The notes: generated from the sequence alone by a model not told the origin. A stretch of 64,000 nucleotides of DNA from Phaeosaccion multiseriatum (GCA_965112735.1 OZ218964.1:1736001-1800000), one strand, 5' to 3'; counted from the stretch's first letter, positions 1-64,000 are shown. Translations and numbers: made by a program.

Positions 1-2567
1 CTCTGTCCGAGTGCGCTTCAGGGCAGCCATGGTGATCCCCGCGATGAGCACAAGGGACAGCGCCGCCGCCGCTACCGACACGCCGATGATAACTCCCTGC
101 CTGTCGCCGTCTGAGCTGTTGCCCTGGGCGCTGGTGGCCACGCTCACATCCTCCAACTCATCATCCGGGACTGCCTCCGCGCTGGGGGTGGGAGAGGGAG
201 TGGTGGAGCCTCCCCCACGAGGAGTCACCGGTGCGGTTGTGGGAGGGTTCGTCGGTGTTGGGGGTGACGGGCTCGGAGACGCCCCTCCTGCCGGCGCCGG
301 AGTAGAAGAGCCACCGCCACCACCGGGTGCTGGTTCCTCCTCCTCCTCCTCCTCCTCCTCCTCCTCCTCCTCTTCCCCCTCCGCTGGGGCAGGGGTGGCA
401 TCGGCGTCTGCGTCCTCTGACTCGTCTGCTGCTACCGGTGCCGGAGTGGGGCTGGCCACCACGGGTGCAGAGGTCTCCGCTGCAGCTTCTGGGGACGGGG
501 TGGAGAAGTTGCCCTCGACTTCGGCAAAGATGTCAACGTCCTCACAACTGGCGTAGGGGCAGGGCAAGGACAGGAACGCTACTCCGGGCACATCCAAGTC
601 GTTGAAAGGCACGAATGACAGAGCGAAGATCTCTCCGTTTCGAGTTTGGGCGAAAGACGCAATGACCGGCACAATGGGCTCTGCGACGTTGGACCACATT
701 TCTTGCAGAAACATTTTAGATTCGGACGCCCTCCCCAGGCGGCCCAGCACCGCGGTTGCGTAGTCCGCCACAAAGTAGGATCCGTAGTAGACGTCTCGGA
801 AGGCGTTGCCGCGGTAGACGTAGCCACCCGTGACCGACTTGCCAAGGAAGGGGGAGTCGTCCTCGCAAATTTCTCCAAACCCGATCTCAATGTTCTGCTC
901 CTCGGACATGTGACAGTATTGGAAGAGGGAGAAGGTAGTGGAGTCATCCTCGAGAAGATCCTCGCAGGTGACTTCATCCGCCGCCTTGTTGCAAACCGAA
1001 CCCTCAAAAATGGGCCAGCCGTAGTTCGCTCCCGCACGAACAAGCACTACTTCCTCCACTTTGCTCCCCCCCACGTCGCCGCACAGCAAGTCTCCATTGG
1101 CCAGGTCAAAGCTGCATCTCCAAGGATTGCGAAGGCCCCATGCCCAGATCTCCGGGCTCGCGTTGCCCCCTGCCACTACTTGGTTTCCTGGCGGGATGGT
1201 GTACGGTGCCGCTCCTTCCGCCAGGTCGGACGATACGCGAATCCGAATCATTGCCGAGTTGAGATTCTGAATGTCCTGTCCATTGTTTTCGGGGTCGTCG
1301 CGTTGTCCGCCATCGCCCGACGAAATGTACAGATCCCATTCGTCGTCGTCGCCGCTCAGCGTACTGGGGGGCTTGAAGCCTATCCAGCCGCCATTGTGAT
1401 TGTTTGCGGGGCTAGGAATGTCCAAGATTGTCACCTCGGAATCTACAGTGGCCTGTGGGTCGCCCTCCGTGTACACCATTCGCGCGACGCGCGTAATCAT
1501 GGCATTTTCGTCCACCACATTTGTTTCAAAGGTGGAGTAGCAGATAAAGAAGACGTTGGACTGAGCAAAGTCCGGCGCAAAGGCCAGGCCCAAAAAGCCC
1601 CTCTCGCCGAAGACTTCCAAGGGAGGAAGAGTCGTGTCCCGGTCGAAAATCAAAACAGAGGAGGTCACGTCTGCCCTGTGCTCAATTTCCTCCACCTTCC
1701 CCGCTTGAGAGATCATCCACCACGCGTCCTTGACGGGGTGGTAGTAGGCACCGACCACATACTTTGTTCGCTGGTCGAGAGGCCAGAGAGGAAAGATGTC
1801 TTCCAGCAAGCCACTCGCCGCCTCAGTCTGCACGTCCTCCAAGTTCAGCGGGTAAGTGTAGACAATGTCATCCACGAGTCCATCGCAAAAGCCCTCCGAC
1901 AGCCCCAGGTCGTCCCAGTGCCCGTCACAGGCGTCCAGGTAATCATCGCAAAAGCTCTTCTTCAGCGTCATGCCCTGCCCGTGAGGAGTTAGATGAACGC
2001 CCCAAGGATGGCACGCTCCACAGACGTACTGCATGTGGTGGTCCTGGCACGAGGCGCTGAGCGAGGACGCTACGGCCTCAGGGAGCTGACGGGCAATCTC
2101 TCTGTCTTGCGCCACCGTACAGCACGACCCTGACAGGGGTATTTATTGAGATGGGGCAAAAGGAGGAGATGGGGGAGGTACACGGGTGAGGAGAGTGTGC
2201 GGTAAGGAGGGGGGCGGCAGCAGCAGCACCAAGAGGGTGTGGGGGGCGAATGGAGGAGGAAGATGAGAGGAACAGTTCTTCGATACCACGGAGGATGAGT
2301 CATTTGATACCAAGTCTCTGCAGACGCTACCTACAGCCTCGACCCAGAAAAGCCTTCCGTAATGCACAGCAACATCAACACACGGCAATCCAGCAGCCCT
2401 GCCTGCGACAGGCTCGCGCTTTACTCACCATCGGGCATGTCATTGATGTAGGTACAATAGTCCAGTTCCACGCCGGTGACCGGGAAATTATAAGTCACGA
2501 GACATTGCGGGTGCCCGTCGCTGACGACCACGCCCCCGATGAGCAAGAGACCTGCGTAGACTCGCAT
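1..2567 (-). CDS. HHIP-like / HIPL-type protein (Cys-rich N-domain + glucose/sorbosone dehydrogenase beta-propeller + P/T/E stalk + TM helix); 3' end beyond window
   Basis: Exon 1 2567-2429 encodes signal peptide MRVYAGLLLIGGVVVSDG then HPQCL. GT-AG intron 2428-2130. Exon 2 is open to position 1: GSCC...CGACHPW, GERGFLGLAFAPDF, NHNGGWIGF, GDGG, WAWGLRNPWRCSFD, GDVG, NYGWP, then a stalk and GVIIGVSVAAAALSLVLIAGITMAALKRTR. Confidence 0.85.
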
Positions 2568-2983
2568 GGCGGTGGAGCGACGCCGACCTCCGGCTGCCCA
2601 GCCCCAGTCGTACCCACCGGCAAAGGTTCTGAGCTGGCCACTTCCGAAAGAAATAAGAAGCCCTTCGTCACCCACACACGCACCCCTTTTCGCAGCTTGT
2701 CTACTGCTCGCTGCTGCTCCTGCTGCTGCTGCTGTCTTCTCTTACAGGGAGTGAAGGAAGGAGAGCGCGATTGGCCGCACTTCGATCAGTGCCCGCCTCC
2801 TCTTGCTGTAAAACACAGGATTTATACACGTCCACGAGGGGCTCAGCGGAAATCTAGCCTCTCAACGGAGGAAACTGAAACTTTCTCTCAACAATGGATT
2901 TCGATTTTGATGACGAAGAAGGGCCCGAAAAAGCGTTGTTTTCTCATAATGGATGACAAACGAAGTACCCCATGACAATGAAA

Positions 2984-3206
2984 TCGGCCCCATGCGAGGT
3001 TTCTCTGGCTTCGGGCTTCTGGCCGCAGGCCAGCGCTGGCTTCTCAGCTTTCGGCCGTATGGCGCCTCTAACTTCTCCCTTCTCTCTTTCCCGCTGGTGA
3101 CTGGCTTCTGCTGGTCGCAGCCCAGCCCCTGGCTTCTTGCTTTCGGCCGCAGGCCGCCTCTGGCTTCTCGAAACCCCGGAACCAGAGAAACCTCGCATGG
3201 GGCCGA
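2984..3206. mobile_element. MITE-like non-autonomous DNA transposon
   Basis: Perfect 25-bp terminal inverted repeats TCGGCCCCATGCGAGGTTTCTCTGG; internal repeated GGCTTCT motif; non-coding. Confidence 0.8.
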
Positions 3207-3649
3207 TGGAAAAACACATTGCTCACCTCAAAGACACCACCACAACCCAACGGACCCCCCCCCCCTTCCACCCCAAACTATTGTTTTAGCGAGTTTGAGC
3301 ACGCGCATCGTGTTGCCCTCGTCGAGACAAGTCGAATGCCGGCATCGTTGCCTTCTGCAACCTCTATCATTCAGTTCCACGGCCCTGCAGCGTGTGGAGG
3401 CCTACCAAACTGAAACTCCTGTTTCTTACGTAAGGGCCATGCGGGTCTTACATAAGGGTGTCTTGCAGCCCAGAGGGCCCTCCCTCCCCCACCCCCCCTA
3501 AAGTGCCTCCATCGCCGAGTTGAGTCGTTTTTGGTACGCTCCCCAGGTAGGGGTGGGCAAGGGGAGTGCCACACCCTCAGAGTCTTTTGTAACATTAGTG
3601 GCACTTCACTTCGGTGAGTGGTTACTCTTGCTTCACGCCATTTTAGCTC

Positions 3650-6600
3650 CTATCCCTCCTTCAAGCTCCTGCTCATCTGCTGCTGCTGCTGCACGAGGCG
3701 GCCCTGCAGCTTGATGGTAAAGCTGGGAGTGGGCTGGTGCGGCTGGGCAAGCCCGCCCCGGGGGAGCACCGAAACCGCGCCTGGCTCCGCGCCATCTCCC
3801 CCGGCCCCGGCACCCCACCCTCCGACCCCTCCTTGCTCTAGGTGCTCTTCGACTGGGCCATAGTCACCCCCAGTCTCCGCCTCGCCCCAACCCCCTCCGG
3901 CCTTGGCACTCCTATTCAGCTCCTTGGCAAAAGGGTACTGCCTCCAGTCTCGGCGCACCCAGTCTCGCCGCCGGCCCCTGTGCACCACCCACCCCTGTAC
4001 AGTCTTGGCCACTTCCAGCAAACCCCCCTTCCGCCAGTCCTTCTCCTTGGGCTGTGCTACTTGCTCCAACGCAGGCGGTGTTGCGTTACCCCACAAGTCT
4101 CGATACAGCTGCAGGAGCAGGGTCCGAAACGACTGGTTGTACGCAGAGCCCTCCGTCATGAGCTCCCAGATTAGCTCTGCGATTTCCGCAGAGTCTGGAA
4201 ACTCGGACGGCAGGGGCCGGTCGGCGCGATAGCTGGCCTGGCCTGGACCAAGGGGGCGGAAGAACGTCCGGCGCGTCCAGGCTGTGGGGAGGGGCATATG
4301 GGTAAGGAGGGGCGTAGACAGGAGACAGATGAGCGTAGAAGGGGTTGCGAGCAGAGAGGCCCCAGAGTATACATACAGGGGTAAGTATAGAGGGAAGGCA
4401 GTGACAGTGATTGTGAACCGCGGAATGTATCAATAGCGTGTCTTCAATCCCGAAACTTGGGGATCACACATACAGAGAGAGAGAGAGAGAGAGAGAGCGA
4501 GATGGAGAGAGAGAGAGATCGGCAGAGAGAGAACGAGAGCAGAAGAGAGAGAGGGGGAAAGATCGAGATGCAAGCAGAGAGAGCGAGGGAGCGAGAAAGA
4601 GGCATACAGACAGAAAGAAGGAACACAGACAGACAGACAGACATACATACATACATACATACATACATACATACATACATACAGACAGACGACAGACAGA
4701 CAGAAAGACAGATAGACAGACAGACAGAAAGAACGACAGGAGACAGAAAGATAAAAGGGGGTGGATGCACTCACGATCGCAGCAGCCGTGCATGGGGTCG
4801 TCGGAGGAGAAGCGCGCCATGTGCGGGGCCCGAGGGGGACGGCGCTCCAACGCATCCAGCAGCACGCTCACCGCACCCTCCCTCATTCTGTCGTCCGTCT
4901 CCTGCTGGACCAGCCGCAGCGTCCACAAGAGCGCGGCCGATAGCCCCGACGCCTTGTCAGCCTGCTCCGCCAGCCGACGCTTGACCTCCTCCCCGCCGCC
5001 CTCTCCGTTACTGCCGCCTTTGTTGTTGTTGGTCCCCGTCACTCCTTCTTCCCCACTGCTGCGCTTTATTCTGTGCAGCTCTGCCGCCATGTCCTCAGCA
5101 AGGTAGTAGCGAATTACGCACTGCACCGCCACCACCCGCACCCCGAGCGGGTAGGCGGGAGAGGCGTAACCGAAAAAGTTGACGTGGTGGGGCGACTTGT
5201 CCCCTCCGTTCCCCTGGGCCGCCGTCGTGGCTGATGGTGATGATGATGACGATGATGATGGTAAGCCGCTCCTACCATCGCCAGCACCATCACCAGCACC
5301 AGCATCAGCATCAGCATCAGCACCGTACACAGCAGACGAGGAAGAGGCACCACCACCTCCAGCTCCATCTGTGCCTCCACCCCCCTCCGCTTGGCCCATC
5401 CCTCCTCGCAACAAGGCCAACTCACTGAGGGCGTGCAAGGCGCACGCCGTAACGACGCTGTTGTGACTGCCTCGAAGGGCGTCCCACTCCAGATACCGCC
5501 TTGCCTGCCCCATGGCCTCGTCCAATGCGCCATCTGTTAGTCCCGCCTCTTTGGCGTTGGTGATCTGTCCTAGCGACACCAGCACCAGGGCTGATGGAAG
5601 AGGCGGAGGGCGGAGGGATGGGGGAGGGAAGAGGAAAGGCGGAAAAGCAAAGCGAGCAGAAGCAATACGAGGATGAGTGAGTGAGTGAGTGAGTGAGTGA
5701 GTGAGTGAGTGAGGGAGTAAGTAAGTCAACGAGGAAGGGAGAGACAGGAGGGGGTTCAACACTCTCCACTGGCACCAGACAGCAAAATCCTCTTCTAAGC
5801 CCTACTCACCGATGTAGTAGTCGTCGTCCACGTTGTTTTCCGAGTTGTCGTTCTCCTTGAGCAGGCGGGTCAGGAGGGACAGCACCTCCACTGGGGTGCA
5901 GCCATTGGCGGCCTTGACATTGGCCATGCTCCAAACCATTGCCTTCTTGAGTCGATACTCGCCGCCCCGCTCCAGAAAGACGTCTGTTCCCTTGCTCCCT
6001 GCTGCGGCGGAAGCGCTGCTGCCAATGCCGCGCCCACGCCCTCCTTTGCCGTCCTCAGATAAAAAACCACCGCCACCACCACCGACCCCACCCCCTCCCC
6101 TTCCTCCACCTCCTCCTCGTCCTTCGCTTCCCCCCACCCCACTCTCCCTTCTGCTCTGCTCTTCCTCCGCTGAACCCCCCCCACTGCCGCCCACTGCTGC
6201 GTCGTCCTCAAACAAATTGGGCAGAATGGTGTCGTTGGCGATAAATCTCTCCGAAAAGGCCTGCAAGAGGAGGTTCAGCCCCTTCCATGCTGTGCCCCCC
6301 GAGGCCTGAAGTTGCACCCCAGCCGTGGCCGGAGCATGCCAGTTCTGCCAGCAGGCGAGCGCCTCTGCCGCCTCTGTCCGCACACAAACAGCGTGCTCTT
6401 GCTCGCGATGCGCAACGCACCCCCTCAAACACTCCCCAATGGCTCGTACAGGCAGCAAATTGGGCTTCTCGAAAGGGTAGGGGAGCTCGGCCATGCCTGT
6501 AGTAGGGCAGTTGGTAATTCAGTTCGTGTCAGTTTGTGTTCGCGTCTCGGAGATAGGTCGGGTATAATGCAATCGAGACGCTCAAGTCGGTTGAAAACAA

Positions 6601-9600
6601 CAAACACGCCATGGGGACATGGAGTGGAGGAAGGGGGGTTCGCCTGTGTTCCCGCCCCTTCCGCCGTTCCATCCACCAGCTTTTGGGTACCCACTTCTAC
6701 TCTGTGCTGCTCTTTCTCTCGCCTCCTGTCCTCCCCCCTTCCGTGGCCACTTACTCACCCCACAGTGCCTCCACTTGAATGCGAGCGTCGGGGTCGCCGA
6801 ACAGCTGCTCCACCCACTGAAAGTCCGGCTTGCGCATCGATATCTGCCTGATCCAGCGCATCTCGGGATCGACTTTGACCCACAGGATGGGCGTCAGGTT
6901 GCGTTGTTGAGCCTCCACGAGGGAGGGAAGATCTTCCAGGGCATCGCCGCCTCCCTCCCCTGCCACCTCCTTGGCATTTTTTCTCTTCTTCTTGCCATTC
7001 ATCTTATCGCCGTCCACCTCTCCTGCCTTGTCTCCTCCTCCCCCTCCTCCTCCTCCTCCCCCTCCTCCTCCTCCGTCCCCCACGCCCTTTGGTTTGCCCC
7101 CGCCAGGCCCGTCGCCCTTGGCTCCACCCCCAACACCCTCCTTGTCTTTCTTGCTCATCCTCGCTCGCCTTCGCATCTTCCCCTTGGCCAGGTGTGTGCA
7201 CGTCGCAACAGACGGCCCCGTCATGACGGTGTAAGTTACGCTGTCGTCGATCTCTCGAATACCCACGGTGAGAGAGCCCGTGAAAATGCCCGAGGGACCC
7301 ACGGGGGCGATTTGGTCAATCACAATCTCCATTGTCTGCTTGCACAGGACAGGACCAAGGACCGCAGGACAAAGGGGCGGGGGGCGGGGAGGGGGGGAAG
7401 AGGCAGAGCAGCATGAGAAAGCTGAACACCGAACGAAGTGAAACCGGTAAACAAGGCGGCCTCCGGGTGATGTAAAAGCGACGTCCCCATACCAACTTTC
7501 CCTCTAGAGAGACAAGTAAGAAAAAGCACAGCGGCATACCTTGGTGCGCTTGTTGTAATTGACACCGCTCTTGAAGAACGCCGAGCCCTGCCCGTGTAGC
7601 CACATGAGCACGGCCTGGTCCAGATCCTTCTCCCCGTGGCCGTGGATAAAGGTCTTGACCGTCTTGAGAAACTTCTTCTCCCCCCAGAGAGCTTTCTCCG
7701 GCATGGGCCACGGAACGTGCTCCCGCTCTTTCTCCGCTTTGCTCCCACCTCCTCCTCCTCCTCCTCCTCCCCCCCCTCCTCCTGCCCCTCCTCCCCCGCC
7801 CGTCTTCCCCCCGTCATCAGCAGCAGCAGCAGCAGCCCCCTTGCTGGCTCTCCTCTTCTCCTTGGCTCGAAAGTCCCGATACGACTTGATGAGCGCCGCG
7901 CCCCCCTCCACATCGTCCCCTTTCTCCAATACTTCCCTTACGCTGGCCTCAAAGTGCTCAGGCTTGAGGCAGGACTCCATTACAGCCATCGACAGACCAC
8001 CCTTGGCCTGCTGGAACGACACCATATCCTGGGTGGGGGTGGTCGGTTGGTGGGGGGGGGGGGGGTAAGGAGTAGTTGGTGGGGAGAGGGGAGGAGGATA
8101 TGGGCGACGGCAAACTTGCTTGCAGCCAAGCTCCGTCAACGGTCGGTGGCAAACCCTCCCTCCTACTCCACTGCGACCTTACTCTCACGCACCGGCTCCA
8201 AGTTGTCCAAAATGTATGCGTCCGGCATGGGCGGTAAGATGCAGGGGTCATCAAGATCCCTGTTGAGCTGCACCACCCTCTCCACCAGTAGTGACACCCG
8301 GCACTGCTCCTGCTCCTCCCCGCCCACCCCCGTGGACTGCTGAAGCCACTTGCCGGCCAGGTGTCGCACCAACCCGTGGTGGATCCAGGCATCTGCCCCG
8401 CCCTTAAGTCGCACGACTGTCTGCACCCACCCTCGGATAAGTCCTTCCACGGTGGTCAAGCGACCGCCCCCCGGGAGATCGGACTCGGGAATGCGAGGCC
8501 CGCAGAGAAGCTCGGCAGACACGAGCAGCAGGCGGCCGAAGGGGGCGCAGGGCTGCTTCAGACCGTGCACAAAGGCCACGTGGCACTCTGCGAAGGGATA
8601 CTCATTGGCGAGGAGCTGCTGCAGCCAGCGGATGGTGGCGGGCAAATGCCTTAAGGTATGGGCCACCTCCTTCTCCCGGCTGATGCTGCTCCCATGCCTT
8701 CTGCGCCCCCTTCCCCTTCGGCCAGCATCTCTGGGTGGAGGTAAGTACCACCCCTTGACTGCACCGGCACTCCATCTCCGGAAGGGCCCCACTACTAGGC
8801 CTACTGCGTTGGCGTGTGTGAGCTGCTCCGTCACCAGGTGATACAGGCGGCCCTTCGTTACCCGCCCTTTCCCGCTGCTGCTGCTGCTGCTGCCACCGTT
8901 TCCAATCTCTCTGCCATCTGCATCTGGGCGCTTTCGTTTCCGACCCCCGTGCATCCCGTTCCCTACTGAGTGTGTCTCCGTGGCCTCCGGAGTACCGTTC
9001 CCTATCCGCTGGGACCCTGCTGCCCCCCCCTTCCGCTCACCCTCTTCCTCTACCTCCACGCCTCGTTCGCTGAGTGTCACTCCGTTGAAGATAGGTATCA
9101 CCTTCCCCTCTTCCTCCTCCTCCTCCTCCTCGTCCTCCTCTCCCTCCACTTCCCCCTGCCCCAGCCTCGTCGTCGTCCTACCATCGCCCAACACTGTCAA
9201 CTCAACCTCGAAGATGGTTTGCAGAGACGTACAATCCAGGCACGGAAACCAAGACCGCGCCCCATCAAAGTTAAGCGCCGCAGCAGAGTAAGTCGTGAAC
9301 ATGTGCTGGGCCGGACACCCTGCCTCCCCACCACTCGTATTGTCGGCACTTCGAAACAGGACGCCCGACTTGGGCTCGTTGAGCGTGAATGTCACCTCCA
9401 CCTTGATGATTCGATCGTCAATGTCTGCGCTGTGGTGGGCGACACAGTCGATGGCCTCGCAGGTGCCCTGGTGTCTGGTCAGGGCCACCGGAGGCGCGTG
9501 GGGGGGGAGCGGCGGCGGGCATACGGGCACCAAGGGAAAGGTGCCTGCTTCCGAGGCGGACCCAAAGGCGGACCCAGCCCCGCCCCCCCCTCCCGGCCGT

Positions 9601-10059
9601 CTCAGACTAATCTCCAGCTCCCCGTCGTCGGCCTGAGCCAAGGCCCACAGCTCCCCTCGGTAGAAGTTGTCGAAGGCCTCTGCGTCTCGGTAGGCAGGGA
9701 AGACCACCTCCTTAAGAGGGTCTCTGTGGGTGAAGGATGCAGACACGTCGTTGATGGTCACCTTCTCAACGACGCACTGGCGGCAGTGCAGATGCAGCTT
9801 CTCCGCGTGCTTGCCGTTCTCATGGGCGATCCACAGGGTGGAGGTTCCCCGGATCTGGCGCTGCACAGGGTCCAATTGGAGCACCAGTCGCTGTGATCGT
9901 CATGGAGGAGAGGAGGGCAAGAGGAAGGGGTTGGGGTCCGCGTGTGTTTCCCAATGCCTCTCCAACCCCTTCTCTCCAAGACCATGGTAGTCTCCCTTAC
10001 ACACTCACTTGATAGGCCACGTCCAGCTCTCCGCCGCGATTGCCATGTTCCCCTTCCAT
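3650..10059 (-). CDS. TAF2: Transcription initiation factor TFIID subunit 2 (M1 aminopeptidase-like fold)
   Basis: About 7 exons. Exon 1 10059-10009 MEGEHGNRGGELDVAYQ joins 9890 RLVLQLDPVQRQIRG...LHLHCRQC. Further motifs: DGARSWFPCLD; ILWVKVDPEMRWIRQI...QWVEQL...IQVEAL; ENDNSENNVDDDYYI. Last exon 4281-3650 LIWELMTEGSAYNQSFRTLLLQLYRDLWG matches the TAF2 C-terminal motif. Internal exon limits approximate. Confidence 0.9.
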
Positions 10060-10314
10060 ATAAACCTGTCCAAAGGTGTGGATTACAAAGTTACCATCAA
10101 CGATACTGGGACCTTCTCTCCATCTCCTGGCCTGTTTCTACCACCGAAAGCTACGCACTCATCCAGCCGCGTTGCGTTGCTGTTGCTTCTGCTGCTACTC
10201 CGTACAAGCAAGAGGAAGACAGAAGAGGGAAGAGGAGCCCCGATGCCCGTATGCTTCCATCCAGTAGCCCTCCTCTCCCTGCGACCATCACCAAGCCAAA
10301 GCCCCAGCAGCCCC

Positions 10315-11635
10315 ATGCCGCACACTAACCGTGAGCAGCGAGCTGAAGATCATCGCAAGAAGAGGAGGTTGAATACGAATGGAGGCTTCGGCTTCGGCGA
10401 CGATCAGCAGCAGCAGCAGCACGGGCGAAGACAGGGCTATGGAGGGGGCCGTGGAGGCCAGCAGCAGCAGAACGAGGCGCCGCGCAAGGGGAAGCCGAGC
10501 ATCAAGAATCAAATACGAAGCATCAGACGGCAGATGGGAAGGGTGAGAGTTTGGGTGAATGATCGAATGGGTGCTGGTTAGGTTGGCCTGGAGGAGGGCT
10601 TGCTCTTCTGCGAGCTTAGTGGATGGTGCGACGGGACGAGGAGAAGGAATGTGGAATGTTTGGCTGTGACGGCACGAAGTGTGTGGATCGAGTACGAGTA
10701 GAGGACCTGGCCTTGGGAAGGACTCAACCCCCCCTCCTCTCCTCTGCCCCTTGACCTCTCATCGCACCAAACGTGCCTTTACAGCAAGGCATAGAGCCCA
10801 CCAAGAAGGCGGAACTGGAGGCGAGGCTGGCTGAGCTGGACCAGGCAGCCGCCAATGTAAAGAGGGTGGAGGTGGAGAGGGAGCACGCGACGAGGTAAGG
10901 TGGGGGGGCTGTGAAGATCTGAAGCTGTAGAGGTAATGGGGAAGAAAAAAGGGTACGCCCCGTGAGATACCTTGTGACCCTGAGTTGGCTCTCCCTTGTT
11001 GTGTTTGTCCTTGTGAGTAGGTACCACAAGATTAAGTTTATCGAGAAGCAGAAGGTGGCCAGGAAAATACACAAGCTGACCGGAGAGATGGAAGCAGCAA
11101 AGGCGGATACGAGCAGCAATGGAGCTAGTCAGGAGGAAATGGCGCAGCGAATGGAGAGACTGAAGGACGATTTACGCTACATCGTGTACTTTCCAAAGGT
11201 CGAGAAGTATATTTCCCTGTTTGGCAAGGCAGGAGAAGGAGAGGAAGGAGAGGCAGGAAAAGATGAGCAGCACCCGCAGGAGCAGGAGGAGGACGAGGAG
11301 GAGGGAGAGGCGAAGAAGAAGAGGAAGAACAAGAGGAAGCGAAGCGAGACAGCGTCTGCGGAGGAGAAGCGCCAACGGAGGGCAGAGGCTCTACGGGCCG
11401 GGGTGGACGATAAAGACGAGACTCTTAAGGAGTTTCTTAAGCGAAGTGAGCACTGGAGCAAGGGCAAGAAGCGAGGGAGGGGGGAGGGGGGCGATGAAGC
11501 CTTCAAGCCCAAACTCAAGGCGCAGAGAGCGATTTGGAGTGACAGTGACGACGAAGGGGCAATAGCAGCCGGACGTGTGGAGAATGAACATGATCAAGAC
11601 AGCCGCAGCGAGGACGAGGTTGAGGCTGGTGCTGG

Positions 11636-11701
<66 letters not shown>

Positions 11702-12575
11702 CAGTGGGGAGGAGAGCGGGGAAGACGATGGTGAGACAGGCAGCGGTAGAAGCAGCGAGGCTGTGGGAGGAGGCGTCAAGATGGATTGGTTGGCGGAGGA
11801 GGCCAAGGGACTGCTTAGCGATGACAGTGAGGAGGATGATGATGAGGAGGAGGAGAAAGAGGGATTTTCTAGTAGGGCTAGCTTGCTAGGGAATGGCCGC
11901 GCCCAGAGGGGGAGGGTTGAAAGTGATGACAGCGAGGAAGACGCTGAAAGTGACAGTGAGGAAAAGCAAGACATTAGGAAGGACGAGGATGAGACCACCG
12001 CCGAGAAGGGAAATACACCTCAGCCAGGACCATCCAAGCGAGCTTCGAAACCCTCTCAACACAGCAGCAACAGCAGTGATGACGATAGCAGCAGTAATGG
12101 CAGTAGTGACGACAATGACAGTAGCAGCAGTGGCAGCACTAGCAGTAGCGATGAAGACGAGAAGGATGAGAAGGACAAGGATGGTAGCAGCGACAGTGAC
12201 GACGACGATGATGACGAGACTGAAGGAAAGCCTGTCAAGTTGAATGACGACTTCTTTTTGGAAGAGGCACCCCCGGTAAGCAAAAGCGGTGTGTTGGGAG
12301 CGGGAGATTCAAGCAAGCAGCACACCGGGAGGGGCGGCGGAGGAAGGGGGGCAAGAGGGGGAGGACGAGGTAGCTTCAGAGGAAGAGGCGGGTTCAGAGG
12401 GAGGGGAGGAGGCGCGAGAGGAGGGGGTTTTGGCGCGGGCAGGGGACGGGGGTGGGGAGGGCAGAGAGGGGGGGGCAGGGGAGGGAGGGGCGAGGCCTAT
12501 GGGGCTAGAGGAGGGAGAGGAGGAGGAGGAGAAGGCGGCAGAGGACGAGGGAGAGGAGGGAGGGGGCAGTGGTAG
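10315..12575 (+). CDS. EFG1: rRNA-processing protein Efg1 with long acidic tract and RGG tail
   Basis: Exons 10315-10542, 10785-10894, 11021-12575 (630 aa, frame consistent). Motifs SIKNQIRSIRR, RYHKIKFIEKQK, DLRYIVYFPKVEKYISLF, DDFFLEE. Confidence 0.85.
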
Positions 12576-12708
12576 TTAGTGAGGGGTGCTCACTGCACAC
12601 TCTGCTACTTGATTAAACAAGTCTTTACCTCTCTATTTTACTTTGCAGGCACATCTTTCTGTTTTGCTTTGTTTTTCACTTTCACGTCGCTCTACTGTAG
12701 TACTGTAA

Positions 12709-15700
12709 TCAAATGGAAGTGAGGTCCGACGTGAGATGCTTTGCGTTTTGCCGCACCCACGGGGCGATGACGCTTGCATGCACCACGATCCTGCCCGCGT
12801 TGCCCGGTACCGTGGTGGAGGAGATGGGAGGGTAGAACTCCTCCATCAACATACGCTGCACCTCTGGCCGAAGCACAGGCTCGTACTTCCGCTCGCTTCC
12901 CTTGCCCACTCCTGTGATGATGACCAAGTTTCGCGGCTGGGTGAGCGGCGGCGAGGTATTTGCATCTGTATCCGATGCTCCCATACCCGCTCCTGATCCT
13001 CCTCCTGCCGCTGCTGCTGCTACTGTTGTACCACCAACTGCTGTTCCTGCTGCTCCTACTGCTGCTGCATCACCAACAGCTGTGGTGATGCCCCCCCTCC
13101 CTACTGCGGACTGCACCGACGACGACAAGGACGACGAAGACATGTCGCTGAGAGCGGCTCGTACAGCAGCGTGTGCCATGGAGGAGGTGTAACCGTGCAG
13201 GTCAATGACGGACTCGGAGTCGCTGCTCTCCTCCACGCTCCACAGCCGCACTGCCTCCGCGCGGAGGGCCCGTTGGTACACCATGTCCTCTTCGTCGTAC
13301 ATTCCGGCCTCGTGGTAGGAGGAGAGGAGCGCGTTGAACAGAGGCTGCCGTTGGTCCTTGTCCTGATCCAGAGGCGCAAAGACAAGTGCCAGCTGCTCGA
13401 GGGCGTCCATCGCCTTGTCGAGCCCCTCCGCCTCCGCCAGCATTCTCAGCACATGCGCGGTGGATGCTCTGCTGGGCAACAACTCCTCTTTGACCATGCG
13501 CTGCAGCAGGTTCAGGCCCTCCTTCCACTCGCGGGGCTCCGTCACTGCGACGGCTATGACGCAGTTGAACGTACGTACCGTGGGCTGCAGACCAAGCTCG
13601 CCCATCTGGTCCAGGATACGCACTGCGCGAACGGCATAGTTGTGGGGGTCCTCTCTCCGCTTGTTGTTGTTGTTGTTGGCATTGGCATTGGCATTCTCCC
13701 GCTGCTGCTGCATGACCAACTGCTGCTGCTGCACGAGCATGTCCAGGGCGGTGTTGTAGATGGACACAGAGGGAGGCACGCTTCGATCGCGCATGGCCCG
13801 CAGCACGGCTTCCACAACGTCTCCCGACACATTCCCCTCCTTGCATGCTGCCAAGGCCCCTGCATAGGCGTACTGCCGCACGTCCTGGTGCTGAGCCAGG
13901 GCGGGGAGAGGCACTGCTCCTCCTTCAGCCCCCCGCAGAAGCCACTCTTGCTCGCTAGTAGTAGTGGAGGTACCACCCTTGGTGATGGTGTCTGTTCCGT
14001 CCTCCTGCCCAGCAATTGCTGCCTCGTCCTTGAGGAAAGAGCAAAAGAAATCGAGGGCTTTGGCCGGTTGGCCGGCATTCACACACGCCCACACCACTGC
14101 TCCATGGGTGACAAGGTCGGGCGTGAAGCCCTTCTCTCGCAACTCTTCCAGCAGCCTCAGTGCGGCGTCCACGTTCCCGTTCTTACTCAGCGTGACCATG
14201 GCTGCATTGTACGTGTGCAGGTGAGCGACACCCGACGCAGAGGCTCTGTTTAGGAGCTCCAACGCTGTCGACCAGTGGGCAGAGCCACACCCCCGTATTG
14301 CCGCTGCGTAGCTCCTTCCCGTGGGAGTTATGCCCTCTCGCTCCATGTTCTCCAACCACTTGACGCACACCTCCGGGCGGTGGGCATTGGCCGCTGCACC
14401 GATGAGTGTATGATAGCTGACCGCGTCCGGCTGAACACCTTCCGCCAGTTGCATATCTTCCAGCAGGGCCTGAGCACCGTCCACGTCTCCTCTGTCCGCA
14501 TGCAGTGCCATGAGCGTGTTGAAGGTGTACAGGTCCGGATACGCTCTCTCGCGGCGCATCTTGGCCAGCAGCTCGTACGCCCGGCACAAGTTGCCTTGCG
14601 ACTTGCACGCTGAAATGGCAGTATTGTACGACACCACGTCCGGGACGAGAGGGCGCCCGTTCGGCCCCGACGGGTCTTCGCGCATCATCTCCAACAGGTT
14701 GGCGACTCTCTCCCACTCTCCACAGGCCTTGCAGAGCGCCATGACTAAGTTGTAAGTGCGCACCTCCCGCTTAATATTAGACTCCCACATGTCTCTGAGC
14801 AGGCCCAGGCCTGGGTACAGCAGCTCCCTCTTAGAGCACACCAGGAGCGCCGCGTTGAAAGCCGAAGCGGTTACGCGGGGGAGGAATGCAGCAGCACCAG
14901 CATCAGCAGCAGTTGGTGAGACAGTAGCAGCTGCAGTCTGAGTGCCGTCGCTCTCACCACCATCACCACCAGCAGCAGCAGTAGCATCCTCTTTACCCAC
15001 GGTGCCGTCTGCGACTAAGCCGTTGCCTCCTCCTCGTCCAGCCGCATCATCAGCCTGGCTATGCAGTGCCTCGTACAGCAGCTCCAGTCCTTCCTGCCAA
15101 CGGCCCAAGTTGCCATACGCTGTCACAACGATGCACAGGCAGCGTTCGCTCATGGGAAGCCTCTTCATATTCATTTCCTCCTTCAGCCGCAACGCGACAT
15201 TGCTCCTCCCCTGCGAGACACTCTCTGTCATGATGGACGCGTAGGTGCTGGCCCCGCAGCCCTTCAACCCAGTGAGCATCTTGCTCACCTTGCCCCACTC
15301 GCCCCGGTCCATGTACAGCTTGGCAATCTCCAAGCAGAGAGAGGAGGCATCATTGTCCTTCACATTGGTGGAGGCACCTTGCAAAAGCGCGAGGGCTTCG
15401 TCCGCATTCCCCTGCGCCACTTGCACTTGTGCGACTTCAGTCCACATCTTCCCGTCGGGCAGCACTCCCAGCTCTGTTGCCAGGACGCGTTGGACGTAGC
15501 CGGCCTCTTTGTACAGGCCTGTAAGCGGAGAACAGAAGGACGGAACGGGGGGAGACATTTCAACAAAAAGCAGAGTACAAAGTCAGAGAAGGGCGTACAA
15601 ACACCAAAGCGAGGAGCGTAAAACGACAAACGACCGTACCGGCGTCTGCAAGCGCCTGGACCGTAGCGGCTCCAGCTGCATTCGCCTCCTTAAGCGCCTC

Positions 15701-17971
15701 CGTGGCCCCCCAGCGGTCCTCCGCGCTCTTAAGCAAGAGCTTGGCCTCCGCCACCTCCTGCATCATCAAATGGGCGGTCATGGCTTTACCGCAAATCTCC
15801 AAGTTTCCCCAGAAGCGCCTCTCTACTTCAGCGTTGACCAGGACTGCCCACCGCCAACTGCGCTCCTGGATGCACGCCGTCATGATGTACTGGTACAGCT
15901 GCTCATTGGGCTGTATGCCGAATGCCTGCATGTCCGCATAGAGGGAGAGCACCTGCACCCATTGACCTGCACTCTTCATCACGTCCATCAGCTTGGCAAA
16001 GGTCAGAAACACGGGCCGAATGCCTCCATGCTCTGGCTTCTGCATATCCCTGTAGAGCTCCATTGCCTTGGACCAGTACTTGCCACGCTTGCTCCCACAG
16101 ACTCCTATGAGCAGTGCATATGTCAGTGCGTCCGGTTTTGCAGCCCACCTCTTCCCTTGAGGGGCTGGCCACCCTCTGACGTTGTCGCCGTTCCCTTTTG
16201 CAGCAGCAGATGTTCCTCTCCCTGCCCCTCCCCCTTCTCCTCCGCCCCCTCCTCCCTCTCCTTTGCCTCCTCTTTCTACTTGTCCTCCTGCTAGTGCTAC
16301 TGAGCTCTCTTGCTGTGCTACCGCCACCTTTGCAGCCGGCCCGCCGCTGCCCTCCCCCGTCAGCCTCTGCAGACACTGGATCGCCAGAGGAAAGTCGTGC
16401 TTCAGATCACACAGCATAATGGCACTATTGAGCGTGAAGGTGTCGGGCGTAAGTGCCCACTCCTCTTCCAACTTGCGCAGGAGCCCCAGCCCCCTCTGCC
16501 AATCCCCACAGCGGTAGCACAGATCCATGGCTGTATTGTACGTGGCGACTGAGCGTGGCACTCTCCTGTTCCACATGTCGCTGAGTAAGTACAGCCCCTC
16601 GTCCAGCTTGCCACCCGTTTTGCAGCAGGTGATGGCCGCAGTGTAAATCTCTGCCGTGGGTCGAATGCCCCACGCCCGGCTCTTTTGAATGAGGATGAGA
16701 GCCTGGGACAGCCTCCCCTCCTTGGTGTACGCGCTCACTGCCGCCGCTATGGTGCGCTCCGTAGGGACGATGCCTTGCTTCTGCCCCCCTCTGCGCATCT
16801 CCTCCAGCAGCGCCTCGGCCTCGCGCCACTTGCCTACCCCCGCGCACGCCCAGATGGTCGCGGTGTAGAGGCACGTGTCTACCATTACATTCTTGTCGGC
16901 CTTTGCCTGCTGCAGCAGGGCGAGGCCTTCCTCCCACCACTTGGCATTGGCGCAGGCAGTGATGGTGGAGGTGTACACAAATGCATCGGTCTGCAGGCCC
17001 CACCCTTTCAGTGTCTCCAAGGCGGTGATGGCTTTCCTGGGCTGTCCCAAGTGTGCCAAGGCGCCAATGTACTGCGTGTAGCTAAACACAGTGGGAAGCA
17101 GCACCCGCCACCCGTACCTCTTGTCACTCTTGGTGATGTAGTCTGTGTCCAAGTGCGCCTCAAAGTGTTCCACAGCCCTCTGGTGCTCCCCTCCCCGCAC
17201 CATGGCAAACAGCAGATTGTCATGCGAAAGAATGGACGCCCCGTCCGCCAGCTCCCGGTCCATGTAATTGAGAATATCCATCGTCTCTCGCCAGCACCCC
17301 TCCTTGGCCAGACAGCGAGTCATGCGAGAGAGCGACTCGTCACTCTTCTCCACACCAAAGCGCCCGCAGTTCCGAATCAAGCTCCAGCCCTCGCTCCATT
17401 GCCCATGAACCGCAGCGGCTGCTACAGCCCCTCCCAGCTGCTTGGGCGTGAGGAGGAGCTTCTCCCTCCCCTCCCGCTCTCTCAGCAGCAGCTGTAGAAG
17501 TTGAAAGGCAGGCTGGCGAATGGCCTTCCCCCTGGCGGCGTCCATGTGCCGAAGAATCACCCTCAGCTCCTCCGCCACTGGCGGCGGTGGCCTCCCTGCT
17601 CCGTCGCCTCTTTCGCCCTGTTGCTTTCCCCTTCCTCCTCTCCCCCCATCCCCTTGAATTGCTGCTGTTTCTCCACCTTCCTCCTTCGCTCCTGCTCTCA
17701 TGCTGAGGCTCTTCCTGCTCCCTCCCCCCATTCGGCAGGAAGATGCTCCTCCTCCTGTACGTATCCCAGTCGGTGGCAGAGGTCGATCATCATCTTCTCT
17801 CCCCACTCTCCCGTCCAAGGGCCGTAAAGACTGCTGCCGAGGCCTCTTACGGAGCTTGATCGCCCAGCCCCTCCTGGCCCCTCCTGTGGCCCCACCACTC
17901 GGAGTGAAGCCCTCGGCCCTTTGCGAAGAGAGCAGGGCCGCAGCAGCCGCCGCAGCCGCCGCCGATCGCAT
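12709..17971 (-). CDS. PPR-SMR protein (many P-class PPR repeats + C-terminal Smr domain), predicted plastid-targeted
   Basis: Exons 17971-15640 and 15518-12709 (1,713 aa). Many 35-aa repeats (e.g. PDVVSYNTAISAC, PDLYTFNTLM). Smr motifs VIDLHG...LVIITGVGKGS...LRPEV...PGNAGRIVV. N-terminus MRSAAAAAAAAALLSSQRAEG|FTP resembles signal peptide + ASAFAP. Confidence 0.9.
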
Positions 17972-18155
17972 GGCCCCTTGTTCGAAGGACCCTTCCTTAC
18001 GGGTGCGGAGGACACTCCGGCGTCCACCCTGATCTTGATGTGGCACCTCGGCCTCAAGGATGCCAGTTTGGCTTTGCGCTTCCAGAAATATCACCAACTC
18101 GCCGGCCCCCCCCCCTTCTTCTCTTCTTCCCATATACATCTTCTCAAGAAGAAAG

Positions 18156-20715
18156 ATGCGTGGCAGAGAAACTATTCCACCTCCTTCGCCAACCGGCGGA
18201 GGAGGAGCGTCAGCAGTAGGGGTGGAGGGCGGAGGAGGAGGAGCAGGTGGTGGTGGTGGTGGTGGAGGAGGAGGGGGCGGAGGAGCTGGTGCAGGGGGCG
18301 GAGCAGGAGGAGGCGCTATGTCGGAGATGGGCTCCTCAATGAACAGCATCTTCGGCACATTGGCAAAAGATATGAGCCTCCTGGGCTCTTCAATCAAGGA
18401 GAAGGGGGAAGAGCTCATCGGAAGCAATCCTATCGGTGAGGCCATTCACAAGGCCGTCAGCGAGGACAACATTGGCACCGATTGGGGCCTGAATCTCGGT
18501 ACGTTGGTTGCTATCTTTTCCTTGCTCGATTTGCTCCCTTTCTTGCTTTGTGCACCATTAGGTTTTGTGTAGTCAACTCGTCTCAAGAAGGAGGACGACG
18601 ACGAAGAGAAGGGAAAAAGGACACGAATGGAAATCAGTGTCTGTGTTCCCCCCTTTTGACTTCGTTCTCATCTGTCTCCCTCCTCACCTCCGTCACTCCT
18701 TCGCCTCTCCCCCTACCCCCCCCGGTCTTCTCTCTCTCCATTTTCACCTACCTCCACCCACCTCGTTCTCGTCCACCTTCTCCTCCGCCCTCCTGCCGCT
18801 GTTTCAGAGATTTGCGATCTGATCAATCAAAGCCCCTCCGAAGGTCCGGTAAAGGCCGTTCGCACCCTACGGAAGCACCTGCGCAGCGAGAACCCCAAGG
18901 TTGTGCAGCTCACTCTCACCTTGTGCGAGGCTTGTGCCAAAAAGTAAGTACAGATGGATGGGCATAGAGCCGACGAACACAAGTGTCCAACCTGCCTTGT
19001 ATCCTCACCGACGCCCACCAGCTTCCAATTCCCATCTCCCTCCTCCTTGTCTCAACACTTCCGCCACTCACTTCATCGCCGCCCTGCGCTGCTGCTTTCC
19101 ACGCACCCTGTGTCTCTTGCTGGCCGCAACGAACGAAATGCATGAAAATCAGTTGTGGGGCACACCTTCACTTGGCCTTTGCTAATCGCGACTTTCTCAA
19201 GGACATCACAGCATCTGCTGACGGGAGTAAAGGCAGCGAGGTGCGTGAGCGTGGGAGTGGAAGAATCTCGAAGAGGATTGGACGATACAACTTACGCTTT
19301 CCTCATACCAAAAGGATGTCGGACCATGAAGAAGGAAGAGCTCCCCAAAGGCGCTCGGGGGCTGACAGGACATGTCCATTTGTTCCTCTTGTGGCTGCTG
19401 TGTCTCGTGCCTTGCCAATACTAATTGCTGCCTCCTTCTTGCCTTCCCACGTCGTTCTTGTTTACTTATTTATATGTTTGATTTGGTTTTGGTTTCTTTG
19501 CTCTTCCTCCTGCGGCCGGCCACGCAGGCTCGGCTCCAGACCCTTCGCCTCATCAAGGAGTGGGCCCTGGCGTTTAAGGACGATTACTCCCTGCGGGGCT
19601 TTGTCGACGTGTACGAAGGGCTGTTGCTCAGGGGCGTGGTCTTCCCGGAGGTGGACGGGGCGCCAATTGTTCTTCCTCCCATGCCGCCCACACAGAGCCG
19701 GCGACAAGGGCAGGGGCAGAGGCAGCAGGCAGCACAAGGAGCGGGGGCGGAGAGCGAGCAGCAGGCTCTTCTGAGTCCAGAAGAGGAGCTGAAGAAGCTT
19801 ACGGAGGATCTGCAAGCGGTGAAGGAGAGGGTCGAGCTGTGTCAGCAGATGATGGGAGAGTCCCCTGGGGTGGAGCGCGACCCCGTGCTGGCTGAGGTGG
19901 TGGGGTACCTGCACGCCTGCAAGCCTCGAATGGTGGACATCATCCAGGCGGGCATGTCCGGCAATGACCGTTACATTGGAGCAGATGTACTGGAGGGCAC
20001 GCTCAAGGTAAACGACTCTCTGCTACGCACGCTCAAGGCGGAGGAGGAAGGGACGCCCATTGAAGTGGAAAAATTCGAGCTAGACTTTACTGCAAGTCTG
20101 GCTGCTGCCACTGCTGGTGCTGCTGCTGCCTCTACCACTGGTGCTGGTGCTGGTGCTGGTGCTGCTGTGACTGGCAGCGAGAGTGGTGACGGGGGAGATG
20201 ACTTGTTGAGCTTTGGGGGACAGGCGGAAGAGGCCGCGGACGGTGGAGGCAAGCCCAGCTTCACTATTGACGGAAACTACGATGACGTCGACGACGACGA
20301 GGAGGAGGAGGGAGGGCTCGTAAGAAGGGGTTCCCCTCCGGTACCCGCTGAGGAGGAGGTGGTGGCGGCGGTGGCGGCGGCTGAGAAGGAGGAGAAGAAG
20401 GTGGTGGTGGACGAGGTGGAGGGGGGAGGGGGCGCTGAGAAGAGTAGTAGTGCCGCCGCAGCTTCAGACCCGTTTGATGAATTCGCCGAGCTCATGAAGG
20501 AAACCGAAGACGTTTCGCTTGGAGGGAGTGGGGCCGGGCAAGACGAGGATCCGTTTGCTCATGTTGAGGGGCCAGGAACAAAGGCAGACACAGAGGTAGG
20601 GGTGGCTGCTGCGGCCTCTTCCGCTACTGCGGACGACGACGTGGACTTCGATTCCTTCCTTGCTTCGATGGAGAAGAGCGATAAGAAGGACTCTGCTGGA
20701 AAGCCCACTGCATAG
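18156..20715 (+). CDS. VHS-GAT domain protein (TOM1/TOL-like endosomal adaptor)
   Basis: Exons 18156-18498, 18808-18943, 19153-19240, 19528-20715. VHS motifs TDWGLNLEICDLIN, NPKVVQLTLTLCEACAKNCG, LIKEWA...YEGLLLRGVVFP. GAT-like helices ending LKVNDSL; acidic tail with DPF/FD motifs. Start could instead be 18318. Confidence 0.85.
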
Positions 20716-21366
20716 TCAGGCTTTGTCATTGAAGGGGTAGGTGGGTTTCTGTTGTTGTCATTCGTTATTCCCTCTTAATTGAATGTACGTTGTATACTTT
20801 GGTGCGGGTGCGTGTGCCATCTCCGAACACAATCGAAAGTCACGTCACCAACCCCGCGATACGGGTGTGTCCTCTCCACCGCCGCCGCCACCTCCACCAT
20901 GCCTGTCTCGCCGCCCCAAGCACGCCAGGAAGCACCGCTTCATCTCCCTCAGCCTCACCCCCCTCCCCGTGGAAGGCTGTGCTTCAAAGAAACAACCTAA
21001 AATCGTTGTATGGCTGTGGCAGGTGGTCCGTCGCTTCGCTGCCGGTGCCCTTGGTGCTATCCTCCATCTGCCCACCAAAACCGCGACACGTGTGCTGGAA
21101 GAGGTTGTCCCACGTCTACTCCAGCAGCAGCTGCAGCAGCAGTTGGTGATACAGCCGCATCAGTAGTCCTCTAATATCGCCAGAAGCAGCGCCACAAACA
21201 CGCACGCAGGCCATACCACAAGCGGCGCCTGCTCCGGAACTGCGTATCCCGATTACCCTCCCCCCCCCCCCCCGCCCCGAGGAAGGGCTCAAAATTTGCG
21301 CTTGACCGGCAGACAGGAGGCGCTGAGGTGCTGTCGCCGCCTCTCAACCCTTGCCCAGCCCTTCTA

Positions 21367-22374
21367 CTATGTCTTCTTCTTCTTAGACTTCTTCAAGAAC
21401 GTTTTGCTCGCCTCTGCGCGCAACGCAACGAACGAACGGGAAAGTAGAGGGGAGGGATGTCGACAGAGCAAGAAATGGGGGGGTGGAGGGGCAGCGGTTT
21501 TTAGTGGCAGACGAGCAGCAGCCCACTTGTTGCTACTGCTATTTCAATGCAAACAGAGCACGAGAATAGCGTACGACTTGAATATACTCCACAGTGCCGT
21601 CCCCAAAGAGGGCCGGGAAGGCTCAACAACAGGGAGCTGGTGTTGTGGGGTCACTTGGCCTTCCAAGAGCAGGGTAAGCTTTGAACACAAAAGGTGGCGG
21701 ACCCATTGCGTTTGGGGTGACTCATGGTGTTTGCGGTGGATTGGGTGTGCCCCTTGCAAGCACAGCCACACATCGCAGGCCCCTCACCTGCTGGTAGCGC
21801 GCCGACCATTTTTTGCACCCCCTTAAACACTGGAGCACTCTTGAGAATGTCCGGTAGAATGACAAACTTGATGTGCCCCCCCCTCAAATACACCTGCTCC
21901 AGCCTCGACACCTTCCCGTTCCGTGCCGTCATTGTAACTGCAAGGACGCACACCAGATAAGAAATACGGTTAGTACTAAAAAGCACCCGACCTGTACCCT
22001 CAGATAGAGCAACCGACTTAGGCGACTCAGCGGCGGCAAAAGGGGGAGAAAGCCGCAAGCCGCCTTCAATATCGTTACATCCATTTCCTCACGTGTCCGT
22101 ACCGCTCGCACAGCTTGGACTTACCCCCTGTCAAGAAGCAGTTCATAGTATCTTCCGCCTCATCCAGCTTCCCTCTATAGACCTCCCCGTTCTTCAGCTC
22201 CACAGTCACCACATGGTTCTCCGCCTCGTGCAGCAGCTTCACCGGCACACCAATACCTGTGCGTGCAAGATAGAGAGAGAGGACGAAAGCAGAGCGTTCA
22301 GGAAGGTCAGTGAGCTGGCTGAAGCTCAGCCGGAGATCGCCTCCCAGACCGGTGCGCTTACTCTGATCTGCCAT
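21367..22374 (-). CDS. SNRPD3: Small nuclear ribonucleoprotein Sm D3
   Basis: Exons 22374-22350, 22256-22125, 21937-21788, 21413-21367 (117 aa). [30 protein letters not shown]...[27 protein letters not shown]. Confidence 0.93.
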
Positions 22375-22659
22375 GGCTGCTGCCCGCTGCTTCTGCGTTC
22401 CCCGCGCTCCCTCCCACCCCAGACAGGAGTGTTCACGGAACGCTGGGTCCTTTGATGTGGCGGGACGCTGCTCTCTTCTCTGTGTCGAGGCTATTTGTCG
22501 CAATAAAGGCCATTTTTCGCCCACCGGGGGGGTGGTTGCGAGTTTCAGTGCGCCTGCCCCGTTTCGAGGAAGTTCTCGCTCACAGGTTAGACCATAGCTT
22601 TAGGCAAACGTAGTAGCTTAAAGCAACCAGCGTACGCAGGTGAAGGAGGGTAGAGCAGC

Positions 22660-24432
22660 ATGGACTCGCTGTTTGCCGTCCAAGGAGATGGGTAAGTGCG
22701 GAGGAGTCTGGCGAGCTGGACACGAAGCAAGAGAAGCACAGAGAACTCGAGAGAGGAGAGAGAGAGAGGGAGAGAGCGAGGGTAGAGAAGGAAGCAGAGG
22801 AAGAGTGGGTCGTCATTATCCTCACGAGAAGGCAGGACTCTTCACCTGGCGATGGTTGCCTCATGTCGCAGCAGATCAATCGCACCTGGCTCTACCTGTT
22901 GTTGAGGGAACAGGGATGATGATGTGCTCGCACGTGTAGCAGGAAGCAGCAGTTTATCTCTGGACGTTGCTGCAACATGGTTTATTGGCTGTAGATGAAG
23001 CAATATCTATCAACTTGTGTGCTTCTCCTGCCTGCGCTCCCCCGCGCTTACCTTCCTTTCCTTTCCTTCCGACTGTCCTCCCCCTCAACCATTGTGAACA
23101 CTTGCAGCTTTGTCATCATGGCAGCAGATGCAAACGTAGCCCGGTCGATTCTGGTGTATCAGTCAACTAAGGACAAGATCCGGACATTGGACGACAGCAA
23201 GCTGCTTGCGTGCGGGGGACCACAGGCAGACTGCTCCATCTTTGGGGAGTACATTGAGAAGAATATGACATTATACGAGCTCAACAATGGTCTCCAACTC
23301 AGCACAAAGGCCGCGGCCAACTATATCAGAAGGGAGCTGGCGACGGCCTTGAGGAAGGGTCCCTTTCAGGTGTGTGTGTGTGTGAGTGTGTGTGTGTGTG
23401 TGTGTGTGTCTGTGTCTCGGTGTGTGTAAGTGGCAAAGTACATGGGAGAGGGAAAGAGTCCGCTATACGCGTCTGTGTCAGTCTGTGTGTGGATTTCGCC
23501 TTCTCTTGCCAGGCGTGGTGTGCCACCCCATAGACATGAGAGATGGTATTGCAGGCGGGGGACGACCACGCAGATGGGGCTGACTTTTCCGTGCACACCT
23601 GGGTTGAGTCATGGGTGCGGTCGGTTGCAAGGGTCACTAATGAGATAACGAACAAAGAAAACTACAGTTCAGCTAAAGCCTTGATTCATTGTTCATCCCG
23701 TCCTTCCTGCACCAGACCCAGCTACTGCTTGGCGGCATCGACGCGGGAGAGACGAGCTTGTACTGGCTTGACTACCTCGGTACCATGATCCAAGTGCCCT
23801 TCGGAGCCCACGGCTACGGCTCCAACTTTACGCTGGGCATCTTCGACAGGCACTACAAGAAGGGCCTGAGTCAGGAGGAGGGCATGGAGCTCATCAACAA
23901 GTGCATAGCTGAGCTCCAGGTTCGATTTCTCATCGCCCAACCCAAATTTGTCATCAAGGTGAGTGAGAAGCTTTGGCATGCCTTCTTGGGGCTTTAGGGC
24001 TAGGGCTTAGGGCGGTCGGCAGAGGAAAGCAAAGAGAGTGTATAGACTAGTGGGCCACAGATGGAGCAGAGCAAGAGCAGAGGCAAAGGGTCGAGACAAT
24101 AGGAGAGTTGAGGGACAGAGCTAGAGCAGTGCCAGAGCATCGAGACAAGAAATGCTGCGGTGCTACTGCTGCTCCTGCTGCTCCTGCTGCAAAGGTGTGC
24201 TCCCTGTACCCCACCGTGCCCACCCGCTGGGGAGATGCATGGAGCCCCCCCCCCCAAACCCTTTCCCCAAACTTTAGTAAGGGCCGAGGCACGGCATCAG
24301 CACTCAGCTTGCGTGATGGCCATCTCCTCTCCTTCGTCTACGCTCTAACACTGTCTCCCTCCCTCTCTTCTTCCGTCCCCTCCCTCCCTTCCTTAACTTC
24401 CACGGGGCTCGTCTGCGTGCTCCGCGTCTACG

Positions 24433-24478
<46 letters not shown>

Positions 24479-24526
24479 TGCTCTGGGCAGGTGATCACAA
24501 AGGATGGCGTCAAGGTCATTGAGTAA
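22660..24526 (+). CDS. PSMB2: 20S proteasome subunit beta-4 (PRE1/PBD)
   Basis: Exons 22660-22691, 23108-23369, 23716-23958, 24491-24526 (190 aa). MDSLFAVQGDGFVIMAAD...AANYIRRELATALRKGPFQ...LYWLDYLGT...AHGYGS...VITKDG. Confidence 0.93.
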
Positions 24527-25326
24527 TTGCTCGCTCATTCTTTGTACGTATGCGATTCCGACGCGGAGGGGGGTGGGCGGGTGCAGAGTTGCTGCGGCGG
24601 GCGGCTCGTGGTCCCTCCTCTCTCCTGCGAAGCAAAAAGGGCAAAGTGAGGCCAGAGGTATTGTTGGAAGGAAGGAAGTCCATCGGCCACGCCCAAGAGC
24701 AACAGCACGAGCAGCAGCAGTAGCAGCAGCAGTAGTAGCAGCAGCAGCAGCGGCGGCGGCGGTGGCGGCGGCGGCACCGGCAGCGAGAGCAGCAGCAAGC
24801 AGGCAGAGAAGGAGTGGTAGCAGCAGTAGCTGCGCCAGAAGAACCAGTAGCAGCAATAGCAGCAGCAGCTGCAATAATAAAACCCTGCATCCGCGAAGGA
24901 GTCAAGAGGAGCAAGAGTAACGGCACCAGTGAGTGTCCAAACTCGATGCATCCTCCCCTCACAACCCGGACGAGGCTATTTCTGAAAGGGTTGTACCAAG
25001 CCGGAAAGAGGGGCTGCGAAATACAGCGTAGTAATCTTACAGCTCTGTAACGCCCAAATGATAATAGTTACTGTATGTTGGCCTCTGAGTCTCTCTCTCT
25101 TTGTGTGTAGGGGTTAGTTTCTTGTATGCTCGCTCCTCTCGGGAGACCTCGGTCGAGAAATGAGAAAAACCGAGGCCACGCGCACAATTGAATTGCTCGT
25201 AGACACGTGTCTTCTCTCTTGTGTATATCCAAATCGACGTGCTTGTGAAACTTCCGCGCCCTTTGCTGCTGTGGCGCACCATTGGGAGAAAGAAGGAATA
25301 AAAGAATTTCCAAGTACCAAGTACTT

Positions 25327-26997
25327 CTACTCCTTCCTGCCGAAGACAGCTGACAAAACTCCGTGGTCCGAAGGGAACTGCAGCGTAGGAAAGACCGTAT
25401 TCTCAATGTACGAACGCGACCCCGTGTTGTCCCTCCACCGGTTCTTGGGCACGAGCTGAGACGGCTTGACGAGGATGAAATCCTTGGGGTTCACGTCGCC
25501 GCACTCCCTCTTCTCGGAGGACTTGCAGGCCTTGTTGAGTTGGGGTTGCAGGTAGGTCCTCGCGTTGAACGTGGTGTACCAGGTTGGGTCCGGCACGTCC
25601 CCAAAGCAGCTCGTGAGGCCCAAGCCGACGAAGGAGCGGCCGTACTCGACCACACTCTGCCATTTCTTGGGGTCTAGGGAGTCTTTGGGCTCGTAAGTGT
25701 TGGCATCCAGGCCAAACACGAAGGTATGCTCGGACAACTTGGGAGTGTCTGACGCCTTTTTGATTGCCTTGGTCACCGGGATGGTTGCCATGCCTAATGT
25801 TTTTTGTTTGTTTGGAAGTAGCAGTCAGTCAGTCAGTCAGTGAGTGAGTGAGTGGGTGAGTGAGTGTGCGAGTAGGGGGCTATGTACATGGGTCACTACC
25901 GATAGAGAGAGAGGAGGGGAGAGGCGAGGGGGGAAGACAAGACGCCAAAGGGGGAGAGGGGCGGGGCATGATGCAGCGGGTACACATGATGCGTATGTAC
26001 CCCACAGTATGGCACAAGGAGAGAGCAGAGGGCAAACAAACACCCATGCACAGCAGGAGAGGCCAAAGAAAGGCCCATGCATGCATTTGCTATACATGTA
26101 TTTGCCCCGTTCGCCTCCCTTCCTCCTCACCATTCGTGTCCCCGTGGAACGAGGAGAAGAAGAAAGGCGTTCCGTCCTTATGGCGGGTCGTCAGAGAGAA
26201 GATGTCACCGGCGGCCACAGGCACTTGCACCCCCTCGGGGAACTGCTCGTTCACCAGTGACGTCACCTCCTCGTCAGCGCCCAAGGGGAAGGTCGCCTTG
26301 CTCAGGAGAATCACGGAGTTCCTGTTGTTAGGGGCAGAGGTGGAGAGGAGGGGGGGGGGAGGCAGAGGTGGACGTTGTGCTTTGAGTTTTTGGGGACGTA
26401 AGTCTCAGTTCACAGCACACAAACATCAAAATCCCACCCAACGAACTACGCTTATGCGCCCTCCAGAAGAAAGAAAGAACACGGCCACCATCCCCCCCAC
26501 GTTGCCCAAAGGCTTATCAACAGGCTGCAGGTGCATCGCTCGGCACTCAATCACGGGCACGCACTGGTCTCTCTTGCCGTCCAATGCGTCGGGAATGGCC
26601 ACGTGGAAGTCCTTCCCGAGTACGCTGTCCTGGGCCTCCTCGATAAAGGCGGCAGCCACCTAGGGAGATGTGGGGGTGAGAGAGGGAAAGGAAGGGAGAG
26701 GGAGAGATGAGAGAGAGGAAGGGAAGGGAGAGGAACGAAGGAAGGAGCTCAAAACAGCCCCCCGCCTCCAAGAGGGGTCAAAACAGCCCCAGCTTTCCGT
26801 CTTCATCCCCCCCACCCACCCACCCGACGCTCTCTCCCTCCTCTCGGGGTCTCTAGTCAACTCAACAGGTGAGTCACACCTCGTATCCTGCCCTGCCTCA
26901 CCTCTTGGAGCAAGATCACATCCGCCTCCGCATAGGACTCTATGAGAATCTCCAGAGTGCGCTGCATCTTCTTCTTGTTCAGCTTCTCCACCTGAGT

Positions 26998-27048
<51 letters not shown>

Positions 27049-29161
27049 AGTGCGTGTGCGTGAGTGTGTGTGTGTGTGAGAGAGAGAGAGAGGACCCGTC
27101 GAAATACAGTCAGTCAGAGTCAGAGCAAGCAGGGCAGGTAAGCACGCAGGTAAGCAGGCAGGTAAGTAAGCAAGCAAGCAGGCAAGCAGGCAAGCAGGCA
27201 ACAGGCAAGCAGGCAAAGAGCTATCACTTACGAGCTTGGATTTGAGAGGCTGCCACGTGTCCGGCGCGAGATCGTTCATCATGTGGACGAGGATGGCGTC
27301 GAAGATGGCCCCACACATGGTCTGCAGGGGCACACTCACTGCCTCCTCCTCCTCGCTGATGGCCTGGGGGGGAGGGGAGAGGGGGGTGGTGGTGGTGGTG
27401 GTGGTGGAGGGGGAGGAGGAGGGTGAGGAGGAGGAAAGAGGTGTGGCGTAGTCTGACTGACTCGAAGACCAGAGAGAGATTTGCTTGTTTCCGCGGAGTA
27501 TTCTGAATCCTCCTCACTGACTGACTAACTAACGGACCCCTTGAGCGAGGAGAGATATACTTGGCTAAGCAGAAAAACCTCCCGACGCTTACTAACGCGT
27601 ACTTAGGTACCTACTCACCGGGTACTTCGACTTTTTGATGGGCTGCAGCATCTCGTAAATCACCGAGGTGGTGGTGCCGCTGCTGCTCTGAATGGTCACA
27701 GAGGTGTCGAATATGTACTCCATCCACTGCGCGAACCACTTGTCCTGCGAGCTCAGGTCCCCAGAGTACATGTTAATTACTGTAGGGCGGCAGATCTGAC
27801 CCTTGGAGCACTCGGAGGGGATGTGAGAGGTGTCTCCGACGACGTTGATGGTGTTGGTGACCCGATCAGGCATGGAGGCAAGCCTCTTGGACCCGAGAGT
27901 CTCGTCCTGTGGTGTGGTGTCGCGTATTCGTGCGTTTCGTTTCGGGACAAGAGGGCGCAAAGTAGTAGCAGCAGCAACAACAACAGCAGCAGCAGAAGCA
28001 GTAGCAACAGCAGCAGCAGCAGCAGCAGCAAGAGGGGTAGGGAATCGACGAGACGGTGAGAGGGGGAGAGTGCTGCGAGCGTGGCGAGAGGGCATAGAGG
28101 AGGAGGCAGAGACGGCAGGGTAGTTTTTAGTAGTTGAATAGTTAAATGCTTTACTGACACAATTAATAGCCACTAGAGTCGGGACCAGGAGCTACATATT
28201 TAGCGATAAGTCGATATCCCAAGAGAGCACCATAGAGTCCAAAGAACGGAAGGACGCAAGGGAAGGAAGGGAAGGGCATCACATACCTTCATGAACTCGT
28301 CGATGATTTTTCTGTTGCTGTAGTCATCCTCCCACAGCTTCTCCACCACGGCCACTTGGCTCTTCTCCCAACCCACCTCCAACATCTTCTCCTTCAGTAA
28401 CTTTGGAGAGGAGGGGGGGGGAGAGCGAGGGTGAAGGAGAGGGCGTAAGGGGAGACGACAGGGCAGCAGAAGTGGGTCAGTTAGGTTGCGCCAACCCCTC
28501 AGTCAAAAGGTCCAGGAAGTCGGCGTCGTGGTCGAAGGCTCCACCCTCCCCGAGTCTGCGCTGCGGGGAAGAGGGTCTTGTTCACCTTTGCCAATTCGCA
28601 CCGACGAAAGCAGAGGGCGCACCCTTTCTCCCTCACTTACCGCAAACATGTGGGGGGTGAAAACTTTCTTCACTGGTACGTCTCTTTTGCCAGGGTTCTC
28701 TAGATACTCCTCCACTCCAGCCTGTAGCAGCAGCAGGCACAGATGAGAAGAGCGACCCGAGGGAAAGAGAGAGAGAGAGAGAGGATTGAGGACGTTACCA
28801 AATCCACCGAAGTAGAGCTCTGTTCTTTGGCCTTCTTCTGCCCTTCGCAGCACATCGGGGAGAGTAAGCTCGCGTGACTGACCATGAGCGAGGTGTAGTT
28901 CGGATCCTCATTGTAGGTGATCCAGTACTCGAAGGGGTTGTTGTTGACGGCCGCAATGTTCCACGACGCCACAAACAAGTCTCCCTCGCCCACCCCAGTG
29001 ACAAAGCCCATCGCCGAGGACGGAGAAGCCGCCATGGGCTGAGGGCCCACCCGGGCCAAGGCAACGATTCCTATAAAGCCGAGAATGGCCACCACCGCAG
29101 CCTTCTCAATTCCTATGCCACAACAAGTCCGTGCCCGCGTGGCGCCCGGGTAACTCCGCAT
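25327..29161 (-). CDS. Endonuclease/exonuclease/phosphatase (EEP)-fold protein with N-terminal signal/anchor, function unknown
   Basis: About 9 exons. Hydrophobic N-segment, then FVASWNIAAVNNNPFEYWIT, SMPDRVTNTI, DVILLQE, SFHGDTNG, FGLDAN, KDFIL and C-terminal FPSDHGVL, in canonical EEP motif order. Confidence 0.8.
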
Positions 29162-29492
29162 GAGGCGAGGCGCCACGGTTCGAAAGCCCAGCCTGGGTGG
29201 GGCGGTTAGAAGCTTTTGTTATCCGGTTTCCCTGAGATGATGTTGCTATTTTCTTGTTCTTTTGCTCTCCTTTTGGACCCCCAAAAGAGCAAAAGAGTTT
29301 CTACTTCTGGTGCCATCTGCCCTAGATACGATGGGGCCCGAAGGCACAAGTGTCGTCAGTTTTAAGCAAATGTATTGGATAAGTGAGGAGTAGCTTGGTT
29401 CGTGTTGTCTCTTTCCGCCTCGCTGGCCCTACGAGGAGTGCAGGCCTACAGGTGTGCTGCTACCCACTGGCTGGGCGGCACCACGCAACCAC

Positions 29493-29667
29493 GCACGCGC
29501 CCACGGTCACTGGGAGGCTGCCTAGAGGCGGGCTATAGGCCGCCTAGGGCTGAAAAGTGAGCGGCCTAGAGCGGCCGGAGGCCGCCGGCCTAGGCCTATT
29601 TCGGCCGAAGGCCGAGCGGCCTAGCGGCCTAGAGCCTAGGCCGCTAGCTAGGCGTGCACGGGGCCGA
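29493..29667. mobile_element. 5'-truncated copy of the 30739-30935 MITE family
   Basis: Shares GCACGCGCCCACGGTCACTGGGAGGCTGCCTAGAGGCGGGCTA and GGCCTAG arrays with 30786-30935; ends in TAGGCGTGCACGGGGCCGA. Confidence 0.7.
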
Positions 29668-29747
29668 GATAGCGGATAGCGCGCCGGCTGGCGCCGGCGG
29701 TTGAATACGAAGGATGGGGGGGGGGGGGAATTCCAATTCCTCCGTTG

Positions 29748-29922
29748 TCGGCCCCTGACATGCTTCTGAGACAGGCCAGCCCAGAAGCAGGATCGCAGGA
29801 AGCAGCCTTGCTTGGCCCTCATCATTGCCTTATTACATGGCTTTCCCCCAGAACCTGGAACCTGCCTGGCCGGCTGGCGCCGGCCAGAAGCAGGCAGGAA
29901 GCAGGGTCACCTCAAAGGCCCA
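29748..29922. mobile_element. Decayed MITE-like element
   Basis: Left end TCGGCCCCTGACATGCTTCTG, degenerate right end, flanked by direct repeat CCGTTG (6 bp); internal GAAGCAG repeats. Confidence 0.5.
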
Positions 29923-30329
29923 CCGTTGCTGTCAGAAGCTACTGGGATGATCTTACTGGGAGCTAAGGGAAAGAAGAGGAAGTAAGTGAGGGAGGAAGTG
30001 AATGAGTAGTGGGTGCATACGTGCGTGCGTGTGTGCGTGCGTGAGTGAGTGACGAGTGAATGAATGAGTGCGCGTGTGCGTAGGTGAGTGATTGCGTGGG
30101 TTGGAGAGAGAGTGAGTGCGTGCGTGCGTGGGTGGGTGGTACGCCGGGGGCGTGTTTGCATGAGAAGTGGGTGCCTAAGAAGTAAGGAGTGAGGAGTGAG
30201 GAAGAGGAGTGTGTCATATGCCCTGCGCTGTAACCGGACCACGCCTTTCACACTTTGTCTCAAGATGCTGCCCTTGCCCTTCCTTATGAGTGTGTCTGCT
30301 GTCCGAGTGATGGTATGATGTTGAGATAG

Positions 30330-30472
30330 TCGACCCCTGACGCACTATCGCCCACATTCTCGATAGCGCGCTATCGGCCGCCGGCCGATAGCGGATAGCG
30401 GATCGGCTGGCGCCGTCGATAGCGGATAGCGCGCCGGCGATAGCGGATAGCGGATAGTGTGTCAGGGGTCGA
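30330..30472. mobile_element. MITE-like element with 6-bp TSD
   Basis: 20-bp TIR TCGACCCCTGAC(G/A)CACTATC (1 mismatch); flanking direct repeat AGATAG; internal GATAGCG repeats. Confidence 0.8.
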
Positions 30473-30738
30473 AGATAGGAAGGCTGTGAGATACGAAGTT
30501 TCTCAAAGGATTAGAGAGGGAGCGTTGTTGCCTACAGGTAGGATGGAACTAGACACACGGACAAGATAACAGCAACCCCAAAGCCAGCCTAGCAGCCAGC
30601 CTTGCCTCTATTAACTTATCGCATGCTAGTCCTAAACGACCACCTACGCACATAGGATAGTGAGAGCCGCGCCACCCGTTCTCACCGTATCTGCCTGGGC
30701 CTGGGCCATTGACTTACGAATCGACTTTCCACTGATAC

Positions 30739-30935
30739 TCAGCCCCATGCACGCCTATATTAGCAGGCCCTCGGCCTATTCATATGCACGCGCCCACGGT
30801 CACTGGGAGGCTGCCTAGAGGCGGGCTAGAGGCCGCCTAGAGGCGGGCTAGAGGCCGCCGGCCTAGGCCTAGATTGGCCGAAGGCCGAGCGGCCTAGCGG
30901 CCGAGAGCAAAATTGATAGGCGTGCATGGGGCTGA
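30739..30935. mobile_element. MITE-like element
   Basis: Perfect 20-bp TIR TCAGCCCCATGCACGCCTAT; internal GGCCTAG arrays; related copy at 29493-29667. Confidence 0.8.
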
Positions 30936-31236
30936 ACATACAGGCCAGCAGAGGAGGATTCGGCCCCCCTAGGCCAGCATCCAGCAGAAGTCTAGGCCAG
31001 GGGTCCTGCACCCCCCTTTGCCTAGGCCAGGGGCCTGCGGCCCCTCTAGGCCGGCCGAATTTCGCCTCTAGGCCTAGGCCAATAGTCCAGTCTGGGGCCC
31101 GATCACCGGATCACCGGCCTCCTCACGATGCTGCCAGTCCCCGTGTTTCTGGAATATGAATCAAGTTATCGCATCGTTTAAAACGATGTGACATTCGACA
31201 CTTTATCTCACTATGATGATGAGTAGGTATATGGGA

Positions 31237-33789
31237 TTACAAGACGCGATAGGCTAGCTGCACGTCCTCCATCTCCTCCTCCGCCCTGCCTACCCCGCCC
31301 CCGACTCCCGTCCAGTGCTGCGTCCCCGCCTTGGCCGAGGTCGGAGCGGACTCGACCCCGAGTCTGATCCTGCAGACCACCCGCTGGCCCGGCAGTAGCC
31401 AGGGGGGGGGGCACACGCACACGTCCACGACCCCCGACAAGCCAGGGGCAAGCTTCTGGGGCACGTAGGCGAGCTCCACTCCCGCATCGAAGCTTTCATC
31501 TTCGACGAAGTCACTCGCATCATCAGTTTCAGGTTCTCGTTCGTCGTCCGGGTTGTTGTCGTTCTTGCTCTCCTCTTCCTCCTCCTCCTCCTCCTCCTCC
31601 GCTTCTTCCTTCTCCTCCTCTCCAAAGACCTTCGTGCCAAGAGCCTCCCCCCCTGTAGCTGCCCTTTCACAATCTTTGCTTTCTATGTTCTCGCCTCGCT
31701 CTGGCACTACTAGTGCTGCTGAAGCTCCTCCTTCTCCTTGCTCTTGCTGTCGCGCTAGTGGCCTCTCCGTGCCGCCATTGCTCTCCAGCAGCTTCACTGT
31801 GGACATGACAATCTTCCGCGGGCTTGCATTGCAGATGATCAGTCGACCCCTTGTCTCACAGCCTTTCTGAAGCAGCCCCATGTCTATACATAAGCCTGGT
31901 GCTGCTACTGCTGTCCCGGCACCCCCTTCCCTCACTCCTCCTCCTCCTCCTCCTCCTCCTCCTCCTCCTCCTCCTCCTCCTCCTCCTCCTCCTCCTCCTC
32001 CTCCTCCTCCTCCTCCTCCTCCTCCTCCTCCTCCTCCTCCTCCTCCTCCTCCTCCTCCTCCTCCTCCTCCTCCTGTTGCTGCGCACAGAGTGTGCACCGT
32101 CTCCGCTGTAAGCCCCTGTCGCCGCCGCTGCTGCTGCTGCTGTATCATCAACTGCTGCTGCTGCGGCTTGTATAGCTGCGTTTTCCCTGCGATACAAGGG
32201 CTCCGTATCCACCATCGCTGTAGACTACTTCCGAACTGAGAGGCCAAGGCTTCACGCTGTGCCGGACAGAAGCCGTCCTCCAGGAAAGTGTGCCCCGCTG
32301 CTCCGACCTCCTCGCAACCACTCACTTGGTCACCGCGTTCATCCCTGCGCCATAGTGAAGGCGAAGTCGACGACTCAAGGGAGGATGTCGACGACAACGA
32401 TGACGACGACGACGAGGAGGAGGAGACGGCGGCGGAGGACGCCCGACGAGTGCGGCAAGGCCATTCAGGCGAGTCCGTCTTGAGAGCATCGGTCGACGTC
32501 GGGCGAAACTGCACATGCTGTTGTTGTTGCTGCACAGAGGCGGATGCAACAGTCCCCTCCGCTGCTATGCCAGTAGCGACAAACCTCTCCTCCGCTAGTG
32601 CTGCTGCTGCTGCTGTTGCTCCTGCTGCTTCGGACGGCGCCGTAGACATGCTGTCGTCGCTTCCTCGCATGGACGGGAGGGAAAGCCGCCACGTGGCTCC
32701 TCCTACCGTTCTACGCGTCCTCCCTTCATCTCCTGTGCCGTACAAAGTCTGTCGGGGAGAGGTGGTTCCCTCCGAACAGACCAGCCGCCTCGCCAGTGAC
32801 GCCTGCTTCTCCATCCGGAGTTGGTCGGCGTGGGCAGTCTCCAGCATAGCCCGGGGGTTGTGGGGTGGCACCCTGTTGTACCTGGCCACTGTTGCCCTCC
32901 CCACTGTCTGCAGTCTCTGCTTTACCAAGGTAGCGCTGTCTAAGTGCAGCACCTCGACGAGTGCAGCCAGCTTCTCAGGACCTGTCGCTCGTCCCTCCCT
33001 ACGGCATGATCGAGTGGATACCAGAGGGCGACGGGGCGACAAGTCTGTGGCCGCTCTCTCGAACGCAGGATGCGAGAAGATGACAATGGCAAGGACACTC
33101 AGCATGTCCACGAAGCCCGTGAAGGGAAGCTGGCCCCGTCCCTTCTCATCATAGTGGAACTTGTCCACCACCTCAGCGGCGGAAGGCCTACCACGCGCCT
33201 GCATTTCGGCCCGCTTTACCCGCTTCCTTGCATACCACTTCCACAGCCGATGGAGAATGTGTTTGTTCATCAGGTTGGGCACTATCTTAAAGTCTCGTGC
33301 GAAGCACAAGAATTCGAACCACGTCATGGTATCGCGAGACCACTTTACTTGCTCAAAAGTTCGGTTGCTGCTGCCAGTGTATTGACCACTCCCAGAGGGG
33401 CCTGTGAGACAACAATAGAAGCGAAAAATGATCTCGACCGGACCCTGCGGCTGTCGCTGCCTCGATTCTGTTTCGATGCTCCCTCTGCAGTTCTTTCCAC
33501 GATGATACAAATCGCTGCCGGCACAGGGGACTTGGTGCATCCATGACACTTTCATCAGAAAGTTGTCCCGCGGCTGCTGCTTGCGCTGGTGGTGAGATAG
33601 TCTGTGATGATGGCGATGCTGCAGAGGTCGGGCCTGCCTCCTGGTGCTGCTGGTGGCGGCCCCGTGCGCTGCTGGCGGACGACACGGTTTGCGTGCCACC
33701 TTGTTCGTCTCTACAATTCCCTCTGCGTGCCTGAGCTGGCGAAGCGCTCCTCGAATCAGCGAGCTGGGCTCCATCTTGAGTTCTGGCAT
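31237..33789 (-). CDS. Uncharacterised 850-aa protein; EF-hand-like helical region and C-terminal ASH/PapD-like Ig fold suspected
   Basis: Single long ORF. MTWFEFLCFARDFKIVPNLM...LPFTGFVDML looks like a degenerate EF-hand pair. IDMGLLQKG...LIICNAS...KLAPGLSGVVDV resembles ASH/MSP domains. Contains a ~46-Gly (GGA)n tract. Domain calls are tentative. Confidence 0.6.
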   Translation of the reverse strand: MPELKMEPSSLIRGALRQLRHAEGIVETNKVARKPCRPPAAHGAATSSTRRQARPLQHRHHHRLSHHQRKQQPRDNFLMKVSWMHQVPCAGSDLYHRGKNCRGSIETESRQRQPQGPVEIIFRFYCCLTGPSGSGQYTGSSNRTFEQVKWSRDTMTWFEFLCFARDFKIVPNLMNKHILHRLWKWYARKRVKRAEMQARGRPSAAEVVDKFHYDEKGRGQLPFTGFVDMLSVLAIVIFSHPAFERAATDLSPRRPLVSTRSCRREGRATGPEKLAALVEVLHLDSATLVKQRLQTVGRATVARYNRVPPHNPRAMLETAHADQLRMEKQASLARRLVCSEGTTSPRQTLYGTGDEGRTRRTVGGATWRLSLPSMRGSDDSMSTAPSEAAGATAAAAALAEERFVATGIAAEGTVASASVQQQQQHVQFRPTSTDALKTDSPEWPCRTRRASSAAVSSSSSSSSSLSSTSSLESSTSPSLWRRDERGDQVSGCEEVGAAGHTFLEDGFCPAQREALASQFGSSLQRWWIRSPCIAGKTQLYKPQQQQLMIQQQQQRRRQGLTAETVHTLCAATGGGGGGGGGGGGGGGGGGGGGGGGGGGGGGGGGGGGGGGGGGGGGGVREGGAGTAVAAPGLCIDMGLLQKGCETRGRLIICNASPRKIVMSTVKLLESNGGTERPLARQQEQGEGGASAALVVPERGENIESKDCERAATGGEALGTKVFGEEEKEEAEEEEEEEEEESKNDNNPDDEREPETDDASDFVEDESFDAGVELAYVPQKLAPGLSGVVDVCVCPPPWLLPGQRVVCRIRLGVESAPTSAKAGTQHWTGVGGGVGRAEEEMEDVQLAYRVL

Positions 33790-34249
33790 GAACCAGCTAG
33801 CGACATGCGTTCCTCAGCTGGTCGGAGCGCATTTTTTTTTTCCTTTTTTCCCTTTTTGGAGGTCAGGGGCTTGGCGGGCGCTGTTTTATTGTTGACTTAG
33901 GAAATTTTCTGAAACGTCCGTCTTCACCAGAGGAAGTACCACCATAGCAGTGAGAGCTTTGCGTAGGAATAGCAAGTAGCAACCGCGTCACCAGCACCAC
34001 TGGGCACGGCTTTTAGGAGCAGCGGCACAAGGTTACCAGGAGCTCCAGGAGCTCAACCGCCTAGGCTGCTATGAATGACTTGGTGGGCCGACAGGATAAG
34101 CGATCGGTACATGCTCTTGCTGGGCCTTTGCGGTAGACTTTGAGAATCGTCTGGTGCAGAGAGGGGCCGAGATGAGGGGGAGGTGAGAGCTAGGGCTCGG
34201 TATATCGTCGGGCACAGACACACCCCTCGCTCGGACAGAGTTCTAAAAG

Positions 34250-37200
34250 ATGGGTGACTATGGGCAGCCTTCGTCACCGGGAGGAAGGGACAGGAGAGGG
34301 AGCAACATGGGGCAGTACGGAGCCTCTATTATGGGTTCCCCTCGAACCATGGTACCTCCTCCTATTGTCGCACCTTCTGGTATGCCTGATATGGGCATGG
34401 ACCTCGCCAGCCCGGGCGGGCTCAGCAGCCCAGGCGGAGGAGGGGGTGGTGGGAGGCGAAGGAGAAGACAGCAGAGGGATGATCTTTCTGCCTCTCCCGC
34501 CGGCAGCAGCTATGCGGCGGAGCCCTCATCTCCGACGTCGTTTGGGAACTTCGACCAGCAGCAGGCAATGCCATCCTCGCCCTCGGGCTATCCCCCAATA
34601 CAACAGCCCTCCCCTAGCTTCGGGCAGGCGTCCCCCGTCAACGACTTGCAACATATGGGTATGGGAGGAGGGGGATACGGCCAGCAGACACAGCATATGC
34701 AGCCCGGCTACATGCAGATGCAGCAACCCCCAGCCGTGGTGTCCCCGACGAACTATGGGCAGGTGCAGCAGCAGCAGCAGCAGCAGCAGCCAGCTCCCAT
34801 GAATTATGCGCAGTCAGCTTCTCCGACCAGCTATGTGCCGTCCCCGGGAGGCGCGCGCCGCAGGCGCGACAGCGCTTTGACAGCGGACGATGGAAGCCCG
34901 AGCCCAGTGCGGCGAAGACGAGACAGCGCTTTGACCTTGTCCCCCGGAGGGAGCACACAGGCCGAACAGCTACCCATTTCACCAATCGTTTCGCCCTCTG
35001 CAAGTCCAGTGGGCAGCCCGAAGGTGGGGCGCCAGCAGACCATGGGGCGAGTGGGATTCGTTGGAATCGAAAATGCTGGCGGCGGTTCAGACTACGATGG
35101 CGGGGTGGAGACGGTGGGACTGAATGAGAGATCGGTGCTCATTCGCAACCCCGGCGAGCTCAAGGACTTTTTGGAACAAAAGAATAACGACCTTGTCAAG
35201 TCGCACAAGCGTCGAGAGGCGGAGCTGGAAGGCATGATGGAGAAGGACACGTAAGTTTCTCATCTGTTTCTCAGGAGGGAAGGAGAACCGGTGAAGCGGC
35301 GATTCCGAGAGAGAGAGAGAGAGAGGCTGGGTAGAGAGCGCAGTAGCATGCGCGTTTGCGTATTTGATCAGGGACACCGCCCGGGAGGCGTGATGCGAAC
35401 TAACCCCCCCCACGTCCTTGCCCCTCCCTCGCTCCCTCCCTCCGTTCCTCCCTCTGCCGCGCCCCCAGAATGTACCTGAAGGCCCTACTGCAGGAGGAAA
35501 CGGAGAGATTCGAGGAACACATGCTGCAGCAGATAGGAACGCCCAAGGGGACAGACCTCGGCAGCGGCAATGGCAGAAGAGGCAGTGCGGGGGGGGGGAG
35601 GCGCGCTAGTAGGAGGCCGTCGGCGGCCATGGAGATGCCCTACGCCCGCGAGGAGAAGAAGAAGATGGACGAATTTCTTCGGGAGAGGGGTCTTCTCGTC
35701 AAGAAGCTCGAGATGGTAAGAGGAGTCTGTCGGTCAGTCAGTCAGATCAATTAGCCAGTCAGTCACTTAGTCAGTCAGCCAGTCAATCGGTCTCAGGCGG
35801 TCAGTCAGTCAGTCAGTCGGTCGGTGAGGTGGACTCGGGATGCAGCTGCGGCAACAAGAGCAACCGAAGGTCCCTTCCATTTTTTTTTCTCTCTCTCTCC
35901 GTCCCTTCCTCTCGCCCTCTTTCCCCCTCCCTCCCTCCTTTCATCTTACCTCATTCCCACGCTCCCTCCCTCACTCCCTCCCTCCCTCCCTCCCTCCCTC
36001 CCTCCCTCCTTCCCTCCTTCCCTCCTTCCTCCCGTCCCTCCCTCCATCCCTGCCTCGCTCACTCACTCACCACCGCACGCACGCACTCACTCTCCAACTC
36101 GCGCACGCACTCACTCACTCTCTCACTCCCCCACTCCAGTACCACAAAGAATGCCGACAGAAGAACTCCAAGAAAATCTCCGTGGAACAGCAGCGCGTGG
36201 ACCGTACCCTCAAATCCTTCATAAGCAAGTACACCAACCCTTCTCAGCGCTCCCTGGTGGTTCGCAGCGTGGCCGAGTATGTCAATGGAGACGAGTGGAT
36301 GAAGATGGTCACCATGAGCCCAGACTACACGAGCCCAGACTACGTCAGCCGGGGCCCCGAGAGCCTAAACGCTCTCATTGTCGAGGCGGGCTTTAAGCCC
36401 ATCGGCAAGACGACGGTGGACGAGTTTGGAGAGGAGATGAACGCTAGGCTGGCAGGGCTTGATGCCGCCAAGCTAGACCGCATGAGGCGCCAGGCTGCTC
36501 AGGTACGCACACACGAACGCACGCACGCATGCACACACGCACGCACGTGACGAACGAGAACCTGCACTCACGCAAGTGATGAGGAGCGGGAGCACGCGTC
36601 TTTAGCTCTTTGCCCCAAGAGTTTGTGTTCTCTCTCTCTCTCTCCTTCCCTCTCTCCCTCTCTCTCTCCCTCTCTCTCCCTCTCTCTCTCTCTGTGTGTG
36701 TGTCACTATGTCACACCGATTCTATCCAACGAAAACGCCTGTGCTCGCTTCCTATCCATCACCGCTGCGTATGCTCCTCAACTCCTTAACTATCAACTTG
36801 GCTCACTCTCCTCTCCTCTCCTCTCCCCTCCCCTCCCCTCCCCTCCCCTCCTCTCCTCTCTTCTCCTATCCTTCACCCCCCGCTCCCTTGGAACTTGATG
36901 GTTCTCTTCTCGCTCTCTCCGCAGGCGCTGGAGCAAGCCAAGCATGCAGAGGCCATGCGGAGGCAGACCGAGGAGAACGCTCAAATTGCCGAGGAGTACA
37001 GGTGCGTGGACTCTCTTTGTTTGGCTTTGCTCTTTGCTTTGCTTATCTTGACTTAGCTTTCCCTTGTGTGGCTTTTGTGTGGCTTTGCTTTGCTTTGCCC
37101 TGCCTTGCCCTGCCTGGCGCTCTGCTTGGCGCGGCTTTTGCCTTGCTTTGCCTTGCTTTTCTGTTTTGTTTGCGCCCCCCGCCCCCTCCTCCCTGACCCG

Positions 37201-40200
37201 CGGAGCTTGCACTGAGGATTTTTCGTAAGTGACCGCCCACTCTCCTTCTCTTCTCTCCCCCACACTGCCCGTATCGAAACGAAAACACTCCTTCCCCATC
37301 CCCAGAGCGAAGCAAGCGGCCGAGAAGCTCCGCGAAATGGAGAGCCTCCGTCTGCAGTACGAGAGAGAGGCAGAGCAGCAGAGGCTCCTCTTGGACCAGC
37401 ATCACAGGGAGGCCGAGGAGAGGGCGCTGGCCACGCAGAAGCAGCACGCAGAGAACGCAGAGAGGGAGAGACAAGACAAGGAGAGAAAGATGCAGGTGGG
37501 TGGGGGGGGGAGGTGGACTCGCGGATTGACCTTGACTCGCATCGAGCGCTCATAGACCTCACACGCATGCACGCGCGCGCACACACACCCTCACACAGTT
37601 GTGCACCCACACACCCACACACGAACCAATGCTCTTTACTTCTCCTCCTTCTCGCAAATATACGTAAAACCACATCACACCACACCACACCACACCACAC
37701 CGCAGGAGTACATCAGTAAACTCGAGCAGGAGAAGCACCAAGCAGAGATGCAGCGCAGAGCCCGAGTGGCGGAAATGGAGCAGGAGATGGCACGGCTCGA
37801 GCAGGAGAAGCAGAGCGTGTCAGCAGCGGTGCAGGAGGAGACAGCGACGCGTATGAAGGGTCTTCATGCAGAGGTGGAGCGCGAGCGGAGTGTGATGATG
37901 GCGGATCTGAAGAAGGCAGAGGAGGAGGCCCAAGAAGCGAGGAGCAGAATGGAGGAGCAGGCACGGCAGGAGGCAGCGGAGACGGCGGCCCGTATGAAGG
38001 TGGGCAGGGGGGGGGGGTCATGGTGTATGTATGTGTGTATAGAGAGCAGTGAGGTAGGCAGGCAGGCAGGCAGGCTGGCAGTCAGGCAGGCAGGTAGGCA
38101 GAGGAGAGAGCGTTTGGTACTTCGCCGTCCCTCCTTCCCTCTCTCGCTCTCACTCCCTCGCCCCCCACGCTGGAAGGCGCCTACACGAGCGCGCGCACGA
38201 TCTTGCTTCTTTTTCGCCGCGCGGTCGCACTCTCATCACTCATTCCTCTTATCACACACTGTGGTCACACTGCGGTCACATGTTCATCACTCTTATCACA
38301 CTGCGGTCACACCCTCATCACTCTCAATACTCACATTGCTCTCATTAGGCGAATATGGAGGCCGACCTCGCTGCGTTACAGAAGGAGGCGGAGGAGCGCA
38401 AGGAGGAGATGGAGAGGGAGGAGAAGCAGGCCCGAGAGGCAAGGGAGAGGGCCTTGTCAGAGGTGGAGCGGGTCAAGAAGGAGTCCGAGGAGGCGAAGGA
38501 GAAGGTGCAGAAGGAGGTGGAGCAGGCCAGAGAGGCGGCGGAGGAGGCTAAGAGGGAGCTCGAGGAGCGGCTGATCCTGCAGGAGAAGGCGCTGGAAGAG
38601 AGGCACAAGAAGAGCCAGCACCTCCTCCCCCCTGGGGCCGACGGAGGAGGAGGAGGAGGGGGAGGGTTGAGTGCGGAGGCGGAGAAGGCTTACGAAGAGG
38701 AGCTGCGCAAGCACGAGGAGGAGCTTGCGAAGCGTAAGGCGGAACTTGCAAAGCACAAGGAGGAGGGGGAAAAGCACGTACAGGAGCTGGCGCAGCGCAG
38801 GCAGCAGGCCGAGGAGATCAAGGCCGAGCTCAAGAGGGAGATAGAGGAGGCCGCACAGGCCAACCAGGTACATACGCATGTTCCACATACACTCTCACGT
38901 TCTTGTTCCCCTTGTGGAGACTGACCGACTGACTGACTGACTGACTAGCTCGCTGACTGATTCACTGAGTCACCGAGTCACTGACGCACTTACTCACTTA
39001 CCGTGTTGTCGTCCCTCACGCACCAGGCGGAAATCGAAAAGATGCGCAGGGAGCAGGCGGAGGTGCAGAAGCAACGAGACGAAATGGCGCAGCAGCTCGC
39101 CCAGGTGTCAGAGGCGGCAGGTGAGGGGAGAGAGACTAGAGAGAGAGATAGAGAGAGAGATACTGAGAGAGAGAGAGAGAAAGAGAGTCGGTGGGTCGGT
39201 CAGTCGGTGGGTCGGGGGTGTCAGGACAAGAGCACCGAATCACAGCGCACGAGGCTTTCTTTGGTGCTCTTTGAAGGCTCTCGCTCACTCTCACGCCAAT
39301 ACCCTTTTGGCGTCCTCTACTTTCTCCCTCACTACGAGGCAAATATGATACACTCTCTGAACAATGTATCCCTGCCCCTGCCCCGTCTCTCTCTCTTTCC
39401 TTCTCTCTCTCTCTCATTCTTCCTCTCTCTCCCCATCTCTCTCTCTCCCCCCCCCCCCTCTCTTTCTCACCAGAGCCGCAACACGCTGAGATGGACGCCC
39501 GTCTTGCGCAGCAGCAGGAGGAGCTCACCGCGCAAAAGGAGAAGTTCGAGAAGGAGTCACAGTTGGCAAGGGCGGCGCTGGAGGAGGACATGGCCAAGGC
39601 AGAGAGCGACGCACGGGAGGCCCGGGATAAGATAAGGCAGGAGCTGGAGGAGCAGAAGCAAGAGCTCGACCGGGTAAGGAGGAACGGAGGGGGGTGGAGA
39701 GGGAGGGTAGGGAGGGAGGAAGGGAGGGAGGGAGGGAGAGGCAGAGAAGTGGAAGGAGGATAGGGCCGGGGCTAGGGGAAGTTTGCATGGACACGCCTTC
39801 GATCGTGTGTGGTGGGAGTGGGGCAGAGAAACGGAACGGGGCGGGGCGGCGAGGACATCAAAAGGGGTCGTCCGTTATACGTCCAAAGATCCTACTCGAC
39901 TTGTTCCCGGTATTCATCTCGGTGTCTGCGTGCGTGTGTGCGTGCGTGTGTTTGTGCGTGTGTGCGTACGTGTGTTCATGTGTGCATGCGTATGCGTGTG
40001 TGCGTGTGTGGGTGTGTGTGCGTGATGATGACGATGATGACGATAGGTGCGGAAGGAGCAGGAGGACATTGCGAGCCTCAAGGCCGAGCACGAAGAGGCC
40101 ATGGCCCAGACCGAGCTCGACAAGCTGGAGCAAGAGGCACTGCTGTTAGGACTGACCGGAGATATTAAGAAGATCCGGGAGGAGCGGGATAGAGAGGAAG

Positions 40201-43200
40201 AGGAGGCAAAGAAGGCGGGCAGAGGAGGAGGAGAAGGGGGGGCCGACAAGGAGAAGGACGAGACTAGAGTGGACTTTCTGCAGCTAGAGGGGGAGAAGGC
40301 CGCGAGGATGATGGCGGAGGCAGAGGCAAAGGAGGCCCAGCGCCAGGCGGAGGAGGCACAGAAAGAGACGGAAATGGCACAGAAGGAGGCGGAGGCGGTG
40401 CGGCAGGAGCTGCAGAAGCTTTTGAAGGAACAAAAGAGTCAAAAGGAACTGCTTAGTGCGGTGGATGCGGCTGCTTCCCGGAGTGTGGAGGAGGAGGAGG
40501 CGAAGGAGAAGGAGACGCAAATGGAGATTCAAATGCTGAAGGCGCAGGTGGGGACGGAAGAGGAGAAGGCGAAGAGGATTGAGGCGGAGAGAGAGGCGCA
40601 CGAAGCGAGGGAGGAGCTGCAGCGACTGAAGCTGCTCAAGGCTGTCCTGGCGGCCCAAAACGATAATGACCTGACGCAGTTACAGGAGCTGATGGATCGA
40701 GATCCGGGCCTTGCCAACGACCCGGAGCTGGCAAAGATCCTCCGAGGAGAAGATCAGAAGAGCAAGAGCGGGGCCGGGGTCGGAGGGCCGGGCGCGTATG
40801 GTCGGCAAGAGAGCGAGGCGGTCGACTATCGTGGCAAGTACCTGGGAAATATGAAGAACAAAGCCGTTGGGCAGCTGCCGGCCAAGCCGAGGGGGGATGG
40901 AGGGGACAAGGACGAGGATGGCTCCTCGGCAGGAGGAGAGAGTGGACGCGGTGGCAGCCATGGCAATCGCAATGATGATGATGAGGGCGATGGGGAGGGC
41001 GAGGGTGACGGTGAGACCGATGTGATGGTCGAGCTGCCGGGTACCGCCGAGATTTCTCGGGCACTACAGGCCAACGAGGAGATATCCATGGACGACTTGC
41101 TGGACGTGTTGCTCTTCAAGAGACTGAACCAGGCCAAGGAGGACGAGCGAGCGGCGGTGCTGAAGGCGCAGGAGGAGAGGGCTGCTTGGAACCCCACGGC
41201 CAACGTGCCAGACCCAGAGGAGGCAGAGAGGAAGCTTGACGAGGAGAAGCTCGCTAAGGTACATGCCGAGGCCGAGGCGGCGGGGAAGGGGGCGATGGCG
41301 GCAGCAGCGGCGGCAGCGGTGAGTGGCACCAAGCAAGGGAAGTTGGAGGCTAAAGCTGCGGCCAAGGCGGCGAAGGCAGCGAAGAAGAAGGAGGCAGCCG
41401 CGGATAAGAAGCAAGCCGCACTGGATGCAAAGGCGGAGAAGAAGAAGACCAAGAAGGCCAAGGCCAAGGGCAAGGGCAAGCGCAAGGGAAACAAGGTGGT
41501 GCCAGGGGACGAGGGCGGCCCTGAATCACCGACTGGCTCTGCTGCTATTAGGGCTGCCGCCGGAGCCGCCGGAGCCGCCGCCACCGCCGCCCAGGCTCCA
41601 GGTCCGAAGCCTCCAGGCAGCCCGTCTGCCGCAGAAAAGGCTGCTACGGCAGCTGCAGCAAACAAGGATCTGGATGCCTTCACCAGCACCACCAATATGG
41701 GAAAGAAGGCCAAGCCCCTGCCGGACGGGCCCATGGCGGCGTCCGCTCTCTCCCAAACCACACTGGAGCTCACTTCCACCAAGAGGGCCCCTGCCGCCAA
41801 CTTGGTGGGCAAGTTGGGCTTCCTGCTACCCACTTCCAAGTCGCTGAAGCGGCGGCGCTCCTTCCCCATTGTCGGGTGTGAGGTGGGACGTTTCCCTCCC
41901 GGAGAAGGAGAGGGAGGAGGAGGTGAAGGAGGAGGAGGAGGAGGAGGAGGAGGAGGAGGAGGAGGCGAAGACCAGGTAGAGGCACTACTCATGGGAGGTG
42001 CCGGCGTGTTCCAGACCGAGGTGGTGCCGTGGCGAGGCTCGGCGGTGCCCACACCCATAGGCCGCTCCCTGCTGGGGCTGGGGGGTGGAAGGGCAAGACG
42101 TCCTTCCATGACGCCGGCGCAGGTGGTGCAGCAGCCCTTCGGAAACACGGCGGGGGTGTCCTTCGCACTTCCTGGGGGGGACGGTGACAACAAGGACAAG
42201 AACGCGGCGCTAGGAGGAGGGGCAGGGAACGTTCCGCGACCTCGTCCTCGGCAGCGGCGGGACAGTCTTCTACCCACGGACTCTCTTATCAAGCAGCCCA
42301 AGTTCTGCAGAGATGCTTTCTGCGACCCCGACGCTGCGAGTCGAGTTGTGTTGTCAACCAAGGCCATGCGAGCGCGTCTAGCCGCGTTGGAGAAGCAGGG
42401 CGGGGGGGGAGGAGGCGAAGGAGGGAAGGGAAGTGGGCGTGGGAATGCAGCGGTGCAGAAAGCATTGGCACAGCAGCGCATGCTCTGTAAGCCGATGGAG
42501 GAAGTGGAGCGGTTGGTGAAAGAGGCCATTGACAAGCAAGAAGCGGGGTGGGCGGAGAAAGACAAAGCAGAGGCCAAGAAGATGAGAGAGGCATTGGCAG
42601 TGCAGCAGGAGAAGGAGGAGGCGCGCCTCAGGGAGGAGCGTGAGAAGCGGCGTGAGGCGGCCAAGCAGTCAGCCGAGGAGAAGGCCGCGCAGGACGCACT
42701 TCGAGACAAGTTCCGCTCGGGTGTGCGGCGGCGGAGCTTCGGCACCACGCCGCCTCCGGAGGACCTACTTGCAGCCATGGAGGCGGGAGACGGAGGAGGA
42801 GGAGGAGGAGGGGGAGGGGGAGGGAAAGGGAAGGAGGAGGAGGAGGAGGAGGAGGAGGTGCTCATCAAGCGTAAGCGCACGGGCCCGGACTCTGTCAAGC
42901 TTAAGCAGATGCGCGAGGCGGAGTGGAAGCTTGGCCTCTACCCACCGGCACATGGCCTGCTGGTCAGACGCATGTCCTTTGGAGGGTTGACGAGTTCCGG
43001 AGGAGGGGTTGCGGGGGAGGGACAGCACTATCGTCAGAGGCGTCGCCAAGCCGCGCTCATATTCGACGCCCTATTGACTGGGCAGGAGGTCGGTTGGGAC
43101 GGAGCGGCCAAGAAGAAGAAGGAGGAGGCCGCGAAGAAGGGCAAGGAGGAGGGGGAGGCAGGGGATAAAGTGGGCGAGCTCAAATCCTTTGGAGGGCGAG

Positions 43201-46200
43201 AAGGGGGGAGGAGGAGGAGCTCCTTCTTTGGGGGCCCGGGGGCCTTCAAGAGGCAGCTCACGAGGGTGCTGAGTGTTGGAGGATCGACTGCCTCACTACA
43301 GAGGAAGTACGGGCCCAATGGAGAGCCCCTGGACAAAGACCGACGGCGGCCCAAGCTCAAGCGCGGGGTGAGTGAGCTCTTGGCCGAGGTGGTGTTGGGG
43401 AAAGCCTCCAAAGCCACCAAGACGCGAAGGGCGAGCCAAGACCACAAGCCAGGGGGGGGGGAGGACAACTCTCAATTCGCTACGCAGGACGTGTGTGACT
43501 ACGAAACCTTTTTCCATAACAAGCGAAGGCACATCTTCGAGCCACAGGAGATGGAGATTTACGCGTCGGGGTGGTGGATTCGCTTCTGTGCCGTCGCCAA
43601 CCTCATCTGCGCGTACTTCTACTTCTACTGGCGGTGGACCGAGTAAGTCAGTAGTCGGGAGGGTGGCGGAGTGTGGAGGGAGAGAGAGAAGGTTAGAGGA
43701 CAGAGTAGAGAGAGAGTAGAAGAGAAAGATGGAGAGAGTAGTGCATTCCAGCGGTTACCTTCTGTCCATCCGTCCATCCGTCCATCAGCTCATCTGTCCA
43801 TCATACCAGCCCCTTCGTCTGCCTCCACAGTCCCTTGTCTTCTCACCACCACCACCTCCTCCTCCTCCTCCTCCTCCTCCTCCTCCTCCTCCTCCTCCTC
43901 CTCCTCCTCCTCCTCCTCCTCCTCCTCCTCCTCCTCCTCCTCCTCCTCCTCGTCCTCCTCCTCCTCCTCCTCCTCCTCCTCCTCCTCCTCCTCCTCCTCC
44001 TCCTCCTCCTCCTCCTCCTCCTCCTCCTCCTCCTCCTCCTCCTCCTCCTCCTCCTCCTCCTCCTCCTCCTCAACAGGAGTATGATCGATGCTGCCCTGCC
44101 CAACTGGGCGTACACCTTCTTTGTGGCCGAGGCCATCATGGTGTTTGGCTTGCAAATGGGGCACTTGGGCAGGAGCTTCCCCGTGCACCGGCCAGAAGTC
44201 TTTATGGACGATCTCATTGACTTAGACCCCAACATGTCCAAGCTAAGGGTAAGATTGGTACCTACTTGTCCTTTTTCGGGTTCCCCTTCGTGTCCTATTT
44301 GGGGTACCTGCTTGTCCTGTTTGGGGTACCCACTTGTGCTTGTGGAAACTTACCTGTTCTTGGGGGTTCCTGTATGTATGTGTGTATAGTGTGAGTGGTG
44401 AGTGTGTTTGTGTATTTAGTTGCTTGGCGCGCGCGCAATTTTTATTTCCTTTGGTATCTATTGAGAAGAGAGACCTCAACACCTTCTCTCCCCTCCTCCC
44501 GCCTGCTTTGTGAAGGTGTGCGTGCTCATCCCCACCGCGGGCGAGAAGCTTTGGGTGCTGCTCCAGGCCATGTTCGGTGTGTATAACCAACGCCTGTGGC
44601 GAAGTGACTTGCCCCGGAAGGACCTGCTCCGAGTGGTGGTGCTGGATGAAAAGAGGAGACCTCAGGTGGTGCAGCTGGTGAGTGACGGGGGGAGTGAGTG
44701 AGGGGGCGAGGGAGGGAGGGAGGGAGGAAGGCAGAGTGAGTGTGTGAGTAAGTGAGTGAGTGTGAGGGTGTGAGGGTGGGAGAGACGGAGTAAGTGAATG
44801 AGTGCGTGCGTGCGTGCGTGCGTGAGTGGGTGGGAGAGACGGAGTAAGTGAATGAGTGCGTGCGTGCGTGAGTGCGTGCGTGCGTGCGTGAGTGAGTGAG
44901 TGAGTCGTTAGTGAGGGAGAGAGTGAGTGAGTGAGTGAGTGATTGAGTGTCCCACCCCCCGCCACCTCACCCACCCCATTTCCGCCCCACAGGTGAGCCT
45001 GGTGTACACCCTGTCGGAGATCTGCTTAGAGAAGACCGTCCGCACCGTGCTGAAGGACGAGGGCGTGTCTCCCCTGACGGCCAGAGGGTTTTACGACTTT
45101 TACGCCAACCAAAACCATCGCGGAAACCTCAAGGAGGCGAGCCGCATGAGCTGCGTGCGCTTCATTCGAGGGGTGGAGGTGGTCAATGAGATTGACTCTC
45201 TCCTCGCCACCAACGATGACGCCGCCAATCGCTTCTCCACCAGCGCAGCGGTGGGTATCTTGCTGGTCTCGTCATTTTCTCTCCCTTGTCTCTTTTCTCC
45301 TTCTCTCTCCTCCTCTCTCGGGCCTTCGGGCACGCTCTCGCTCTTGCCTTCCACCCTTCGCCCTCCGCCCTCCGCCTTCCGCCCTCCTTCCTTCGCCCTT
45401 CGCCCTTCGCCATTGATCCATGCTTTGATCCCCTCCCCCTGCTGCTAAGCTGCCCCCCCTCCTGCCAACTGTACCACCAACTGCTACACCAGGTGGACGA
45501 GGTGCACAGGAAGGCCCGGCGCGCATCCTGCTTCAACGCGGGTAAGGCCGTGGCCGTGGAGCCTGGCGTAGAGCGACGTTGGGCCCGGCGCAGCCAGCTA
45601 CCCACACTCATCTACTACAGCCGCGTCAATGCAGGAGAGCCGCGTATCTCTCCCAAGGCAGGCAACATGAATGCTGCTCTCTTTATCCAGAGCAAGCTGG
45701 CCCCGGAGCCCCTTGTGGGCAGCGCAGCCTTGGTGGTGGTCAATGACGCCCGGCACGAGCTGTATCCGGACTTTGTGCAGCGTACGGCCCCGTACTTCTT
45801 CACGTGGAACGACATGCGCAAGGAGTACAAGTGAGTGAGGCTTGGTTCGGGTAGGGGGGGGGGGGTTGTCGTTGGCTTTGAGAGAAGGGTTTAGGAGGCT
45901 TTCTATTGCATGGGAGAGAGGGAGAGAGGGAGAGAGGGAGAGAGATTGAGCGCCTGCTTCCCCTCTCTCCTCTCCTTCCCTCTCCTCGCCCCCACCCCCC
46001 GTCCCTCCCCTCCTAGCTTCGGCCCTGTCCTGACACCCCTCTTCCCAACCCCCCCCCTCCTCGATCCCCCCAGGTGGGCTGATGTGGCCTTTGTGCAAGT
46101 GCCTCAGCGCTTCTTCGACGTGCGTACGTGGAACGATCCCGACCCCCTCGGGAACCAAGGCGTCACGCAATTCGACCTCGTCAACTGCGGCAGGGACGGG

Positions 46201-47052
46201 GCGGGAGGGGTCATGAGCTGCGGGCAGGGCAGCGTGTGGCGCACACAGGTACTTCGAGATGGTATCCGCCCCGATGGGACCAAGTTCCTGCCCAAGGGCA
46301 AGCCCCAGGAGGCCATGATAGGCTTCGACCTCGGCTTCCGCTCACAGGTATGTTGGTCTGGATTGGGTGTGGTTCAGTTGGCTGTGGTTGGGTTGGGTTG
46401 GGCTGGATCGGGTTGGATTGGGCTGGGTTGGGGTGTTCGGGGGTGGAGGGTTGCTTGGGTGCTTGCCCTCGTGTGCGTGTGCATACGTGTGCATACGTGT
46501 GCATACGTGTGCTTACGTGTGTGCGCAGCGTGTGGGCGTGCTTGTGCGGAAGCGAGTTTGCGTGTGTGTAGGAGGATGTCTATGGGGGGGCTCCCCTCCT
46601 CTTCTGACGCTTCCACTCACTCTCCTCTTTTTCTAACGCTTCTTCTTCCCTTTCCGCTTCCGTTTGCGTTGATTGGCATTTGCCACGGCCCTTCGTTGTC
46701 TTTCCCTTCCGTCCATCCCTCCCCCCCCCCAAAACCCCCTACCCTTCCCATCATTCCCATCCCTCCTCTCCTCCGTCCGATCCCTTCCCCCCACCCGAAG
46801 GTGCTGATCGAAGACACACATACGAGCATTGAGCTGTTCCAACACGGCTGGAGGAGCGTGTACATCAACCACCCCGGGGAGTGGCTTGCCTCCTGCACCA
46901 TGCCGCCGGATAACATCAAGTGGCGGGTCAAGCAGGTGAGCAACTTGCATATGCATATATACACGCTACTCTACTCCTTCCTCCACTACTCTGGATGGGG
47001 GGGATGTAGTATGTGAGGGTCTCGATCGTCGACTCTATCACTCGCGCACGTA

Positions 47053-47119
<67 letters not shown>

Positions 47120-48280
47120 CGGACGCACGCACGCACGCACGGACGCACGGACGGACGCACGGACGCACGGACGCACGCACGATCCCATCTCCCTCGTCCT
47201 CACTCGCCCTCTCGCCATTGTTGTGTGTATGCACATGCCACACTCGACCTCCCCTCCTCTCCTCCCTCTCTCGCTACCTACCAGGTGCTCCGCTGGCACC
47301 AGGGTGCCGTACAGCTTGCTGTCTTCAACGGATGGCCCTGGATCTTCCGCGGCGAGCACTACGCCAGCATGTGGCAGCGCTGGTTCGCCCTCGACGCCGT
47401 CTCCTACTTCCTCCAGGCCTTTGCTGGCATGGTGCTCCTGCTCTTTCCTGTGGTGTATGGCTTCACCCAGGCCTCTCCCTTCAACGCGGTGAGCATGAGC
47501 TTTGCTGTGTACTTTCTCCCCTTCATCATCACGGCCACGCTGCCCACGGTGGCCGCTCTGGGGTGGAGGGGCACCTCTTCGATGAAGGTGATGAGGGATG
47601 AGCAGATTTGGTTCTGCACCTCGTACGTGCAGGTGTACGGCGTCTTCAACGTTGTATGGACCAAGGTGAGAAGAGGAGTAGGAAAGGGCGCTGATGGGGG
47701 GGGGACGGTTCGAGGGTGTGTGGGGGTTATTCTTGGGGGGAGGGGGCTGGGGGGGGCGCAGCTCCAAGTCTCCAGGGAGGGACGCGCAAGAGGCAGAAAG
47801 TACAGAGACAAAGCGAAGCCCATCATTGGATCCATTTGACTCGCACGAAAGACTCGCTAAGCTTCTCTCCTCCCGCTCCTGCTACTCTTTCCAACCCTTT
47901 CTTGCCTTCGCTTTGCTTTGCTTCGCTCTCGTGCTCGTGTGCTTACGCAGCTGATGGGCAAGGATCCGTCGGACGCGTGGAGAGCGAGCTGCCCTGTGTG
48001 GCCCATGTACGGTCTCTTCTTCGCCATCATCGCAGGCTTCTTCATGAACTTCTACTTCTTCGTGCAGCGCGAGTTCGAGCTGCCCTGGACCTGGGTGTCG
48101 TGCTCGGGCGCGTGCTGCTTTGCCATGCACTCGCTGTGGCCCATGGTGTCCTTCGGGTTGGGCGTCACCACGCCCCCAATGTACTACCTTCGTATCTTCG
48201 GGCTCCTCACCATCATGCTTCTGGTGGGCTTTTGGATGGCCACCGCGGATGCAACTACCGTGTCTGCACCGAGCTCCTAA
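34250..48280 (+). CDS. Giant cellulose-synthase-like processive GT2 glycosyltransferase (~2,876 aa) with ~2,150-aa N-terminal coiled-coil/disordered extension
   Basis: 18 GT-AG exons, all phase-compatible, total 8,631 nt: 34250-35250, 35469-35715, 36140-36502, 36925-37001, 37306-37495, 37706-37999, 38349-38867, 39027-39120, 39474-39673, 40047-43642, 44077-44248, 44516-44677, 44993-45250, 45493-45830, 46074-46347, 46801-46935, 47285-47665, 47951-48280. Two N-terminal TMs (YFYFYWRW), IPTAGE, VLDE, PKAGNMN, NDARH, FVQVPQRF, SCGQGS, IEDTHTS, QVLRWHQG, then several C-terminal TMs. Confidence 0.85.
43855..44071. repeat. (CCT)n microsatellite, ~72 units, forming the polypyrimidine tract of GT2 intron 10
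   Basis: Direct reading; abuts acceptor CAACAG at 44076. Confidence 0.95.
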
Positions 48281-48406
48281 ACTACCTAGTTAGGTAGCGA
48301 CGTAAATAGTCATTCTGACTGACCGTACAGATAGAAGTTAGATTGGGTGTGCGTGTGTGAGGAGAGGGTGATGCTGGCTGATGGCAGCCGTGCAAGTCGA
48401 TGAATA

Positions 48407-48630
48407 AGGAGGAGGAGGAGGAGGAGGAGGAGGAGCAGGAGGAGGAGGAGGAGGAGGAGGAGGAGGAGGAGGAGGAGGAGGAGGAGGAGGAGGAGGAGGA
48501 GGAGGAGGAGGAGGAGGAGAGGAGGAGGAGGAGGAGGAGGAGGAGGAGGAGGAGGAGGAGGAGGAGGAGGAGGAGGAGGAGGAGGAGGAGGAGGAGGAGG
48601 AGGAGGAGGAGGAAGAGGAGGAGGAGAAGG
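48407..48630. repeat. (GGA)n microsatellite between GT2 3' end and retroelement relic
   Basis: Direct reading. Confidence 0.95.
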
Positions 48631-48772
48631 AGGAAGGAGAGTTTGATGATCACGACGGATACCCACCTTCGCGCCGTCGTAGTATCACAGTAGGATGGGC
48701 ATCAGTAAAGTCAAGGTTCCTAAATAAATGGAGGACTTCGACACACAACACTGGACTTTCGACACATAACAC

Positions 48773-49931
48773 ATGAAGCTGAGTTGTGAGCTCTTCCCGA
48801 CTGTCTCGAGGGATTCTCTTCATCGCACCCTCGCCCACGCTGGACAGTCTGCCGTGCACGCCTTCGGTCAGCAGTACAACTTCCGGCTCTCCGGCACCTT
48901 GCTTCGGCGACAGGCTGGCTGCGATGGGTGCACCACGGGCAAGTCGCATCGCCGCCCTACGCCTCCATCCACCAGCGCGCGTTCGCTGATCCCGTTCGAG
49001 CGCATCAGCATCGACAACACCGGCCCGATGCGCACTCCTCCCATCCACGGCAGCAGCTACGCCACCTTCATCACGGACGATGCCTCTGGCCACACCGCCG
49101 ATCGGACCAAGGGTATGCAACTCCGCCAATTATCTCCTGCTACATTCAAAGCGATCGGAGAAGAGTCTCATCGACAATTGGAGGAAATGCAGATGCGAGT
49201 GTTCGAGCAACTCTAAGCTGTTCGCGAGAAGAAGCGTGTCTGTCACAACAAAGGGCTGCGAGGGCGCAAAGGCGCGCAACATCGCAAGGAGCTCAAGATC
49301 AGTCGACGGTTGGGGCATGAAGGGCTTTTCATGCCTGGAGTATTTGTCAACGTTGCTACTGTCTCCACTCACAGCAAGCTTCAAGGAGTTTGGGGTGGAC
49401 CTTGTCGAGTGATCAAGGAAATCAGTCCTCTGGTCTTTGAGGTCGAGGAATTGACGGGCATGAAGAAGCGCTTCACGGCACACGCTTCCCGTCTTCGCTA
49501 CTACTGCGACGCGAACGTCAATGTTAGCACCTCTGCACTCACACAGATCCATCACAACAATCCCCATTGGATCGTCGAGAAGATTCTCGATCTTGAGCGT
49601 GAAGCAAACGGAGAATTTGTTGTTCATGTTCAGTGGGTCGGTTTTGGGGCTGAACAGAGCAGCAAGGAGCCAATTCGCACAATGGCTGCGGATGTACCTG
49701 CAATGCTGAAGAAGTTCCTTGACGGTTTCTCCGACAAGGCGCTTGTCAGACAAGCTCTGTCATTCCTCTCTCATGGTTCGGCTCCTCCAACCAAGAAGGC
49801 GAAAAAGGGTTCACTCCGCAAAGGTAGCAAGAAGCAAGCCGATGTGAGACGAGTATCTTTTCACCTTTAGTTTCTTTCCTCCCGAGCTAGTCTTGGGGGT
49901 AGTATGCTGTTGCTGGGGGGGGGGGGGGGGG
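48773..49931 (+). mobile_element. Degenerate LTR-retrotransposon integrase relic: copia-type N-terminus joined to Ty3/gypsy chromovirus C-terminus, followed by polypurine tract
   Basis: HRTLAH...CDGCTTGKSHRRP...PFERISIDNTGPM...YATFITDDAS (copia-type zinc finger and first D). Same frame after one TAA (49214-49216): KLQGVWGGPCRV...HASRLRYY (GPY/F module) and WIVEKILD...VQWVGF...SKEP (chromodomain). PPT-like TTGGGGGTAGTA and G17, each followed by TG. Confidence 0.8.
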
Positions 49932-51058
49932 TGTAGCCGTTACAGCGGTGCCGGTCTACATGTTAGAAGTCGTATTGTTGCTATACTGATACCTCCCGGT
50001 CTGAATTCAGAGGGTAGGTATCAGTTTACTTCTAACCACTGTAGCTAGAGCCTGTGCTGATGGACAGCACCTTCAGGAGGGTGTAGGGGGCACTGGGGAG
50101 CCTCTGAGAAGCCCCCCAGACCCCCCCAAGGACGTCAGCGCCCCCGCCCCCCTGGAGGCTCCTATCATAGTGTGTGTGTGGCATTACTTACAGTTACAGA
50201 AGATTCGTTGACTTAGCCCCATCTATTCGGAGCATTCCGTACGATAGGGGTGCGATGGGTACTGAACTCTGTCTGCCCATAGGCTCCACGTGGTCATAGT
50301 GCGCACGTGTCGGCCTCTTCACGTGCGATAGTCTTTTCCTAGCAGGAGATCTTTCCTCCGTAAGTAATTTACTCGGTTTTTCACCAAGGCCTTTTCTCGT
50401 CTCTCGGCTCTCCTTTTGTCTACGCTTGCCAGCGCTTCCTTCTCTCTTTCCGAACTACAACAGCTCCCACGCCCTCCACAGCCGCTATACTGATCCCGTG
50501 CTGAAGGACAGCACCTTCCTGCACGCTGCAGGGCCACTTCTGGACCGCTCGTGACGGCTCCTGGCCGCTTCTGAGCCTCTTTAGAGGCTCCCGCAGCCCC
50601 ACCACCAGCGCAGCCACCCTGGCTGGGCCTTAGCTAGCTAGCAGACACCGGAAGCAAGCGCCACAGACCCTTCCCAGAGCCCCTCCGAGCCCTTGAGCGC
50701 CCGTGCGCTTCCTTTCCTGCCGGGAAACGATGTCAGTGCGGCAGGGAGGGCCGCCGGACTGCGCTAAGTATGCAAAAGGGGAAGGTCGAAGGCAAAAGGC
50801 AAAGGCAAGGCCTCGAAGGCCTTTTCGTCCGACATCCGACAATGTCCCAACTTGGGTCCCCTCCCAAAGAAGGCCACTTGCCTAATTTTTCTCTTCGCCA
50901 AAATTTTTCTCTTCCTCCTCTCTCTCAGCCTCTCTTGCCTCTCTCTCCACCCCTCTTTCTCTCTCTCCTCTCTCCTCTATCTTTTGTTTCAACTCTCTCC
51001 TCAAAAGGGGGACTTGAGCCTGGCAAGGACTTGTGAGGTGCGGGGTTGAAGAGAGCCC

Positions 51059-52475
51059 ATGGGGTGCTGCCTTGCTCGAGGCGGGGAGGGTATAGGGGAG
51101 CGAGACATCCATGAATCGGAAGAGAGACCCGAGAAGAAGAAGCGTCATTTGCTGCTTCGAGAAGAAGAAGAGGTGAGCCATTCACGCTCCTCCCTTTTTT
51201 ACTTTCCCATTGCCCTCCTCCCCACCTGCTTGCATAATGCTGCTTCCCTTCCGTATTCCCCCCGCTCTCTCACTCCACCCGGTTGTTGCACATTCTTTTG
51301 CCGCTCGTGTTCGTTCCTGTAGATGAAGGGGATACGTAGAGACATTCGCTTCTCCGAGTTGTCGCGGATACAACACATAGTCGACGGAGGGATGAACCAC
51401 ATATACACTGTCCTTTATCAAGGCGAGGTGGCGGTTATGAAGGTGAGTGGCGGATCTTACCTGCCCCCCACTCCAGCGCTTCCGTCCCTCTCTGCCTTCC
51501 TGTCATGTGCCTCCCTGCCTCACCAGTCTCCACAGTTCTCCCGGGAGTGCCACCGGACCCTTGTTGACTCCCTGCCCCTTCCCCCACCCCTTTGCACAAG
51601 CAGGTCCCTAGAGACGATTGCCCGCAGCCCTCTGTGGCGAGGAGGGACCTACTTTTGGAGAGGGACATTCTCACGAACCTCACCCACCCCAACATCATTG
51701 CGCTGCTGGGATCTGGGAATGTCAAGCCCAGTGATCGTGACGGGGACGGCAATGACGCGGAGGGTAAGGGGGGGGGATGGCGGTGCTCTCTGGAGTTGAC
51801 TTTCCCTGCCCCCACATGTTGACCCTGACCTCCTCTTCCCCGTGTGTGTGTATGTGCTCAGACATGTTTGCCAAGAACAACACGGCGCCTCCAAGGAAGC
51901 ATTTCCTCATCCTGGAGTACCTAGAAGGTGGTACCCTTTCGGAGCGAATGGAAGGCCGGGGAGGGGGAGGGGAGGGGGGGCAGCAGGAGACGGGCGCTGC
52001 GAGTGCAAGCTGCTTGTCTGTTGGGCACGTGACTGGAGGACGCTTCACCGTGCCTCAGGCGCTGTATCTGGCCCTTCAGCTGGCGAGGGCTGTCGGGTAT
52101 CTGCACCACCACGCCCTCGCAGGGAAGATGATCTTGCACAGAGACCTCAAGGTGAGTCCAGTCCAATCAGTCAGTCAGTCAGTCAGTCAGTCAGTCAGTC
52201 AGTCAGTCGGTCAGTCAGTCGGTTAGTCGGTCAGTCTGTCAGTCAGCCAGTCAGTCAGTCTGTCAGGTCAGTCGGTCGGTCAGTCTGTCAGTCAGCCAGT
52301 CAGTCAGTCTGTCAGGTCAGTCGGTCAGTCAGTCAGTCAGTCAGACAGTCAGTCAGTCAATGGGTCAGGCAGTCAGTCAGGCAGGCAGGCAGTCAGTCAG
52401 TCAGTCAGCCAGTTAAGTCAGTCAATGAGTCAGGCAGTCAGTCAGGTAGGCAGGAAGTCGGAAGTCGGTCAGTCA

Positions 52476-52511
<36 letters not shown>

Positions 52512-53696
52512 GCCTGTCTGCCTGTCTGTCTGCCTGTCTGTCAACGAATCAGTCCGTCAGTCAGTTAGTCCGTCAGTCAGTCAGTTGGTCAGTCAGTCAG
52601 TTAGTCAGTCAGTTCAATCATTCAGGTAGTCTGTCAACGAATCAGCCAGTTAAGTCAGTCAATGAGTCAGGTAGTCAGTCAGGTAGGCAGGAAGTCGGAA
52701 GTCGGTCAGTCAGTCTGTCTGTCTGTCCGTCTGTCTGCCTGTCTGCCTGTCTGTCAACGAATCAGTCCGTCAGTCAGTCAGTCCGTCAGTCCGTCAGTCC
52801 GTCAGTCAGTCAGTCCGTCAGTCAGTCAGTTAGTCAGTCAGTCAGTCAGTCAGTCAGTCAGTCAGTGACTAGCGCGAGGGGGTCCAAGCAGCCGGAGAAA
52901 GACGTGTGTTTTGTCTTGTACGCCGGTGCCTCCCTCCTTCCTTCTAATGACTCGTCTTGATGCTCTAGTCTCTCGCCTCACGCCCCTCCCCTTCTCTCCC
53001 CTCCCGCCGCAGCCGGAGAACATCGCCTTCAAAGGCGAGTGTGTGAAGCTCTTTGACTTCGGTCTCGCGAAGGTGGTGAAGTTTGAGCAGCCTACCAACG
53101 GGCATGGCCGCAGCGGGGGCGGTAGGGTTAGGGTGAGGCAACGGTATCAGATGACCGGAGAGACGGGGTCCGCTCGCTACATGAGCCCGGAGGTGACCTT
53201 GTGTGCCCCTTACAACGAGACGGCGGATGTGTACAGCTTTGGTCTCATTGCGTGGGAAGTGCTGGCACATCGGCGACCTTTTGACAAGTTTAGCAGGACA
53301 GAGTTCTCTGCCCGCGTTATCAAGGGAGGGCAGCGACCGTATTGTGAGCCGGAGTGGGGCCCTGGCATTGCTCGGCTCTTACGCATGTGCTGGAGCGCGG
53401 ATTTGGATGAGAGACCAAGCTTCTTGGAGATTGACGCTCAGCTCGCGGCTCTCTTACGCGCGAGGGGGTGGCAGGGCGACGAAGTACAGCGGAAGTGGGG
53501 CAGATCAAAGCAGCAGCGCCACAGTCGGAGAAGTAGCAGCAGCAGTGGTGGTGGTAGTAGTGGTAGTGGGCAGGGTTTGAGGAAGACTGCGATGGAGGCG
53601 TTACAGAGGAGGAGGGAGGGAGAGAGGGGCGAGAGGGGCGGGAGGATCGATAGTGCCTCCTCCCCCTCCGCCGCTGCCGCTGCCGCCATGGTGTGA
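51059..53696 (+). CDS. Protein kinase, TKL-like, with N-terminal MGCC acylation motif
   Basis: Exons 51059-51172, 51323-51442, 51604-51763, 51862-52151, 53013-53696 (455 aa). VAVMK, HPNII, LEYLEGG, HRDLKPEN, DFGLA, TGSARYMSPE, DVYSFG, CWSADLDERPSF. Confidence 0.9.
52160..52868. repeat. Degenerate (TCAG)n/(TCTG)n microsatellite block with internal ~150-bp duplication, in kinase intron 4
   Basis: Direct reading; ~52405-52560 is repeated at ~52645-52790. Confidence 0.9.
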
Positions 53697-53818
53697 TAAG
53701 TTGCGGCCTGCGGCCGAAAGCCGAGAAGGCCGGTATAGTAAGTCAATGCAGAGAGCGGGACGAAAAGTCAATGGGCCCCTTCCTCTCTTCTCCATCTCTT
53801 TCCTCACGCTCTTGTGGT

Positions 53819-56800
53819 ATGCGGAAGGTGTCTTTCCTCTTTTCCTTGTCGCCTCTAGCTTCGTTCTTGTTATGGGCGGTGGTTTGCTCGGAGGCCTTTC
53901 TGACTAACCTGAGCAGTAGGAGAGGGACGATGATTCGCGCTCTCTCCAATCCCTCTCCTTCTCTGGGGTGCTCCTTACTGAGGTTGGGTGCCGCCATAGG
54001 AGTAGGGCTGGGGGGCGTGGACAGCGCGAGTAGTGGGAGGCGTTTCTCACCGAAAGTGGTGCTCGCTCTGGGCCGGGATGGTGCGCACATCGAGCAGCAG
54101 CAGCAGCATCGGCACAGCAGTACCGCCACTGCAGGGATGAGCAGTGGGGACGATTGGAAGGGGGAATGGAAATGGAAAAATGAGCAGGGCCTGCTTCTCT
54201 CTCCAAGCGACAGGCGAATGTATCGCCAACTGAAGCTTGACAATGGCCTTCGCGTACTGTTGGTCACTGATCCACACAGCAAAAAAGCTTCGGCCGCCAT
54301 GGCTGTAGACGTGGGAGCCTCCAGGTCTGAGCTGTGTACCTGCGCGTCTGCGTCTGCCCTGTGCGCTTGCGCCTACCGGGTGTTGCTGATCTCCTGACAC
54401 GCCCTCCCCTCCCTACCCATCCAATCCATCCACCCCCTGTAGTGATCCTCGTTGGGCGAGCGGAGTGGCGCACTTCACAGAGCACATGTGCTTCTTAGGG
54501 AGCGAGAAGTACCCCAAGGAGAATGCGTACAAGGCGTTCCTCTCAAAGGTGAGGAGAGAAACAAAGGCGAACATCGGTCCACGAGAGGGCTGGTGGGAGC
54601 TGAAAGGATTTGACTATTGACACGACATGTCTACGCCACCACATCGTTCCTTCCCACCTCCTTCCTCCCCCTGCTCCCTGCACCCCACACAGAACGGAGG
54701 TCGCTCGAACGCGAGCACGTCAATGGACGCGACCATCTACAAGTTCCAGGTGCTGGCAGACGCACTCGAGCCGACCTTGGACATCTTCAGCCAATTCTTC
54801 GTCGCCCCCTCCTTCTCCGAGGGCGCCACGGAGAGAGAGCTCAAAGCAGTGGACTCGGAGGACTCAAAAAACAGAACGAATGACGAGAGACGCGGTATGT
54901 ATGGAGTACGAGAGGGGGGAAATTGCGAGAAGGGATGGACATTCGAAAGTAGACTCAAAGAGGAGGGGGTGAGAGACAGACGCGGCGTTATGGTTCACCC
55001 CTCTTTCAATCGCGTTGTCTGTCTTGTCATCAAACCAAACAGTGCTGCAGGTGTCCAAGGCCTTGCTGGATCAGACCCACCCCTACACCAAGTACAGTAC
55101 CGGAAACCTCAAGACACTCAAGGAGGACCTGCCTGAGGACCACCCTGGGCCCCGACAAGAGCTCCTAGAGGTATGTGGAGTCATGCTAGAGGTGTATGGA
55201 GTCATGGTCAAGTGATGGTCAGATGAAAGTGGTGCGGTCCTGTTCTGCGGCTAATTACAGCGCCCAGCATCCATCCGTCCATCCATCCACTGCCATCCAT
55301 CCATCCATCAACTGCCATCCATCCATCATCCACTGCCATCCATTGCCATCCAATACTCTCTACGATCGGCCAACAGTGTACAACATGTACAACACATTTA
55401 TTCTTGAGGCTACCCCTCTTGAAACCCCCTCATATTGCCTTACAAACACATGTTAAGTTACTTACTTGCCTTGCTTGCAAACACTTCTCCTGTTGACCCT
55501 CGGTGCTTGCTTCGCCTCTGGCCTTTTCCGACCTTCTTTCTCCCTCTTCTACCTCCCATGCTTGCCCTACTTTGTGTGTCCGACTGCCGACATGATGACG
55601 AAAAGTTTCACCAGCTCCACTATCACTCCGAGAACATGGGGTTGTCCGTGCTGGGCAATCAGCCGCTGGACGAGCTCGAGGCCATGGTCAGGAGCAAGTT
55701 CCTTGACGTGAAGGCCTTCGGAGAGGGAAAGGTCAGTAGTGTGTTGGTAGTAGTCCATCAGTCCTGAACCAAAGCTTTCGAGGCGTGTGTGTTTCTTTCC
55801 CTGAATCGCTTCTGCTGCTGCTACGGATGCACCACCAACTGTTGCTGTATCACCAACTACTTCTGCTCTTCTGCTGCTGCTTCTGCTGTATCACCAACCG
55901 CTGCTGCTGGGCTTTCTCCTGTTAAGATTCTGGGACCCAACTCCCCTCTAGTAGGCCGCTCTGCAGAGGACGCAGACGTGGTCGACCCCTTTACCGAGAA
56001 CCCCCTGCCCCGCTTGGTGGACCTCGAGCCCTTGCGAGAACTCAAACGCCTCGTCATTCAGTGGCCCTGCCCGCCTGTGGAGCTCCTGGAGAGCTCTCCC
56101 ACTACCCTCATGAGCCATTTGTTGGGCCATGAGGGGCCGGGCTCCGTCTTCGCGGTCCTGCAAGACAAGGTAAGGATAACTTACTTAAGGATATGTGGAG
56201 TTTACGAGGTCACCCTCCTTGGGGGCTTGGGCCTTGGCTTGGAAGGGGGGGGGCGCATGGGGTGGGCACGTACACTTTTTGCCCCGTATTTTGCTTTCTC
56301 TCTTGCTTTTTGCTGCGTTGTTGGTGGTGTTGGTGGTGTTAGTGTTGATGTTCTTGGTGGTGGTGGTGGTGGTGGTGGTGGTGATGTTATTGTTGTTGTT
56401 GGTGTTGCTGCTGGTGTTGATATTGTGATTGGCTTTTCGTGTCGGGCCTGTCAGGCCTCTATGGGTGTACGCATCTTACCCCCCCTCCCTCCCTTTCTCC
56501 CTCCCTCCCTCTCCTCCCTCCCCTCCCTCCCTCCCTCCCTCCCTCCCTCCCTCACCACCCCCCTCCCTCCATCCCTCCCCTTCCCTCCGCCTACTTCGTT
56601 TCCCAACGCCGCACTCCCTTCCCTTCAAAGGGCTGGGTCCGGTCTCTCTCCTCTGGGCTGCGAACGTCTCAGCAAGACTTCGCTCTCTTTCAGGTGAGGA
56701 GACAAGAGCGAGAGGGTCAAAGGAGTGTGTTCATGTGTCCAAAGAGGGGAGCTGCTCCGGCCCTTACTCACTTCTCTCTCTCTCCTCTCTCCCTCTTTCT

Positions 56801-59800
56801 CTCTCTCTCTCTCCACGCTGGTCAGGTGACGATGAATTTGACCGACGCGGGGGAGGAGCATAGGGAAGAAATTGCGAGGCTTGTCCACGCCTACACAGGT
56901 TAGAGAGGGGCGAGAGGGGATTAGAGAGGGGCGGGGTGGGGTGAGAAGAGCCCGCTGCCACGTGGTGCTGTCCATAATCGCATCATGCCCACTCTTGCAA
57001 CGATTTGGGGAGGAAAGAGGGCTTTCCTTTCTTGTCACCCCGAGTCGAATCTGTGTATACTGAAGGTCTAATCTTGCGCTCACACACACGTGTATCCATT
57101 CCATGCCCATCTTTTTTGTGTCTGTCTGTCTGTCCGTCTGTCTGTCTGTTTGTCTCTCTCTCTCTCTCTATCAGCTTTGCTGCGGAACTTGAGCGAGGAA
57201 GAAGCGCAGAGGTTATACCGAGAGAAGACAGACATCTCCGCCATGAAGTTCCAGTTTCAACAGGTAATAAACCTCCCCCCCCCCCTTCACGTTCAGTTTC
57301 TTAGGTGATTCCTATTAAGTCAATGTAATTCTCCCCCCCTCACGTTCTCTCCACCATGCCTCTCCCCTCCTCCTCCCTCACTCCCTTACTGCATGACACG
57401 GCAGGAAGAGAACCCCTTCGACTTTACCTCTCGAATGTCACGGCGCCTGCAGCTCTACCCTGAAGACGAGGTGCTCAGCAAGGGCGCTCTACAGACTAAG
57501 ACCCTCGACTTTGCCACCTTCCAGGTAAGGCCGGAGGATGGCACTGGATGGTTGCTACTCTGCACTGAAGGGTTTTTCCACTCACCTCCTGGTTGGTTGT
57601 TGCAGCGGGTTCCCTTGCAGCATCTCTGACATACGTACATACTTTTGCCCTTTTGTGTTTTTCTTTCCCACCATCACACCTGCATTTATATGTATATATG
57701 TGTGTGTGTATTATAACAATTCCGCGTTGCGCACCCTCGAATGGCGGGACCCATCCTTGCCCAGAGATTCACGGAGTTCTTACGCCCACACAACACGCTA
57801 ACGTGGCGTGTCTCCAAGAGTGGAAAGGGGGGGCAGTCAGCAGCAGAGGGGCGGCAACAGGCAGAGCCGCAAGGAGGGGCGGGGCTTGACGCGCCGTTCG
57901 CTGAGCCCAACCGGACGGAGAGGTGGTACGGAGTGCCGTACAGGACCACCTCCATTGAGGACGAGAGTTTGCGCGTGTGGACCGAGGCTGCGGAAGGAGG
58001 GCAGGGGCAGGGGCAGGAGGGCGACGGGCGACGAGAGAAGGAGGGGGAGGAGGAAGAGGATCTTGTCAAGCTTCTGCGCATACCTGGTCCCAACATTTAC
58101 ATCGCCGATGACTTCTCGCTCGCATGCGAAGCAGAGGCTGAGGGGGAGGTGGAGGCGGAGGAGGCGGGGGGGGCTGGGGCGGGGGTGGGTATTGGCGATG
58201 CCTCCGCGGGGGGCTATTTTGCCGGAGCTAAACACGAGCCACCATCCATGCTCAGCGGTGGTGAGGAAGGGCAGGTGTGGCACAAGATCGACAGGTGAGC
58301 AGAATGGAGAAGGGGCGCGTGATGTGGTTATCACCAGTATGCGTGCTTCAATCCCCCCCTCCCTCCACCCAGAGGGGAGGTCTGTCTCGCTTGGGAGACA
58401 TAGCTGCTGAGCGTGGGAGGGCTGTGAAGCAGGAGCAGCTGCAGTTGGTGATACATGAGCGGCAGGAGCGGCTTGACTCACCGCGTTGATTTCGATGCTC
58501 CTGCTCCTCTCCTGCTGTCCTGCTGTGTTGCTGTGCTGCTGTGGTGGTGTCCGCTCGTCCCGTTGTGTGCCCCTTTTGCAGCCACTTCAAACAGCCACGC
58601 ACCAACGTGGGGCTCCTGTTGGTATCCCCTGCGGTACGCGAGAGCGCACGGTCTCGTGCTGGTCTCCAAATCTTGCTCGATATCCTCCAGACAATCCTCA
58701 ACCAGGCCACCTACGACGCGGCTTTAGGTGAGACGTGGGGGTGTGAGTCATGACACAGACACCATGGTGGTTGGGTTAGGTAGGAGTATGAGAGAGACAG
58801 ATACCACGGCGGTAGAGAGTTAGGTAGGGACATATATGAGAGGGGAGCCAAGAGTGGTACATGACTTTTGACGTTTGTCCACATTCCTCGCTGTATTCTA
58901 GAGCGTGCTTCTCGATCCTCTCCCCTCTCCCCTCTCCACTCTCCCCAACTCTCCACCCTCCCCTCCTCTCTCCCCTCTCCCCTCCCCCCTCTCCCCTCTT
59001 CTCTCTCCCCTCTCCCCTCTCCCCTCTCGATACTCTCGACCATCTCAAATCCCATCCCCTCTCTCCCCTGTCCACCCTCTCCACCCTGGTGACCTGCCTG
59101 GACCCCCGACCCTCTCTCTCCGTCTCAACCCTCTCTCCCCTCTTCCCTCTCGACCTTCTCTTGTGGCCTTCCTGCCTCCCCAGCCGGGCTGCACTACGGC
59201 CTGGGCAGCCATCCGCACGGTGTACTGCTGCAAGTGGGTGGGTTCAGTCAAAAGCAGGAGCCTCTGCTCAGGAAGGTGAGTGACAAAGTCCCGGTCCCTC
59301 TCTGCCTCTCTCACCGCCTCTCTGCCTCTGTGTGGCGGCCTGCCGCTACCACTGTCACTTTCAGTGTTGTTGCGAATGGTATTGGTGATGCCCGGGCAAA
59401 GGATCCACTCCTGGAAGTACGCCTTGTTCCCAGAGACTTTGAGACTTGAGACTTGGTTTTATACTACATACATGTTGAGACCATCTGTGGGCTGCCCAAT
59501 CCCCACGCGCTACCCGCGTTGCCTCCCTCCCCTTTCTCCCCTCCATCTTCTCTCCCCCTCTCCTTTATCTCCTTCTCTCACTCCCTGCGTATGTGTACGT
59601 GCATGCGTGTTTGCGTGTTCAGCTGTTGGAGGCATTCCTCGACCCTGTGTCGGCAGCGGGCGGAATGGACAAGTTTCGAGAGCACTTCACCACGGCCAAG
59701 GAGGCTGTCATCAAGCGACATGTCAACTTTGCCCTCACTAGACCAGACGATCTGGCTGCCTACTATGCCAGGTAGGAAGGGGGAGGTGATGAAGGTGCTT

Positions 59801-59900
59801 TCTTTCAATCCTCTGTTCTGGGGGCTCCTCCCTTTCGTCTTACGAGAGGAGTTGCACGGAAGCTGACGCGGTGTCTCTCGCTCTCACTCTCTCTCCCTCC

Positions 59901-59931
<31 letters not shown>

Positions 59932-61193
59932 TCTCTCTCTCTCTCTCCCTCTGTCTGCCTGTCTGTCTGTGCCGCTGCACAAGGCTGCTCCTGGAGGGTG
60001 ACAAGAGCACGGTGGACGAGACCAAGGCCGCTGCGGAGGCCGCGGAAGTACAAGACGTGTTGGACATTCACTCCAACGTAGTCGCCAAGGCGTATCCCTC
60101 GGCGCTGCTGCACGGGAACATCGACGAGGCGCAGGTCAGTTAGACGGACTCACGGTTCGTTTCGGACTATTCCAGCAGTTGCCACAAAAGGGTTCAGCGG
60201 GCGGGCGTTGCTTGCGAAGCGTCTGAGCTGACGCCCTTCCTTGCTCCTTCTCTCTTTCTTTCGTTTGTGTGTTGTCATGACTCTCTGTCCGCTTTGTGTT
60301 GTTTTGCCTCGTTGTTGGTTGCTGGGCAGGCCAAGTCCATGTGGACGGCTGTTCGCGAGAGTCTCTCCAAAGCGAAGGTGGATCCTTTACCTGAAGCCGA
60401 CTTCCCCCAGGTCAAGATTGGGGTGCTGAAGACTGATGACCCAAGTCTGGCAGGGTCGGGACTCACAATCTCGGCCAAGGCTGGGAATGACGCGGAAGAG
60501 AACTCGGCTTGTTTCTCCTACTGGTCGCTGGGGGAGAAGACGAGGAAGAATAGAGCAGTCCTCTTGCTCTTGAGTCAGTTGATGCGCGAGCCGTGCTTCT
60601 CCACGCTGCGCACTCAGCAGCAGCTGGGCTACATTGTGTCGAGCGGAATCGAAAACATGGGCAGGGGGGGTAAGATGACAGGCTTCTCCATCCGTGTGCT
60701 CAGCAAGAACACTGCACCAGAGGAGATGTCGAGGAGGATCACTCAGTTCGTAACGGACTTTCGCCAAACAGTAGAAAGCATGCCCGAGGAGGAGCTGCAG
60801 CGTCATGTTGAGTCTCTTGTGGTGAAGCAGCGTGAGCCTCCCAAGCGCCTCGGGGAGGAGTACATGGCCCTGTGGAGGGAGATCGATAAGGCTCAGTGGG
60901 AATGGGACAGCGCCGATGTGGTCATATCTGAGTTGGGCAAGGCGACAAAGGAGGATTTGCTCGCGGTGTTGGACGACAAGATGCTACAGGGGGGAGCGGA
61001 CAAGAGACGAGTCGACGTGCATGTTTACGGTCATGCACACGTGGACTCAATGCCTGTGCTCACAGGCCAGGAGGAGGGTGGGGAGGGTGGGGGGCGGGTG
61101 ATCACGCCGGCGGAGATACCTGCCTTTAGAGACGGACTCGAGATGGTCGGTACCTCCACCCCTCTCCACGCGGCCCACAGGAGGGGAGAGTAG
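53819..61193 (+). CDS. M16A metallopeptidase (insulin-degrading enzyme/pitrilysin family), predicted plastid-targeted
   Basis: Multi-exon. [39 protein letters not shown] (HXXEH), [55 protein letters not shown]-terminus [26 protein letters not shown]|FL. An in-frame ATG at 53771 is an alternative start. Confidence 0.88.
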
Positions 61194-61813
61194 AGGCTCC
61201 AACCCTCTCCATGCTCTGCCCACGAAATGGGATGGGATGGGAGGGGAGAGTTAGGTTGAGGCTGTAGCTTCCCCTCCTTCTTCTCCACAAGGAACGCCGG
61301 GTACCGTGCAGTGGAAGGCAGATACAATACTCTTCACCGCATCCTACGCATGCATGCGTGGGGGATGGCTGTAGTCCTGGCTTTGATTGCGGGGGACTCA
61401 GCGGAAGAGGATCCAGGCCAGCAGTGACGCCTCAAATAAATGGCCCCACCCCCTCCGGCCCTCCGGGGAACAGGATGCTATTCGCGCCTCTTTTGACCCT
61501 GTCGTGCTTCGCCTCGCCCCGAATGTGGAGGAGGAAAATGAGAAGGGCAGCAGCTGCAAAAAAGGGCTCTACTATTATAAGCTCCCCCAGCCGCAGCGGA
61601 GACACAGCAGATACAGCGGTGCGTTGCGACGAAGTACGGCCACGCCCCACACAGAATCTAATGTACTGATTACACTGCATGGTACCTGTACCTTACAAGG
61701 CCCGTTCTTTTCGCAGTTATCGCCGCTGCTACTCCTGGTCCTGGTCCTTTTCAGTCCCTCCCTCACTTCACTCCCTCATCGCGACACTCACTCAAATATT
61801 ATTGACTTACTCC

Positions 61814-63587
<1,774 letters not shown>

Positions 63588-64000
63588 GGCAGTCGTGAGA
63601 AGGAGAAGGAGTAGGTGGTGTTTACTTGGGGCAGGCTACAATGGGTGGGTGGATGTGATGAGGACCCCCCGGGGGCGAATATGCCTCCATCCAATCGTCT
63701 CCGATCCCCAAAGAGAGAGAGGAAAAGGTATGCCTTTTGCGACGTGCGTTGCTGCTGCGCTGAGGCACCATGCCCGTAAGACTGGCTCGTCGTCCACATC
63801 TGTGTCGTGGGCAAGGTTTCACGCCAGAAACGGAGAGAATGGTGCCTTGGGCCGCAGGTGCGCAAGGGCTGCGGCAGCGGCGCCAGCAAGACAAGAGCAC
63901 ACAGGGAGAGAAGAAGAGCGCGGGGCCTCGTCTGGGAGACGAGCAGGTATCCCCGGGGCGGATGCTACAGTGAGCCCATCGCAGCGCTGGATGTCGTATT

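Follow-up and report, generated by a model that had tools for sequence, protein, structure and literature searches.

A CESA-family gene of Phaeosaccion multiseriatum with a long N-terminal arm conserved in brown and yellow-green algae

The cellulose synthases of different lineages carry different additional domains, namely a RING-type zinc finger in plant CESA, a PH domain in oomycete CesA and a PilZ domain in bacterial BcsA. The cytosolic N-terminus of plant CESA mediates oligomerisation and is phosphorylated. Myosin heads are found in chitin synthases of fungal class V/VII and of molluscs and annelids (PMC3942036). The protein P0081, from a sister clade within the same CESA family as the gene described here, is a myosin-CESA fusion (Myosin_head 517 bits, plus an IQ motif). 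Brown algae are without cortical microtubules; their cellulose is aligned with cortical F-actin, and the linker is not known (PMC10488008).

Here we describe a gene in a window of Phaeosaccion multiseriatum DNA (the whole stretch of 64,000 nt that was analysed). Like plant CESA (6WLB, 7D5K, 8VHT), the enzyme is a processive family-2 glycosyltransferase (GT2) with QxxRW and a presumably cytosolic N-terminus, but it has neither the RING zinc finger nor the P-CR/CSR, and its N-terminus is about 10 times longer. Plant CESA is distant in sequence (E 1e-11 for a full-length relative), and single exons match nothing in it. As in the motor-fused synthases including P0081, a large N-terminal module precedes the first membrane helix (TM1) of a processive GT2; according to the known topology of CesA/BcsA enzymes, this arm should be cytosolic. 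Unlike those synthases, the gene has no motor, IQ or other recognised cytoskeleton-binding domain, and an actin link is hypothetical.

Gene model and coding evidence

One intact gene is located on the + strand at 34250-48280, from the ATG at 34250 to the TAA at 48278-48280. The exons were rebuilt by hand (18 exons, 8,622 nt, 2,873 aa). All the introns are GT..AG and the reading frame is kept at every junction, in agreement with the 18 phase-compatible exons of the initial annotation. About 2,165 aa precede TM1 and form the N-terminal arm, which had been put at ~2,150 aa. The features are listed below with their evidence in brackets; A1, A2 and A3 are alignments, and L009 and L010 are Heterococcus-like metagenome contigs.

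34250..35250 (+), exon 1: start codon and disordered head rich in P/S/Q/G, including three R[RK]x[ST] sites
35135-35248 (+), end of exon 1: last ~40 aa, first conserved head-module helix (HMM, alignment A2)
35469..35724 (+), exon 2: head-module helix continued (collinear weak HMM match, alignment)
35572-35595 (+), exon 2: conserved, phosphosite-like motif GRRxSxGG
36140..36502 (+), exon 3: conserved small helical domain, KYxNP ... GDE ... SPDxV (alignments A1, A2)
36925..37001 (+), exon 4: charged helical rod begins (splice sites, phase, composition)
37306..37495 (+), exon 5: charged helical rod
37706..37999 (+), exon 6: charged helical rod
38349..38867 (+), exon 7: charged helical rod, with a weak blastp match to a brown-alga rod
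39027..39104 (+), exon 8: charged helical rod
39476..39673 (+), exon 9: charged helical rod
40047..43642 (+), exon 10: charged helix, low-complexity linker, proximal motifs and TM1
42303..42341 (+), exon 10: proximal anchor motif F..F[CM]DPD[AT]A[SA] (A3: Ectocarpus, Scytosiphon, L009, L010)
42963..42989 (+), exon 10: proximal anchor motif RR[ML][ST]FGG[LI], basophilic-kinase-type site (alignment A3, motif count)
43500..43631 (+), exon 10: conserved pre-membrane motif ETxxHNxxRx[IV]FEPQ, then TM1 (tblastn/blastp, A3 invariant columns)
43572-43631 (+), exon 10: TM1, aromatic-rich
44077..44248 (+), exon 11: TM2 (in L009, contiguous with the counterpart of exon 12)
44516..44677 (+), exon 12: GT domain begins, IPTAGE at 44528-44545 and VLDE at 44639-44650
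44993..45250 (+), exon 13: variable GT-domain insert, conserved in the arm clade only
45493..45830 (+), exon 14: KAGNMN at 45655-45672 and NDARH at 45742-45756
46074..46347 (+), exon 15: VQVPQRF and SCGQGSVWR (PF03552, 17.5 bits)
46801..46935 (+), exon 16: IEDTHTS (catalytic Asp); the final codon is the Q of QxxRW
47285..47665 (+), exon 17: VLRW of QxxRW, interface helix and membrane helices (PF03552, 20.7 bits; tree; hydropathy)
47951..48280 (+), exon 18: last membrane helices and TAA stop

The boundaries of exons 4-9 are based on splice signals, phase and composition. Exon 10 had been annotated as a stop-free exon of 3.6 kb linking the arm to TM1, and its frame is indeed unbroken over 40047-43646 (1,199 codons), from the charged helix through to TM1. 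The longest open stretches of the other two + frames across the same DNA are ≤174 aa. Thus, exon 10 is not a chance ORF. Independent contigs from four DNA runs of one sample cover exon 10 with zero base differences. Only runs X2 and X4 show deletions, three of 1 nt each, and these are in poly-Gly/low-complexity codon runs. The GC3 of the exons is 0.67-0.85, compared with an intron GC of 0.48-0.64, and the arm exons resemble the GT2 exons.

Exons 11-18 abut collinearly on relatives that are intronless or cDNA-derived. The C-terminus of exon 1, exon 2 and exon 3 tile one unbroken head module of the orthologues, and the final ~450 aa of exon 10 match the orthologue arms at four anchor motifs (alignment A3). 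According to the GT-AG and phase consistency, the open exon 10, the collinearity with relatives and the brown-alga models with the same order of parts, the stretch 34250-48280 is one protein-coding gene of 18 exons, and it encodes a membrane enzyme of 2,873 aa. From the sequence we infer a single transcript for all 18 exons.

Alternatively, a promoter or start late in exon 10 could yield an ordinary synthase of ~750 aa as the main enzyme, with the upstream exons left for a soluble protein of their own or for a minor long isoform only. Short public models of clade members (P0092, 724 aa; P0093, 701 aa; P0094, 788 aa) agree with this, as does EukProt, in which the Heterococcus arm is a separate protein of 1,241 aa. 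However, the Discosporangium model P0094 begins at a Met within RRMTFGG, and P0092 begins at the pre-TM1 motif; both models look truncated, as their first residues lie within conserved arm motifs. Upstream of TM1, the open frame carries conserved motifs over at least 450 aa, within the 1,199 open codons. In L009 and L010, the arm ORF joins the TM1 exon via a conserved phase-0 GT-AG intron, and all the parts are joined in two brown-alga models. Two separate products are very unlikely.

Catalytic module and family

The C-terminal ~700 aa correspond to a complete processive GT2 of the CESA family of brown algae, xanthophytes and relatives. This agrees with the complete processive GT2 membrane module of the initial annotation. 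The motifs PTAGE, LDE, KAGNMN, NDARH, QVPQRF, IED and QVLRW lie within 44528-47296, and the D, D, D, QxxRW signature is found at homologous places as VLDE, NDARH, IEDTHTS and Q/VLRW. Where the classical DxD has its second Asp, this gene and the whole brown-alga/xanthophyte family have Arg. The odd motifs LDE, NDARH and IED are common to the whole family and not peculiar to this gene, and the motif set PTAGE/LDE/KAGNMN/NDxRH/QxPQRF/IEDTHTS/QxxRW is identical in type to that of about 50 family members. Two membrane helices lead into the catalytic domain, and about six follow it. TM1 (end of exon 10) and TM2 (exon 11) were assigned by homology because aromatic-rich helices score under 1.4 on the Kyte-Doolittle scale. 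By hydropathy, strongly hydrophobic segments are present in exons 17 and 18, and no hydrophobic segment was detected in the ~1,175 aa of exon 10 ahead of TM1.

The profile PF03552 (Cellulose_synt), scored exon by exon, gave 17.5 bits for exon 15 (profile 234-289) and 20.7 bits for exon 17 (465-575); both matches are below the cut-off of 24.7 bits but collinear. The same profile gives 31.7-67 bits in Scytosiphon and more distant full-length relatives; the Ectocarpus sp. 4 model falls short of the cut-off at 18.6 bits. Among 1.84 billion proteins, all the significant relatives of exon 17 belong to the brown-alga/xanthophyte CESA family. In a maximum-likelihood tree of exon 17 only (127 columns), the gene is a member of an arm-bearing clade of 8 rows with support of 100/98. 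The exon-wise identity is 57-58% to this clade and 42-49% to other clades. The catalytic signature (ND[ACV]RH) and the topology are shared with Ectocarpus 'GT2' CESAs, Tribonema minus 'cellulose synthase, family GT2' and Vaucheria litorea transcripts. Other CESAs of brown algae and xanthophytes, a few longer ones apart, differ from this gene in having cytosolic N-termini of ~100-350 aa without the head module.

The polymer product is probably a beta-glucan such as cellulose. It is possible, albeit doubtful, that the arm-bearing clade makes another beta-linked polymer, such as mixed-linkage glucan or another GT2 product, and that the arm serves that pathway. The clade is apart from the main brown-alga/xanthophyte CESA clades and has its own insert (exon 13), its DxD is NDARH, and the products of brown-alga GT2 CESA/CSL enzymes are unassigned, with mixed-linkage glucans or mannuronan possible for some (reviews, PMC11468063). 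On the other hand, the other CESA clades of the same algae have catalytic and acceptor-side motifs of the same type throughout, and the nearest solved structures are cellulose synthases. Plant CesA and CslF6 are the best matches to the family among solved structures.

Anatomy and conservation of the arm

The arm consists of a disordered head, a helical head module, a charged rod of about 670 aa, a linker and the membrane-proximal anchor motifs, followed by TM1; it has no hydrophobic segment. The head module comprises a long hairpin of helices and a small helical domain, and could be assigned to no known fold family. Exon 3 matches L009, L010 and the further Heterococcus-like contig L011 with E 1e-15 to 3e-18 (tblastn), and Ectocarpus and Scytosiphon with E 4e-16 to 6e-16 (blastp). 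HMM matches of the arm are collinear, with E 6e-19 for exon 3, 2e-5 for the C-terminus of exon 1 and a weak 0.05 for exon 2. The head module gave no informative structural match (Foldseek E ≥0.05; VIA Z ≤9.1, which is beneath the meaningful level for helical models). In exon 10, residues 1-219 are charged helix, and the following ~930 aa are mostly low-complexity linker with poly-Gly, poly-Glu and Ala/Lys runs and three more short helices. Residues ~220-750, largely poly-Gly, poly-Ala/Lys and poly-Glu, aligned to nothing and could be a tolerated expansion without its own function. Long poly-Gly, poly-Ser and poly-Gln runs are also present in the neighbouring gene (31237-33789, - strand).

Before the membrane, the anchor motifs DPD, RRxTFGG, RRPSF and ETHxHNR..FEPQ are conserved with the orthologues (A3), and the pre-membrane motif with TM1 matches them at E 1e-16 to 1e-19 (tblastn/blastp). 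Exons 1, 2 and 10 contain 15 R-[RK]-x-[ST] sites, against about 1.6 expected. Several of the sites are at positions conserved in orthologues, and the enrichment recurs in all the arms. The initial annotation recognised no RING, PH, PilZ or motor domain, and profile searches of the exons agree: no zinc-finger family was found in any arm exon at E ≤1 (Pfam), no PH or PilZ match in any exon (Pfam), and no Myosin_head match in the arm exons.

A homologous arm was found in the clade members with enough upstream sequence. They include the brown-alga orthologues of Ectocarpus sp. 4 AP-2014 (CAM9345497.1, 2,106 aa) and Scytosiphon promiscuus (CAM9105606.1, 2,171 aa), the contigs L009, L010 and L011, and one assembly of brown-algal look. 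Common to the arms are the helical head module and the charged helical rod, together with membrane-proximal motifs in which RRxS/T sites abound. The brown-alga orthologues, among them a partial one of Ectocarpus fasciculatus (CAM9857880.1), are database entries without name or published description; they belong to the same clade and are 48-73% identical to the gene in exons 11-18. They share the RRxS-rich disordered head, the head module, the charged rod (~340 aa in these orthologues), DPD and RRMTFGG, TM1 and the GT2. They differ in having four Tudor/SH3-like repeats between the rod and the proximal motifs, and arms of ~1,500 aa compared with ~2,165 aa.

The Heterococcus-like genes (L009, L010, L011 and the EukProt Heterococcus DN1 arm protein P0110) share the head module (33-36% identity, E about 1e-15 to 1e-18), the rod, the proximal motifs and the GT2 (exon 17, 68-69%). 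Their GC is 0.43-0.46, compared with 0.60 in the genome of the gene, and their arm is encoded by one exon of 1,266 aa and one short exon, whereas the gene uses ten. Their rod is Ala/Gln-rich, and they have three Tudor-like repeats; in L011, the head, rod and repeats are within one ORF of 1,266 aa. In the gene, an HMM search for the repeats on all + frames of 33.8-44.3 kb found no match (best E 0.7) and tblastn was blank. Low-complexity sequence occupies the part of the arm where relatives have the repeats. This gene may therefore have lost some of what the ancestral arm did.

As brown and yellow-green algae have the same design, it is a real variant and neither a one-off nor an artefact. The arm-bearing architecture is a conserved variant of the CESA-family enzyme, and it is undescribed as far as our literature searches reach, which found no paper describing the arm. 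Homologues showing the architecture to be already described and widespread had been named initially as a refutation. It is widespread, with homologous arms of ~1,500 aa in brown algae, Heterococcus-like xanthophytes and the assembly of brown-algal look, and is thus not confined to this alga; within the reach of those searches, it is not already described. Between two xanthophyte relatives, Ka/Ks is 0.05-0.20 in every part of the arm and 0.01 in the GT2; the rod value of 0.07 is as low as that of the head. The arm is under purifying selection in these relatives. The low Ka/Ks, the recurrent RRxS/T enrichment and the conserved anchor motifs indicate that the arm is functional.

Rod structure and proposed role of the arm

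The rod (exons 4-9 and residues 1-219 of exon 10) is 42-49% charged and nearly without Pro and Gly. Pairs of opposite charge at i/i+3-4 are enriched with z 2-6 here and z 7-8 in the brown-alga rods; the pattern is significant, far above shuffles, in exons 5, 6, 7 and the first part of exon 10. The heptad periodicity reaches z 3.1 in exon 7 only and is below 1 elsewhere in the rod. Both the heptad and salt-bridge scores are home-made and not from a trained predictor. Thus, of the heptad-type coiled coil annotated initially, the charged helix with its strong salt-bridge enrichment was retained, but the heptads are weak, and dimerisation is not indicated. From the sequence pattern, a coiled coil and an ER/K single alpha-helix spacer are equally likely.

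The best explanation, and a fairly probable one, is that the arm is a phospho-regulated elongated scaffold of a one-gene CESA-family enzyme. It would most likely work with the head module and the proximal motifs binding partners. The rod would be a rigid spacer or a dimerising element, and would set the distance to, or the pairing of, the partner of the head. Candidate partners of the head are neighbouring synthase subunits in a linear terminal complex, the trafficking machinery and cortical actin. The rod salt bridges (z 2-8) speak for a scaffold or tether. The tethering or oligomerising arm proposed initially is supported only indirectly, by the myosin and IQ of P0081 at the same N-terminal position and by the actin-aligned cellulose of brown algae.

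It is rather unlikely that the arm is mostly neutral bloat, with the rod and linker as lineage-specific expansions without any spacing, tethering or oligomerising role, and that nothing counts beyond the short conserved head and the membrane-proximal phosphosite motifs, which would serve as a regulatory N-terminus of the kind seen in plant CESAs. The arm length does vary by lineage (~1,500 aa in relatives, ~2,165 aa here), residues ~220-750 of exon 10 are unalignable and rich in homopolymer runs, and the Tudor-like repeats were lost here with the open frame kept. The runs in the neighbouring gene indicate that the genome tolerates such sequence. However, the charged helical rod comes right after the head module in all three lineages, its Ka/Ks in the xanthophyte pair is as low as that of the head, and its salt-bridge register, far above shuffles, argues for a maintained helix and against random charge.

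A narrower form of the scaffold explanation is that the arm-bearing CESA clade is a physical link of linear terminal complexes, the rows of synthase in the plasma membrane, to cortical actin in brown algae, xanthophytes and relatives. To our knowledge, xanthophytes and relatives of brown algae have no cortical microtubules. Such a link is unlikely at present. The partner of the head module would be actin or something associated with it, with the charged rod as a stiff spacer or ruler and the RRxS/T sites as the on/off switch of the link. If so, the myosin-motor CESA fusion of the sister clade would have solved the same problem a second time, independently. Elsewhere in the family, Chrysoparadoxa P0101 has a longer N-terminus of ~550 aa that includes a coiled coil as well as RRxS sites, and the CESAs of Laminaria and Nemacystus have extra membrane domains.

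Gene structure and neighbouring sequence

The gene model, at 34250–48280, was rebuilt manually; peptide anchors, frames read from stop to stop and the sequence around each junction were used. The 18 exons are phase-compatible, as proposed in the initial annotation; all 17 introns (159–453 nt) are bounded by GT..AG, and the frame is kept at every junction. The coding sequence on the forward strand is 8,622 nt long, corresponding to 2,873 residues; exon 14 starts at 45493, and the TAA stop codon is located at 48278–48280. Exon 10, described earlier as 3.6 kb without a stop, is indeed one open frame of 1,199 codons (40047–43646). As the other two forward frames across this DNA are open for at most 174 codons, the exon 10 frame is not a product of chance. 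The arm, namely the residues before the first membrane helix (TM1), is about 2,165 aa long, close to the ~2,150 aa claimed for it. The GC content at third positions (GC3) of the exons is 0.67–0.85, against an overall intron GC of 0.48–0.64, and the arm exons do not differ in third-position GC from exons 11–18, which encode the catalytic module (the GT2 half). In the window gene, the arm and a complete synthase are joined in a single ORF structure. The transcript structure is predicted from genomic DNA.

Four public sequencing runs (X1–X4) were found to contain this stretch, all as contigs of a single sample; no RNA run was among them. These contigs contain the introns, and therefore the runs represent genomic DNA. 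Exon 10 is covered by contigs at 40048–41897, 41978–42778 and 42893–43760 with zero base differences. Compared with the window, 1-nt deletions are present at 42080, 42402 and 43203 in X2 and/or X4, and absent from X1 and X3. All three sites are within poly-Gly or other low-complexity codon runs of exon 10. The deletions are probably assembly noise; if real, each would be a frameshift.

Other features in and around the window gene (window positions)
31237–33789, reverse strand: divergent 850-aa open frame, 460 nt between its start and the synthase start
40826–42898, reverse strand: antisense 690-aa 'shadow' ORF opposite exon 10
43953–44071: (CTC)n microsatellite of about 120 nt in intron 10
47020–47160: CACGCA-type microsatellite in intron 16, the translation of which reads as 'ARTH' repeats
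48400–48700: purine-rich triplet repeat directly 3' of the stop codon, giving poly-Glu, poly-Arg or poly-Gly depending on the frame

The coding strand of exon 10 is strongly purine-rich (maximum GC skew +0.43, maximum AT skew +0.44), and for this reason stops are few on the opposite strand. In our reading the 690-aa antisense ORF is not a gene. The 850-aa frame matches no Pfam family and contains long runs of Gly, Ser and Gln. It is probably a neighbour gene sharing a bidirectional promoter region with the synthase.

Catalytic half and its family

Single exons of the window gene or natural full-length relatives were used as queries throughout. According to the exon-by-exon Pfam analysis, exons 15 (17.5 bits) and 17 (20.7 bits) match PF03552 (Cellulose_synt) collinearly, under the cut-off of 24.7. 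Single-exon queries with exons 14 and 17 gave no match in the Protein Data Bank, and nothing informative came from looking for similar proteins to exon 17 in the ESM Atlas. With exon 17 as the query, HMMER detected only 63 clusters among 1.84 billion representative proteins, the named members being Vaucheria, Tribonema and Phaeothamnion. A metagenome scan with exon 15 detected two intronless full-length relatives, L001 (889 aa) and L002 (861 aa). Their PF03552 scores of 62–65 bits are above the cut-off, and their closest solved structures are plant CesA and CslF6. Exons 11–18 align collinearly and abut one another on L001, L002 and cDNA-derived proteins. Therefore, the splice model of the GT2 half is verified.

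A wider search added the brown algae Ectocarpus, Ascophyllum, Laminaria, Discosporangium and Choristocarpus, together with Chrysoparadoxa and Heterococcus. The motifs PTAGE, LDE, KAGNMN, ND[ACV]RH, QxPQRF, IEDTHTS and QxxRW are common to essentially all family members. The unusual catalytic motifs could be taken as signs of a special or inactive enzyme, but this reading was rejected, since the whole family has the same motifs. A haptophyte origin with a role in scale cellulose was also rejected, since all the relatives are brown algae, xanthophytes and their allies. The enzyme family of the window gene is known: it is the CESA family which, according to reviews, is specific to brown algae and their relatives and distinct from the oomycete CesA (PMC8307928), and the products of its members are unassigned as yet (PMC11468063).

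Orthologous arms in brown algae and xanthophytes

One conserved CESA clade of brown algae and their relatives carries a cytosolic arm of 1,500–2,200 aa. The arm is assigned to the cytosol because, in CesA and BcsA enzymes, this is the side on which both the GT domain and the sequence ahead of TM1 lie. The closest relatives of exon 17 (68–69% identity) are on three contigs, L009–L011, of a single JGI metagenome, with a GC of 0.43–0.46 versus 0.60 in the window. A long ORF is located 5' of their GT2 exons: 971 aa in L009 and 980 aa in L010, both cut by the contig end, and 1,266 aa in L011, which is complete. Two window segments have homologues in this ORF, namely the end of exon 1 and exon 3, the latter with E about 1e-15 to 1e-18. 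After this head, an Ala/Glu/Gln-rich helical stretch is followed by three Tudor-like repeats, for which the Pfam match is sub-threshold, and by a Ser/Thr-rich tail. In L009 and L010, a conserved phase-0 GT-AG intron of ~220 nt links the ORF to an exon that is open into TM1. As the arm ORF is 75–77% identical to a EukProt protein of Heterococcus DN1, the three are xanthophyte contigs. Another contig (L012, NCBI assembly GCA_020357715.1, GC 0.54) matches P0096, a partial protein of Ectocarpus fasciculatus; on this contig, the same elements of the proximal arm are spread across many exons.

Full-length models were found inside 90% clusters: CAM9345497.1 of Ectocarpus sp. 4 (2,106 aa) and CAM9105606.1 of Scytosiphon promiscuus (2,171 aa), both labelled 'unnamed protein product' in the database. 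In both models, an RRxS-rich disordered head is followed by a helical head module, a charged rod of ~340 aa, four Tudor/SH3-like repeats, the DPD and KRRMTFGG motifs, and finally TM1 with the GT2 module. The window exons are collinear on the two models. Hence the same fusion, for which a search of related genomes had been suggested, is present in brown-alga models and xanthophyte contigs.

A profile was built from the brown-alga and xanthophyte arms and run against the window. Its matches are collinear along the window gene.

Matches of the arm profile to the window gene
End of exon 1: profile 155–195, E 2e-5
Exon 2 (weak): profile 197–266, E 0.05
Exon 3: profile 269–364, E 6e-19
End of exon 10: profile 1444–1508, E 3e-13

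In the alignment of the head modules, the end of exon 1, exon 2 and exon 3 tile one continuous orthologue module, and the junction of exons 1 and 2 maps to uninterrupted orthologue sequence. The splices of the head module are supported by this continuous tiling. In the last ~450 aa of exon 10, four anchors are common to all orthologues: F..F[CM]DPD[AT]A, RR[ML][ST]FGG, RR[RP]SF and ETxxHNxxRx[IV]FEPQ..AS.WWIR. Insertions particular to the window gene are located between them. The homology of the proximal arm is detectable only by motif-anchored alignment; between exon 10 and the arm ORF of L009, BLASTP yielded noise only, and a word-index search with the part of exon 10 before TM1 gave no match. 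A short match between KRTGPDSVKLK and KRTGSVALKLK was taken as chance, as its position breaks the order of the other anchors. The rod of the window gene (exons 4–9 and the first 219 aa of exon 10) is ~670 aa long, about twice the brown-alga rods. No Tudor-like repeats were found in the window arm in any forward frame, and the corresponding part contains three short helices together with runs of Gly, Ala/Lys and Glu. The head, the rod position and the proximal motifs are homologous across three algal classes.

In the maximum-likelihood tree of exon 17 only, the window gene is placed within an eight-row clade with a support of 100/98; the other seven rows are the relatives described above and the proteins of Chrysoparadoxa, Tribonema minus (KAG5176027.1) and Discosporangium. 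The exon-wise identity is 57–58% to the arm clade, versus 42–49% to the rest. Public models of this clade are often truncated or split (P0094, P0092, P0093, P0102 and P0110). The Discosporangium protein P0094 starts at a Met within the conserved RRMTFGG, and the start of the Chrysoparadoxa protein P0092 is at the pre-TM1 motif. The proteome of Heterococcus DN1 has the arm as a separate protein of 1,241 aa. Because the starts fall inside conserved arm motifs, the short models are truncated models rather than arm-less enzymes. Public databases list the arm clade solely under unnamed models, many of them truncated or split, and such arms are systematically missed by automated annotation.

Cellulose synthases are among the best-studied wall enzymes. 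The initial annotation regarded the arm architecture as singular. This part was not borne out, as a conserved clade has homologous arms, whereas its being undescribed agrees with our search of the full-text literature (subscription journals largely outside its scope), in which no description of the arm-bearing clade was found. Long N-terminal additions are recurrent in the CESA family. P0101 of Chrysoparadoxa australica (1,227 aa), a member of another CESA clade, has an N-terminus of ~550 aa (residues 1–560) that includes five RRxS sites and a coiled-coil-like stretch rich in Ala and Gln, and Laminaria P0095 and Nemacystus P0099 have N-termini of ~700–850 aa with extra membrane segments.

Properties of the arm and a possible cytoskeletal partner

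No Pfam family was detected in any arm exon, in agreement with the earlier statement that RING, PH, PilZ and motor domains are lacking, and the ~1,175 aa that exon 10 encodes ahead of TM1 include no strongly hydrophobic segment. The rod is 42–49% charged and 15–20% hydrophobic, nearly without Pro and Gly. Pairs of opposite charge spaced i/i+3 and i/i+4 are over-represented (z 2.3–6.0 in exons 5, 6, 7 and the rod part of exon 10; 6.9–8.3 in the brown-alga rods). Significant hydrophobic periodicity of 3.5 residues is confined to exon 7 (z 3.1) and Scytosiphon (z 4.1). Thus, of the coiled coil proposed initially, a charged α-helical rod is retained, but the coiled coil itself is not established. 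A single α-helix spacer of the ER/K type fits the rod at least as well.

Phosphosite-like R-[RK]-x-[ST] motifs are found three times in exon 1, three times in exon 2 and nine times in exon 10, versus ~1.6 expected in total. They are likewise strongly enriched in every orthologue arm, several at conserved places. The AlphaFold model of window exon 3 alone was unusable (pLDDT 48). The Ectocarpus head module was predicted as two helices of ~60 residues with a small helical domain (pLDDT 71), and no informative structural relative of it was found (Foldseek E >= 0.05; VIA-align Z <= 9.1). BAR/I-BAR matches to the head module were discounted as generic helical hairpins.

Ka/Ks between the xanthophyte relatives L009 and L010
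Head: 0.05
Rod: 0.07
Tudor-like region: 0.16
Ser/Thr tail: 0.19
Proximal exon: 0.20
GT2 exon: 0.01

These values indicate that the xanthophyte arm is translated and constrained, under purifying selection. The arm is probably an elongated, phospho-regulated scaffold, in which the head would bind a partner and the rod would set a distance or pair subunits.

To our knowledge, the positioning and guidance of the synthase are known for land plants only (microtubules, CSI1 and the RING-finger N-terminus). Brown algae lack cortical microtubules, and their cellulose is oriented along cortical F-actin with no known linker; linear terminal complexes are present in brown algae and their relatives (PMC10488008). 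A sister clade contains a protein (P0081, 1,738 aa) in which a motor has been fused to a synthase of this kind, ahead of TM1: Myosin_head (Pfam, 517 bits) and IQ are followed by a short helical linker, TM1 and a CESA of the brown-alga/xanthophyte type. Its single ORF is intronless on two genomic contigs of independent origin, one in a JGI metagenome and the other in an SRA run.

Position of the P0081 ORF
L013: 429–5645
L014: 380–5596

Chitin-synthase myosins are the sole synthase–myosin kind in a myosin survey (PMC3942036). No description of a myosin–cellulose-synthase fusion was found in the full-text literature, with subscription journals again largely outside the scope. By analogy with this fusion, and as the actin-aligned cellulose has no known linker, a cytoskeletal partner for the arm is plausible. 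The arm clade and the myosin fusion are concrete candidates for testing, including in the genetically tractable Ectocarpus.
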